Positions 1 to 64,000 of a stretch of DNA of 64,000 bases are shown piece after piece. The DNA lies in assembly GCF_006345805.1 (NCBI RefSeq), contig NW_021833061.1:62001-126000 (forward strand). The letters are read 5' to 3'. The stretch is from Octopus sinensis. Lineage: Eukaryota. The position numbers and the translations under genes are program-made. The notes under the pieces were generated by a model. It saw only the letters and a program-made list of their open reading frames with translations. It was not told the DNA's origin and did not search any database. The stretch's first letter is position 1; every line of letters begins with the position of its first letter.

Positions 1-243
1 GATTTTCAAGTCCCTCACCATCAGATTGTCTTTATAATATATGGATGTCCCAGTGCCAGCCACTGCGTCAGGTCGCCATGGGATATCAATCGACTGAAAA
101 CCATGGATTTTATGATGCTGATTTCCCTTAAGCTTCGTTTCATTAACAACCAATATGTCCATGTTTACCGAGCTAACCAAGTAGGTTAGCTCCGTAGCCC
201 GTTTCCGAATTGACCGGGCGTTGATAAGCGTAAAAACGCTCAT
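1..243 (-). CDS. LINE ORF2 N-terminus (APE endonuclease), partial
   Basis: Reverse strand from ATG at 243 reads MSVFTLINARSIRKRATELTYLVSSVNMDILVVNETKLKG. Confidence 0.85.
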   Translation of the reverse strand, partial: MSVFTLINARSIRKRATELTYLVSSVNMDILVVNETKLKGNQHHKIHGFQSIDIPWRPDAVAGTGTSIYYKDNLMVRDLKI

Positions 244-1621
244 CTCGTCAAGTTTTGGTGACTGTCCTCCATAACGAGCGCCACCAGTTCCAGTAAATTT
301 TTAAACGTTTTTTTAGTCGTCGTTTTCGATTTAAGATGGAGGTCCTCCAGTTTTGCTTTTAAATGTTCAATTGCATTTGTCTTTTCATCTGCCACCTGTA
401 TGTTGCATGGTGGTTGTCCCGGGTTTGATTTGGAAGTGTCCCCGAGTTTCATGCCTTTTTTGGGTTGAGTCATATATTCGGTTGTGTTTACGCCTTGTTC
501 CAACTTTAATTTTGGTTTTTGCGTAGATATAGTGGGTGTCGCAGTTTTCAAAGTGTTTGACATGGATTCAGAGATATCGTCAGTCTGAACCTCAGCATCC
601 ACGAATTTTGTACTTTTATTAAAGTTCCATCCTTTCCAGGTATTTTGTACTTTCACGTTTCCTGTTTCAGTTTTGATCGTTTTTCCTTGTATTTTCATTG
701 CGGGAGATGTATCAAATTTCAGTTTAGTAGACTGATCTGTAGTTTTCCGAGGTAATCTCTTTTAAGAAGCTCCTTGACAACAGGACATCCTCCATAGTTG
801 GCCATGTGTGTTGAGGATCCACAGTTTATGCACTTGGTAGGGTAGTTTCCAGTCAGAGGACATTCCGAACGGGTATGTGGGCCCTCACAAATGAGACATC
901 TCACTTTTTCTTTACAGAACCGTGAGATATGTCCGAAACGCTGGCAGCGGAAACATTGCGTGTCTGGTTGCTTGTACCAACTACAGAAAATTTCGCGGAA
1001 ACCAATTTTCAACCCCATTCGTATGAGAGAGGCTGCTTCACCCCTAGAGGGGATGGTCACTTTAGCCAGAGGAAGTGGACTTCCATTTCGGAAAAATCTC
1101 TCAACCAAAAACCCCGGAGAGATTAGTTTACCCAGATACTTTACAAGTTCCTCGGTTCCAACCCAGTTCGGGAGGTTCCTAAGCATTATCGCGGACGCAC
1201 GTGGCTTTGCCTCCTCGATTTTGTGGCCATTTGGTCCAAAGGGCTGGGTATACTTACAGTAGTCAACAAAGGCCGAAAGATCCTCTTTACTTTTGAAATC
1301 CAAAACGTAGTCGCCCGAGTGACGACGTGTCACTCGAGCCTTACAAGCGATTTCACAACCACAAAGTGTGTTTGCTATCTCAATAGAATCGAGCTCTGAG
1401 TTGTGTATTGATAGTACAATACTCAGGCATACAGATGGCACGGAGGCCGGGATAGATGGCACGGAGGCCGGGATAGATGGCACGGAGGCCGAGATAGATG
1501 GTACAGAGGTCGAGATAGAAGGCACAGAGGCCGAAATAGAGCGCACAGAAGCCGAGATTGATGGCACAGAAGCCTGGATATTCGGGGATTTAAAATTCTT
1601 CTTGGATTTTGAATAATTCAT
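240..1621 (-). CDS. LINE ORF1 gag-like nucleic-acid-binding protein, split by a frameshift near 700-720
   Basis: CFRCQRFGHISRFC, CLICEGPHTRSEC and CINCGSSTHMANYGGC knuckles, preceded by an RRM-like region. Likely start is MNYSK at 1621. ORF 240..698 follows in another frame. Confidence 0.8.
1431..1575. repeat. 21-nt coding tandem repeat, about 7 degenerate copies, encoding (SVPSISA)n in LINE ORF1
   Basis: Unit gatagatggcacggaggccgg is directly visible. Confidence 0.9.
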
Positions 1622-1698
1622 TGTGAAAATTGTTATTAGTATTTTTCTTTTATTTTGCTCACAAGAACACCACGTCACAAACACCACGTGAATTATAT

Positions 1699-1905
1699 TC
1701 ATATGCTTATCTTACAGATTAAGCCATGCAAGTGTAAGTTCATGCTCTCTAATGAGCGAAACCGCGAACGGCTCATTAAATCGGACAAACTTACTTGATA
1801 ATCTCACACGACGGTGGATAACTGTTGTAAATCTAGAGCTAATACATGCGTATAGCTTCTCGAAGCGCAATTATTAGAATTAGTTGACTCTGGATAAACT
1901 TCGAT
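1699..1905 (+). rRNA. Isolated 5' fragment of an 18S rRNA gene (non-functional copy, lacking the first ~23 nt)
   Basis: Universal 18S motifs TCATATGCTT..GATTAAGCCATGCA, GAAACCGCGAACGGCTCATTAAATC, GGATAACTGT..TCTAGAGCTAATACATGC and TGACTCTGGATAA; similarity is lost after ~1905. Confidence 0.9.
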
Positions 1906-2281
1906 AGAATAATGACTGCTTTATTAGCAAATAAATGAAATACTTACTAATGTTCTATCAGGGTCTTCCAAATATAATATGAACACGCGCTCTTTGGCTG
2001 ATTTTAGGGCATGTTAATGTCCGCAGGGAGAGGAGATATACTAAAGTATTGTCAATATTCTTTGGCTGGTATTAGTATGTATACTATACATACTATACAT
2101 TGTATAGTACTCTCTAAATGTACACTAACAGTTGGATGCATTTCATAGCTTCATTATAAGAATGAATATAATTGTAATTTTATGAGAAATATGTTATATA
2201 TTAATATTTTAGATTAAAAAAAGATTATGTAAAATAAATAGTATAATCTTATTACTTGTGCGTTCTGTTTATTATAATAGA

Positions 2282-2843
2282 ATGGGTGCATCCAGAGTAA
2301 AAGTGGTGGTTGTGGGTGACGGAGCCTGTGGCAAAACAAGTCTACTCTTATCCTTCACTAAAAACGAATTCAATCAAGGCTACATCCCCACAGTATTCGA
2401 GAACGACGTGGCAGATATAAAAGTGGATGGGAAGGATGTGAACCTGTCACTGTGGGACACAGCTGGTCAGGAGGACTACGATCGACTACGCCCCCTGTCA
2501 TATTCTGACTCGAATGTGATTCTCCTGACTTTCTCAGCTGACTCCCAGACTTCCTATGACAATGTGGTAAACAAGTGGATTGCAGAGGTTGAGGGGTTGT
2601 GTGTTAGCATAGTTAACTCATTTTTGTCCCAACGTCCCCATCGTCCTTGTCTGCACCAAAGTCGACCTCCGTAATGACTCTTCCGTTTCGAAGGAGGACG
2701 GCGAACAGTTGTCCAAGAAAATACATGCCTTCAGTTACCGAGAATGTTCGGCCAAAACATCTGACGGGATTAAACAAGTCTTTTTGGATGCAGCCCGTGC
2801 TGGCCTGACGAAGAAGCAGAGCAAGTCTTGTTTTATTCTTTGA
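2282..2843 (+). CDS. RHO: Rho-family small GTPase (RhoA-like); 2 exons with a 25-nt intron at 2588-2612
   Basis: [37 protein letters not shown] and ECSAK motifs; C-terminal CaaX CFIL*. Confidence 0.95.
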
Positions 2844-3029
2844 ACTGTTTAATTCATTTCTTTCCTTTTTAATCAACTTTCTAGTGACTTTATCCTAGCA
2901 GAGCAGGTATATTATACAGTTGACTAGATAGCGTTATTCAATAGTCGAAAATTACTCCAAGAATCTTCTGGGTATGCATATATGGAATAGGACTTCACCA
3001 CAACAAAGGAACGTCTCTAATACTTAAAA

Positions 3030-3450
3030 AATACTTTATTGACCAAAGGACCAGGGTAAGCCAGTTAATTATAATCCCCGTGATCCCCGATTCAAGCGAG
3101 GGAGATCCTCCTGTAAGGTTCGATCCTGTCCTCAATGATCGGACTAAGACAACGATGTCCCAGGGTCAGAGTTCTAGAAGTCCTTTTTCGGTGCATTAAG
3201 TGCCTCCTGAGTGTTTCCATATCCGATTGGAAGTTTTAACTGACATGGTGGACCCCATAACGCCACGCTAAGACCGGAAGGAAGGTGAGAGATCTTTTCA
3301 ACTGTGTCGTGCCAGAAGTACTCATTGCTTCACGGGCAGGGGAACGATAACGAGAATTGACCCCGGCTGGAAAATAGCCTCCTTCGGATACGAACCCACG
3401 ACTGTTCAGATCCATTATCCATAGCTTAAGTTTCAGCGAATAAATAGCTC
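3030..3450 (-). mobile_element. tRNA-derived SINE, diverged copy
   Basis: B-box-like GGGTTCGTATCC head; collinear similarity to 32266-32689. Confidence 0.75.
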
Positions 3451-3573
3451 GAGTTCTTATGAATTAATGTCTTATATTGCTTTTAATATGAAATAGAATC
3501 ACATCTCCGAAAAATGCATTTGATACGTATAAGTGCCATTAACTACCACTTCGAAAATAACTAGACAATGCAG

Positions 3574-6500
3574 TTATTTTGAACTGCCGGCGCATAAGAT
3601 GGCCTGGCAGTTCCCTCGGACGATCGCCAACGAGACTCTTTGGAAAAGATGACGAGTCTCGTTGGGATCCTTGTTTCGTCTGGCAATCTTCGACTCCAGC
3701 CGACGAAGGAAAGAAAGCGATTCTGGGCCGATGACCCCGGATGTCTCCACGGCTACTGGCGCAAAAATGTGGTTTCTGGCCAGGTACGAGTATTTTCTTG
3801 TTTTTGTGACCTCCGCATGTCTTGCCGCTGAGCCGGGCTCAGCAACTGAAGAGATCAGGTTATGCGGGGAGAATGTGTCGGAGCATGTCGCATCCCAGAT
3901 GAGGCATTTCCCGTGATCGAAGGGAAATGTTGTCATGCCATCTGGGCGCTTTCCATCTCCGCGATCCAACCCGACTGGTTCCAGCACATTAGGGAATCCC
4001 GCAGATGCCAGGGCGCGGCTCACCACATCATTAAGCCCAGAGTGTCGAGGGAAACGTCCAGCGCTACGCCGGCAGGATAGCGGGTGCAGTCCTAGGGTGT
4101 CAATCATCTGGCCGCAGCGGCATTGATGTTCACGGCAGATGTTTAATCCCAAGCGCAGAGAGACTGCGATGCGGAGGCATTCGTTATCCAGTAATGTCCC
4201 GACTGATACCATTGGGATAGCTGTCAGCCAGGCTCCCGAATACTCTTGGGACCCAGCAAGCAGGCAGCTCAGGCGGTTTTGATCAAGTTTACACTTGAGG
4301 AGGAAAAACTTGTGGTCCGAATAAATTCCGTCCCACTGCCGCTGTTTGGTCGAATCATCAGGAACTTTGAGACCATTAGCGGACCAGCATCTGACAGCCG
4401 AAGAGAACTCAGTGTCCACGGGGGATTCAATAGCGGATTGGAGAATCTCGTGGACCGGAGAGCTGGTGGCGTGAACAGAGGAAAGAAATCCTGGCAGGGA
4501 AAGATCGGCGGCAGAGCGCACACCGATGCCACCGTGGCTAACCGGGAGGATTGCCTGCTCCCAGCCGAGGTCATCAAACGGGGCATTACAAAATGCTTCG
4601 AGGCATGCCCTGAGGGCACGGTCGAAGCTGAAGAGGCCCACGTGATTTGTAAAACAGGGGGCACTTCGGAGGGTGAACATTAACTTGGGGATCGCAAAGC
4701 AATTTCTCAATAGAAATAAAGCCGCATGGGAATCAATTGTCGTGAGCTTACTGGACATAGATATGAGATTCGAGGTTTTTTCGGACAGAGTTTGATCCAC
4801 TCCAGTGTTGAATATGGGGGAGCCCAAAATCTTGAGATTCGATGGCGTGGTGACTTGAATGTTCGATAAAAACGAGTTGAAGGAACGAAGAATATCGGAA
4901 AAATGGTGCGGGTCGTAACTGATGTTTATGATTTCAGATTTATTGGAATTGACTTCGAGACCAATGGCGTGCAATGAAGGGATTATGATTCTCAGGTCAT
5001 CAAGAACGGATTCAGATGTACCACCTATGGTGGCGTCGTCCAAGTACCAAACGTTGAATTTGGATGATACATTCCTGGCAACGTTATCCATAGCCAGAGC
5101 GAAAAGGAGAGGGCCCAAAGGGTCATCTTGCTGTACTCCATTACTGGACGGGATTTTCTGATTACCAGCGACAAGGAGGCTGGGCTGGCCGTAGGCCAAC
5201 GCGATGAGACGGGAGATTGCTGGACAGCGACGGGTAGCGGATTCGAAAAAAGTGTCACGACGCACACAGTTGAAAGCATTAGCCAAGTCTATCTTGATAA
5301 GAAGACAAGGCTTGTCTTGACGATCTTGAGAGGCAATCACAAACTTTCTCGTGGCGTGGACTGCTGCTTCGCAGCCACCCCGAACTCCTACGCCGAGTTG
5401 TATTGGGCGTAATTCGGACCCCAGCAATTTGATGGCTTGTCTGCAAGCTACCTTCGACGCCAGACGGCGGAAGAGGCAACCCACGGCGATGGGACGGACA
5501 CCGCCTTCCTTTTTCCTCAGGGCAGTGAGATTAGCGGCAAAAAATAGGTCGCGGGCATACTCGGAGATTTCTCCGTTCAAAATTCGGTTCGTAAGAGCCG
5601 TTAGGGACGATAGGAGGCGCTGACCGGCTTCACAAGTTTGGGGAGAGAGCATGTCTTTGACGTGTCCGGGCCGGAGGCCGTCTATACCGCCACAGCTACC
5701 AGTTGAAAGAGAATTAATGGCATCGAGGACTTTCTCATCTGAGGCATGTGAGATTGGAAGGTCAGAATGGGTGATAAGGGGCCGTTGGTCGTCTGGAGGA
5801 TTGGGGTGCTTTGCTTTTAGTTCTGTAAGGATTTGGGGAGTTATTTCGAGGGCCTTGGAATCAGATGCCAGTACTCGCACAGCGCCGGCAACGTTTCCTT
5901 CTAGTAGTTGGGCGTTTACACGTTCACGTAGACGTATGGCGTCACGGTTAATAGCCTCGTCGTTTTGTGGGACGCGGGGCTGGTGCGTCTGGTTCTTCCG
6001 TTGGGCCTTCCCTGTGGCACCTAGCCAACTAGAGAAATCCGAGGGACACGGCATGTAGGCCAATATGTTAGCCTTAAATCGCGACGAAGTAGAAATGGGA
6101 TGGATGTTATGGCCTCTGGACTGTTTATGGGTGCCTTCTTTAGGGAGACCGAGAGCCATTATGCCAAAACAGAAAAAATGGTTCCAGCTGGATGGGTCGT
6201 TAAAAGAAAGCGCTTTGTTGATAACGGATGATAAAGACTCGGCCGAGAGAATGCGCGCAGCCTTAGGTATTTTGACTGGGATAGTACGGACCCTTTTGGC
6301 TCGGGAAACCGACAAGAGGAAATCTTTCACTGATAGGATGGGTGTAATTGGTTGGGAATTATTGGAATCGGAAAGAATTTTGGAAGATACCGGCCGCGAA
6401 CCGCGGGCAAGAGGGTGGCATGAGGGGCAGGTCCATTTGGACAAGGTTGAAGCAGCCAATTTAGAGATTCCAGCACAGGAAAGATGAAAGAAGCTTTTGC

Positions 6501-6588
6501 AGGAGGAACACAGGCAGCCGTTCTTCCTCAGGTTGCTTAAGTTGCACGAAGAGCATAGGAGAGACTTTTTAGAGAAAGGTAGTACCAT
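3574..6588 (-). mobile_element. CRE-clade non-LTR retrotransposon with an intact 1004-aa ORF (PHD finger, RT, restriction-like endonuclease)
   Basis: N-terminal C4HC3 finger; RT motifs RPIAVG, DLANAFN, GVQQDDPLGP, YLDD; RLE region CRCG..HPLSC, RH..LND, RPDG, WDATC, K..KY, QRVSLAIVRGN. Confidence 0.93.
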
Positions 6589-6750
6589 GTGGATATGCTA
6601 AATTGAGGCAATGTAAAAAAGATGGATATAGTAAATAGAGACAATGAAAGAAAAAGACAATAAGAGAAGGATATAAGAGATAGATGTAATAGATTGGGAC
6701 AATGTAATAAAATGGATATAAGAGAGAATTAGTAAATTGAGACTATAATG

Positions 6751-7612
6751 CAGTGGTTCTCAACCTTTTTTGTCCGCGGACCCCTTGTGAGTAAATGAAA
6801 AATTTCGCGGACCCCCTACATATTTATTAAGTTTTTTGTCAAAAAAATTTTACTTATCTAAAAACAAAATTTATTATTAAATCAATAGAGAAAATTAGTG
6901 AGGTACTATGTCTTTACAACAAGGAAGAATCAGTTTTTCGGCAATATTATGAGGTTTCTTTTCTTTCGCTATACGTAATGAAATCATGTAAGATGCTAAT
7001 AGCATGGAATTATCAGAAGGCAAAGTTTGTATGAAACGAGTCAATACTTGATTTTTCATCATTTTACGCAAAGAAATAAAATAATCCTTATTTTTGTGGA
7101 TTAGATGGGGATGACATGTGCGCAAGTGTCTCACAAGAGTTGTTGGTTTCATGCTATTGTGTGACAGAATTTTCATGCACACAACACATTTTGGGCTTTC
7201 AAATCCATCTTTATCAATACAAATAAACCCATATTTTATATAATCAGGATTATATTTGCGTATCTTAATAACATTCGAGGAATTCATATCAATAGCGTGC
7301 TTAAAAATTTTATTAACTTTTACTAAAAAATAAATATATATACGATTTTTATAAATAATTGAGTTACATTCAGCTTTAAAGTAATTTAGCCTCCTCAGTA
7401 TTATTGAATATTAAAATATATTAATTTATTTAGCCCCCTCAGTATTATTGAATATTAAAATATATTAATTTATAATATATCTAAAAGAGATATTATTAAT
7501 TATGATTTAATTCTATTATATATTAATTTAAAATTGTTATCATTAAATAGAAACATTTAAATAAAGTTTCAGAAAAATCTCGCGGACCCCCTGGAATCTT
7601 TCGCGGACCCCA
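6751..7612 (-). mobile_element. Defective hAT (Buster/Charlie-type) transposon with a BED zinc-finger transposase N-terminus (ORF 6895-7287)
   Basis: Terminus CAGTGGTTCTCAACC and subterminal CGCGGACCCC motifs at both ends; RKY..DYIKYGF..PKCVVC..L...SMKP..L.RHL..H; the distal terminal repeat is missing. Confidence 0.85.
7385..7470. repeat. About 44-bp tandem duplication inside the hAT remnant
   Basis: tttagcc(t/c)cctcagtattattgaatattaaaatatattaattta occurs twice. Confidence 0.85.
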
Positions 7613-8097
7613 GAATTTATTAAAAAACATTGAAAACGAGCATGATGTCTTACTAATCTCATCTATAAGACGTTACAAAGAAAATATACTTATATCTAAA
7701 AAAAACAAATGGGAATTGAATTTTACTTAAAAAAATTGAGATTTTTTTTTATTTTCTTTAAATTTAAAAAAATTATGCTAACTGAAGATAAATTAAAGTA
7801 GTTTCTATGTAAAATTATCGATTTGATTCTCTAATTGGCCATTTCTCAAATTGGCCAACAAAATTGAAGGAACCAAAAATGGCCAGTTTGAGAGGGTTGA
7901 GTGTACGTCTGAATTGCGAGATTCAAGCGATTTGGTGAATCACGTTAGTTAAAACCGAGTATCTAATTACAATTAATTCCCAAATGAAATAAAAACTACA
8001 GAACAAATAAAATCTCATTCAAATCGTTTTAGTCTGACTTAAACATATCGTGCCTGATCTCAAACAGTAAACTAAACATATCAAGACATAATATTTG

Positions 8098-8860
8098 TCA
8101 GGCTCGCCATCCACGTTCAGCAGCTTCACAAACCCGATCACACACAGTGGCAGCAGAAAGAGGGAATTCACTAATAGAGATAACACGGTGACAGAGTGAA
8201 TGAGAAATCTCGAAACTGAGAGCGAACAAAATACAGTGCCATGTGCCATTGCTCCAATAAGAACTGCGAGGGGCTGACAAGTCCTGATGGATGTCAGAAG
8301 AGGGGAGAGGTCTGCGTGCAGTTCAGTCGAGTGTACTGATAGGCCGAGAATATAACAATTGGTAGGAAGGTGATCAGTCACTGGATTGCGGATTGCCTGA
8401 ACATGTCAGACAGATTTACCTTCATTAACTTGCGACCTGAGCCATTCGCCCGAACACTCAGCTTTGAAAGGAGTTGTACTTAACTAAATTGAGAATTGAG
8501 CACCCATTAGTCCAGCAAAGCGAACGAATGTGCGAGGAATACGCATTTGAGGGTCTACTTTGATGAGAACATTGCTCGATGTCATTACATACACTTCCAG
8601 ACGACCTGCCTTGTTGAGGGGACTATCCAACAACATCATAAGACACTATAAATAAAGAAATCAGCCAACTTGGTGGCATATATCTGGTCGGATTTGTAAT
8701 TTATTCAGTTTCTTCTTTTCGATTAACTTGTGCTTGTCTGCGTTGAGTAGTTCTTGGTCCTTCCCTTTCTATTTTGCATCACCAATGTCCGTACTTTAGT
8801 CAGGATTAAACTGGCTCCTTCCAATATCACTGTTAGCTTATTATCCGCAGAATCCGCCAT
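8098..8860 (-). CDS. EMG1: 18S rRNA pseudouridine N1-methyltransferase EMG1/NEP1; 6 exons, introns of 23-26 nt
   Basis: Spliced product has [45 protein letters not shown] and [10 protein letters not shown]. Confidence 0.93.
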
Positions 8861-8884
8861 TCTTTAAATACAAAAACGAAAACA

Positions 8885-8890
8885 CACGTG
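8885..8890. promoter_or_regulatory. CACGTG E-box about 25 nt upstream of the EMG1 ATG
   Basis: Exact palindrome in the short AT-rich upstream region. Confidence 0.55.
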
Positions 8891-9771
8891 TTGAGTTTGT
8901 TTATTTTATTTAAATAATTTTGCTATATTAAAAGAGTTACAGTTAAAGATCAAACAAAATTCTTTCAAATTCCAGTTCAGAGCAAACAGAAAGACAAGTC
9001 CTTATTATTGCTCAATGTCCTTATGGCTATCTATCTCGATCTACCCTAGTATAACTGTGTGAACTGGGATCACTTTTTAAGTCAAATAATTTGTTTAAAA
9101 CTGTCTACGTCAGTAGTTGATTGATTCGGAAATCCCACTGGTGGTGAACTTGCGAAATTAATGAATACTTTTGACAGTCTGCTTTCTCGTAGACTACACC
9201 AGCTCAGAATAGCCACCTGTAGACTCGTCTTATTCTCGATTTCTAGCGTTCCTGTTCTGCTGGAAACGAATTCGATAAGAATCCCTGTCTGATGCAGTCT
9301 AGTTTGTCGATCACAACCCCAAATATACAAAAGCTACCCAAAATTAGACAGTTGATTCAAAAATATACTAATCTATTGTTATTGAGTTAATTGTGCATTG
9401 ATTTTTGTTTATAATGACCACGGCCCTTCATTCTCATCGCCACATGCTTCAATGCGTTGATTAGTAATCACTCCAATAGTGAATGAGTGCACAGTGAGTG
9501 TTTTTATTGTTTATTCAGACTAGCCGGACAGAATATGATCAGACATGAATCCTATTTGTAACGAATAATTTGATTTATTTGGTTTATCATTAAATAATAA
9601 CTGAAATTCCTAAAATTCCTTTAAACCGCACATTCAGATCAAGTTCCAGTGCCTATTATACTTTCATTGATTGATGTGACTGAAACAGTCTCGTAACCAC
9701 GACAATCTTATTGCGCATTGCCGCTCTAAGATCATTACAAATGTTCAAAAATTCGCCATTCACGTTTAAAT

Positions 9772-12602
9772 ATGGTTAAAAAGGTTGTGGCTTACTATTT
9801 TAATTACTCAATTGATGACTTTTTTGTACCCTTAGATCTCTCTTGTTGTCAAAAATGAATCAGTACGGATGGAATTCGCCGTCAAGGTCAATCAACTGGG
9901 GCGTAGTGTCGTAGAAATGGCATGTTCTTATTACACATTCCTAGGTCTGCTCTGCTTTCAACCTCCGTGAGCCATGGTACCTCACTCTCAGCTACCCACA
10001 AAAGAACGGAGAAAGCTACTACTACTTGCGAAAGTCAACCAAGGTCTATTTAGTTGATAAAAGTGAATAGTTGTCCAAACAGCCTCTGGGAAAACTATCC
10101 GGGAATGTAGAATGCAATATATGCGTGTATTTGTACCCAGAAAACACTGTCACTGGTCTCATCACCCAGTCTATGATTGTAGTCCTTCACAGTTATAGCT
10201 AGGACTTATTTTACAACCATGTAAGACGTTTGGTTAGCGAAGGAGTGCTCTACATTCCTCCAGAGAGGTGTCTGGTGCTGTCCTCGATGGCAGTGCTGAA
10301 TGACTACGGACTGTACAACTCACTGCGACACAGCGGGGAGTATGTTTCCGTGGAGAATTACATTCCCGAGAGGTTCTGGTTTGACGTCATTTCAGAATGT
10401 TTGAGCAGTACGACTTGCCCAGAAGTGCTTGGCAGAATAAACTGGTTTTGTTCCACCAGCAGATCAGCGACGATTAGTAGTTTTGCACTAACTTACGTGC
10501 AGTGTCCAGAACGAGCGACAAATAAACCCGGCAGCGGAGTACCTGAAGTACTGCCAAGACGTAGACATGTTCGGAGTGGAGTACGTGCCCATCGCCAACA
10601 AGAACGGCACCAAAATGTATTTGGGACTCACTCCATATGGAATGCACGTGTATAACAACGACAACAAGTAGACAAGTCTGTGTATTGTAGAATTGACATT
10701 ATTGCCACTTTTCCATACGGAGAAGTCAGGTCGGTCACTCGCAAGAACAGGCGAGTCAAGATTGTCTTCAGTGGGGGGACGTCCTCCGATTCGGTAAGAA
10801 TGTTGGAGTAAGCAGACCTTCACAATATGGTTGGAGAATGCAGAGGACGGGACCATGTTGACTGACATGATCATGGAATACCGAACACTCTACATCCAGA
10901 ACAGGAAGGACGACTCTGAATTTATCAAACTGCTTAAAAAACAGTCCTATTCAGAAGAGGAGACTCTTCGCAGACAAAAGTAAGAATTCTTTGTGACTGT
11001 AGGGAAGTCATGGCACTCAAATACAAGGAGATTACGCAGATGGAGGATCGGGTCAGACTGATGAGTGCTCAATTGAGCAATTACGAGAATGGGGAGCAAT
11101 CGGGTAGTGTGTCTCCAATATTCAGACTTATCTGAACTGGGGGACCAAATCCAACGACTGTCTGAGCAACTCGAACAGATCACTCTCGAGAAGAGGGAGA
11201 TGGAGTCTCAGTTGAGTCAGAAAATGACCGGAGACATGGATGCAACCAATCGTATCCTGGAAGACAAGACAATGCAGATCGAGAGAATGTCCCTTCAATT
11301 GGAAAGAGCAAATGAGTTGTTGCGAGCACGTGAATATGGAGAACTGTGTGTGAAGTGAATATATTCTTTTAGTGATGTACAGACCCAAGTGATACAACAG
11401 GAAATGGAGAGGCAATTGACAGCAGGTGGGTCACTGCAGTCGTGTTGTAGAACAGAACGTATATGAATCCATTTGCCAGCAGCGAGACCAGTTGCAGGAC
11501 AAACTCCGCCTCACTCTTGAGCGACAGAGCATAACGGAGAGGGAGAGGGAGGAGCAGTTGAGGTTGGAAGAGGAGTTGAGGGCGACTGAGCGGAATTTGA
11601 CTAGCAGTATTCGTTCTGTCCCTCATTCTCAGAGTACGACGATGTCACTCCCCAAATCGACACTTTGTCGGTCAAACTACAACTTTTAATTGAAGAGAAG
11701 ACAGAACTGGAGCGTCTTCTTAGGGACGTGACCAAATCTTCCTCCGTGGCCTCGGAAGTCCGTCTCATCATGGTTGTGGTCATGTCTGATTATTTTCTTA
11801 GGAACAAGACCTTGAAAAGAAGAGGGGTGAGGTGAATAGCATGCAGAGTCAGATCTCTGACTTGGAAGAAGAGTTGAAGAGAGCAAAGAGGCTGTTGGAG
11901 ACCACAGAACAAGAAAGGTACAACACGCATGTCATTCTGAGGAATAAAACTCGTTTAATGCAACAAGAGCAATTGAACCGAGATATGGAGGAGGCCTCTC
12001 GTCTCGAAATGGAGATAAATAGACAGGAGGAACGCATGTCCGAGGCTAGACGAGAAAATGTACAGGAAATGGAGAAGAGGGCTCAATTGATGAATGATTT
12101 GGAGGAAAACAGAACCGCAATGCTCGAACAACTCAGAAATATTGATGGTACTTTCAGTTTTTCTCTAATTTAGAATCCGAGGCACCAAAATCATGTTCCT
12201 CTGCTGACATGATTGAGCAGAATTACGTCCAGTTAGAAGTTGCCCAAGTTGTAGCAGCAGAGGCTCCAATAAACCGCGTAGAGTCGGACGATGGTGATTG
12301 ACTTGGGATATGTGTTTTAGTTGAGGTTGTATTTGACGTGGAGGCAGTTTCTAATCTCCCTCGGTATGAACAAGATAGAGAACCAGCCCAGATAATGGTC
12401 AATCGGGAAATGGAGGTTATAACTGTTTAACATTTAGAACTTTGCTTCTCTCCTGGAAAGGACTAAGATTGGAAGCAAGGAGACTACTAATGACGTGATT
12501 TATCGGGCAAACATTCGCCAAGGACGAGACAAGTACAAAACTCTGCAGATGATTCGTTCCAATAATACTCGCAAGCACATCGAAGCATTCGAGCTTCGTT
12601 AG
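9772..12602 (+). CDS. ERM: Ezrin/radixin/moesin family protein (FERM, coiled coil, C-ERMAD), multi-exon
   Basis: MVKK|ISLVVK..MEFAV start with an intron after codon 4; LREPWY; MFGVEY...LGL; C-terminus GRDKYKTLQMIRSNNTRKHIEAFELR*. Confidence 0.92.
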
Positions 12603-13079
12603 TTAGTTTTCATTTACGGACTTTCTTAATAAACTAATCAATTTCTGAAGTAATGTGACAGAACAAGGAGTGTTCCAATTCATAACAGGTGATCTTGTGA
12701 TAATCAACAATGGTGGCCGATTTTTTCAGTGTTAGTGATAGATCATTTAATCTATACCATTTTCAGTTCAATTCTGACAATGCGATATTCAAATTTGACA
12801 CTTTTGCATTAGTTTTGACATTTTTATGTTAATTTTGACCTCCGATTTGTCATTTATTTTATATTTTCTGATAGGCTGTTCTTGTACGAATTTTTCATTT
12901 GAGAGTCTTGAAATAAATCGACTAGAGGCTGTTATTAATGAAATAATTTTTTTTGCAAAAAATATACAAAGAAGAAAAGTTTAATTTAGATTAGTCACCG
13001 AGCTGATGGACAGGAAATTTCCACGTAATACCGCGAGCGATATCAGTTGAAAAAGCCAGTGGGACTAAGCAACAAGTGT

Positions 13080-15960
13080 CGACTAAAAAAGCATACTTTG
13101 CAATTTTCTTACTTGCCAAGTTTGGTTTGACACAGTTTTGCCAAGTTTGGTTGCTAATTGAGTGTCTTGAAGCTTTAGGATGATACTGATTTCGTCTTAA
13201 TTTTTAAATTTTGAATGTATTTTCATGAGTTTAATCCTGTGAACTGAATCGAATGGTCTGGACATGTCAATTCCGAGTATTTCGGTGCATTGTTTGTATT
13301 CTTGACATAAGACGACTGTTCATCTATGATAACATCGGCAGTGGATCTTCTAGTTCTGAACCCACTTTGCCTCAACGACAGAAAATTTTCCACTTTAGTT
13401 CTTGTCCTCTCTAATGATCAGCGACAGTCTTTTTCGGAGCGTCGCTAGTAGGATAATAGGTTTTAATTTGGGTAGGGGATCTTTTTGTTTTCAGAGTTTC
13501 TGCAGTAGAAACTGTCAGATGTCCCTATTCGTCATCACCCAAAAAAGATTTAAATAAAATCGGGTATGTTCTGCTGCCTAATTATATGGATCATTGATAT
13601 ACAGGTTACGATTATGAAATCCCATGACCCGACCGGTTTAAAAAAACCCTCCAAACTTCTTCACCATTATTAACCCTGAGTATTCGGTCGGTAAAAACCA
13701 TTGATGGCTTAAAAATATTTGCTATTCTCTTTTATCTGTCTGTCTTCTAACTAAAGCTTATACAGTTCGCCGTAGAAGAGGGAAAGTTCAAAACTGCACA
13801 AGAAAAATTTTAAATTCTGGAAACTTTAACCGGGACGGAGGCAAAGGGAGAAGAAATCATACTTAAATGGGTAGATGGAGCCTTTGTTCATACTGAGGAA
13901 GTCCTGGAGGTTTTACGCCAGCAGCTAGCAGTGATTCAGAAGGTGGACCCTTCGTTAATGTTTCTTCGGGATATATTTGAGAAGTTGACTCTTAATTCCC
14001 GCTTGAAATATGTATTTGATGAACCCTTGTGCAGAGAAATAACCATAGAAGATACGATCGAAACAATCAGAGGTTGTAAGAATAATCCACATGGGTTTGA
14101 CTTCATCCCCATGGGGGGCACCAGAATGCCTGGTTCGAATCCTTGGGACAATGGTCATATCCCAGCTGACTGGAAACGGACAATCGTCCAAATGATCCCA
14201 AAACTTGGAAAACCAAATACGCAGAAAGCTATAGCTCAATTAGTCATATCTGCACAACTTCGAAGATAATAGAACAAATTGTTTTCAATCGTTTATCGGC
14301 TTACGTTGAGCAAAATAATATACTCGTGGAAGAACAGTGGGATTTAGACCTGGTAGATGAACCGGTCACTGTTTCTCGCTTCTTAAGAAAAAACTGTTTC
14401 GGGGCAAGCTCTATAAAGCTTGCCTAACGGCAGCTTTCTTGGATGTCTGCAAGGCTTTTGACAGTGTCTGACACTTTGGGTTGTTAGAGAAAGTGGCAAA
14501 ATCGGGTGCTGGGCTGAAAATTGTCAGATGGCTATAGAGTTTTTTATGCGATAGAAAATAGTTCGTGAGTTGTGGAAATTAGCTATTGAAAGCCGCAAAT
14601 CTGAGGAGAGGGATTCCCAAGGGATCAGTTATCAGCCCATTGCTTTTCGATATATTCCTGGCTGACGTCCCGAAATCGAATTTTATTACGAACAGACTGA
14701 TTAGAAATCTGGTTAATGGTAAAGGCTTGAATCTCGCACGGGACAAAAGCACTATTTGTTGGATTTCGACGGTTCGTGACAAAAAACCGACTTTTAAGGA
14801 TTATGGGAACCTGGTCGAAGAACCTACGCTATTTGAGAGTAACAGTAGACACCACCGGATCCTTCAAACTACATGTGGACACAAAGCGTAAACAATGTGG
14901 AAGATCATTAAAAGGACTGAAGCGTTTTTCTTTTTTCTTGATAGAATGTCAATTTTTTGTCATATAGACGGCCTTTTTGGCTTTCTTGAACCATCTTTTA
15001 GCAACGAATGTGCAATGTTTTTAATTCAGTTCGAGATTAAAGTCCGATCATCAGGTGGATATTCGGGATTATTTTGAAACAAATGTGTCGACTTTCTTAC
15101 TGAATTAATTGCGCGTAGCATCATTTGTAAGTAAATGTTCTACTGCCAATTTTCCAAAAGAGTGTTTTTTGTTTTTTCTTTTAATCACATTCTGACGTAA
15201 ATGAAGTTTAAATCGAGAGAAAGCAGCTTTGTGGTCATTCTATACAAGTGTGACTATATAATATCGTGAGTCCATCAGCATGCTTTTGAGATTATCAGAT
15301 GATGTAATCAATTTGATTGTAAATAGGTACACTCTCTCCATTCTGATTCTGTCTGCCCCGCCACGTCGTCATATATCTTGCCGGATGTTTGAATGCCATG
15401 TTGCACAAAAAAAGATCACATGCACTGAAGAAGTCTATTAAAGCTGCGCCATTCAAGTTCTCTGTTCCTCTACTATGAGTTTCATAAAATTTTCATCTTT
15501 ACGAGTGTTCCCACTTTTGTATTCCAGTCGCCTGCAAGGAAAGTGAGTGGAGAAGCGCATATATTGCCTATGGTCATGGCTAAATTCGAGTTGAAATTTT
15601 CAACTTCTTCAGGACGTGTTATTCATATAACTATTGTTAGTGCATATGCGTCAAAAGCGTTTTCCCCAGCATTAGCTGTAAAACTGATCCGCAGTTGTGA
15701 ATTGAGTTGGCATAGCGCTTATTAATTGAAAATACATGTCCATAGGTCTAAATTCCCGTTTTAGTAAGATAATCCTATATGATCCAACAATATCATCTGA
15801 ATCCTTGTTGAGCTTAGTTTCTTGAAGATAAGCTACTAAATCTCCACAATGAATAAGGTCCTCAGACAATTGTGTTCCTTGTACTGAAGAAGAATTTCCT
15901 CTGAAATTAAACTTCATAAATAGGAACCCTCCAGGAAGTGTATTAAACATTAGTACAAGA
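13080..15960 (-). mobile_element. Degenerate RTE-like LINE (APE ~15170-15960, RT ~13080-13560), split by another LINE
   Basis: LQETKL, AGDWNTKVG and YNQIDYII in the endonuclease; QSGFRTRRSTAD and IDMSRPFDSV in the RT. Confidence 0.75.
13800..15000 (+). mobile_element. Degenerate LINE reverse-transcriptase fragment nested in the RTE-like element
   Basis: IPADWKRTIVQMIPKLGKP, FLDVCKAFDSV and GIPKGSVISPLLF. Confidence 0.8.
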
Positions 15961-16248
15961 GAAGGACGTCACCACCTCAACCAAAAAGATCTCCGCTAAT
16001 ATTCTCTCGTTAAAATGTAAAGGGAAACGTTTTAAGGACCTATTCATGTGAATCAAGGACATATTTCTTGTTCATTTTAACCAAAGTGCAAAAAATATTT
16101 TTGGCGGGAAGGTTTTAAGGACCTCGTTATTGAGGATATTCTTGATATGTTAGATTGTTGGATGGAAGGTTTTTGGAAGACATCATTTTGTACATATTCC
16201 CATTAATAAAGGGGAAAGATTTTCTGAATTTATCTGTATTTTTCTAAT

Positions 16249-16690
16249 TTAAAGTTGGTTAAGGCATTCCTTGTCCACCAGGTTCCCGATGGAAGGGAGG
16301 GGGAGAGCTTTTAACCAGACACCGCTGCCTTCGCAGCGACCTGCACAAAGGCAAGCGACACGGTGTTGATTGGAGACAGGAAGGAGGCCTTCGAAAATTG
16401 CCTGAAAAGAGATTTCGTCCCATTGACGCTGTACAGATTGAGAATTAGGCAGCTTCGAACCAAACCGAGCCTCCCACCGACCACGGGCTGCAGAGTAATC
16501 TTCAGACAATTTCCGTTCGGGGAGGTTTCTAAGAATCTGAGAGAGTACGAGAAGCATAGTGGGCGGATAGGAATGCGGGGAGGGCAAGATCGGAATAAGA
16601 TCTCAAGGCAAGGCCGCCCAGCGCACAGGCAGGGATGCCTGAGTCCAGCCTGGATCGTCGAAAGCCAGATTGCAAAGAGAGCTCGTACCG
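16249..16690 (-). mobile_element. CRE retrotransposon internal fragment
   Basis: QRQWDEI..GLL...ACLCAG..EGSGVWLKALP.PSIGNLVDKE aligns to the post-RT region of ORF 3574-6588. Confidence 0.85.
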
Positions 16691-16742
16691 AGCCATACAA
16701 TTTATTATTAAGATTTAAAATAATATTAGTCACTCCTATAAC

Positions 16743-19414
16743 TTAGAATTGTTCCAAATTAACTTCCGTTTTCTAGCTTTATGAAAAAAAGTACTTTTTT
16801 GGTAACACGCTTCTTCCGCTTAGGACGTGATTTGGATGGAGAACTCTCTTCCTGTCCCTTACAAAATAATATTAATATCACTAACATCTGGGAGGTCAAA
16901 CACGTTTGAAACATGGGGAACATGTTCACTTGGTACTCTGTCGACGTCCTTCCCTTTCTCTCTTTTTTTTTTTTTTTTATCTTTGTCGGCATAAAATCGT
17001 CTGGATTGGCCAATTTCACTAAAAGTTTATGAAATATTAAATTACAGGATGGCAGGACGGGATTCCCAGCCTCGCTCTAATTAAATAACACACATACAGT
17101 TTTACATCAATTTCAGGAATTTGTTTTGGGGAGATCTCATCTTTGACTGGCATGAACTTATTCAATATTCGTCTTTCACTCTTCTCACTGTGCTTCTTGT
17201 TAATCCAGTTATGCAAATCAAGTCTAGCAATTTCGAATGAACACTACCCATTAGGGACAGGCAATTTTCTTTGGGCTCCAGGAGCAACTGGATTTAGTTC
17301 TTGAGAGAAAATTGGTTTCCAACAGTTAACAACGTCCTCGATAGGAAAGTCAGCGTAAAGCATTTCCAATAATTCAACAAGAAGACAAGCCTACGAATCA
17401 AATGCACTATTAAAACGCGTTCTTGAACTTCGACATGCTGACTCTGTTTAAAGAAGATAAGAATATTATTCCATTGAGTGAGGGAAATGGAAAGGATAGA
17501 ACTATGACCAGATTGGCACACTAATTCGATGACGAGACGAGTAATGGCCTGGACACAAGAGGCCTCGACAAACCCAGGTCGAGTTGGAGTAATTGAAGGA
17601 CATAGTTTCTCAACATGAGTGAGATTTTGAATGAGTGAGAGAATGTCCTTTACGTACCTTTGAAAATGAAAATGAACGACACACTGTGAGTATTGGGAAA
17701 CTATCCACGCAGCAGCAGACAAGACGTAAACATTTTCCCCGTGAAGAACAAGAGAAGAGTGCACCAAGTTGTCAATGAGGATAATCTTTAATAATAAGAG
17801 CAAACAAACCATTTGTTGAACTATGAACTCCCTGACTGATTTGACGCGAACTGCGACAGTCAAAAGTTGTTCCACAATGAGTGAAGAGTTGTGGTCACTC
17901 TGAAAGGAAGCAAGGTGGATAAGAGTGGCAACATACCTAAAATGGACTATCGGTGTCATACCACTCAAAGTTGGAAATATTCTCAAAGTTATTATCCTTG
18001 CAAATTTGTATTATAGTGTAGATGAGTTTACCCGAGTATTCTCCCTCATATAATGTCAGTCCCTTCTTTAAATATTCGACTGACATCATGAGATTGTCTC
18101 TGTCCACCTGCAATGTCAGGATATGTCCACCAATCGACGAATAAGCGACAGGGCTCTGATTCTGATGGACTGATCATGTTCGTGGAGACAGTTTGTGATT
18201 CGCTGATGGAAAGGAAGGAGAGCACTGTTCTGAGGAACACGAGACATGATGAGCAGTCCGAGGTACCTCACTGAAATCAAAGAGTGGGCATACGGTTAGG
18301 ATCGTTGTCGTCGACGAAGTGTGCTAGTCTTTGAAGACAATACTAAAAAGTGACTAAACAAGACAACAGTGGTTCCTTGTTGGTGAGTGTTGCTTTGCAC
18401 TATGAATGAAATTATCATGCCAAACCAATAGCGAGAATGCACTCAAGAACAAGCGAAGGTGAATTATGGCTAGAATAGTCATATCATCCTACCTTTTGAC
18501 AGAATTGAGGAGAGGGTCGTACAATTTCTTGATCAACCGAGGCTCGACTGTCAGAAGAGAAGAAAACTGGAATAATAAGGGAATGCCACCAATTTGATCA
18601 GTTTTATGTGAATCCAGTTATGTGAAGGGTCTTTAAGCAAGTCGAACAGAGAGGGTGCCATCACAACATAGTCAGCAGGCTTCCACTTGGCCAACTCGCA
18701 TATCAAGCACACTGTGGCCGTCCTCACCCCCGAGTCCTCGTGTTTGAGCAGATTTTGCAGAGTCGGGAATGCCTGTTTGACGGAAAATGGATATTTCTGA
18801 AACATTCGGTGGAGGACGAGAACAGCCCGTTGGCGGACGACCTGACTTGTGGAGGAGGATATCTGCTCGAAATAGGGAAATACCACTGTCATGACATCAT
18901 CAAATAGAATATTGGCCATATCTTGTGTGGCATAGCTGGATATCGAATGGAGGGCCCAGTTGATTATCAGGTGGTTACGGTTGTGCAAATCCTGGATAAG
19001 ACACGTAGAATACCTTCTTTAGTAGATTGGTGGTGAGGACAATCATTTCTATTCCCTCGTAGAAAATGAGAGAACCACACAAATATCCGATTTTCTATGT
19101 TAAACATATCGAATTACCTTTATTGCGAGTTTCTCAGAACTCATGACCTCGATAACATTAAAAGCACACCAGCTCACGTTGTATCCCAGCATTTGAAGCT
19201 ACCAATAATGCACATCCCCAACATATAAGAGTTTGTTCAGGGCATTGGCTTTGGTTTCTATTTTTGTGCTTTTTAATTCTTGGCGTGCCTCGTCAATGCA
19301 CTTGGAAATGAATGCATCCTGGTCATCAGCCGCGCGAATGCCTTTGATCATTTTCTGAGTGTTCATTTCTAGTATTGACCCGAGTGTCTTTTTCACTGTG
19401 GACTTGACTGACAT
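16743..19414 (-). CDS. AP3D1: AP-3 adaptor complex delta subunit, many micro-introns; 3' end approximate
   Basis: KMIKGIRA..FISKCIDEARQELKS....KANALNKLLY; VRQRA.L.LHRMFQKYP; EDSGVRTATVCLICELA; NWIHIKLIKL. Confidence 0.88.
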
Positions 19415-21948
19415 TCTAAAAATATTGAAAATGAACCAAACAGTTATGTAGAACACCCAAACAACAATTAATTCAATTTGTATATAATTTTATTATTTTT
19501 ATTTCACCCATTTTATTAACCAAACTCAAAATTGATGTCTATTTTAATGATTCTTTAAGATATATGGCCGCCTTCTAAATGAAAAAAACACCTCTCTAAT
19601 AGATCTTTTTTGTAGTCGAGTTCAGGAGCTATTTTTGGAGAATAGAGTCGAGTACTAGAATCTATAATCTCCCATGCTAAAAGTTAAGCTTTTTTACAAT
19701 CAGGTCACACCTATCAGAATTCAGTAAATAGTATAATATCTGTTTTTTTGAATGAATTAATGAATGTTTATTGTAAGAAAGTCGAAAAGTGGCAGTATGT
19801 GGACAGAAATAGACGAGACGATTGCTCGGGGCAATTGAGCTCTTCAGTTTTACGACCGGTTTTCTGTAGCGTTTCAGGTTAGTCAACAATTCAATCCGAT
19901 CAATATATAGTTTGGTCACTTGCGATCATCTCCGGAAAATCCTGATTGAGTCTTAGATGATATGCTCTATTGCTGAGGACATATCCCCCGCCCAGCTTGG
20001 GAGAGGACCACCTGGGATCAACCCGTAGCCTAGCTTCTGTCTATAGCGCTGTATTTTTTAAATTTCAGCAGGGTTTTCTTGTATTGCTCTAAGACTTGGA
20101 AAATACTTTAAGTTTAAGTATTACCACGCATTTATTCCATACATTAGACTGGACAGGATGATCCCGTGGAAGACAAACAGAAAGTTACTTGGATCCAAAT
20201 GCATACTCTTTAAGCAGCGATGGGTTTTTTTCTTTCTCCTTGATATGCAAAGAGTAGCCTGAGTTAACGTCAATTGTCGGTCCTCGATAACGTATTTAAT
20301 TTTGGGGAGCAATTCCCGCCAGGGACCCGGGTCCTAACCTGGTGACTTTTTTGCGTTGATTTTGATGTAGGCAGACTTGTTCAAGACCAGCGAGAGTTAT
20401 TACTGCTGCACTACTTTTTTATCACTCTAATGCAGGTGTTCTCAACCAGGGGCGAATCGCCCCCCTAGGGGCGAAAATTTTGTACAGGGGGGCGATAATA
20501 TATTTAATAAAATATTCGAATTTTAATATAATACAAGTATTTATACAGTCTGTAACAGCAAAAAGGAATATTCTTAAAAAACCATTTAAAATTAAATAAT
20601 ATTCATTTTAAATATTTAAATCACTCTAATGACATTAATTATTATGTAATTACATTTTTATAAATTTTAAAAATCTTTGAAAATACATAATTTTAGTCAA
20701 TTATTTGAAATTTTGTAACAGCAAAAAGTAATATATCAAAACCCAACAATAAAAACCATTGAATTAATAGTTAATATATTTTCCCTTGGCACGACAAAGG
20801 TCCAATGTTCTTTTTCTAAAACTTAACGACAATTTTTTGCATATTTCTTCATCAAATTCATTCCAAACGTTTAAAATTTCGGCCTTTAGATCTTTTAAAT
20901 TCTGAGGCGCTCTTTCTGCTATTTTCTCTTTAATTATTCCCCATAAGTTTTCGATTTGGTTACAATCAGGAGATTGGGGGGCCATTGCAACAATTCAACA
21001 TTTTTTTCATTCAAGAATTGTTTAGTAAGCTTTGCTGTGTGTTTAGGATCGTTATCCTGTTGGAACACAAATTCATCAAGCTGCATTTTTTCCGCATAAG
21101 AAAACAAATTCCTTGATAAAATATCAATATATTTGTATTTGTCCATTATACCGTCAATAAAAACTAATTTGCCGACGCCATAATATGAGAAACAAGCCCA
21201 AACCATCAAACTGCCACCACCATGTTTTACAGTAGGTAAAATATTTTGGGGTTCTAACTTTTTATTGCGTTTTCGCCAAACAAAAGGCTTTCCATTGGTG
21301 TAGAAAAGGTTAATTTACATTCATCTGAAAAAATAATGCTCTTAAGTTTCTTTTCATCATATTGAATCCATTTGCATGCTGCTTCATAACGTAATTTAAT
21401 TATTCGTGGTGTTAGCAATGGTTTTTTTATTGGTTTGTAGGCATATATTTTTTTTCTTGTTCAACATTCTTTTAATTGTCATATGACTAATTGATAAATT
21501 TCTCTCATTTTTTAATTTAATAGAAATTTCCTAAGTGACAATCTGGAGTTTTGTTCAATTTCATAAGAAATCATGTTTGAAATTTCTTCAGAATAAATAT
21601 TATGACCACCACTGCCTTTTCTGGGTACCTTTGTATTGCTTAAAGATATTTTTTTTATTTGTTTCGAAATTGTTGATTGGCTAACGTGCAGAATAGATGC
21701 AATATGTTTTGCTTGAAACCGGCATTTTTTAATGAAATAATTTGTGCTATTTTATTTGAAGTCAGTTTCATTTCTATAAGTTATTATTTATTTATCATGT
21801 ACACAACAGGAATCAACAGAAATCAACAGAAATTTTTAAAAATCAAAAATATTACTTTTTGCTGTTACAAAATTTCAAATAATTAACTAAAATTATGTAC
21901 TTTCAAAGATTTTTAAAATTTATAAAAACGTAATTACATAATAATTAA

Positions 21949-23856
21949 TGTCACCGGTTTTTGCTGGGACCCGGCATCTGCTAGGACCGCAAGCGTATTT
22001 TCAAATAAAAAATATTGAAAATAGTTTATTAACAGTAATAAACACATATTTATTAATTATTTTTAAAAAAGAATATTACTTTTATAAAATTAAACTGTCA
22101 CGTGAAAAATGGGTCTACTGGTTTTGACTAGAGATACTTTGTCAAAAATCAAAGAATACAAAGAATCCTAGATTTGGATGAAGTTTTTGATAAGAAGGAG
22201 AGATATAAAGTCAAACAACATGCAGAAACCTTTTCTTTTGCTGATGGAAAAGCTTATATACGAAGAAATGGCCTAAATCTACGATTTTTTTGTATTGAAG
22301 ACGCAGAACTAAAATTACTAATGATTGAAGTATTGGTTGTCATCTAAAAATAGTCCGAGCATAATTCTAATCTTGTTGATCTGCGCCGATATGTGGAAGT
22401 GAATGATTCAAATTCTTGGGTATACTTTCAGAATTGTAATTTATAGGTACTTGTACTTATTGATTCTTTTTCTAAATTTGGAGTTGTGGAGCTAGCCAAA
22501 AATAAACCTGGTGCTGAGATTTCTTCGTTATTACAAAATATTTTTACATAATTGGCCCCCCAGTCATTCTACAAACCGATAACGGGAGGGAATTTATGAA
22601 TTCCTATGTAAATGCAAATTGCGAAAAAAATGAAAATAAAACAAATTTGTGGAAGACCCAGAGCACCTTGGATTCAAGGCCAGGTTGAAAGGTAACCTAC
22701 AGCAAATAAATTATCAAACTTTTTAGATTTAATCAATCTATCAAAAGGTGGATTCATCTACAAGTAGTTCTAATAGAACTTTTGGCGTCTATAAAGATAT
22801 TATTAAAGAATTGTTTACGACTATAATCGTTCACGACATGCCACAACAAAGCATTTCCTTTCAATATCTTTATGGGAGTAAGAGGCAATTATGCACCAAG
22901 TGGTGAAGAAATGGAAGCTCTCTGCGCGTTTAATGGAGAAGATGCTGATGCTGAAATTCAATTTGTTGAAAATGAAGTAACTCATGAGGAAAATATTGCA
23001 AAAATTTGTTATCAACATACGAGAATCTAACGAAAGCAGGAGAAAAAATGAAAAACAAACGGAAATGGAAATTCGACGAAAACGACATTAAGTTTGTTTA
23101 TCACGTGTTATAATGCGGATTTAGGTGGGGGATAATGTTCTATTACGGCAGGATATTGATGCTAATCCGCAGAATAGAAATTATCCATTATACGATCAAA
23201 TTGATACAAAAAAATATAAAGTTATTGCGCGAGAAAATATGAATTTTGATATTGAAGATGAAGAAGGATTTGTCATAAAAGGAACAAATATTGCGAGACT
23301 TTATAAAATTGATTAAAAAATAAGGCTTTGTTTATAAAAAAAAAATAAGGCTTGTGTTAAAATAAGGGTTAAGGATAGGTTGGGGTTAGGGATAAGGTTG
23401 GGGTTAGGGATAGGGTTAGGGATAAGGTTGGGGTTAGGGATAGGGTTAGGGATAAGGTTGGGGTTAGGGATAGGGTTAGGGATAAAGTCGAAGTTAGCTT
23501 AGTTTTTGAGATAAAATTAAGATTTTTTCAGGCCAAAGATAAAAATGTTGTATTTTTATCACGGAATAATACTTTTTGTGTTTTTTATTTAATTTTTATT
23601 TAAAAAAAAATATAAATAGTTTAATTTTTTTGGACTGGTAACCCAAATATTAATTAAATATTTAAAGTTCAACGGCGTTAATAACGAATGTTGGGGTATG
23701 TTGGTTTTGTACCAAAAAGAATTTTCAGTAAATTGGAAACTATCAGCATTTTAGGGTTAAACTTTAACTATTTAATAATTTTAGATATAAATAAAGCGAT
23801 TTAGTCGATTTTTAGGGCGGTCAAGGAGATGCCGGTCCCAGCAAAAACCGGTGACA
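21949..23856 (+). mobile_element. Ginger2/TDD-like DNA transposon A with a degenerate retroviral-type integrase
   Basis: ~30-bp TIRs TGTCACCGGTTTTTGCTGGGACC; 5-bp TSD attaa; integrase remnants IDSFSKF and QTDNGREF. Confidence 0.8.
23362..23486 (+). repeat. Telomere-like (TTAGGG-variant) higher-order repeat with a 30-nt unit
   Basis: gggttagggatagggttagggataaggttg repeated exactly at 23401-23460, with partial copies on either side. Confidence 0.9.
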
Positions 23857-23886
23857 ATTAATGTCATTAGAGTGATTTAAATATTT

Positions 23887-26800
23887 TGTCGCGACCCACG
23901 CTGGCGACCATCCAACGCTGGCGACCATCCGACCTTCAATTTGACAGGTTATGACCTTCAGTGATGTATTTTTGACATTAATGACGGATTTGTCCCACAA
24001 TCTTTCAAGATTCGAACCTAAACTGTTATTATTTATTTATACCTCATTCCCTATTTCAAAATCATATTTTGACCTGTGTACTCCCATCTTTGTATTCATT
24101 CTTTTAAATAAGATGAATTCATGTCTGGAGGAGTGAAATTAAAATTTTGTTATTCGTTTCTAAAATAAATACATCGTAAATTACCACTAAGTTCATCTTC
24201 GACAAACGATGCCTCATTATTTTCATCTCTAAATTATAAATAAGATTATAACCTGGTATTTCATGAATCACAGTGTTAATTCCAGAAATACCCCTAAACT
24301 TTTTGAAGGGGGTCTCATTGATCGCCGAGTGGTGTGTCGTATTATAAAAAAGTTACTTTGTCTAAAAATTGTTTCCAATTTTTAGTTCCCTCTATTTCCA
24401 TCATTTTGGCCAGAGCACGAGTTAAGGTTTGGTTAAACCTCTCAATCACACCCTAAGTTATATAACTAACAAACTTGTGACTGAGGATGGTTTGGCCTTC
24501 CATAAATATGCTTAATTTTGTTTTACTCGCATAGTTGAGCCATAAGTTGGTTTTTGAATTCCAACCCTTGTCCGTTTGCAAGATCTGACAATATCCAATT
24601 TGATAAAACAAATTTTGGAATTTATTCACCACTTCTTCAAATAATTTTAAGTAAGTCTTACCAGAAGCAGTTTTATTTTTTAAAGATTTGCAGACAACAA
24701 ATTTGCTGTGGATGTCAATAATTGTAAGTATCCAATTACATCCATCATTAAACTCTTTATTCGTTTCTAAAATAAATACATGTGTATTCTATGTGGCGAC
24801 TTCAACGCCCACCATCCTCTCTGGTTATCCACAAACAAACTGACAAACGTGGCCAGCAAATCACAACGGATGCGGAAGAATTGATCACTCTAAACAACCC
24901 TCTTCTACACACCCGCTGTGCAATGCGACCTGGTGATTCAAACACTTCTCCTGACATTACCTTATGTTCCCCAAACATCGCCCTCGACGCCAAATGGACA
25001 GTTCTGTACGACCTACCAACGGACCACAATCCTATTCTAATCAAAATAAACCATCACCCTGTAAAGAAGAGAATTACGAAGACCTACATTAACTACAAAC
25101 GTGGGAATGGGACTCGTTCAGGAGTGAAACTGAACGTATATTCAGTAATTTTTCTTGCTCCTCCATTCAATCATTTGACGCTGCCGTTGCTTTCTTTACT
25201 AGTACACTTCTTTCTGCGGACAAAAAATTTATTCCCCGCGGCTTCATCCGAAATCACGGCCTCCACTTCCCCCCACCTATCATTGAACTATTCAAAAAAC
25301 GAAGGAGGATCAAATCGACGACTTCTATCAATGGAAATGGAGAATCTCTAGCAGAAATCAACAAACAAATTGACGAATTAATCAAGAAACATAAAACTGA
25401 CGAATGGAATGATTTTATCACTTCATAACCCCAAATACTGGATCCCGTGCTTTCTGGAGAACCCTCAAGAAAATTCACACGAGGCAAACATGTCCCCTCT
25501 CACATGCCACCGGTATCTCGACCAAAAAATCTGTCCTATCTTTCCAGGATCAAGCCAACATCTTAATTCGCCATTATGCAAAAATCAGTCACCTTCCTAC
25601 CCCAAAGGATCTCCGTTTCGTAAGAAAATCACATTATAAGTCAAATGACAATTCTACTGACTATTACATTAACATCCCAGAATCACTTACCAGGCAACTT
25701 GTTGTTAACTCGCGGAATTCTAACGCCAGAGGTCCTGATGGCCTTGCCATCCACCACCTAAAAAATCTGGGTCCTAATGGCTTTCTGGCTCTGACCAATT
25801 TAATCGAATACTCGATCAACCATGGTCTGGTTCCTATGCTTTGGAAGAAATCTACCATCATCCCTATCCCAAAGCCAAATCGTGATACCTCTGACCCCTC
25901 CTCTTTTCGACCTATCTCTTTGATCTCAGTGGTTTCAAAAATAACAGAGCGAGTTGTATTGAGCATCATAAAACCTTTCCTCCCATTTGCTGAATCTCAA
26001 CATGGCTTTCGTTCTTTGCATTCCACTTCCACCCATCTTTCAAAACTGACACAATTCATTGCGGATGGTTTAACAATCATAAGCCACCTCAAAGAACAAT
26101 TATTGCATCCATCGACATTGAAAAGGCATTTGACAGAACGTCAAGACACGTTCTGTGTAGGAAAATAACCGATACGGAATTCCCCCCATCAATAAAGTCA
26201 TGGCTACTCTCTTTTCTCTCTGGGCGTCTTGGTCGCACCACAATCATGGCTTCTTACTCACGCTACAAATACTTGCCTAACGGAGTTCCCCAAGGCTCGG
26301 TCCTTTCACCTGCCTTATTTAACTTACATCTGTCAAATATCCCGACGAACAATAATACTCTACTTCTCTCCTACGCTGATGACTTAATTTTTGCCTCCCG
26401 CCACCAAAACATAATCACCGCTTCTGGATTTCTGCAGGAACACATGAACACTCTTTCGTCCTGGCTGAAATGCAATCTTCTTCAACCTTCTCCTTCCAAA
26501 TCATCTGTTACGCTATTCACAACTGACCGCCGTCAGTTCAACTTAGAGCCTAAACTATTCCTAGACCACACTCCCTCCCAGTTGAAAAATCCCCCAAAAT
26601 CTTGGGTCTGATATTTGATTGCTGTTTGTCCTTCTCGAAACATGTTTCATATATCTGTGGAAAATCCCAGAAAAAACTCAATGTGCTCCGAGCTATTGCG
26701 GGGACTTCATTTGGGCAGGATAAGGAAAGTCTAACAGCTGTATACAAGCAGTTTATTAGAACAACTATGAACTACGCCATCCCTGCTGGGGTTCCTGCTT

Positions 26801-28133
26801 ATCTAATACAACCTTGAAAAACTTCAGAGAACTCAACTCAGCATTACGAATTATTACCGGCTGTCTAAAAACGACACCTACCGACCACCTACATTGGGAA
26901 TCGAAAATCCTTCCAATCAGTGACCATTTTGAATGCTCGGGCTGCAATTTCTTGACAAATGCCGAACCCTAAATCACCCTGGCTACTTCCTCTGGCACTC
27001 CACTAACAACAGGAGAATAGTTCCGACCCTCGCGGACAAAGTCCGCAAGCTTATACGATCCCCTCCGGACATTAACCAGAGGGGATTCACGACCTGGTGG
27101 CTACGAGGGCAATCAGATGTCTTGGAATAAACAAGCTTCTGGGACGCTTCCTCCGCCGCCAATTAATAAGATCGAATCCTCCCTCTCAAGAGAAGCCCGA
27201 GTGAACTTGGCTCGTCTCCGCTGTGGCCACCATACTGGCCTACATGATTATCGCATAAAAATCGGTCTTGGTGAAATAACCCCTTCCTATTCCCTCAACG
27301 ACCTTTTCTCCTGTCCAGGCCCGCCTTCTACTTCCTCGGAACACCGGATCACGATCGGGGATCTTTGGGAGCGTCCGACATTGGCTCTAACGTTCTTGTT
27401 AGCCACCGGCTTCCTTCAATTGAAGGGGCGGGGGTAAATAATAAATAAACTCTTTATATCTTCTTACATCAATAAGATCCGCCTGGAATCTTTCATTGGG
27501 TTTTCCTGCAGTTACATGGTAATTAGAATCCGACACCTAGGTATATTTTTTTAAAATACTTTCAATGGTAGGGCAAATTTACAAATTTCGCAGTCTTTTA
27601 TAATTTGTTCGATGATTGGACGTTTTACAGTGAAATAGAATTCACTGCACTTTTTCTGAAGCTTTCGTATTCCCCAGTGGGATTCTTGGTGAATGGCGAA
27701 TGCTAGTGTCCTCATCTCCATTTCATTGTCCAGACAAATGACCAATTTGTGTTTTTGGTTATTCTCGTCCTTTAGATAAAGACTATGAGTTAGGAGTCGC
27801 AAATATACCGATCATTAATAATGATAAATTGAGTCGCTTTTTTCATAAGTTTGTATTTTTCTGACTTGGATGTAGTCATCACTGGTTGTTGAAGTAGTAC
27901 AACTTCTCAGATTTTGGTATTCACTGTCGTTTTTCACGTAGCCTAAGAATTAAGACTATATGAGCTAACATCTTTGAGAGAAACATAATTTTTTTCTAAA
28001 ATGACGCTAACCATTTCTTAAAATGAATTTTTTCCGGTTTAAATATCAAACTAATCACCTGTCAAACTGAAGGTCATAACCTGTCAAACTGATGGTCGCC
28101 AGCGTGGGATGGTCGCCAGCGTGGGTCGCGACA
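23887..28133 (-). mobile_element. Ginger2/TDD-like DNA transposon B, interrupted by a LINE
   Basis: TIRs TGTCGCGACCCACGCTGGCGACCATC; 5-bp TSD tattt; H2C2 motif (HQESHWG..CEIC); QADLIDVRRYKEF|NDGCNWILTIIDIHSKF; GRPNHPQSQ. Confidence 0.82.
24782..27445 (+). mobile_element. 5'-truncated I/Jockey-group LINE (partial APE, RT, C-terminal domain), frameshifted
   Basis: GDFNAHH, SPDITL, TDHNPI, FRPISLIS, GVPQGSVLSP and SYADD; (TAA/TAAA) tail; 12-bp TSD taaactctttat (24749-24760, 27446-27457). Confidence 0.9.
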
Positions 28134-28263
28134 TATTTAAATGAATATTATTTAATTTAAATGGGTTTTAAGAATATTCCTTTTTGCTGTTACAGACTGT
28201 ACATGTTAATTTTAATAATGTTTCAGATTTCAGATTTATTAATATTTTTTCTATAGTGTTAAT

Positions 28264-31200
28264 GAATATAATCTGTTGATAAGTTGTTGTGGTGTTGTGC
28301 ATGTCCGTTCCTAATGATATGAGGAAATCGAATCCTAGGGGCCTTCCTGCGAAAAAGGATAAAAATAACATAACAAGTGCAGGAGTGTCGTCTCTGGGGC
28401 TGGATAACAGCACAAGGACTAGTATTCATGACAATCCAATTGCTGGGAATCCTACTATCCCAACTAACTTGCATTCCCTTTCGGCCATTATCGATGATGC
28501 TATTTGTGTTTCTGAAGCTGAGTGGGTGTCTCAGATTGTTTATGCCACGAAGCAAAGAATTGGGAGGATACCAAGAGGTGGATGGAACCTTATCCGTGAG
28601 AAGTTTAATTCAAATTCTCGAAGAGTGCAAGTCTCAGTCAACTCAAAGGAATGGTTAACCAATGAGAGTGGATAATAATTATGGAAGCAATTGCCATCAG
28701 AAGCAATTTCTTGAGAGCTCAGAAATTTCCACTTTTAGAAAGTGTCTAGAAGAGTTGAATATACAAATTAAGAATATTGAATCGATTCCAAGGGATTCAC
28801 GTAAACCAACTCCAAAAATTCAAAATAAATATTTGAAAACTGATATATTGACAGGATTGAATTCGGCGATATATTATATTACGAAAGATAATCATCCTAA
28901 TGATATCAATAGCATTTCTGATATTCTATATGCTGCTCAATGTGCGTATTTATCTCTAACCATGAGAGACAAAGCACAGAGCACATGGGTAGAAAATATT
29001 GAAAAGAAAATTTCAAAATTATCTGCAGAATTGGAAATTGTTAATTCCCATTCCAATCAAACACTACCTCCATCTGAAAAGCAAAAGGTAATGGATGTTC
29101 TCTGTCGCTATGGGTATAAGAAAACTAAGAAAGGTGAGCTGTCGAGGATTCAGATATTATTGCAAGACCTGATTAGGATTAACAATAAGAAAATAGAAGT
29201 TCATAATTCAAGGAAGCAATTTCGTAAGGATAATCAGTGCTTTGAATTAAATCGAAAAAGATTCTATCGAGACTTAACAAAGAAAGAGGAAGTGACGCTG
29301 TATGGATTTGATGATGAAGAATGTGTCTCTTTTTGGCAAAAAGTCTGGAGCGAGAGAAATGAGAGGCCTCAATTTTATGACGTTGTTGGAAAACGAACTA
29401 CTTGTGCTGAACATATGCTTCCAGAGTTTACGGAAGTTTTTTGGAAATGTTATTAAGTATCTTCCTGACTGGAAGGCATGTGGATGTGATGGGATATATA
29501 ACTTTTTCATTAAGAAGATGGAGTCATTACATGGATTTCTGTGTCACGAGATAACCCGAATAATTAATGGAGAGTACATGCCTGAAAGTTGGTTTTACAC
29601 TGGAATAACATATTTGATTCCTAAAAAAGATGATTGTGAGACCCCGAAGGACTTACGTCCTATAACGTGTATGCCGACATTGTATAAACTTGTCACCAAA
29701 TGTGTTAATGTAAAACTGGCTGATTTTGTCGAGGCATTTGGCCTAATTTCAGACAACCAACTTGGAACGAGGAAGTATTGTCAAGGCGCCAAGGAGCAAG
29801 CTCTCATTAACCAATGTTTGAACAAGGAGTACGGGAATGGCCTTTATTCTGCTTGGGTCGATGTGAAAAAAGCATATGACTCAGTTGATCATGATTTTTT
29901 GTTTCACGTTTTGGATTGTTCTGGAATCCCGCTTTGGATCGTAAACTTTGTGAAGAGCGTAGTTAAGAAGTGGGCAGTAAAGCTGCATATGGAAGGTAGA
30001 AGAATTGGATCAGTGAAGTTAAACCGAGGAATTTTACAGGGAGACTCATTGTCTCCTTTACTATTTGTTATGGTATTAGATCCTCTAAGCAGGATCCTTA
30101 ATTCCGTGTTTCCAAAACTTGAAATTAACCAGGAAGATCCCAATATGTTAACATATTCTACTAATCATTTGCTATTTATTGACGATCTAAAAATATTGCT
30201 CTCAAACAAGACACTTTACTCAAAATGATGGAAGCTGTTAACGGATTTTTAAAATTGTTGGTTTGGAGATGAATTCAGAAAAATCAGCGTCTAATTTGGA
30301 ATCATTATCATGTTGTAAGACTATTGACGGAATCAATGGATATCGGTATTTGGGTGTACTTGAAGATGGTGGAAGCAATGTTCTTAAGAATAGAGTTATG
30401 GACTCTATCTTTGAGAATGTTAAGAAGGATAACTATGCTATCGAAAACAAAACTCAACTCTGTGAATCTGTTTCGTGCTATAAATGAATATGCATTGTCA
30501 CTATATAATTATTATATTGGGCTAATCAATATTGAACCTTCTGAATTTGATGATATTGACAGACAAATACGGCAATTGCTTACGTCGCTCAGATTACATC
30601 TCAAACCTGCAAATAAGAGAGACTGTATTTAAACCGGAAGGCTCTTGGAAGAGGCTTTCATCAGTTACTTTCAAAAGTGAACTAATGCTCTTTCAGTTCC
30701 TTACGAGTCTGGAAAATATGTCAACTATATGCTTACGGAGGGCGGGGATTCTGCGTGTAATTAAAATGAATAAATGGCATTTGGCTATGATCGCAGGATT
30801 TCTATCCTCCAAATATGCAATTATTGATAAGAAGAGTATTACTATGGAGTCTCTAAAGTTCCAGTCAGATACAATATTTACAAAAGAAAATTAGTTCTAA
30901 AGCACTACATTCTGTGCTTTTCAAATGTGTGGATGAACCTAATGTTGATTTACCTGCATCCTCAGAATGGCTATCTAATGGAAATAATGGGCCACGAAGC
31001 GAAGCATTGTATTGTCTTTTGCAAGATCGAAACTTGTTCTTTGCATCCGCTGACTCATTATGCAATCATTGTAAGAAAAGCAAGAAAACTGTTGACCACA
31101 TGGCTACTCAGTGTGGTAAAATGCTCAACAGTGATTATCTCCGGAGACACAACGAAGTTGTGAAGTGTATTCACCTTAACTTGTGCCGAATGTATGGACT

Positions 31201-31884
31201 CAAAAAAGCAAGACGATTGAAGGGACATTCTGTTCAGTCAACACTGTCGACGGGAAAAGTTGAAATCAGGGTTGATTCTACAATCCTCACCGAAACAAAA
31301 GTAGAATATAACAAGCCAGATATCTTTGTCCACGACAAAGTCAGAAACGAAATAAATCTAATTGAAGTGGGTATTACTTCACAGGATCGCCTCAAGCAAG
31401 TGGAGGTTGAAAAGTGTCACAAGTATGACCTATTGGCAAGTGAGCTTTCGCTTCTGTATAGCTGTCAAGTAAAAATAATTCCTGTGGTTATGACATGGGA
31501 TGGAGTTGTCTCGAAATGCTTCAAAAATTATATGAAAGAAACTATCTATTGAAGCAGGAACGAGGACATACATCCAATCCGTTGTACTGAAAAGAACGCT
31601 CGAGAGTATGATGATCGAACACAGCACGGAATGAAGGTATCTGGTGAAGAATACGCTTCTCTGCTTCCAACCGGTATGTGGAGATGGCATGCAAAAATGA
31701 AGACGACCCAATGAATGCTAAAGAAGATGCAATGGTTGAATCAGATGTGGTAGTGGGGAGTAAGAGGCAGCTGGAAGTAGACTCTTCTTCCAAGAGAAGG
31801 AGAGTGGATATCAGCGAGCTGGAGTGAGATCTGCTTAGTTTCTGATTAACTATTAATTATTGGTTTAAAAACGTTATATTGTTT
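28264..31884 (+). mobile_element. Full-length R4/Dong-like RLE non-LTR retrotransposon, copy 1, several frameshifts
   Basis: RT motifs DLRPITC, DVKKAYDSV, GILQGDSLSP, FIDD; CCHC plus RHNEVV, KPDI, IEVGITSQD, EK..KYD; candidate 10-bp TSD tagtgttaat. Confidence 0.88.
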
Positions 31885-32265
31885 TAGTGTTAATCCTTAA
31901 TTTTATAAAATCTCTTAGATCAAAGATTTGTTTGATTTGGAATTGAAGCATGGATGAATGATCGTTTTCATGTGTGCCAGAATATGAACGAAACAATCCA
32001 AGAAGAGATAATTGAATTGAAATATAATGAAGAATATATCACAATTTTAACAGGATGGTATTCTAATTTTGGCAATCAAAATCTACAAATGAAATTTCCA
32101 AATTTTGGAAGGAAATGAGTAATGTACTATTGACATTCCCTACCGCTTATTTAGTTGAAAGTGGATTTAGTTTTGTCAATCATATACACAATGTGAAAGA
32201 AATAGACTGAAAGTGTGTTATAGAGGCGATATACGCCTAAAGTTGAGCAGAATTAAACCCGACAT

Positions 32266-32689
32266 TTATTTATTTATTTATTAAACACCAAGACCACAGT
32301 TAAGACCGAACTAATTAGCGTGTGATCCGACGCACTTCGACGGAGATCCTCCGGAAGGTTCAATCCTATGCAAAGTGCATCGTCCTGCGACGACGATGTC
32401 CCAGGGGGTAGGAGAGCTATTGGTCCTTTTTCGGTGAGCATTAGGTGCCCCCTCGGCGTTTCCAAATCCAGTCGAAATCTCCAAGTGAATTTGGTGGACC
32501 ACGTAACGCCTTTCTAAGGCCGGATAGGAAGGAGATCCTTTTTGACATCCGTGTCGTGCCAGATGTACTCGTCACCTCACGGGCAAGGAACTTCGACGAG
32601 ATTAACCCCGACTCCAAAGTAGCCTCTTCTGGATTCGAACCCACGACGACTGAATTCCAGTATCCAGAGCATTCTCTTCAGCCAGAGGG
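32266..32689 (-). mobile_element. tRNA-derived SINE inserted in the hAT transposase remnant
   Basis: A-box-like TGGCTGAAGAG, B-box GGTTCGAATCC, (AATA)n tail and 7-bp TSD ccgacat. Confidence 0.85.
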
Positions 32690-34139
32690 CCGACATAGAA
32701 TATTTAGCGAGTAAACATCAATATCAAGGGTCTCGCTATAATTTTAATAAAATTTCAATTTTTTACATTTGATTTATTATTTATATTTTGATTTTTGAGT
32801 TATATACAAAAAACAACCAATTAAGGGACAATGCCCAAAAATTTTTAAATTGTATGTGGACAAGGGGGCGACAAAAATATCTAAGGGGGCGATGAACAAA
32901 AAAAGGTGAGAATGCCTGCTCTAATGTAACTACAAAATCTTTTCTCCTGGGCTTTTGAGTCCTTTGAGGTATTTAAGACGAGGACGTCGTCAGCGTATAT
33001 GAGGAGGTTTTTCCAGGAGTTGGAGGTGAAAGAAACTGCTCATACAATTGTAAATAGAATTGGGTTGAGACAAGACCTCTGTGCCTCACCCCTTTAAAGC
33101 TAGACGTTTATCGAGTAAAGGCCTGATTCAGACATGAAAAAACGGTTTGAAAGAAAACAACTCAGCCAGAGAGGCCTTTTCTGTTGGCTCACACTCTTAA
33201 ACTCTCTCTAACAGGTTTGATGCCACACGCTTCAAAAGCCTTTGAGATATCTAGGCATATGAGAGGTAGAGTTTCTTTAAACTTCATTGCTCTCGCAACA
33301 TAGACTGAAACGTCAGGAGCATTCACTGCAGCTCCGTCCAGCATGAAAACCCCATTGCTTTAGAAGCAGCACATTTTTGATTTTGGAAAGGAATCAAAGC
33401 GCTTGGCCATAGTTTTTTCAATCCTTGAGATAATTGATAATTGGGATTAGATTTATAAGACGGAGCTGCTAGGCAGGCTCTTGACCAATCGGATCTTGGA
33501 AATTTTCCAAGATATGGCACGTGACTTAATCGCAACTCACGATCGGGTTGGTGCCCCCTGATAACAATAGACAGGCCAGTAGTTCTGACTCGCAACTTTG
33601 CGAGGTATCTAGACAAGGCCTTCTATGTTTTGGCCAAGTAATTTGCGAATATGTTGAGAATCCCTCCGGCGAAGCAGGCATGCAGGATTGGTTGCACATT
33701 TTAATTTTTTTCGATGGGTTTTATATATGTGACTGCTTACTTTTCGTCGGCAACTTTGAATTTTTGTTAATAGTTATCTGACTAGGGTTTAACGTTTTTT
33801 ACATCTCGCAAGTTTTGAATTCGTGCATTTTGTCTTTAGTTTATGTAAAAAAGTACAGATACAATAGAGCTAATTTTTCCGAAAAACTAAACAAGTCATT
33901 CAGAGACAAATCTATTATGGATGATCATTTCTGGACATGAAACGTTTGAATAAAGAAATTCTAAATATTGTCGAATTATGCTAACGTTCAATAAGTGAAT
34001 ATTTAACTGTCTCTTTGACTATATCAAGTAAGGTTTCAGATAAGAAATTTATAATCATACCTTTTAATAATTGTTATCTAAGTGTATGATTACTAAGATT
34101 AAAATTCCGAATTGATCGAAATTGATTAAATAAATTTTA

Positions 34140-36127
34140 CAGTACGACCCCGTTTGGGGCAGCATTTTTATCATAGTGCCCAAAAAGCGGGGGGCCCCAA
34201 AATGCGAGGGTAAAAGATTTTTTGCTTTTTATTTTCTCCTCAATAGATTTTTTATTGCATTTTAGACTATAAATTAAAATTATTTAATATTAATAAAAAT
34301 TCTAACATAGTCCTTTCTTAATAAAATTTAAAAATTTTAATAAATCCAACAAAAAATACTATTAAAAGTAATCAGTAATTTTCTCACCGAATTGGTTTTT
34401 TTTCAGTTTCTCCTGATAGGTTTTTTTCTATTCGTAGTAGATTTTCAAAATTGTGGACATGTACTGAAATATTATCTTCTAGAGAATTCACGATGTTTAT
34501 GATTTCTTTAATTGATGATTTTTTAGATTCATATCCATCATAAGTAATTTTGTCCTCAATAATATCTGTCGATCCATTGAAATAACATCTGAAATCACGT
34601 CATCTATTATTCTTCGTCCAATGTACATTATCCGAAATTTTTGATCTGTTTTCATTTATTTTCTGCCAGCAATTAATTATCGTTGTCTCTGACATCATTT
34701 TCCATGCCTCCCCGACAACTGTAATGACTTGTCTAAGATTGACATTATTCAAATTCAATCAGAAAGCTGTTCTTTTTCAAATATAAGAGTAAAATCAATC
34801 AGTTTATTGAAATAGAGGGACTTGAAGGATTTTATTATTCCCATATCTAGGGTTGAATTAAAGCGGTCGTATTTTTGGGAAGAAAAGTAAATAAACATTG
34901 GAATATTCTGTATTTCTGTGACAGCTCGCATTATCCAGTATTAAGACAATTTTTCTCTTTTCATTGATCATATCTTGATTTACTTTCCATAACCATTTCC
35001 CAAAAAATATCACTAGTCATCCACGATTTTTTGATGCAGCATTAGTACTCCGTGATCCTCAGCGTTAAAATTTTTTAAACACCTAGGAGATTTGAATTTT
35101 CCAATTAATAGAGGTTTTAACTTTTCACCAAGTGCATTACAACAAAGGAGAAGGGTAACTTTCTCTTTGCTCATTTTAATTCCATTGCATTTGTCATTAA
35201 TTGAACAAAAGATTTCGACGGCGTTCGCTTTATGTATAAAGCTGTTTCATCACAGTTAAAAATATTTTCACTCCTACAGTTTCCAAACAGTTGTCATAAT
35301 CAGCAAAAAATTGGAAACCGTAGAAAGGTCAGATGAATTCTTTTCTCCACTTATAGTTTTAAATAGCAACTCGTGTCTTTTTCTTGAACCGGTCTAGCCA
35401 TCCATTTGATGCCTTAATGATTCATAATTTATCTTTTTAGATAATTTTTTTGCAATCAGTTTTAAGATAGTTCCAGAAATTGGAAGAAATTCATCTCTCA
35501 GACGTAGAAAAGTTTCAAAAACTATCTATCTAATTCATTATTTGGATCATGTGATTCCTTGATTCTATCGGATTCAGTTAATCCGCGTCAAAATAATAAC
35601 AAATTTTGTTTAATGCGAGAAATAGTACCTGTAATAATAATTAGTTAAAAAAGATACCTTTGCTCGTTTTATACTTTTTAGCAAGATCTCTTTCTGAAAA
35701 TGACCATGTTTTATATCTTTAGCGATTTTAATTTTGTTTCATAATTAATCTTGAATTCTTTTTACGAACCATACTTTTTTTTTTTTTTTTTTGAAAACAA
35801 AAAAAAACTAGCTATTATGACTGGCTCGCGGAATTGAAAGACATTCCCGCGTAAAACAGCCAGCGAGATCCTCTGAATGAGGAATATAAATTCGAACCAT
35901 ACTAAAGTCAAAATAAACACGTGAAATAATAGTATTAATTAATAATTAATAAATAAAACTAACATTTTGGTATTAAATAAATTAAATAAGTGCCCCAAAC
36001 CGGGGTCATCAAAAATAAATAATAGAAGAAAAATTTACTGTTTTCAAAAACTGCCCCTAAAAGCGGGGTGCCCCAAACCCGAGGGTGCCCCACCCATGGG
36101 TCTGCCCTGCCCAAACCGGGTCGTACG
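34140..36127 (-). mobile_element. pogo/Tigger (CENP-B/jerky-type) DNA transposon with a degenerate transposase and a 29-nt intron
   Basis: TIRs C(A)GTACGACCCCG.TTTGGG flanked by TA; HTH ..LAKKYKTSKGTISRI; ASNGWLDRFKKRH; NCDETAL; LDMGII. Confidence 0.85.
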
Positions 36128-36375
36128 TATCTCTTTTTGATTTTAGCAACTTTAACTATTTAATGATTTTTGGGCCCTAGTAGCAATTTGAAACAACTTC
36201 CATTTTTCACGGCCTTCGTTACCTTCATAAAACTATTCTAAAAATTAAAAAGTATTTTATCACATTTTAAAAGTTTTATCTTTGATAATTTATCATTAGA
36301 CACATAAATTTAACGGTACATTATTTTGGTATATGATATGAAACCCGATAACCACAGTACATTAATTTTTTATAG

Positions 36376-37400
36376 TTGCACAATAATGGAAAATGTGTTA
36401 TTTGTGAAGATTATGTAAGGGGTCAATTTTACGGTGTGCCCTGCTGCACCGGATGCAAACTATTTTTCAGGCAATGTAACAAAATTTTAAGAAGATCGAT
36501 TCTCAAAAAATCTGAATTTGTTTGCAAATTCAGCCAAAACTGTAATAAACTTTGCAACTAAAAGCAAATGCAATTCTGCAGATTTAAGAAATGCAGTCTC
36601 GCTGGAATGGATGCTAATGGTGACCAAAAATATTTTTAAAGTTTTCAGCTATTCAAAATTCTCGTGACGAAATATTTCCGGAAATTTCAATTCCAGAAGA
36701 AATTGTCAGATTCGAACAAGATTTTTTTCAATTATTTATTATATATTAACAATTTTAAGTTTTTTTCAATTTTGAATGCTTTTCTTGTTTTCTGAAAGAT
36801 ATTTGCCAAAATCCGCCGAATCAAACTTTTTTATTGGATTTGACTAAAAACTGGATTGTGATTTTTCTTAGAAACGAAAATGTTCATTTTGTGAAATGTA
36901 TTTGGTTAGTATATCTAATCAAATAGATTATTGCAAAATAGCTGAGAATTATTTTTATTTATTCATTAGTATTTGCTGTTTTCCACAAATGATATCAAGT
37001 TTAAACGAGATCCACAACATTGACCACGTCTCAAACAATATTTTTTTAAGAACTGTCGAGAACTTTTCTAAGCTTTCTAAAGACTTTGGAATTTAAAAAT
37101 GAAATCAACAGATTTTTTTTACATCAAGATAATTTCATTTCTTAAATTTTGTAGCTGTATTGATTTATCTGCTTAAGGTTATGTCGATCAAAAAGATTGT
37201 CCTCAATTGTTGAATAAATATTTGTATCTATTTGAAACAAACTGTCATTCACAGAACTTGATGTATCGCAGTTTATAATCTTTTTACCGGATTACCAAAA
37301 AACTGCTATTTGCTTTCAAGACCTCTTAGAATCGCAAATTGAATTACTTTTAACGATTATTTTGATAAATAATGACGTTTATTTATTATATATTCTAGGG
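36376..37400 (+). CDS. Divergent nuclear hormone receptor (C4 zinc-finger DBD plus a probable AT-rich LBD region); lesion in finger 2, possibly a pseudogene or sequencing error
   Basis: CVIC...GQFYGVPCCTGCKLFFRR ... CRFKKC...GMDANAIQNSRD; introns at 36471-36491 and 36620-36648; start and 3' end unresolved. Confidence 0.75.
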
Positions 37401-37643
37401 ATTTATTTTTTTAAATCAAATTTCATTTCAATATTAGTCGAATGCGTATTCTCAACATATTTCATACTCTTAAAACCAAACTTTTCAAATTTTTAATATA
37501 AATCTAGAATTTTGGATAACGTCCGAATCGTCATTTTCCAATGTTATGAACTCCCAGATTTTTAAAGACATTTTTTAAACTTTTCCCCCCAATTTGCTTT
37601 TCACTGCGTTGACTTTGCGAAAAACAAAGGAACAAAATGTCTA

Positions 37644-38213
37644 CACCTTTTTGGTATCGAATATCCGAACTATGATGTCAAATATCCGAACCGAGATGTC
37701 AAACGTGTAGTTTCGTCCATATAAATTATATTTTTGTCATTAATAAATTAAATTTCAGTTTCATTACGTAGTCTCGCACAAATTTCGCTTAAAGTGATGA
37801 CAGGATTTTCCTCAGCATAGTTTATCATTCTCGATATTTCAATGTCTGGGATTTTTGACCATTTAAATCCTCCACGTTTTTTATTAGGTTGTGAAGCATT
37901 TCGTATCCATTTATAAGCTGTATTTCGCTTAACTCCATTCAATTCCGCCACAATATGCCAATCTGCATCTTCATTTTCATAAGCAGATACAATTCTCATT
38001 TTGGATTCCAAATTTGTTTTATTATATGTTTTACTAACACGAGAAGAAGTATTCATAGTTTTAACAAAAGTATTCATTTCGAACGAACAAAAATCCATTT
38101 ATATTTTTTAGATACGTAATTTGACATTAACATATTTGACATCTCAGTTCGGATATTAGAAACCACAGTAATGACGTTTTGACATCTCGTTCGGATATTT
38201 GATACCAAAGGTT
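37644..38213 (-). mobile_element. Non-autonomous IS630/Tc1-like element retaining only the HTH coding region
   Basis: TIRs containing TTTGGTATC.AATATCCGAAC with internal repeats; TA flanks; ORF 37748-38098; related to 49010-49960. Confidence 0.75.
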
Positions 38214-38359
38214 TAAGATTTTATTTTCCGATTTTATTTTCCATAAATCAGCTTCAAATTGTGTTTGCGAGAAATAAACCGCAAAAACATCTAGCGTTTT
38301 ATAAAAAAACCCATCTGGAATAAAACTGCAATTAGTAAAAGTAGTAAAAATAATATATA

Positions 38360-41300
38360 AAATCAAATAAAGATCTTTCATTCCAGTAGAACAAAAAACA
38401 GCCCATGCATCGCCAGTTCAATAAAAATGAGGGCAGCCAGTTTCTTCAAACTGGGTACCATTAACTTTGTCTGGGTGCACAATCAATGCAGCTCGTGTAA
38501 TACCTTTTTACATCGTCTCCCAATAGAAGCTGTCCCATCGAAACTAGATTCCAAGGAGCACCTTCCCATAGAACTGTATGCAACGAACTTAATAAAAACG
38601 AATGTTCTTTCCCTTTCCTTGGACCATTGAGAGACCTAGCGAATATATATAATCTCATACAGTTTTTTCAGCACAACTAAGCAGCCTCGTCACTACGTTC
38701 TTTGAGTTCACGCATCGTTTTTTGGGGCGCCAGTAGACCCGTCAGTACTATAAATATTCCCAAGATCTAAAATCCACAAAAAAGTCACCACTTGAAGGGA
38801 TATCCCGTTCATTACCCTTCGGTATGGTTTCAGTAGGTATATCCTCCCTTTTATTACGAATATCAGGACGTTGGGGAGGCTTAGGATTAACGTTAGGAAG
38901 TTGTTCAGTTTTGGAATGGAAATATGGCATGTTCAAGTCAACAAAATGTGAATTTTTATCGTCACTTTCATCAAAATCTATTAGGAAGCTGGCATTGTTA
39001 TTTTTGGACAGCTTAGGAGTTTGATGAGTCGAATCGGCTGAGAAAAAGTCGCTTAATAGGTCATTATCGGCCACTTTTTCTAGAAAATGATAGGACACAG
39101 AATAAACCTGATTGATGAGCAAAAGAAAGATCAAAAAGTACATCAGATGTGGGTTGGTTTTCGGATTGAATTGGTGTCTTCGTTGATGGTCTTTCAGGTG
39201 GAATGCCACTGATGAGATTCGATGCAAATTCGGATGGAATTGGTGTCTTCGTTGATGGTCTCTCAGGTGGAATGCCACTGATGAGATTCGATGCAAATTC
39301 GGATATTTCTATAGTAATTTGACAGGAAATACTAAATCGTTGGGAAATGGTGACAATTTCATTCATGGAAGTGGTAAGGGCAGCAGGGAAAAGAGAAGCT
39401 ACTGACAAGTCCCCCCATCGTTCGTCGATAAAAGCAAGTCCTACATCGACAGGAGTCATATTGAAAATAATCTCACAGTCGTAATCACCTTTGTTAACAT
39501 CGAACTTAGTCCTAAAAATAAGAAACCAAGACTGCCTGTTAAAATGATGGAATGTTTTGTCCCCATTGAGTTGGCAAGTGCTGAATGAAAGAGACAAAAC
39601 AAGATTCATCTACGACAATAAAATACTTCCAAGCACATTTCGCTGAGATATTTCGAACAACTGAAGTGTTATATTTCCTCGGATTGATATACGAGGACAA
39701 AAATCCTGAAGAGGAACATATGAATCATTCCCAGGGACGGCTTGTCTGTCATTAACAAACAGTCGGCCATAGAACCCTTCTCTACAAATAGGCGATAGTA
39801 GCACCTTGCATTCTTAACTATAACCTGGGAAAGATGCCAGTCAGAGTAGACACTTAGAACTGGAGCATCCCGAATTATCATTTGAGTGTAATTTAATAGT
39901 CTGACGTAATTAAACAATGATACGCAGTTTCCAATGCATTCATAGAAACCAATCCCTTCTTGTGGGATACATATTTGTCCGACACTTCCAAACTGTCAAA
40001 TAGACGACCAAACAGCAATAGACCACACAAGAAAAAATGAGCAGAAGAGTCGTCAATCTACAATTAACAAAAAATATGACTTTTGCACACACAACACATA
40101 TGGCAGTTGGGGAAGATGCCATACGTTTGTAGACATACGAAAGAACGTTGAGAGTGCTGTGAAGTGACTCCCCAGTACGTTGATACCAGACGACCTCGGC
40201 CAACTACAAATAATTGAACCCTCCGACATTTGTCAATTTATGTGCTGTTTTGGGAAAAACCACAAATATGACATCCCCGTTTTTCTTAAGCTGTCTTACA
40301 ATCTCTTCACTCTGATGCAACGCCTGCTTATTCATTTCACGGGGCGATAGTGCTATCTTGGGTTAAAAACGGAATACAAATCAGTCTCGAGGTAATAAAT
40401 TTCTTTTCTAATGAGTGTTGATCTGCAAAATAATTCTCAACAACGGGTCTCTCTAATGGAGGAGAGGCACAAGTGAGAAAAGAGGGGGGTCTTGTGAGGT
40501 CGATCTTTAATTGGTTAAAGTGGGACCAGATCTGTTGAATAGAAAACCGACGTTGTGGGTCAGGCACAAGAATGCATTCTAAGTTGAGAAAAACAAGTAC
40601 CAATAAGTCTTGAAAACGGAGATGCATGAGGAAAATTATACGAGGCCTGAACAATGGCAAGTATAGACTGGTCTGCAAAGGGATGTTGACCAAAGCAGAG
40701 GCAGTAGAGAATACAACCGACCGCCTGGATACAAAGATATGAATACAAACCCAAATGTCCTGTTCGACTCCAAGAGTGTGCCTCATGTAAAGATCTACCA
40801 TTTCAGGTGCCCGATATGCCTGAGTGGTACAATTTTTGATCTGCGGGTAATGATTGGCATGTACCTCTTCCTCAAGACGCGTGATCTGGTCGACTGACCA
40901 ATCACTGACAACATATATTTCGTTCGTCGCACTCCCAAAATCACACAATTTAATTTCCCCATCAGCAGAGATTAGAAAGTTCTCCATCTGCACATGTCAT
41001 AAAACGATACCTTCAAATCTCTGTGAATGACGGGGGGAGATGCTGAATGGAGTGCGTCTACTGCACGGAGAACACGAACAAAAATATATCCAATCTCTTC
41101 GAGAGTGAGATTTGCATGGGCATTGAGAGCAGCCAAGAGCGTGCCCCCTAAAATAAGCGAGCGACGAATTGATACCCGTGCATAATTCAGTGACGATAAA
41201 TGCATGTGTCAAACCACTATTAACCTTCATCTGAGTAGAACCAATAAAGCGCACAATATTACGGGACGATTGGAATTTGCTCTAAAAATATCAAGTAAGT

Positions 41301-41556
41301 GAAAGATACAGAAAAGTATATTTCCTTCTCTACGGATAATCTGTTAGAGTCGGTCGTTATAATTCTCTGGAAATAGGTTGTATTAGAAATACCTTTACTG
41401 CATATTTTATATTCGAGCTGCCCTCAACGCCAAGGAAGATGACCCCAAACCCACCTGGTTATAACAAATGAGAGTACCCTGAGCAAGTATTTTAGTTAAT
41501 TTTATATTAAGTCCATCAAAACACAAAACTGATCCAACAGCTCGATCACTTGACAT
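38360..41556 (-). CDS. GAK: Cyclin G-associated kinase / auxilin (NAK kinase, PTEN-like/C2 region, low-complexity region, J domain)
   Basis: LAQGGFG, PPVIHRDLK.ENFL, KLCDFGSAT, TTQAYRAPEM; J domain LLSSLHTVLWEG..W..VSM...DVK.YY.AALIVHPDK, with small frameshifts. Confidence 0.88.
39171..39304. repeat. 69-bp (23-aa) coding tandem duplication in GAK
   Basis: SEFASNLISGIPPERPSTKTPI occurs twice. Confidence 0.9.
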
Positions 41557-41644
41557 AATTAATTGAAACCAATTAAGACTACTTAATCTATTAATAAACA
41601 ATAATTTACATCATTTTTTTAAACTTAAAAATAATCTAAAAAAT

Positions 41645-41920
41645 TCCCTTGTCGGTGACTGCAGTCGGATATGCCTGTCCTCTGCCCAAAACTCGGAAAG
41701 AATTGAAGTAAACCTCTCTCCCGAAAATATTGAAAATAATTCTTTATTCGTTTGAGACGAGTGGTGTCGTTGGTAAGAAAGAAATATGACTTTTGAAGAA
41801 AATGTGTCGAGTGATTAAAAGCTCTGGAGAGTAGGAAAATATTTTGGCTTTTCCCTAAGATCTCAGTTGCGATTCTGAGAGCAAACCGCTGCACAACCGC
41901 AGTAAAATTCTGAATAAACA
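41645..41920 (+). mobile_element. CRE retrotransposon 3' fragment
   Basis: FETSGVVGK and KISVAILRAN match the CRE C-terminus. Confidence 0.65.
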
Positions 41921-42289
41921 CAAGAAATCCGAAAAATGCAGTACAACAAAATCTACATTCCGTTCACTTTTAGGTATGCGGTTGGTCACAATAAGACGGT
42001 CTCTGATATCGGCTGTTACCTACTGAAACTCAAGGATAAAACACACGGCACATTCTTATGTACTTTGCTAAAGCTTGCGGATCTTTACTTTGCTTGAACT
42101 AGACAGATTTCAATAAAATAAAGAATGATAATCTGTAAGCACGGGATTGTTTGTGGTCTAACTCCTTTAAACAGTTTTTTGTACACCTTATTTAGCAGAA
42201 TCCTCATTGTACGGGTGCGTCGCTGAGCTGTTGTAAAATAAGTAATTCAAAATGATTAGATTAAGGTAGTTTAGGTCTAAAACTGCTAA

Positions 42290-43620
42290 TGATCGAGAAG
42301 ACTATGCTCCTCAGGATCGCAATAAAGATTTTTTGGAACAAGCATTACTTCTCCCGTCGTCCTCTGGAGATCAGATCTCCGATTCTCCCGACGAGATCCA
42401 GAGATTTGTGCGGTCATTGCTCCGGACGATTCAGAGGAGATCGGGGAAAAGGATCAAGTTTTCCGTCAAGTTAGAGTATTTCGAAATTTTAAGTTCTCCA
42501 GCCTTTATAGCGGCTGACTTGTTATAATATGTTTGCAAGATCTCTCAACAAACTCTGAATGAATAAATGATATATTTAATTTGCTGGTCAGAGAAATGCC
42601 ATTAATCTTCTTAAAGAAACTGTTATTTTTAGACTACTAACGTGCAACTGCGTTAATAGGATATAACAGAGTAAAACGACACTGATACCAAAACAGGGTA
42701 AAACGACACTGGTAGGAGCGAACTATTGGCCAATTAGCCTCATCTGTGCTTTCTCTAAAACAGGGGTTGGCAGAATTTGCCTTCGTGGGCCAAAATTTTA
42801 TTTTGTATGCGATCCCGGCCAAACAAGAAAAAATCCTTATCGGACGCAGAAATAAGGATATACAAAAATCCTCTTGACTGAAACAGAGGATCTCGTTTCG
42901 TTTGCAATCATGAGCAGTAACGCACAAACTATCTGTTTTGCCGAAAACTGACCGTTCCAGGGAAACGCTTGCAGATTTATTAGTTAAAAATGATTACAAG
43001 GAATTGTACGTGTGATATCATCTTTTTTACAACTCAAATTATAAAAAAATGTTGATTACTTTTAGTAATTTTGTTCGAGAACAATGGAAAAGATTGTCTT
43101 TAACAGACTTTCTGATTATGTGGAATCACAAATTTGCTTTCACCCGTACAATGAGGATTCTGCTAAGAAGGTGTACAGGAAACTGTTTAAAGGAGTTAGA
43201 GCATCAACAATCCCGTGCTTACAGAAACAATGACTGGGTAACTGTGGTGTGCCCGGACCTCGCAAAAGCTTTCGATACCTGGACCTACTTGGAAGAGTTA
43301 TCAGAGTTTGTAGAATTTAGAAGGGTCAATTTTTTCAATCTCCTTCTGGCGGACATTCCTCTACAGCTTGTATGTACTGGAAAACTCATCATATATGCTG
43401 ATGACATCTTTATCATGGATACCTCCAAAAAATTTTACAGTTTTGAAGACGACATACATTGCCATGTTAAAGAAGTTGACAGTAAAGAAGGGCTTGATCC
43501 TAGCACCTGAGAAGACACCATGTCCTGGTTCGGGACGGAGAAGAGTGACTATTTTATCGAACAGTTGGAAAGCACAAGACATTTTGCATTGAAACTGGCT
43601 TACAGAGTACAACTTGACTA
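42290..43620 (+). mobile_element. Degenerate LINE RT fragment
   Basis: IPKQGK..NYWPISLIC, PDLAKAFD and LIIYADDIFI. Confidence 0.65.
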
Positions 43621-43870
43621 AAGGCTAAAGACTTGCAAGAATCCTCTGTGCCCACGATCTTAATAGTTCTGGAAAAAAGTTGTGCTGAGTAATTATAATT
43701 AGGGTTAGCATAGAAAGACACATTGGTGGCTTGTTTTTTTATTTCTCCGTTAATAGTTTTGACTTGTTCTTTGGGTTTTTGGTTTTTCTTGAACAATAAA
43801 AACAATTCAATTCAACAGTAAAATTATTTAAATTTATTGTTAAATTAAAATTGGACATTCATCTCAAGTG

Positions 43871-45067
43871 ATGGCTCTTTTAGAACATTATATATCTGAA
43901 AACAAATTTGAATTCACAGAATTGCTTGACGAGAGTTTGTTCAACTTTTGCAGTCTCCCCAAAATTATAATAATTGGAGACGAAGGGTATTTAAACAACA
44001 TTATTTAGATGTGGGAAAACATCATTCCTGAACTACTTATTAGGCTTTAAAGAATCAATTCCCAAAGCAACTCGAACCATAGAAGTTTTTGGTAGGACTT
44101 GTTTATAAAATGTGGACTTATCTATGGGTTCGTTCTTCAACGTACAAATATTGGATACTCCGGGACTGAACACCAAATGGATTGGGATGGACAAAAATAA
44201 TAAAAATTGGTGCAAACTTTTGGACAATTGTTTAAACGTGCTGTGCGTCGCAGACCTGAGCGTATTTTTACCTCTGACCGAAATAGTCACGGATGCCCGG
44301 TGGCTTGTCTTCAATAGCACATTTTATAACTTGTGCTTCAATCATTAATCAGAATTTGAATTTCACCATCGTCGTTCACAAACATGACCTAAGTATCAAC
44401 AATCCGTTTGCGGTTCATATAAACCAAGTCAAAACACATCTTGAGATTCTCATTCCTACCAATAAATTGCCAAAAGAAATCAAGTTTTGTTGATTTTTTT
44501 AGATTTGCAGATATGTCAGTACAAGTATATTCGACATGTCCATTCTAATTGCTTTTTCGAAAATTATACTTCCTTACGTACCACTTCAAAATACTTTAGA
44601 AAAGATCCTCGGGGACTTTATTTCCGTAGTTTATTTTGATGACCCCTATAGCACTCTAAACTTGAGAATGGAGTCATTGTCGACACTCTCACGCGAGTTT
44701 TAATCGCTGCTCAACCAAAAACTCTTAATTTGAATGAATATGATTTCTTTGCCAAAGTGTTGGAACGTTTTAAAAATATCCATTCTGCCATCAATTGGTT
44801 ATTTGTTTTGTTTCGAGAATTTAGGGACCCATTAAATAATTCTGGAAATAAAGAGTTTTCTCCTATACATTCCACTATAAATTTTCACGATTACACAGTC
44901 TGTTACAGTAAACTGACACCGAAATTGTCGTTGGTATTTCGCGGCGATCGACTTTTTGAAGGTAATTAAACCCTAATAGCTGTGTAGGAGTTTATGAGTA
45001 TAACCTTCATTTATTCCAGAAACTGGTAGTTGAAATAATCTCTGAATATGAGAAAACTCAATTATAA
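43871..45067 (+). CDS. RRAGC: Divergent Rag GTPase of the RagC/D (Gtr2) type; in-frame TAA at 44106-44108 is unexplained
   Basis: Spliced path: PKIIIIGDEGCGKTS; DLSMGSFFNVQILDTPGL (RagC: DISNSSFVNFQIWDFPGQ); NLNFTIVVHKHD (RagC: DMNFEVFIHKVD); TSIFDMSILIAFSK (RagC: TSIYDHSIFEAFSK); YEYNLHLFQK (RagC: IDYNFHCFRK). Confidence 0.75.
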
Positions 45068-45455
45068 TTATTTTTTTGATATTTAATGTGATATAATCAG
45101 TTATGAATTAGTAATTCTAAGACTCGACCTAACTCAAAGATGGTTTCTTTCAACGAATAATTATAAAACTTGGGATTGTGGAGAATAAACGCAGGGGATC
45201 GAAGAGGGACAAGAAGTATGTATATCTTTAGAGATACAAATTTACTCTGAGGACTTTTCCAACTTATCTCACTACCTTGAAATCGTTGATTTTAAACCTG
45301 CAGCGTGTACTGGGCCGGAAATGACATCATTCCGACATGCGTGTCAGCGTAAACGATCGTCATGAGAGAGGGTGCAGTCCCTTCACGTCTTACTAACAAG
45401 GCTAGACATTCATTTGTGCTTGGAATAAAAGACGCAAAATTGGGTAATAAAATAG

Positions 45456-47128
45456 TCAGACCTCAACTGTACACTTGACAAGAAATGAGGCAAATTCGAG
45501 ATTGTCCCAATAGCACAAATGAGAAGTGAAAAACCGAGAAAACCCAAAGCTACCTTCATAGAGTGCAAAATCGAGTCTATGCTCCAGTCCTCTCAATAAG
45601 GCACTGAAAGTACCTTCCGGTAGAGGATTGAACTCCTCTCCATCGACCGAGTCAGAAAACACTTGGGTGAACCCAGCAATGGCCGAGAGCAAAGACCACC
45701 GTCGATACCATGGAGTTGAGTCGTCCTGAATCACCGATTCAAACGAATATCGGGGAAAGCGACGGAATTCCGGTCTACTGGACATAGTCGACAAATTGAC
45801 GGGTTCCACATTGCGGAACTCCCGGCAGAACATTGGCTCGAGTCGATAGGCCTGGACTGAAAGGGGAAGAGAACCATAAAGTCGCTGGGGAAAAATATGT
45901 TAAAGAGACGGAAAGAACGGTTGCCACAGTGAGGAAATATGTCCTCCACTGTGGATTTGTCACGAATCGAAAAGCCTCTGAGCATAAGGAACACAGCAAG
46001 AGGGGATCCAATCATGAAGAGGTTACTGAAGTGGATGTCGAGGGAATGAGACAAAACCAGGCTACGATCTCCACACGTGCTCTGATTAGTAATAAGATCA
46101 TAGACAATGACAGATCCTGGAATGAGAAGAGTGGACAAACCAAGTGAGTGTGCCACAATGGAGACTTGAGAGACTTCCCTGTGGTAGTCCAAAAAAAGAG
46201 AGTGCAGTCTTTTGAGTTCGTCGGCCAGTTTGGAAATAATCTAGGATAGGAAAGAGAGATAACCTTATGTCTGAAATGTGCACTACTGTAGTACAGCACA
46301 TCAAGAAGGGAGTTGTTGATGAAGTTCCTAATTCGAATGTTAGCATTAGGCATGATCGCATCAAGTGTCTCTGCAAATGACAGCCCAAACACAACTTTCT
46401 CCCAACTCAACCGACCGCCAGTTGATAGGAATAAACTCAATGTTGCCCTCCTTGTGTTCGGAGTGCAAATACTCCTTTATGTTCTTCCGCAGTCTCCAAT
46501 ACTACAACCACACAACCTGAGACAACACTGTGTCGAATTGGCATGATCCAATGACTGAGCAATCCCCGGGACGATGAAAACAAGGTGAGATACGTTCTTC
46601 TGTGTGGCGTCCGTACGTGCCAATTTGTAGTAACCTCTCACCACTCGGGAGGAGGAGTCTGGAAATAGAGGGGTCCTCCACCTGTGAGGCCGATTTTCTG
46701 CATTATGGATGTAACTAATGGGGGAGACTTGGCTGACACGACTACACCCCCCATACTGTCCCACACCACCATGTAGTCCTCCAATTCCAGCACTGTGTCT
46801 GAGGACAAAACAAGATTGTGATGAGCCTCGATTCGATCGGCCAACCACTCGGGGACGGGCTGGTTACTGGGGGAGTAGAACCAAACTCCACGGATAACCG
46901 CCACAGTCAACTCTGAGAAATTTAGCACTTAAATCTGCCTTTATCGTAAATCGGCCTGCACTTTCGATCGCTCACGTCGACAATGAACATTCCATTCCGA
47001 ACTGAAATCTGGTCAGGGGACGAAGCACGGAATGCTCTTTCCAAATTGACAGTGTCGTAACTTGTAAAGTGGCGATAAGAGCCATTGTCGGCAAAGAACC
47101 AGCGAACACGACATAACTCGAGGTCCAT
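45456..47128 (-). CDS. DDHD-domain phospholipase A1 (DDHD1/2, SEC23IP family)
   Basis: VRWFF..VIRGVWF; HLVFIVPGI; LLDVLYYSS; lipase motif VAHSLG; LFMIGSPLAVFLMLRG; TSHLCYWDN. Confidence 0.9.
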
Positions 47129-47483
47129 TTCAATTAATTTTAGAAATACGAAAAATGTATATTAATCCACTATTACTATATTTAATTAATTCAGTAAATA
47201 ATATCAAAATAAAAATACTGAATAAATTTATATTACTGAACTAAACTTACTCAATTGGACTAATCTACTAATATCCCCCAGAAAGCTGATTTGAAATTGA
47301 TTTGTAACCCAATAATATCTTCTTGATTTCAAAATTGTCATATTTAGTCCAAAAATATGTTCACGTGAGAATTTATCGTGTAACCCAATTCTGGGACATC
47401 CTAAGTAACAAAATTGGATCAGTAATTATTTTAATTGAAATAATGATAATTGAATAGTTGAGTTGGAATAAATAATAACGTTA

Positions 47484-48965
47484 ATGTCGTTGTTCCTCCA
47501 GTTTATTGATACTGAGCGAAGGAAGGTGTTCTACCCTAAAGACGACCAGACTGCACTGGAAGCCAAGCGAAACGCCGTGAAATCTTTTCTGTCAGTGCCA
47601 ATCGAGTTCGAACGAGTGAGATATTTCTGTCACGTGCAGTTCATACTGTTCGGACTTCTCCAATGCCTGGACATATTTCTCTACATTTTCACATTCATGC
47701 CCATCCGCTGTGTCTGCTCCCTCACAGGACTGGTGTTGTATGACCCTCCTCTGACCACAGATACCGACGAGGACTGGATGCGGCCGAGAGAAGCGACCTT
47801 TGTAAGATGTGTGTGCTTTTGCTCACATGTCTGTTTCTGGGGATTATCGACCTGAATGTGCTTTACCACCTCATTCGGTCGCAAAATGTGATAAAACTGT
47901 TCATCTTCTTTAACATGATGGAGGTATGTCTATCTGTCATGAGGTGGGGGACAAACTACTCTGCTCCATTGGGAGTGACATCATCGACAGTGCAATGGCC
48001 TCCTGCGTCGACGGGGTCTGTGGAGTGTTCGACGTGGTCACCCTCCTCATCTACATGTGTACGTCCCCTCTCTATGTCAGTCCTCCACTCCTTCCTTGTC
48101 CTCTTGCAGGCGACTGTCCTTCATGTGGCCTTCAACTCCCACAGTGCAGAACTGCTGACCATCATCATGTCCAACAATGTGGGTGAGGGGGGTCATTCGT
48201 AGTTCATCGAAATCAAGACCAACGTGTTTAGAGTGTTTACTAAGGATACTCACTTTACTCTCGCCTGCTGGGATGTCCGGGAACGATTCCACCTCGCTGT
48301 CCTCCTCACGGTTGTGTCCGTCAGAAACCTGTCCGACGTGGGCTGGAATTTTGGTATTGGTGCTTTTTGGACCTTCCTAGTTCACCTCGCCGACCTCATC
48401 CCTTTCATTTTAGTGGCTTTCGTGGTGGAATGTCTTGTAGACTGGATAAAACACTGTTTTGTGGCTCGTATATCTGGCCTGCACTACACTGTATTTGCTT
48501 CCTATCATTCGTAGAACTACTTTTCTTTTAAGTGCCGTTTGGCCTTCGATCTTATCAACTCTCGCCAACGACGGGTACCTTACGTCTGTCATTTCAGGCC
48601 ACTTCCGACTACAGTGATATTGTCTCCCGGAATATGAACTTTCTCCCTCTCGCCCTTGCCGCACTTCTTCTTCGGACTGTCTTCCCTCTTGTCCATTTCG
48701 ACGCCGGAAATGTCATCATTATTGTCTTGTTGTTCGTCTGGTATTGCACGTGATTTACTGTAGTGTCGTTCTCACCAAGTTGTCGACCAGTATTTACATT
48801 GTTGGGAAGGGTTGTATATACCTTGACCAATTCGCCAGTCCTGCCTACTCTTCCAAATCCGTCCGCAAGTCGGATCCGGAAATAAAAGAGTCTCCCCCTA
48901 TCAAAATTCGTTCCAAGTCTACTGTGGATTGTGACATTAAACCAGAATATATATACCCTGCCTGA
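47484..48965 (+). CDS. TAPT1: Transmembrane anterior-posterior transformation protein 1 (TAPT1/EMP65 family)
   Basis: FGLLQCLDIFLYIFTFMPIR; LYHLIRSQNVIKLFIFFNMME; LLTIIMSNNF.EIK..VF; DVRERFHL; LVDWIKHCF. Confidence 0.9.
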
Positions 48966-49009
48966 TATATCTTTCCTACATTGGTGAAAAATGAGATTTA
49001 TTAATAAAA

Positions 49010-49960
49010 TTAATGTTCATTTGTTAAATATTGTCATCGTGAGTTAAATCGTTGTCTCCATAACACTTGAAAATATTTCTGGACATGATCGCATGGAGGT
49101 GAGCAAATTCTTGGTGTTATTGCAGAAATGCAAGTTTCTCTGCAACTTTCTAAAACTTGTAGCCTGGTTTCTTTTTGAGTGAGCTCAAATTAGTTGTCGC
49201 CATTTTTCTTTATTGCTCACTTTTATAAGCACGCAGCATTCTTCTATTAGATTTAATCGTACACTGTAAGGTGCCAATCTTATAAATTCAGTATTTCAAA
49301 ATTCTTCTTTAGTTATTTACTCTGACTGTGAATGTGCCTAGCGTTGCCTATCACAATAAAAATTTCTGAATAATTTTCACTTGTACTTTTAACCATATTT
49401 CTACTGAATCGTTTGGGAAATAAGTATTCGAAACTTTTTTAGAAAAATGTCGGCACAATTCCAAACAAAAATAATTTGACTCTCGGCCAAAATCTGAAAT
49501 TATCAAAACTTTCTTACTATCAAACCTAACTGCAATTAAACTACAAATAACTCAAGAAGCGTTTATAAACAGACACTCTAAGTTTTCTTAAATTTTACTC
49601 TAACTTGACAGAAAATGTCACGCAGTCAAAGACATGAAATAGATGACGACAAATAGTGAATGAAAATTCCAGTTTCATTAAATAGTCACGGAAAAATTTC
49701 ATTTAGAGCGATGACAAGATTGTTCTTAACATAGTTTATCATTTTCAACATTTCAGTGCTTGTAAATTTAGACTATCTGAATGCTCCAGTTTTTTATTAG
49801 GTTGTGAAGCATTTCGTATCCATTATAAGCTGTATTTAACTTAACTTCATACGATTCCGCCACAATATGGCAATCCACATCTCAATTCATTTTGGCTCCC
49901 AAATTTCTTTCATTATATGTTTGACTAACACAAGAAGAAGTATTATTATTTTTATAAAGT
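49010..49960 (-). mobile_element. Degenerate IS630/Tc1-like element (HTH plus DDE remnant) of the same family as 37644-38213
   Basis: Nucleotide similarity of 49730-49950 to 37820-38060; GNARHIH and LAPYS..LNLIEE. Confidence 0.7.
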
Positions 49961-50099
49961 ATGAAATATCAAGTCAAATTAGTCTTGTCACAGCTGGTTA
50001 TTTATTTACTTTTTGATAAAATAGTTGGATTCATCTTCATGTCGATCAATAAAAATATACTAATTTTGAACTTATTCGTATATTTAAACGATTATTAAC

Positions 50100-51085
50100 A
50101 TCATGCCTAAGCGAAAGGAACATGCAGAAGGCAAAAAAATATCATACTTCTTAAATATAATGCGGGAAAATCCGAAAAGTTTCCGAAAGTGTTCATATTC
50201 CGAAAATCAGTATGGAACATTATCAATAAATGGAATTTATTAAAAACTATCAAAAATTCAGGACAAAAAAATATCTCGATCAATTTCCATAATTAGACGA
50301 AAAGTGCTTAATAATTTGAGATTGTCTCGTAAACAACTCTCTACTTACTTGGGCAAGGTAGGATCACCAGTATGCTCACAGATTGTTACAAATGCCCTAA
50401 GAATAGAAGGATTCCATAAATGTCGTCCACGTAAAGTTCCGCTACTTACTAAGAAACAGGTCCATGCACGGTTAGAATATGCAAAAAATTACTTTAAGAC
50501 GACAACTTTCTGAATAATATTATTTGGTCAGATGAGACAAATATAGAAATTTTTGGGAGAATTATACGAGCTACGTGTGGCGTATATCAAAAGATGAATA
50601 TCGTCCCAAAATATCATACCAACAATTAAACATGGTGGTGGCATTATTATGCTATGGGGATGTTTTTCTTCTTGAGGAGTTGGGGATCTTCATGTAGTAG
50701 ATGGAATATTGAATGCTTCTATATAGTGTGGTATTTTAGAAAAAATATTTTTTCGTAAATTGAGAAATGTGGTATTGTGGGAAATTGGACATTTCAACAC
50801 AAAAATGATCCGAAACATACTGCAAAAAAACTCGAAAATGGCTAGAAGAATATTTAATTAATATCATTGAACAACCAAGTCAGTCCTGAGATCTTAATTC
50901 GATTGAAAATCTTTGGAAAGAATTAAAAGTCAAAGTATGGCCATATATCCAAAAAATATCACGGAATTAAAATCATTTTGTTTCGAAGAATAGAATAAAA
51001 TTCCCGTAGAAATTTGTAAAAAGCTTGTGAGCAATTACAGAAATCGTTAAATGCAGTTTTGAAGAATACTTTACAAAGTATAATG
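50100..51085 (+). mobile_element. Degenerate Tc1 transposase
   Basis: PRKVPLLTKK..ARLEYAK, WSDET, IKHGGGIIMLWGCF, NDPKHT and DLNSIENLW. Confidence 0.85.
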
Positions 51086-51774
51086 GGATTTGTCCCAAGA
51101 CTAATTATCATTTGATTTTATGACTTTGTTTAAAATGTTTTCTTAAAATAAATCGATTTTGGATTATTTTTAAATGTTTTATACTTTTGGAAAAACTTAA
51201 ATAAAAACTTTTCTTATAGAAAATAGACGAGATGAAATGACACCTAAATTTTAAAAGCATTACCAAAACTCTAAACAAGGCCAAGATTCAACACGTGCTT
51301 ATGTTCAGACAATCATGATTAAAAAAACAATGGAGGGCATGCGTCTGAAGTACAAACTCTTATTTGCGTTGGCGAATCATGCAACCAATGAACGATTAAG
51401 TGGGGAAAACAGCCACCACGAGACATCAGAGGAACCTTTCGAGGACACACACAGACGCTGTATCCCGGCCCATGAATCTGGGAGGAGGCGGATCGAAAGC
51501 AAAAAGGAGGAAGCTGGAACAAAAAGTATCATAAGATATTTTCTACTTTAATTAATTTACTAATGTGGATTTAAGTAAAAACGCAACAATGTTTATAGAA
51601 AATAAAATTTTATTAAAAATAAACAAGTGTTCCAAAACTAATTTGATCCACTGTATGCTTTAATTTTAACCCTCACAGAAAGGCAGCACATCTTCTTAAC
51701 GATAGACGATTACCATTCCTTTTTCCTGTGTCCCCGGGGTTAAATAATAATTCGATTTTAACATCAAACAAATC

Positions 51775-52100
51775 CAGGCCCGTGGGGACGGAAAACGCCC
51801 TGATGGGTCAACTTTATTCCCTTTAGAGAGGGAATGGCACTCGTGTGAGATGTTACCTGCGTAGACTCATTTTCCTCATCATCCTGATTGACTCCGCTTC
51901 TCGTCCTGGATCTGCATCTGTCCTTGCCGAATCTAGGAAAACTGCAAAATATGCCTCTTTGACCGATACCTGCTGCTTCATTCCTCTGGCTTTCGAGACC
52001 AGTGGGATAATTGGACCCAAAGCATTCAAACTCCTCTCAGAGATTGGTTTAACAATCTCGAGGAGGAGTCACGACAGTCGTGAAACGAGCTCAAAGCAAG
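51775..52100 (+). mobile_element. CRE retrotransposon endonuclease/3' fragment
   Basis: RGDGKRPDG, DVTCVDS, AESRKTAKY and PLAFETSGIIGP. Confidence 0.85.
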
Positions 52101-52277
52101 AAATGACTCGTTAAGATTACACCCAATAAGGTGAGTTCATTAAAATGGGCCTACATTTTCTAATAAAACATGCTCCAACTACATTGATAATATCCAAATG
52201 TAAAAATCATTTAATTGATGTCGAAAATTAAATATGAAAGGAATTTTAAACAAATTAAATAAAATAAATGTTCTAAT

Positions 52278-52283
52278 CACGTG
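52278..52283. promoter_or_regulatory. CACGTG E-box 10 nt upstream of the PWP2 ATG
   Basis: Exact palindrome within TCACGTGA. Confidence 0.55.
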
Positions 52284-52293
52284 AAAATTATAA

Positions 52294-55220
52294 ATGAGCT
52301 GTGACTACAAAGTAATTTTATTAGTATTCAACAAAGTTCAAAAATCTATTGGGATGCGTCTATAGAAAAGGCAATATTCTTTTCTTCCCCCAAGGCAAAA
52401 AACTTGTGAGCCCAGTTGGCAACAAAGTGTCCGTTTTTGACCTCAAAAAGTAGTAAAAACATTAAACATTGCAGCAATAAAATCTCCACGTTTGGTTTGG
52501 AATGTTCATTTAATATCACACGAATCTCAATTTCTCCCAAAGGAACTATTTTTGTGTTGGCTGACGAAGAGGGCACTGCCTACCTTTGTAGTTGGTCGGG
52601 TCGATGTGTTCTGAGGACTCACCGATTCCACTGTGCGGTGAGTGACATCGCCTTCAGTCCCGACGGAAAGTAAGTGCCCACAACATTCCAGTCAGTTTGC
52701 AGTCACCAAAGGAAACTATGTCCATGTCTTCTACTCGCCCGCAGTCGATAAACGATTTGAAGGGTTCTCTCTCAATCGAATAATCCACGGGGCCAGCAGG
52801 GAAGTGACTTGTCTCCGATGGTCATGTGACTCCAAGTTTTTGAAACTACTAATTGATAGAGTCCTTGCATTCGGGAGCAGTGACACGGTCATTCGAGTAT
52901 TCGCCCAGACAAGATTAGCCCAGTTAAATGCATATACTCTCAATGGACACACCAGCAGTATTCTCGCCATATTTTTCCGGAATGAGTCATTGGATGTAAT
53001 GATCAGTATTCTGATGACATAGTTGTATTCCGTCACTACAAATGGACAGGTTTACGTGTGGAAATGTCTCATTGGTCTCCACCAACTTGTAGAATTGGAA
53101 GACGAGCAAGAACACCCTGAACAAATGCCTAAGCTGTACGATGCTCCTGAAAGGTCTGTTGTTCTGGTCATTGACAGGCATTACTTGAGGACTGGAAGAA
53201 TTGAAGGTGGCATTGTCGAGGTCTCGGCAGCAGTTTTTCACGAGTTGACGGGTCTTTTGGCCACGGGGTACTCCGACGGGTCGTTTTGCCTGCATGAAAT
53301 GCCTGATATGACTCTTTTGCACTCATTTCAGTTGAATTGCCTGCTTTATTGTAGTATAAGCGAATCGTTCATATCCTCGTTGGCATTCGACAGGTCAGGA
53401 GAATGGATTTCTGTCTCGTCCAGCGACACGGGATTGTTGCTTGTGTGGGAGTGGAAGAGCGAGAGTTATGTCATGAAACAACAGAACACCTACAACTCCT
53501 GTCGATCCATCGACTACTCCCCGGACGCACAGTTGCTTGTCATTGGCTCGGAGGATGCGAAGGTTGAGAGGATACATTATTGGGTAGATCAGATTGTGCG
53601 ATTCGCTTTCGGGCTTTTGCATTGCCACTTTTTCTGAGCACTGTGGAGTTGTCTCGGCTGTGAAGGTCAGTCGGAATGGGAAGATTGTGGTCTCTGCTTC
53701 CCTCGACGGGACTGTCCGTGCTTTCGACTTGAAGAGATATCGCAACTTTCGGACTTTCACGTCTCCTCGACCTGTCCAGTTCTCCTGTCTCGCACTCGAC
53801 GATGGCTGTGACTTAGTGGCGGCTGGAGGGCAGAATGTATTTGACATATATGTCTGGGGTATTCGCAATGGTCGACTGCTCGAGGTTTCTCTTGTTCTTA
53901 TTTTCCAGACATTGAGTGGGCATGAGGCTCCTGTCACATGTCTACACTTCTCCAACGTCGATTCCCTGCTTGTTAGTTGTTCTTGGGACAGATCAATTAA
54001 GTTTTGGGATTTTTCCAACTCTTCGTCCGCTCGAGAGACGTTAAATACTAATTCTGATGGTTCTGGAATTCTGGTTACTTTTAGTCCTGGCAATGAATAT
54101 GTCTCCCAATGGCACAGAACTGGCAGTGGCCACTCTGAATTGTCGGATAAGCATATGGGTGATTGAGACTGCTCGAATGGTCTCCTCGGTCGACTGTCTA
54201 CCATACTTGGGATATACACGACGAGACGAGGATAAGATTACTGCAAAGACGTCGGGAAAGGCAAAGGCATTCACATCACTGGTCTACTCTCCTGACGGGA
54301 AGAGATTACTGGCTGGGGGACGTTCGAATCGAGTTTGCATGTTTTCCGTGGAGAATGGAATGATTCTGCGCACATTTTTTATTTCACTCAACCACTCTCT
54401 CGATTCCGTCGATGTAATTTCATATCTTCATTTTTCCAGGAATTTCTTGACAAGAGGAAAATGACCGAGTGGGGAAGTCTGGCCCTTGTGGATTCTGGGG
54501 GAGAAAAATTGCGTCTTCCTGGCACAAGATTTTCTAATCTGAGTTCGCGGGCTTGGAAACCAGAAGTGAGGGTGTCGGCTCTCTCATTTTCTCCTACAGG
54601 TTGTGTGGGTCATTTAGTGCAGGGAGGGAATGGGCTGTTGCTTCGACGGAAGGAGTCCTCATTTACTCTCTCGATCATATCTCCGGTTTCGATCCTTTTG
54701 AATTGGCTCTCGATGCCACTCCTTTGTCTGTAGAAGAGGCTAGTAATGATGGAAGACATGTGTATGCTCTCATGGCTGCGTTCAGATTGAATGACCATAA
54801 TCTTATATCTTCTGTCATTGAACGAATACCGATATCATCAAGTTTGATTTGTCTTGCCAATGTTTCAGTCAGTCTAGTATGTGGGTCGCTCTCTGAGATG
54901 TACATTGATAAGCTATTATTGTTCCTTTCGGTTAGACTGACTCAGTCTACCTCCATACATTTTTATATGCTTTGGGTGGATGCCTTGTTAATGCGCCACG
55001 GACTGGATCTTAAACTTCGGTCTACGGAAATAAGCGCGTCTCTCGTGCATATTAACCAGGCGATCAGCAGCAGATACACTCCTATTAAGATTATGTACAT
55101 TTGGTGCTTATTTTTAGGTCGCAAAATATAGTTCATTCTATTGATTTTCTAACTTCTTTGCCAAAACGAAATGTAATTCCAAATGTTGATTCTGCTTGCT
55201 CTGATCTATTAAAATTTTGA
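52294..55220 (+). CDS. PWP2: Periodic tryptophan protein 2 (UTP1), WD40 SSU processome factor
   Basis: MSCDYK|FKNLLGCVYRKGN..SPVGNKVSVFDLK; SASLDGTVRAFDLKRYRNFRTFTSPRPVQFSCLA; LSGHEAPV; RAWKPEVRV; DPFELALDATP. Confidence 0.95.
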
Positions 55221-55389
55221 TTTTGTTGATATATTTTTTATTTGGGTATTATATAGATAACACTGTTCTATTCTAGCTATTACATTTATAAAAAGTATTC
55301 ATTTACAATCTGAGCAAACCCTTTATAACATTCAGTGATTGGACCACACGTATTGTTAACCTGTCCAATCATTTGACTATCGATTAAAG

Positions 55390-55790
55390 TAGAGGTTTCC
55401 AAATAGTGAGACGCGCTTCCTTAGGGAGGTGGTGACTCGTGTCAAGAGAGGCGCTTTAACACTTTTAACACTTTTTATTGACCAAAAACTTATCATAAAT
55501 ATTATTTTAGAAAATTAGATTTATATAAAAATCGTGATGAAGAATTTTTTAAAGAAAAATTGAAGAGTTCGATAACTAAATGAAAAGGTTAAAAAACTTG
55601 TTTCTGTCTTATTAAATGCTTTAGTAGCAACGTATAAAGTTTCTTACAAAATTGCAAAATGCAAGAGACCACATAATATCGGAAAACTCTATTTGCCAGC
55701 AGCTATTAATATGGTTTGTCAAATCTTATGGAAAACAATCACGGAAAATACCACTTGCTGATAATATGTGACATGGGCAACCGGTTACAT
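55390..55790 (+). mobile_element. hAT/Buster transposase fragment
   Basis: YKVSYKIAKCKRPHNIGK.LPAAINMV matches the Buster/ZBED5-type region. Confidence 0.65.
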
Positions 55791-55879
55791 TTTTTGCCCT
55801 TGTCGATGTCAAAATTAAATTCTTTGATATTTAAATTTTCTTATTTTAAACAATGATTAAAATATGGAAAATAATAAGG

Positions 55880-57215
55880 TCAAAAACAGAGCGGCCAAGC
55901 TCGATCTGCGATCACGACGGGGCAGGAGTTATACCCCACCCCAACGGATTGCTTGCGCGCTATTGCGCACGATTGCGAGCGAGATCCTCTGCCTCAGCCA
56001 AGAGGACTCGCGAGCATTCATTTTCTTCCGAGCAATAAGGATCTCCAGGTCTTTCATGAAGCATTAGGTAGCGGACCAGAAGCGCCTGATGCAGTGATTC
56101 TTAAGTGAGGCCCCTAGGATTTAATTGAAGGGCTTATGTTTCTATAAATAATTTTATTTTTTCAAAACGGCAATCGAAATATTTGCATCGGAATTTTGTT
56201 TGCCCGCTGTTTTCGATATTGCACACAAGTTACCTTTAAGTAACGATACTGTTACTCTTGTCTCAAAAAATTAATTTCTTTTATTTTTGTATGTAGATTT
56301 TATCAACTTCTTTCTGAAATTATTTTATTCACTGAAAATAAAGTGGAAAATGCATTATTGAAAGAGAATGGATGGGTAGCAGATTTAACATTTTATGTGG
56401 ATCTATCGGTAAATCTGTCTGCCCTAAATGTCGAACTACAGGGGAAAAATAAGCTAAATTACCAAATTTATGGATATATCAATGCCTTCGCTAAGAAATT
56501 AAGTTTATGGCGCGAATACCGAATAATGATTACAAACATTTTCCTTATTTGTCAGAAAACTCCGAAAGTGGCTCAACTGATAAATATTTAAAAATAATTG
56601 AAGATATAAATTCGCAATTTGATGCAAGATTTCAGGTTTTTAGTAGTTAATTTAAGGTGATAGAGTTCTAAAGAAGGCGCAAATTCAATGAGATTATTTG
56701 CATCTCCATTAATTATGAAAAGTGAGGTTTCCGGCATTTACCAACTGGAATTGATTGATTTGCAAAATGATGTTGAACTGAAAAGTTTGTTCAGCAACAT
56801 TTCAATAATTGACTTTTATTCGAGAATTCCTGAGAACCGATTTCCGAATCTAGTCTATAATGCAAAGAAAAATTTAGCAATGTTTAGATCAACATATCTC
56901 TGCGAATCGACATTTAGTAAACTTGTCCGAATTAAAACTAAGTTTCGCAGCAGATTGACTGATAGTCATCTGAGTGATTTGTTACATACTTCAACTAGTA
57001 AAATTAAACCTAATTTTGATTATTTAGTTAATAAATAATTGTTAAAAATTATTTGCGGCCCCTGTAATTTTGTTTTTAGATTTGCGGCCCCTGAGTAAAG
57101 AAGCTTGAGAATCACTGGCTTGATGTCTCAAAAGCCAGAGCCACGAAGGAATGCCGAGTGGCAAGATTCTTGTACTTTTCAACCTGAACCGCGGCCTCGC
57201 AACCGTTGGCGACTC
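55880..57215 (-). mobile_element. CRE 3' fragment split by a hAT insertion
   Basis: KYKNLATRHSFVALAFETS|SG...RESSWLRQRISLAIVRNSAQAI*. Confidence 0.8.
56092..57117 (+). mobile_element. Internally deleted hAT (GTF2IRD2/SPIN-like) transposon
   Basis: TIRs CAGTGATTCT(T/C)AAG; near-perfect 8-bp TSD gcctgatg/gcttgatg; QLELIDLQND, STYLCESTFS and KFRSRLTDSHL. Confidence 0.88.
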
Positions 57216-57259
57216 CCTTTTTTTAGATAGATACAATTTTTGATAGGATTGACATCTTT

Positions 57260-58736
57260 TTTAGATACAATTTTTGATATGTCAGGCTGAGTTATTCATG
57301 TAGTTCCGACTTTTATTAAAAAGGATAAATGTCCATCAGTTAGTCTTGTTCTTTAAGCAGTTTTTGTCAATTTCATTAATGAAAAAAGCTGTTCACTATG
57401 TCGAACCAAACATAGCAATGATTTTTGTTGCAAACTTTTAAAAGTTTTTAAACTTTCCAGGAAGATATGAAAGAAAGCAGGTATTTCAACCTCCAAATAT
57501 TTAGCTTTAAGTATAGAATCTAATTGGATTTCCAATAGTTCCATTTGTAAACTTTCATCTGCATTGGAAACATTAAAAGAAAATAATGATGCAAATAATG
57601 AAAATTGTTGTTCAAAAAACAAAAAATCATTAAATCTCTCTTAAAATTCCTTTAACAACGATTCTGGTTGTCTTTCATAGGGAGAAAAATTCATTAAATT
57701 ATTTGCATCAACAGTAATCCTGAGCTCTTTGCACGTAGGAAAATGAAATAAATCTTCATTTAATAGCTGAAACTTCCATGATTTTATTTTCGAAGTAAAA
57801 AACTTGATATGCTGACAACTGAGTTATGAGCTTGTCTTTCCCCTGCAATTCTAAATTAAGGTCGTTCATATGTGTGGTAATATCCACTACAAATGCCAAA
57901 TATTTGATCCAGGATTGACTTTTTATTTCGTATGTGTTTTGCCCTTTCATCTCCATAAATAAAATTATTTCCGATCTCAACAAATAAAATCTTTTAACAA
58001 CTTTGTGAAGTGATAACCAGCGGACTGGAGTATAAAAAGGAATGTCGCTGAACTGATTATTAAACTGCCGGTGGTTTACTAAACTGCCGGTGTTTGAGGG
58101 GATGACCTCTGATATAGTTTACTGTTTTCGTGACCAAACTAATGGTATTTTCCATTTTTAATATCTTTTAGCACAAATATTGCTGATGAATAATACAATG
58201 AAAATAAGCAAATGATGACCCGGGATTTACCTTTTGTAAGAAAGATTGCTAATTGTGCAATTCCAACAACGTCGGCTGCTTCATCAAATGCAATTGAAAA
58301 ATATTCGAATTTTAACAAATCAGACTTTTATTGGTGTTTCAAACTCAATGCCATTTCATTAATGTGTTCGGCAACAGTATTTCTTGTTAATGAAATATCT
58401 TTAAACAAGTGGGCGTCGTCTGGACAAATAATATTCGCTGTTTTTACAAGGCATTGCTTGATGGAATCACCATCACAATATGATTTTCCATTTACTGCAA
58501 GCATTCTGCTGATTTCATAGCTTGGAGTGACTAATGCAGTACTTCGATTATGATTTTTTGTGAAGTTTCTTTTTTATTCCAGAAGGAGCACGTGACATTG
58601 ACAAACACGATTTAAAAATACAATTAAAAATTTTAATTAAATGTGAAAAAATAAAAAATAATTTTTTGTATTTTATAGCCATTAAATCAGACCGCACTTA
58701 TGTTTGGTAAAGTACGCAGAGGGCCGCATGTTTGAC
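57260..58736 (-). mobile_element. Degenerate hAT (SPIN/OC1-like) transposon
   Basis: FSIAFDEAAD..AQLAIF, VRWLS..KVVKRF and LAFVVDITTHMNDLNLELQGK; end motif GTCAAACATGCGGCCC. Confidence 0.8.
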
Positions 58737-59245
58737 AAAAAAATTCAAATTTTCGGCTTCCATATCAGTTTTTTTTCCATTCAACAAATAATTCAGCACA
58801 GAAACAACAAAAGACTTAAATGAATTTACCAAGGGGACATCAAGTCAATTTCCAATGCCAAATTAGGTGTCTCATCGCACATTTCAGTAAACAGTAACTT
58901 GATTGATATGAACAATATTCACATTCCTTCTGTCCTCACTAAAAAGGTGTCAAACTTATCTGATACTCAGGTCGTCGGTAAAGGCATGGTTCTTTACAAA
59001 ATTGACAATCCAGAGAGAGAGTTCCAAGTTCTTAGAGATTTCAGAAATCGTCGGCTAGGCCGTGATTCAATTTCTCACTGACATTGGTAGGAGAAGCTTC
59101 TCGAAAATATAAATAAAATTTATATTTATTAAAATTAAAATCATTACACAAATGGTTAACCTATTTTTAAAGGTAAGCCTAATAAATTTTAACACGTTGA
59201 TACATGTAGTTGACTTAGTTTGTTGGTATTTTATGTTTACTTTTC

Positions 59246-62200
59246 AATTAGTATTGTTGTTGTGGTGTGTGCATGTACGTTTCCAAGCAGTTAAGGAAAA
59301 CGAAACCTACGGGCCTTCCTGCAAATAAAAAGAACTTAAAAAAGACAGGACCGTCGCCTATGGGACCTCACAATGCCACAAGAGCTAATGGTGTTAAAGA
59401 AGATCTTGTTGGTGATGCTGCCAAAACTAACTTGCATTCTCTTTCTGCGATCATCGGAAATGTCAATGGTGTCTCTGAAGGCGAATGGGTGTCTCAGATT
59501 GCCCTTGCCGCGAAGCAAAGACTTGGAAGGATGCCAAGAGGTGGTTGGAACCTTGTCCTGGAGAAGTTCAATGAGAAGTACTCGGCAAAGTGCTCCAGTT
59601 TATGCCAACTAAAGAGCATGGCTAGACGGAATAACAATGTGCAAGGGAGATGCGACTCTTCCAGAGTGCAAGATGATGTGGACGTAGAAATTTCCAGTTT
59701 CAGAAAGAATTGCCTAGAGGAACTCAAATTCCAAATTGGGAAAGTTCAGTCTATTCAGAGAGACTCTCGAAAGCCAACTCCAAAGGTGCAACGAAGGATG
59801 GTAAAAACTGATATCCTGGCTGGATTAAATTCTGCAATTTATCATATTACAAAAGATGATCCGCCCCAAGATATTAATCAAATTACCGATATTCTATATG
59901 CTGCACAGTGTGCTTATTTGGCCTTAACTACGAAAGCCAGACCACAGAGCACATGGTTGGAAAACACGGAAAGAAAAATCTCTAAATTAGCAGATGAAAT
60001 TGACACAGTTCGTTCCTTCTCCAAACAAACCTTGCCTCAGGCAGAAAAGCAAAAGGCAATGGATGTTCTCTGCCGCTACGGATATAAGAAGTCTAAGAAG
60101 GGGGAGCTAACCAGAATTGAGACTCTATTGAATGATCTAATTAGAATCAAAAAGAAACAGATATCTATCCATTCCTCGAGGAAAAATTTCCGGAAAGACA
60201 ATGCGTGTTTTGAATTAAACCGCAGAAGATTTTATCGAAACTTATCTTCGAGCAACGAAGCCACCCTGTATGGGTTTGGTGATGGTGAGTGCTTATCATT
60301 TTGGGAAGATGTCTGGAGCAAGAAAAATATGGGGCCCGTAGTTTATGATTTTGTGGGTGTGAGGTGTACTGGCGGTGAAACCATGCGACCTCAATTCACA
60401 AGTGATTTTATTATGGATATGCTCAAATATGCACCTGACTGGAAGGCATGCGGATGCGACGGAACGTATAACTTTTTCTTAAAGAAGATGGATTCTTTGC
60501 ATGGGTTTCTGTGTAAAGAGATAGTCCGAATAATTAATGGAGAGTACACGCCTGATAGCTGGTTTTACACTGGCGTAACTTACTTGATCCTAAAAAAAGT
60601 GAGTGTGAGACCCCGAAGGACTTACGCCCTATAACGTGTATGCCAACTTTGTATAAACTTGTCACCAAATGTGTTAATGCCAAACTGGCCGATTTCATCG
60701 AGGCATTTGGCTTAATCTCAGATAATCAGCTTGGGACGAGGAAGCAATGTCAAGGCGCCAAAGAGCAAGCCCTCATTAACCAATGCTTAAATAAGGAGTA
60801 TGGAAATGGCCTCTATTCTGCTTGGGTCGATGTGAAGAAGGCATTTGACTCAGTTGATCACGAGTTCTTGTTCCACGTATTGGATTGCTCTGGAATACCA
60901 CATTGGATTGTCAGCTTTGTAAAGAACATAGTCAAGAAGTGGACAGTAAACTTACATATCGATGGGAAAAGAATTGGGAAAGTAAAGTTAAGCCGGGGAA
61001 TACTCCAAGGAGATTCATTGTCCCCGCTGCTATTCGTTATGGCGATGGATCCCCTAAGCAGGATGCTTAACTCCATGTTTCCCAAACTCGAAATTAGTCG
61101 GGAAGATCCCAATATGTTGACATACTCCACCAATCATTTCTTCTTTATTGACGATCTGAAAATAGTTGCCCTCAAAGAAGATGTGTTAGTCAAAATGATG
61201 GAGGCTGTTAATGGATTTTTTGAAAGTGTCGGCCTAGAGATGAATTCCGAAAAATCAGCATCTAATGTGGAATCTTTATCATGCTGTGAGACTGTCGATG
61301 GAATCAACGGATATCGCTACTTGGGTGTACTTGAAGATGGCGGAAGTAATGTTCTCAAGAATAAAGTTATGGACTCCATATTGGAGAATGTCAAGAAGAG
61401 GATAACTATGTTGTCAAAAACAAACCTGAATGCTGTAAATTTGTTTCGTGGAATCAATGAATATGCATTATCCCTATATAATTATTATATTGGGCTAATC
61501 AATATTGAACCTTACGAATTTGATGAGATTGACCAACAAATACGCCGATTACTTACGACTCTCAAGTTACACCTCCAGCCTGCAAATAAGGAGAGGTTGT
61601 ATTTGGACCGCAAGACCCTTGGAAGAGGACTTGCCTCAATTCTTTCAAAAGCGAATTAATGCTCTTCCAGTTTCTTAAAAGTTGGAAAAACAGTCGACTA
61701 CCTGTCTGCGGAGGTCGGGTATTCTGCGAGTAATAAAAGGAAAAAAATGGCACTTAGCCACAATCGCAGAATTTCTTGTCTCCAAATATGCAGCTGTCGG
61801 CAGGGAAAATCTGACCATTGAGTTACTGAAGGACGCACAAAGGAAACTCTTGCTTAACCGAATTAACAGTAAATCACTACACTCGGTGATGTTCAAATGT
61901 ATGGAGGAATCAGATGTCGACATATCTACTTCTTCGCAATGGCTATCGAAAGGGAACAATGGTCCACGAAGCGAAGCATTGTACTGTCTTTTGCAAGATA
62001 GGAATTTGTTCTTTGCATACACGGGATCACTATGCGTCCACTGCAAAAAAAGCAGGCAGACTGTTGACCATCTAGCCACGCGGTGTGGTAGGATGCTAAA
62101 CAGTGATTATCTCCGAAGACACAACGAAGTGGTAAAGTGTATTCATCTCCACTTGTGTCGAATGTATGGAATAAAACGAAGCAGGAAATTGAAAGGACAT

Positions 62201-62809
62201 TCAGTCGTGTCAACAATGTCGACCCAAAATGTCGAAATCAGAGTTGACACTTCAATTATGACTGAAACAAAGGTTCAATTCAATAAACCTGATATCTTCG
62301 TTTATGACAAGAGGAAAAGAGAAATTCATTTAATCGAAGTGGGAGTTACCTCGCAAGACCGTTTAAAGCAAGTTGAAGTGGAGAAATTTCACAAATATGA
62401 CCTGCTTGCAAACGAACTGTCGGTTCTCTATGAAGCAAAAGTGAAGATTATTCCAATTGTCTTGACATGGGATGGAGTTGTCTCAAAGTTCTTTAAAAGT
62501 CATATGGACAAGTTATCCATTGAAGAAGGAACGAGGACATACATCCAGTCGGTTGTGCTGAAGAGGACTCTAGAGAGTATGCTTATTGAACACAGACATG
62601 GGATGAAGGTAGACAACGAGGAGTACGCCTCTGCCGCCAATCAACTTGAGGACACTCAGTTGAACAATTACTTTGACGCAGAAATGGAAAATGATGAGAA
62701 TTTTGTTGCAAACTCTTCTTTCAAGCGAAGAAGAGAAATCACTGACGATCTGGATTCTTAAATAATTTAAGATAGAATTTACATAATTATTTTTATTAAC
62801 ATTTTTTCA
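59246..62809 (+). mobile_element. Full-length R4/Dong-like RLE non-LTR retrotransposon, copy 2, with two frameshifts (~60590, ~61650)
   Basis: ORFs 59267-60634, 60640-61659 and 61682-62761 join into one RT-RLE protein homologous to copy 1; candidate 11-bp TSD gtttacttttc. Confidence 0.9.
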
Positions 62810-63271
62810 GTTTACTTTTCTACATTTTTAATTTAATTCGATTTGTAAGAATAAATCTTTATGAACGTCATTTCTGATTACGCATTTGAAATTTTTCATT
62901 TCATCATTTTTTGATTTTATTCCTTCACAAAAGTCAATCTCTTATTATTTTGACATTTTTATAATGATTTTTTTTATATCTTTTTGAACTTTTTTACTCC
63001 ATCTTTATTCTGATTTATCTATTAACAAGAAATCTATTAAAAATAACGAGGAATACAAAAAGAATCAAATAAAACTAAAATCAATCAATAGCAGACATCC
63101 AGAAAAATTAAGTCTTTGATTTGTCTTTTTTTGGCGTCTCTACTTTCTGGCTATATCGTGATCAACGAAAATGACTAAAAATGCTTGTTGTCGAGGAAGC
63201 ACACAACCTTGATTGATTTGTCTCTCGTATTTTTTTAGTGTACTCCAGATGTAAATAACACTGGGTGTATT

Positions 63272-64000
63272 TTATATCGATGATATATTAATTCGTGTAT
63301 TAGCTTCACATCTCCTTATCAATACTCCGAGGTAACTGCCAATAATTATACAAAAATACTGTGCGAATATCCACTGAAATGCCAAGTTTTGTCCAGATCC
63401 CATTGTCGTGGAGCAATTTGTATAGTCTACCACGGTAAAGGAATCAATTTTAATTGTATAGATTCTACCGTTGAAAACACATACAAGAACCACGGCCTAA
63501 AAATATCAAAAAAATAAAATATACCGACAATAGAATTGGACATTTTTCGTTCGGGGAGGTTTCTGAGAACGATGTCAGTGAGGGCACGGGATGATGCCAG
63601 GGACGAGAGGAAGGCAGGAAGACCCAGATAAACGGGCGAACGAAGGCCAATCCCCCCGAGATTAACAGGCAGGGAAGATTGAAGCCACCCCAGAGCGTCG
63701 AAATGGATGTTGCACAGATACTCGGCTCCAGACTTCAAGATAGAATCGATATCGGATAACAGATTAGGCATGCGAAAACAAGAACTCCTTAGGTTGTACA
63801 AAAGCCTCGGAGTTGAGAAATAGTTACGCAGAAGAAAGAACCCGACTTAATCAGAAAAATACAAATAATTAAGACGACATGCTTCGAACAATTTCTCATA
63901 AACGTGCATGTTCCCCGTGAACCCAATAATTGAGTTGTTCGTAATTTGAAATATTTTCTTTGTCTTGTCATTATCTAATTTGTTAGTTCAACAATTTATT
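63272..64000 (-). pseudogene. Possible divergent proteasome beta-subunit-like gene, interrupted by a CRE fragment and truncated by the window end
   Basis: KKIFQITNNSIIGFTG and GRIYTI...TTMGSG resemble 20S subunit motifs; GT-AG micro-introns flank the pieces. Confidence 0.4.
63545..63845 (-). mobile_element. CRE internal fragment
   Basis: LRNYFSTPRLLYNLRSS..GWLQSSLPVNLGGIGLRS..LGLPAFLSS aligns to ORF 3574-6588. Confidence 0.85.

Follow-up and report, generated by a model that had tools for sequence, protein, structure and literature searches.

The 64-kb window (all 64,000 nucleotides of the stretch analyzed here) carries on its plus strand, at 43871-45067, a gene for a Rag GTPase of the RagC/D (Gtr2) type and not of the RagA/B type, in which a leucine occupies the position of the catalytic switch II glutamine. 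The gene is a fast-evolving, structurally complete natural variant of RagC/D with the residue of the laboratory GTP-locked allele. Both the gene and the substitution are real; the product and its function are predicted from the DNA.

Gene structure and family assignment

The gene extends from an ATG at 43871 to a stop TAA at 45065-45067 and comprises eight exons and seven introns, removal of all of which yields a product of 339 residues. Six of the introns are of the GT..AG type and measure 22, 25, 27, 26, 27 and 26 nt, in agreement with the range of 22-27 nt given in an earlier note on this DNA. The intron count is corrected from six to seven by the segment 44092-44115, which starts with GT and ends with GG.

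Exon 1 (43871-43986) contains the start codon, the N-terminal extension, strand β1 and the first half of the P-loop, GDEG, with the codon of Gly39 split GG|A. Intron 1 (43987-44008, 22 nt, GTATTT...TTTAG, phase 2) lies within the P-loop, at the position and in the phase seen in the RagC/D genes of Lingula, Fasciola and Hydractinia. Exon 2 (44009-44091) continues with the P-loop residues CGKTS, helix 1 and switch I, followed by the candidate intron 2 (44092-44115, 24 nt, GTAGGACTTGTTTATAAAATGTGG, phase 1), which splits an Asp codon, and by exon 3 (44116-44261) with strands β2-β3 and switch II. Intron 3 (44262-44286, 25 nt, phase 0) interrupts VADLS|SRM, corresponding to VIDAQ|DDY of other RagC/D proteins. 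The G4 motif is located in exon 4 (44287-44483), which is separated by intron 4 (44484-44510, 27 nt, phase 2) from exon 5 (44511-44625) with G5, AFSK and the linker toward the C-terminal domain. Intron 5 (44626-44651, 26 nt, phase 0; DFIS|HSK, corresponding to IFIS|NSG) precedes exon 6 (44652-44797), the first part of the roadblock C-terminal domain, whose strands continue after intron 6 (44798-44824, 27 nt, phase 2) in exon 7 (44825-44961). Behind intron 7 (44962-44987, 26 nt, phase 1; LFE G|VYEYN, corresponding to ERKG|LIDYN), exon 8 (44988-45067) encodes the C-terminal helix and the stop.

All nucleotide-binding motifs, G1 to G5, are kept in the spliced translation. The P-loop (G1, 43976-44024, split by intron 1) reads GDEGCGKTS, and G2 is represented by Thr60 within KAT at 44064-44072 when intron 2 is removed. 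Switch II (G3) at 44154-44168 is GAT ACT CCG GGA CTG, i.e., DTPGL, G4 is HKHD at 44377-44388, and G5 is STSIFD at 44518-44535, with AFSK at 44551-44562 completing the stretch STSIFD...AFSK (44518-44562). The catalytic Gln after DxPG is replaced by Leu (codon CTG, 44166-44168), which the HMMER alignment sets against Q120 in the DFPGQ motif of human RagC. The earlier note had described DTPGL in place of DFPGQ, the replacement of LRRS by DEGC in the P-loop, and the motifs G1, G3, G4 and TSIxDxSI..AFSK, and each of these descriptions was borne out.

The Pfam family Gtr1_RagA (PF04670) matched residues 31-253 with 75.9 bits (gathering cut-off 22, E 4.2e-21). When all PDB sequences were searched by phmmer, human RagC (2.3e-19) and yeast Gtr2 (9e-12) were retrieved, with RagA (0.03) and Gtr1 (0.033) at far weaker E-values. 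A scan of 1.84 billion cluster representatives returned 127 relatives, all of the RagC/Gtr2 type, the best of them 27-30% identical, and no match was obtained when the spliced draft served as query in a word-indexed protein search. Identity to the other RagC/D proteins compared was 23-27%; by contrast, Fasciola RagD is 53-57% identical to most animal RagC/D proteins among the matches listed. AlphaFold and Foldseek showed a two-domain layout with an N-terminal G domain and a C-terminal roadblock dimerization domain. The top Foldseek matches were the RagC chains 6ulg_G, 6wj2_G and 8dhb_A, taken from FLCN-FNIP2-Rag-Ragulator and related complexes, with TM values of 0.75-0.86 over about 320 columns at full length; the query was the first AlphaFold model, which still contained eight intron-encoded residues (pLDDT 83.2). 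Pfam, phmmer and the fold match thus confirm the earlier suggestion that the protein is collinear with RagC/Gtr2 through the roadblock C-terminus. All testable features of the RagC/D-Gtr2 subfamily were found with the exception of the catalytic Gln.

Human RagC and RagD (RRAGC, RRAGD) and yeast Gtr2 belong to the same Pfam family as the window protein and share with it the architecture of G and roadblock domains, the DxPG-type switch II that is RagC/D-like, HKxD and TSI(F/Y)D...AFSK, and among them RagC is closest by both sequence and fold. In comparison to these proteins, the window protein has GDEGC instead of GLRRS in the P-loop and Leu instead of Gln120, at 23-27% identity. Its N-terminal extension is shorter, and the distance from the P-loop to switch I is reduced by 4-6 residues. 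Within the 64-kb window we found no second Rag-like sequence and no gene for a RagA/B-type partner, Ragulator, Raptor or FLCN.

The in-frame TAA and the 24-nt intron

A single in-frame TAA is located at 44106-44108, within 44092-44115, and the reading frame is open only once this GT..GG segment is removed. The segment starts with GTA like the other introns and ends in TGG, so that GG (44114-44115) stands in place of the 3' AG. As the earlier note had remarked, the TAA has no obvious AG-terminated intron around it: no GT..AG pair of less than 60 nt spans it, and the next AG (44252-44253) lies 137 nt downstream. Canonical splicing can therefore not remove the TAA from the sequence as it stands.

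To place the segment, the annotated RagC/D genes of Fasciola hepatica (L001), a primate (L002), Sinanodonta (L003), Lingula anatina (L004), Hydractinia (L005) and Macrostomum (L006) were mapped in one protein alignment. Given as alignment column and phase, the introns of the window gene are (134,2), (168,1), (217,0), (288,2), (327,0), (375,2) and (426,1); those of Lingula RagC and Fasciola RagD are (134,2), (168,1), (217,0), (288,2), (327,0), (376,2) and (426,1). Position and phase match for all seven in both species, with a shift of one alignment column in one case. The segment 44092-44115 is the (168,1) intron of the window gene, the phase-1 intron before D(I/V/L)S, which is also present in Macrostomum and Sinanodonta. 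It is absent from the primate RagD gene, which has five introns in common with the window gene; the Hydractinia gene instead has an intron at (179,0). The Asp codon at this boundary is split G|AC in the window gene and in Fasciola, and G|AT in Lingula. Lingula RagC and Fasciola RagD share the seven-intron layout, including the P-loop intron, but differ from the window gene in that they carry Gln and His, respectively, after DFPG, keep GLRRSGKSS, and have introns that end in AG.

In Fasciola RagD, the two introns flanking the exon for the second P-loop half and switch I are 40 and 38 nt long (L001:1166-1205 and L001:1299-1336), and the other five measure 2-19 kb. The annotated protein of Sinanodonta woodiana (L003, P0071) runs from MGHRR|Y directly to DVTNSS, without the exon that should supply switch I and the remainder of the P-loop; an annotation error is the probable cause. 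Switch II of this protein is NVPGI.

Removal of the 24 nt joins ...KATRTIEVF|DLSMGSFFNVQILDTPGL... and sets the distance from the switch I Thr to the Asp of DxxG to 19 residues, the modal spacing of the family. AlphaFold runs at equal alignment depth gave a mean pLDDT of 83.2 and a pTM of 0.82 for the unspliced form, and 87.0 and 0.85 for the spliced form. For residues 61-70, the pLDDT rose from about 49 to 91. Strand β2, absent in the unspliced model, appeared in the spliced one, and the number of residues with a pLDDT below 50 fell from 21 to 0. The family HMM, on the other hand, scored the unspliced form at 139.1 bits and the form without 44092-44115 at 134.2 bits, and of the in-frame deletions of 15-36 nt around the TAA, each of which was scored, none exceeded 136.8 bits, leaving the unspliced form best. 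The HMM does not favor removal of 44092-44115 because the spliced form requires a gap of six residues ahead of switch I. We gave more weight to the fold result and to the shared position and phase of the intron than to the HMM scores, and on this combination of alignment and modeling the TAA is largely explained as intronic.

The GT..GG segment has a canonical equivalent in a neighboring DUF747/TAPT1-like gene (47484-48753, plus strand), where a 24-nt GT..AG intron at 48179-48202 contains an in-frame TAG. An intron length that is a multiple of three, with a stop inside, is normal in this DNA. The earlier note had taken the TAA as a possible sign of a decaying copy or a base error; this caveat is resolved insofar as the stop lies in an intron of conserved position and not in an exon, and it stands insofar as the 3' AG is missing. 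The GG end may represent a base error or minor allele, a fresh splice-site lesion, or a tolerated non-canonical site.

Three other ways of dealing with the TAA were considered. Canonical introns at 44092-44253 or 44101-44253 (162 and 153 nt, both in frame) would remove it, but were rejected because they would delete strands β2-β3 and switch II, i.e., clearly homologous coding sequence. An alternative genetic code with TAA as a sense codon was rejected since the gene itself terminates in TAA and the sole internal TAA is accounted for by the intron. Read-through of the stop at 44106-44108, where the TAA is followed by A, is presumably unlikely.

Genome context

With a GC content of about 38%, introns of 22-27 nt in the Rag gene, about seven introns per gene and several LINE-type reverse-transcriptase ORFs, the window is consistent with DNA from a dicyemid-like spiralian parasite, e.g., Dicyema. 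The genome of Dicyema japonicum has been described with a GC content of 36.7%, 49% repeats and 6.2 introns per gene, and the median intron of Dicyema sp. with 27 bp. Myxobolid cnidarians have similarly short introns; presence of the spiralian (168,1) intron, and not the (179,0) intron of Hydractinia, favors a dicyemid-like spiralian over a myxobolid.

Downstream of the Rag gene, pieces of WWE and DDHD domains are encoded at 45456-47128 on the minus strand; tiny introns seem to divide what resembles a gene for a DDHD-type phospholipase or a SEC23IP-like protein. Just upstream, the ORF 43049-43510 (plus strand) had no Pfam match; inspection by eye showed a YADD-like motif and suggests a fragment of a reverse transcriptase. 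RVT_1 ORFs of non-LTR retroelements are located at 3574-6588 (minus), 28662-30228 (plus) and 59267-62761 (plus). One RVT_1 ORF of 1004 amino acids showed a weak, sub-threshold PHD-finger match, and an exact look-up of this ORF in protein collections returned no match. At 23365-23485 there is an interstitial array of degenerate TTAGGG-like repeats with the unit GGGTTAGGGATAAGGTTG, including three perfect 30-nt copies. Two exon-sized ORFs on the minus strand matched Pfam domains, 17294-17986 with Adaptin_N below threshold (26.5 bits, cut-off 37) and 40337-40993 with the protein kinase domain (36 bits, cut-off 31.7). For the adaptin ORF, no relative with shared 5-mers was found in a collection of 5.8 billion proteins, which points to an organism that is highly divergent or unrepresented.

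The catalytic position in RagC/Gtr2 proteins and the meaning of the leucine

The engineered alleles RagC Q120L, RagD Q121L and Gtr2 Q66L are used as GTP-bound forms and, together with GDP-bound RagA/B, constitute the dominant-negative heterodimer. The characterization of Q120L as the engineered RagC-GTP allele, on which the earlier note had drawn, agrees with the literature. The Leu of the window protein is the same change at the same structural position; in contrast to the engineered alleles it is natural and stands in a highly diverged background.

To see how exceptional such a change is, the residue following xxPG was recorded in the divergent RagC/Gtr2-type representatives (from P0001-P0127, clustered at 50% identity). 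Only 48 of the 93 that align with xxPG have Gln; the other 45 have Asp (11), Gly (9), Ser, Asn or His (5 each), Ala (3), Val (2), or, in one case each, Phe, Met, Glu, Ile and Pro. These fractions are not species frequencies, as clustering at 50% identity over-counts divergent lineages. The Gln-less proteins include Fasciola RagD with His, Dimargaris gtr2 with Ser, a Coemansia protein with Val, a protein of the gregarine Filipodium with Ala, and those of Spongospora and Amorphochlora with Gly. The switch I Thr/Ser is retained in 48/48 non-Gln sequences compared, and the P-loop Lys (G1) and HKxD (G4) in nearly all of the non-Gln rows listed, so that these sequences resemble working nucleotide binders. 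With the Fasciola protein as query, 120 animal RagC/D proteins were retrieved; Gln is present in 100 of them and His in 20. The His group (DFPGH; L001, P0153-P0167, P0170, P0178, P0203, P0204, P0230 and P0264) contains the named trematodes except Clonorchis, cestodes, the free-living flatworm Macrostomum and the molluscs Patella, Solemya, Haliotis and Gigantopelta. Leu was found at this position in none of the about 210 sequences surveyed.

Since Gln is naturally replaced so often, its absence is unexceptional here and need not mean a locked switch. This bears on the proposal, put forward in the earlier note, that amino-acid sensing is rewired in this organism: the Leu itself is upheld, and the step from Leu to rewiring is weakened by the replacement of Gln in about half of the divergent representatives. 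Natural loss of the switch II Gln with retained nucleotide binding is also familiar from other families, e.g., Rap (Thr61), Rnd and RhoH, and for some naturally Gln-less small GTPases the GAP supplies the missing catalytic group. FLCN-FNIP is the GAP of RagC/D, into which FLCN inserts an arginine finger, Arg164; in contrast to the GAPs of such Gln-less GTPases, this finger is all that is described for FLCN. When FLCN-FNIP is lost, it is the MiT/TFE factors that are affected, rather than S6K and 4E-BP1.

The best explanation overall, to which we give about an even chance, is that the gene is the RagC/D orthologue of a spiralian parasite with tiny introns, that the TAA is intronic, and that Leu has taken the place of Gln. 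Provided that the GT..GG intron is removed, without which no product would be made, the predicted protein would keep guanine nucleotide binding, as judged from its complete set of motifs, as well as the dimerization domain. An aliphatic Leu should not be able to position the water molecule, and GTP hydrolysis would then be very poor, as in RagC Q120L and Gtr2 Q66L. Such a protein would be mostly GTP-loaded and act as a constant partner in the Rag dimer, leaving nutrient control to the RagA/B-type subunit alone. This proposal of nucleotide binding, very poor hydrolysis and control through RagA/B only is drawn from the sequence and by analogy to the engineered alleles, and we hold it tentatively, at somewhat less than an even chance.

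The same observations can be read in other ways, of which a dispensable Gln, a disabled locus and base errors are not mutually exclusive. If RagC/Gtr2 subunits do not depend on the switch II Gln and the GAP or another residue drives hydrolysis, Leu would be tolerated, and the nucleotide cycle as well as control of the FLCN/Lst7 type would stay intact. The frequency of other residues in the survey, including His in one-sixth of the animal proteins, and the conserved motifs of the Gln-less sequences speak for this explanation. Yet the change from Gln to Leu is the standard hydrolysis-deficient one in RagC, RagD and Gtr2, the survey contained no Leu and few aliphatic residues, and His, Asp, Asn and Ser can hold a water molecule whereas Leu cannot; taken together, we consider a tolerated Leu possible but somewhat unlikely. 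A comparable, rather low likelihood is assigned to the possibility that the GG end, the Leu codon or both stem from wrong bases in the assembly or from minor alleles of pooled parasites, the true sequence being AG at 44114-44115 and, less likely, CAG at 44166-44168. Each of the two is a single base away from the canonical state, the remainder of the gene is clean, and intron 7 ends in the same context, TGTAG.

That the gene or this allele has recently been disabled, by a change of AG to GG at 44114 with retention of intron 2 and termination of translation at codon 72, appears unlikely to us. The Leu and the odd P-loop would then reflect relaxed constraint in a parasite that is losing the Rag pathway. 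The GG end with no alternative AG within 137 nt, the very low identity to other RagC/D proteins (23-27%) and the strong reduction of dicyemid genomes described in the literature fit this scenario, but the lesion is the only one in 1020 coding bases, where an old pseudogene would carry frameshifts and several stops. The six remaining introns are in the right phase with GT..AG ends, neither the start nor the stop nor any of the nucleotide-binding motifs is damaged, and the spliced product folds in AlphaFold with a pLDDT of 87. Finally, the gene could be a divergent extra paralogue next to a canonical RagC/D with DxPGQ or DxPGH elsewhere in the genome. Its extreme divergence and the fact that 64 kb of the genome were seen would allow for this, but the window contains no other Rag-like sequence and the full ancestral intron set, which shows that the gene is not a retrocopy, is kept; we regard a paralogue as improbable. 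Apart from these considerations, divergence as extreme as 23-27% identity is by itself compatible with relaxed constraint.

Independent of how the Leu is explained, the locus is a clean case, from a genome with tiny introns, of a 24-nt intron at a conserved position that lacks AG at its 3' end. This end represents a splice-site lesion at an early stage or else a non-canonical site. RagC/D-GDP, the product of the FLCN-FNIP GAP, is the state that gives mTORC1 access to MiT/TFE, and Q120L is the standard block of this step. A natural animal RagC/D with Leu, if expressed, would offer a direct opportunity to test whether the nucleotide cycle of RagC is dispensable in vivo. It is doubtful, though worth stating, that we are looking at an animal lineage with a non-hydrolyzing RagC/D and FLCN-independent nutrient control of TORC1 via RagA/B alone, within a family whose switch II Gln is dispensable across many eukaryotes, flatworms and molluscs having His and fungi and protists a variety of residues. 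If this were true, hydrolysis on the RagC/Gtr2 subunit would differ from the Ras paradigm or would often have been abandoned. The survey of the catalytic Gln is probably more broadly useful than the Leu by itself, as it questions how hydrolysis on the RagC/Gtr2 subunit is catalyzed.
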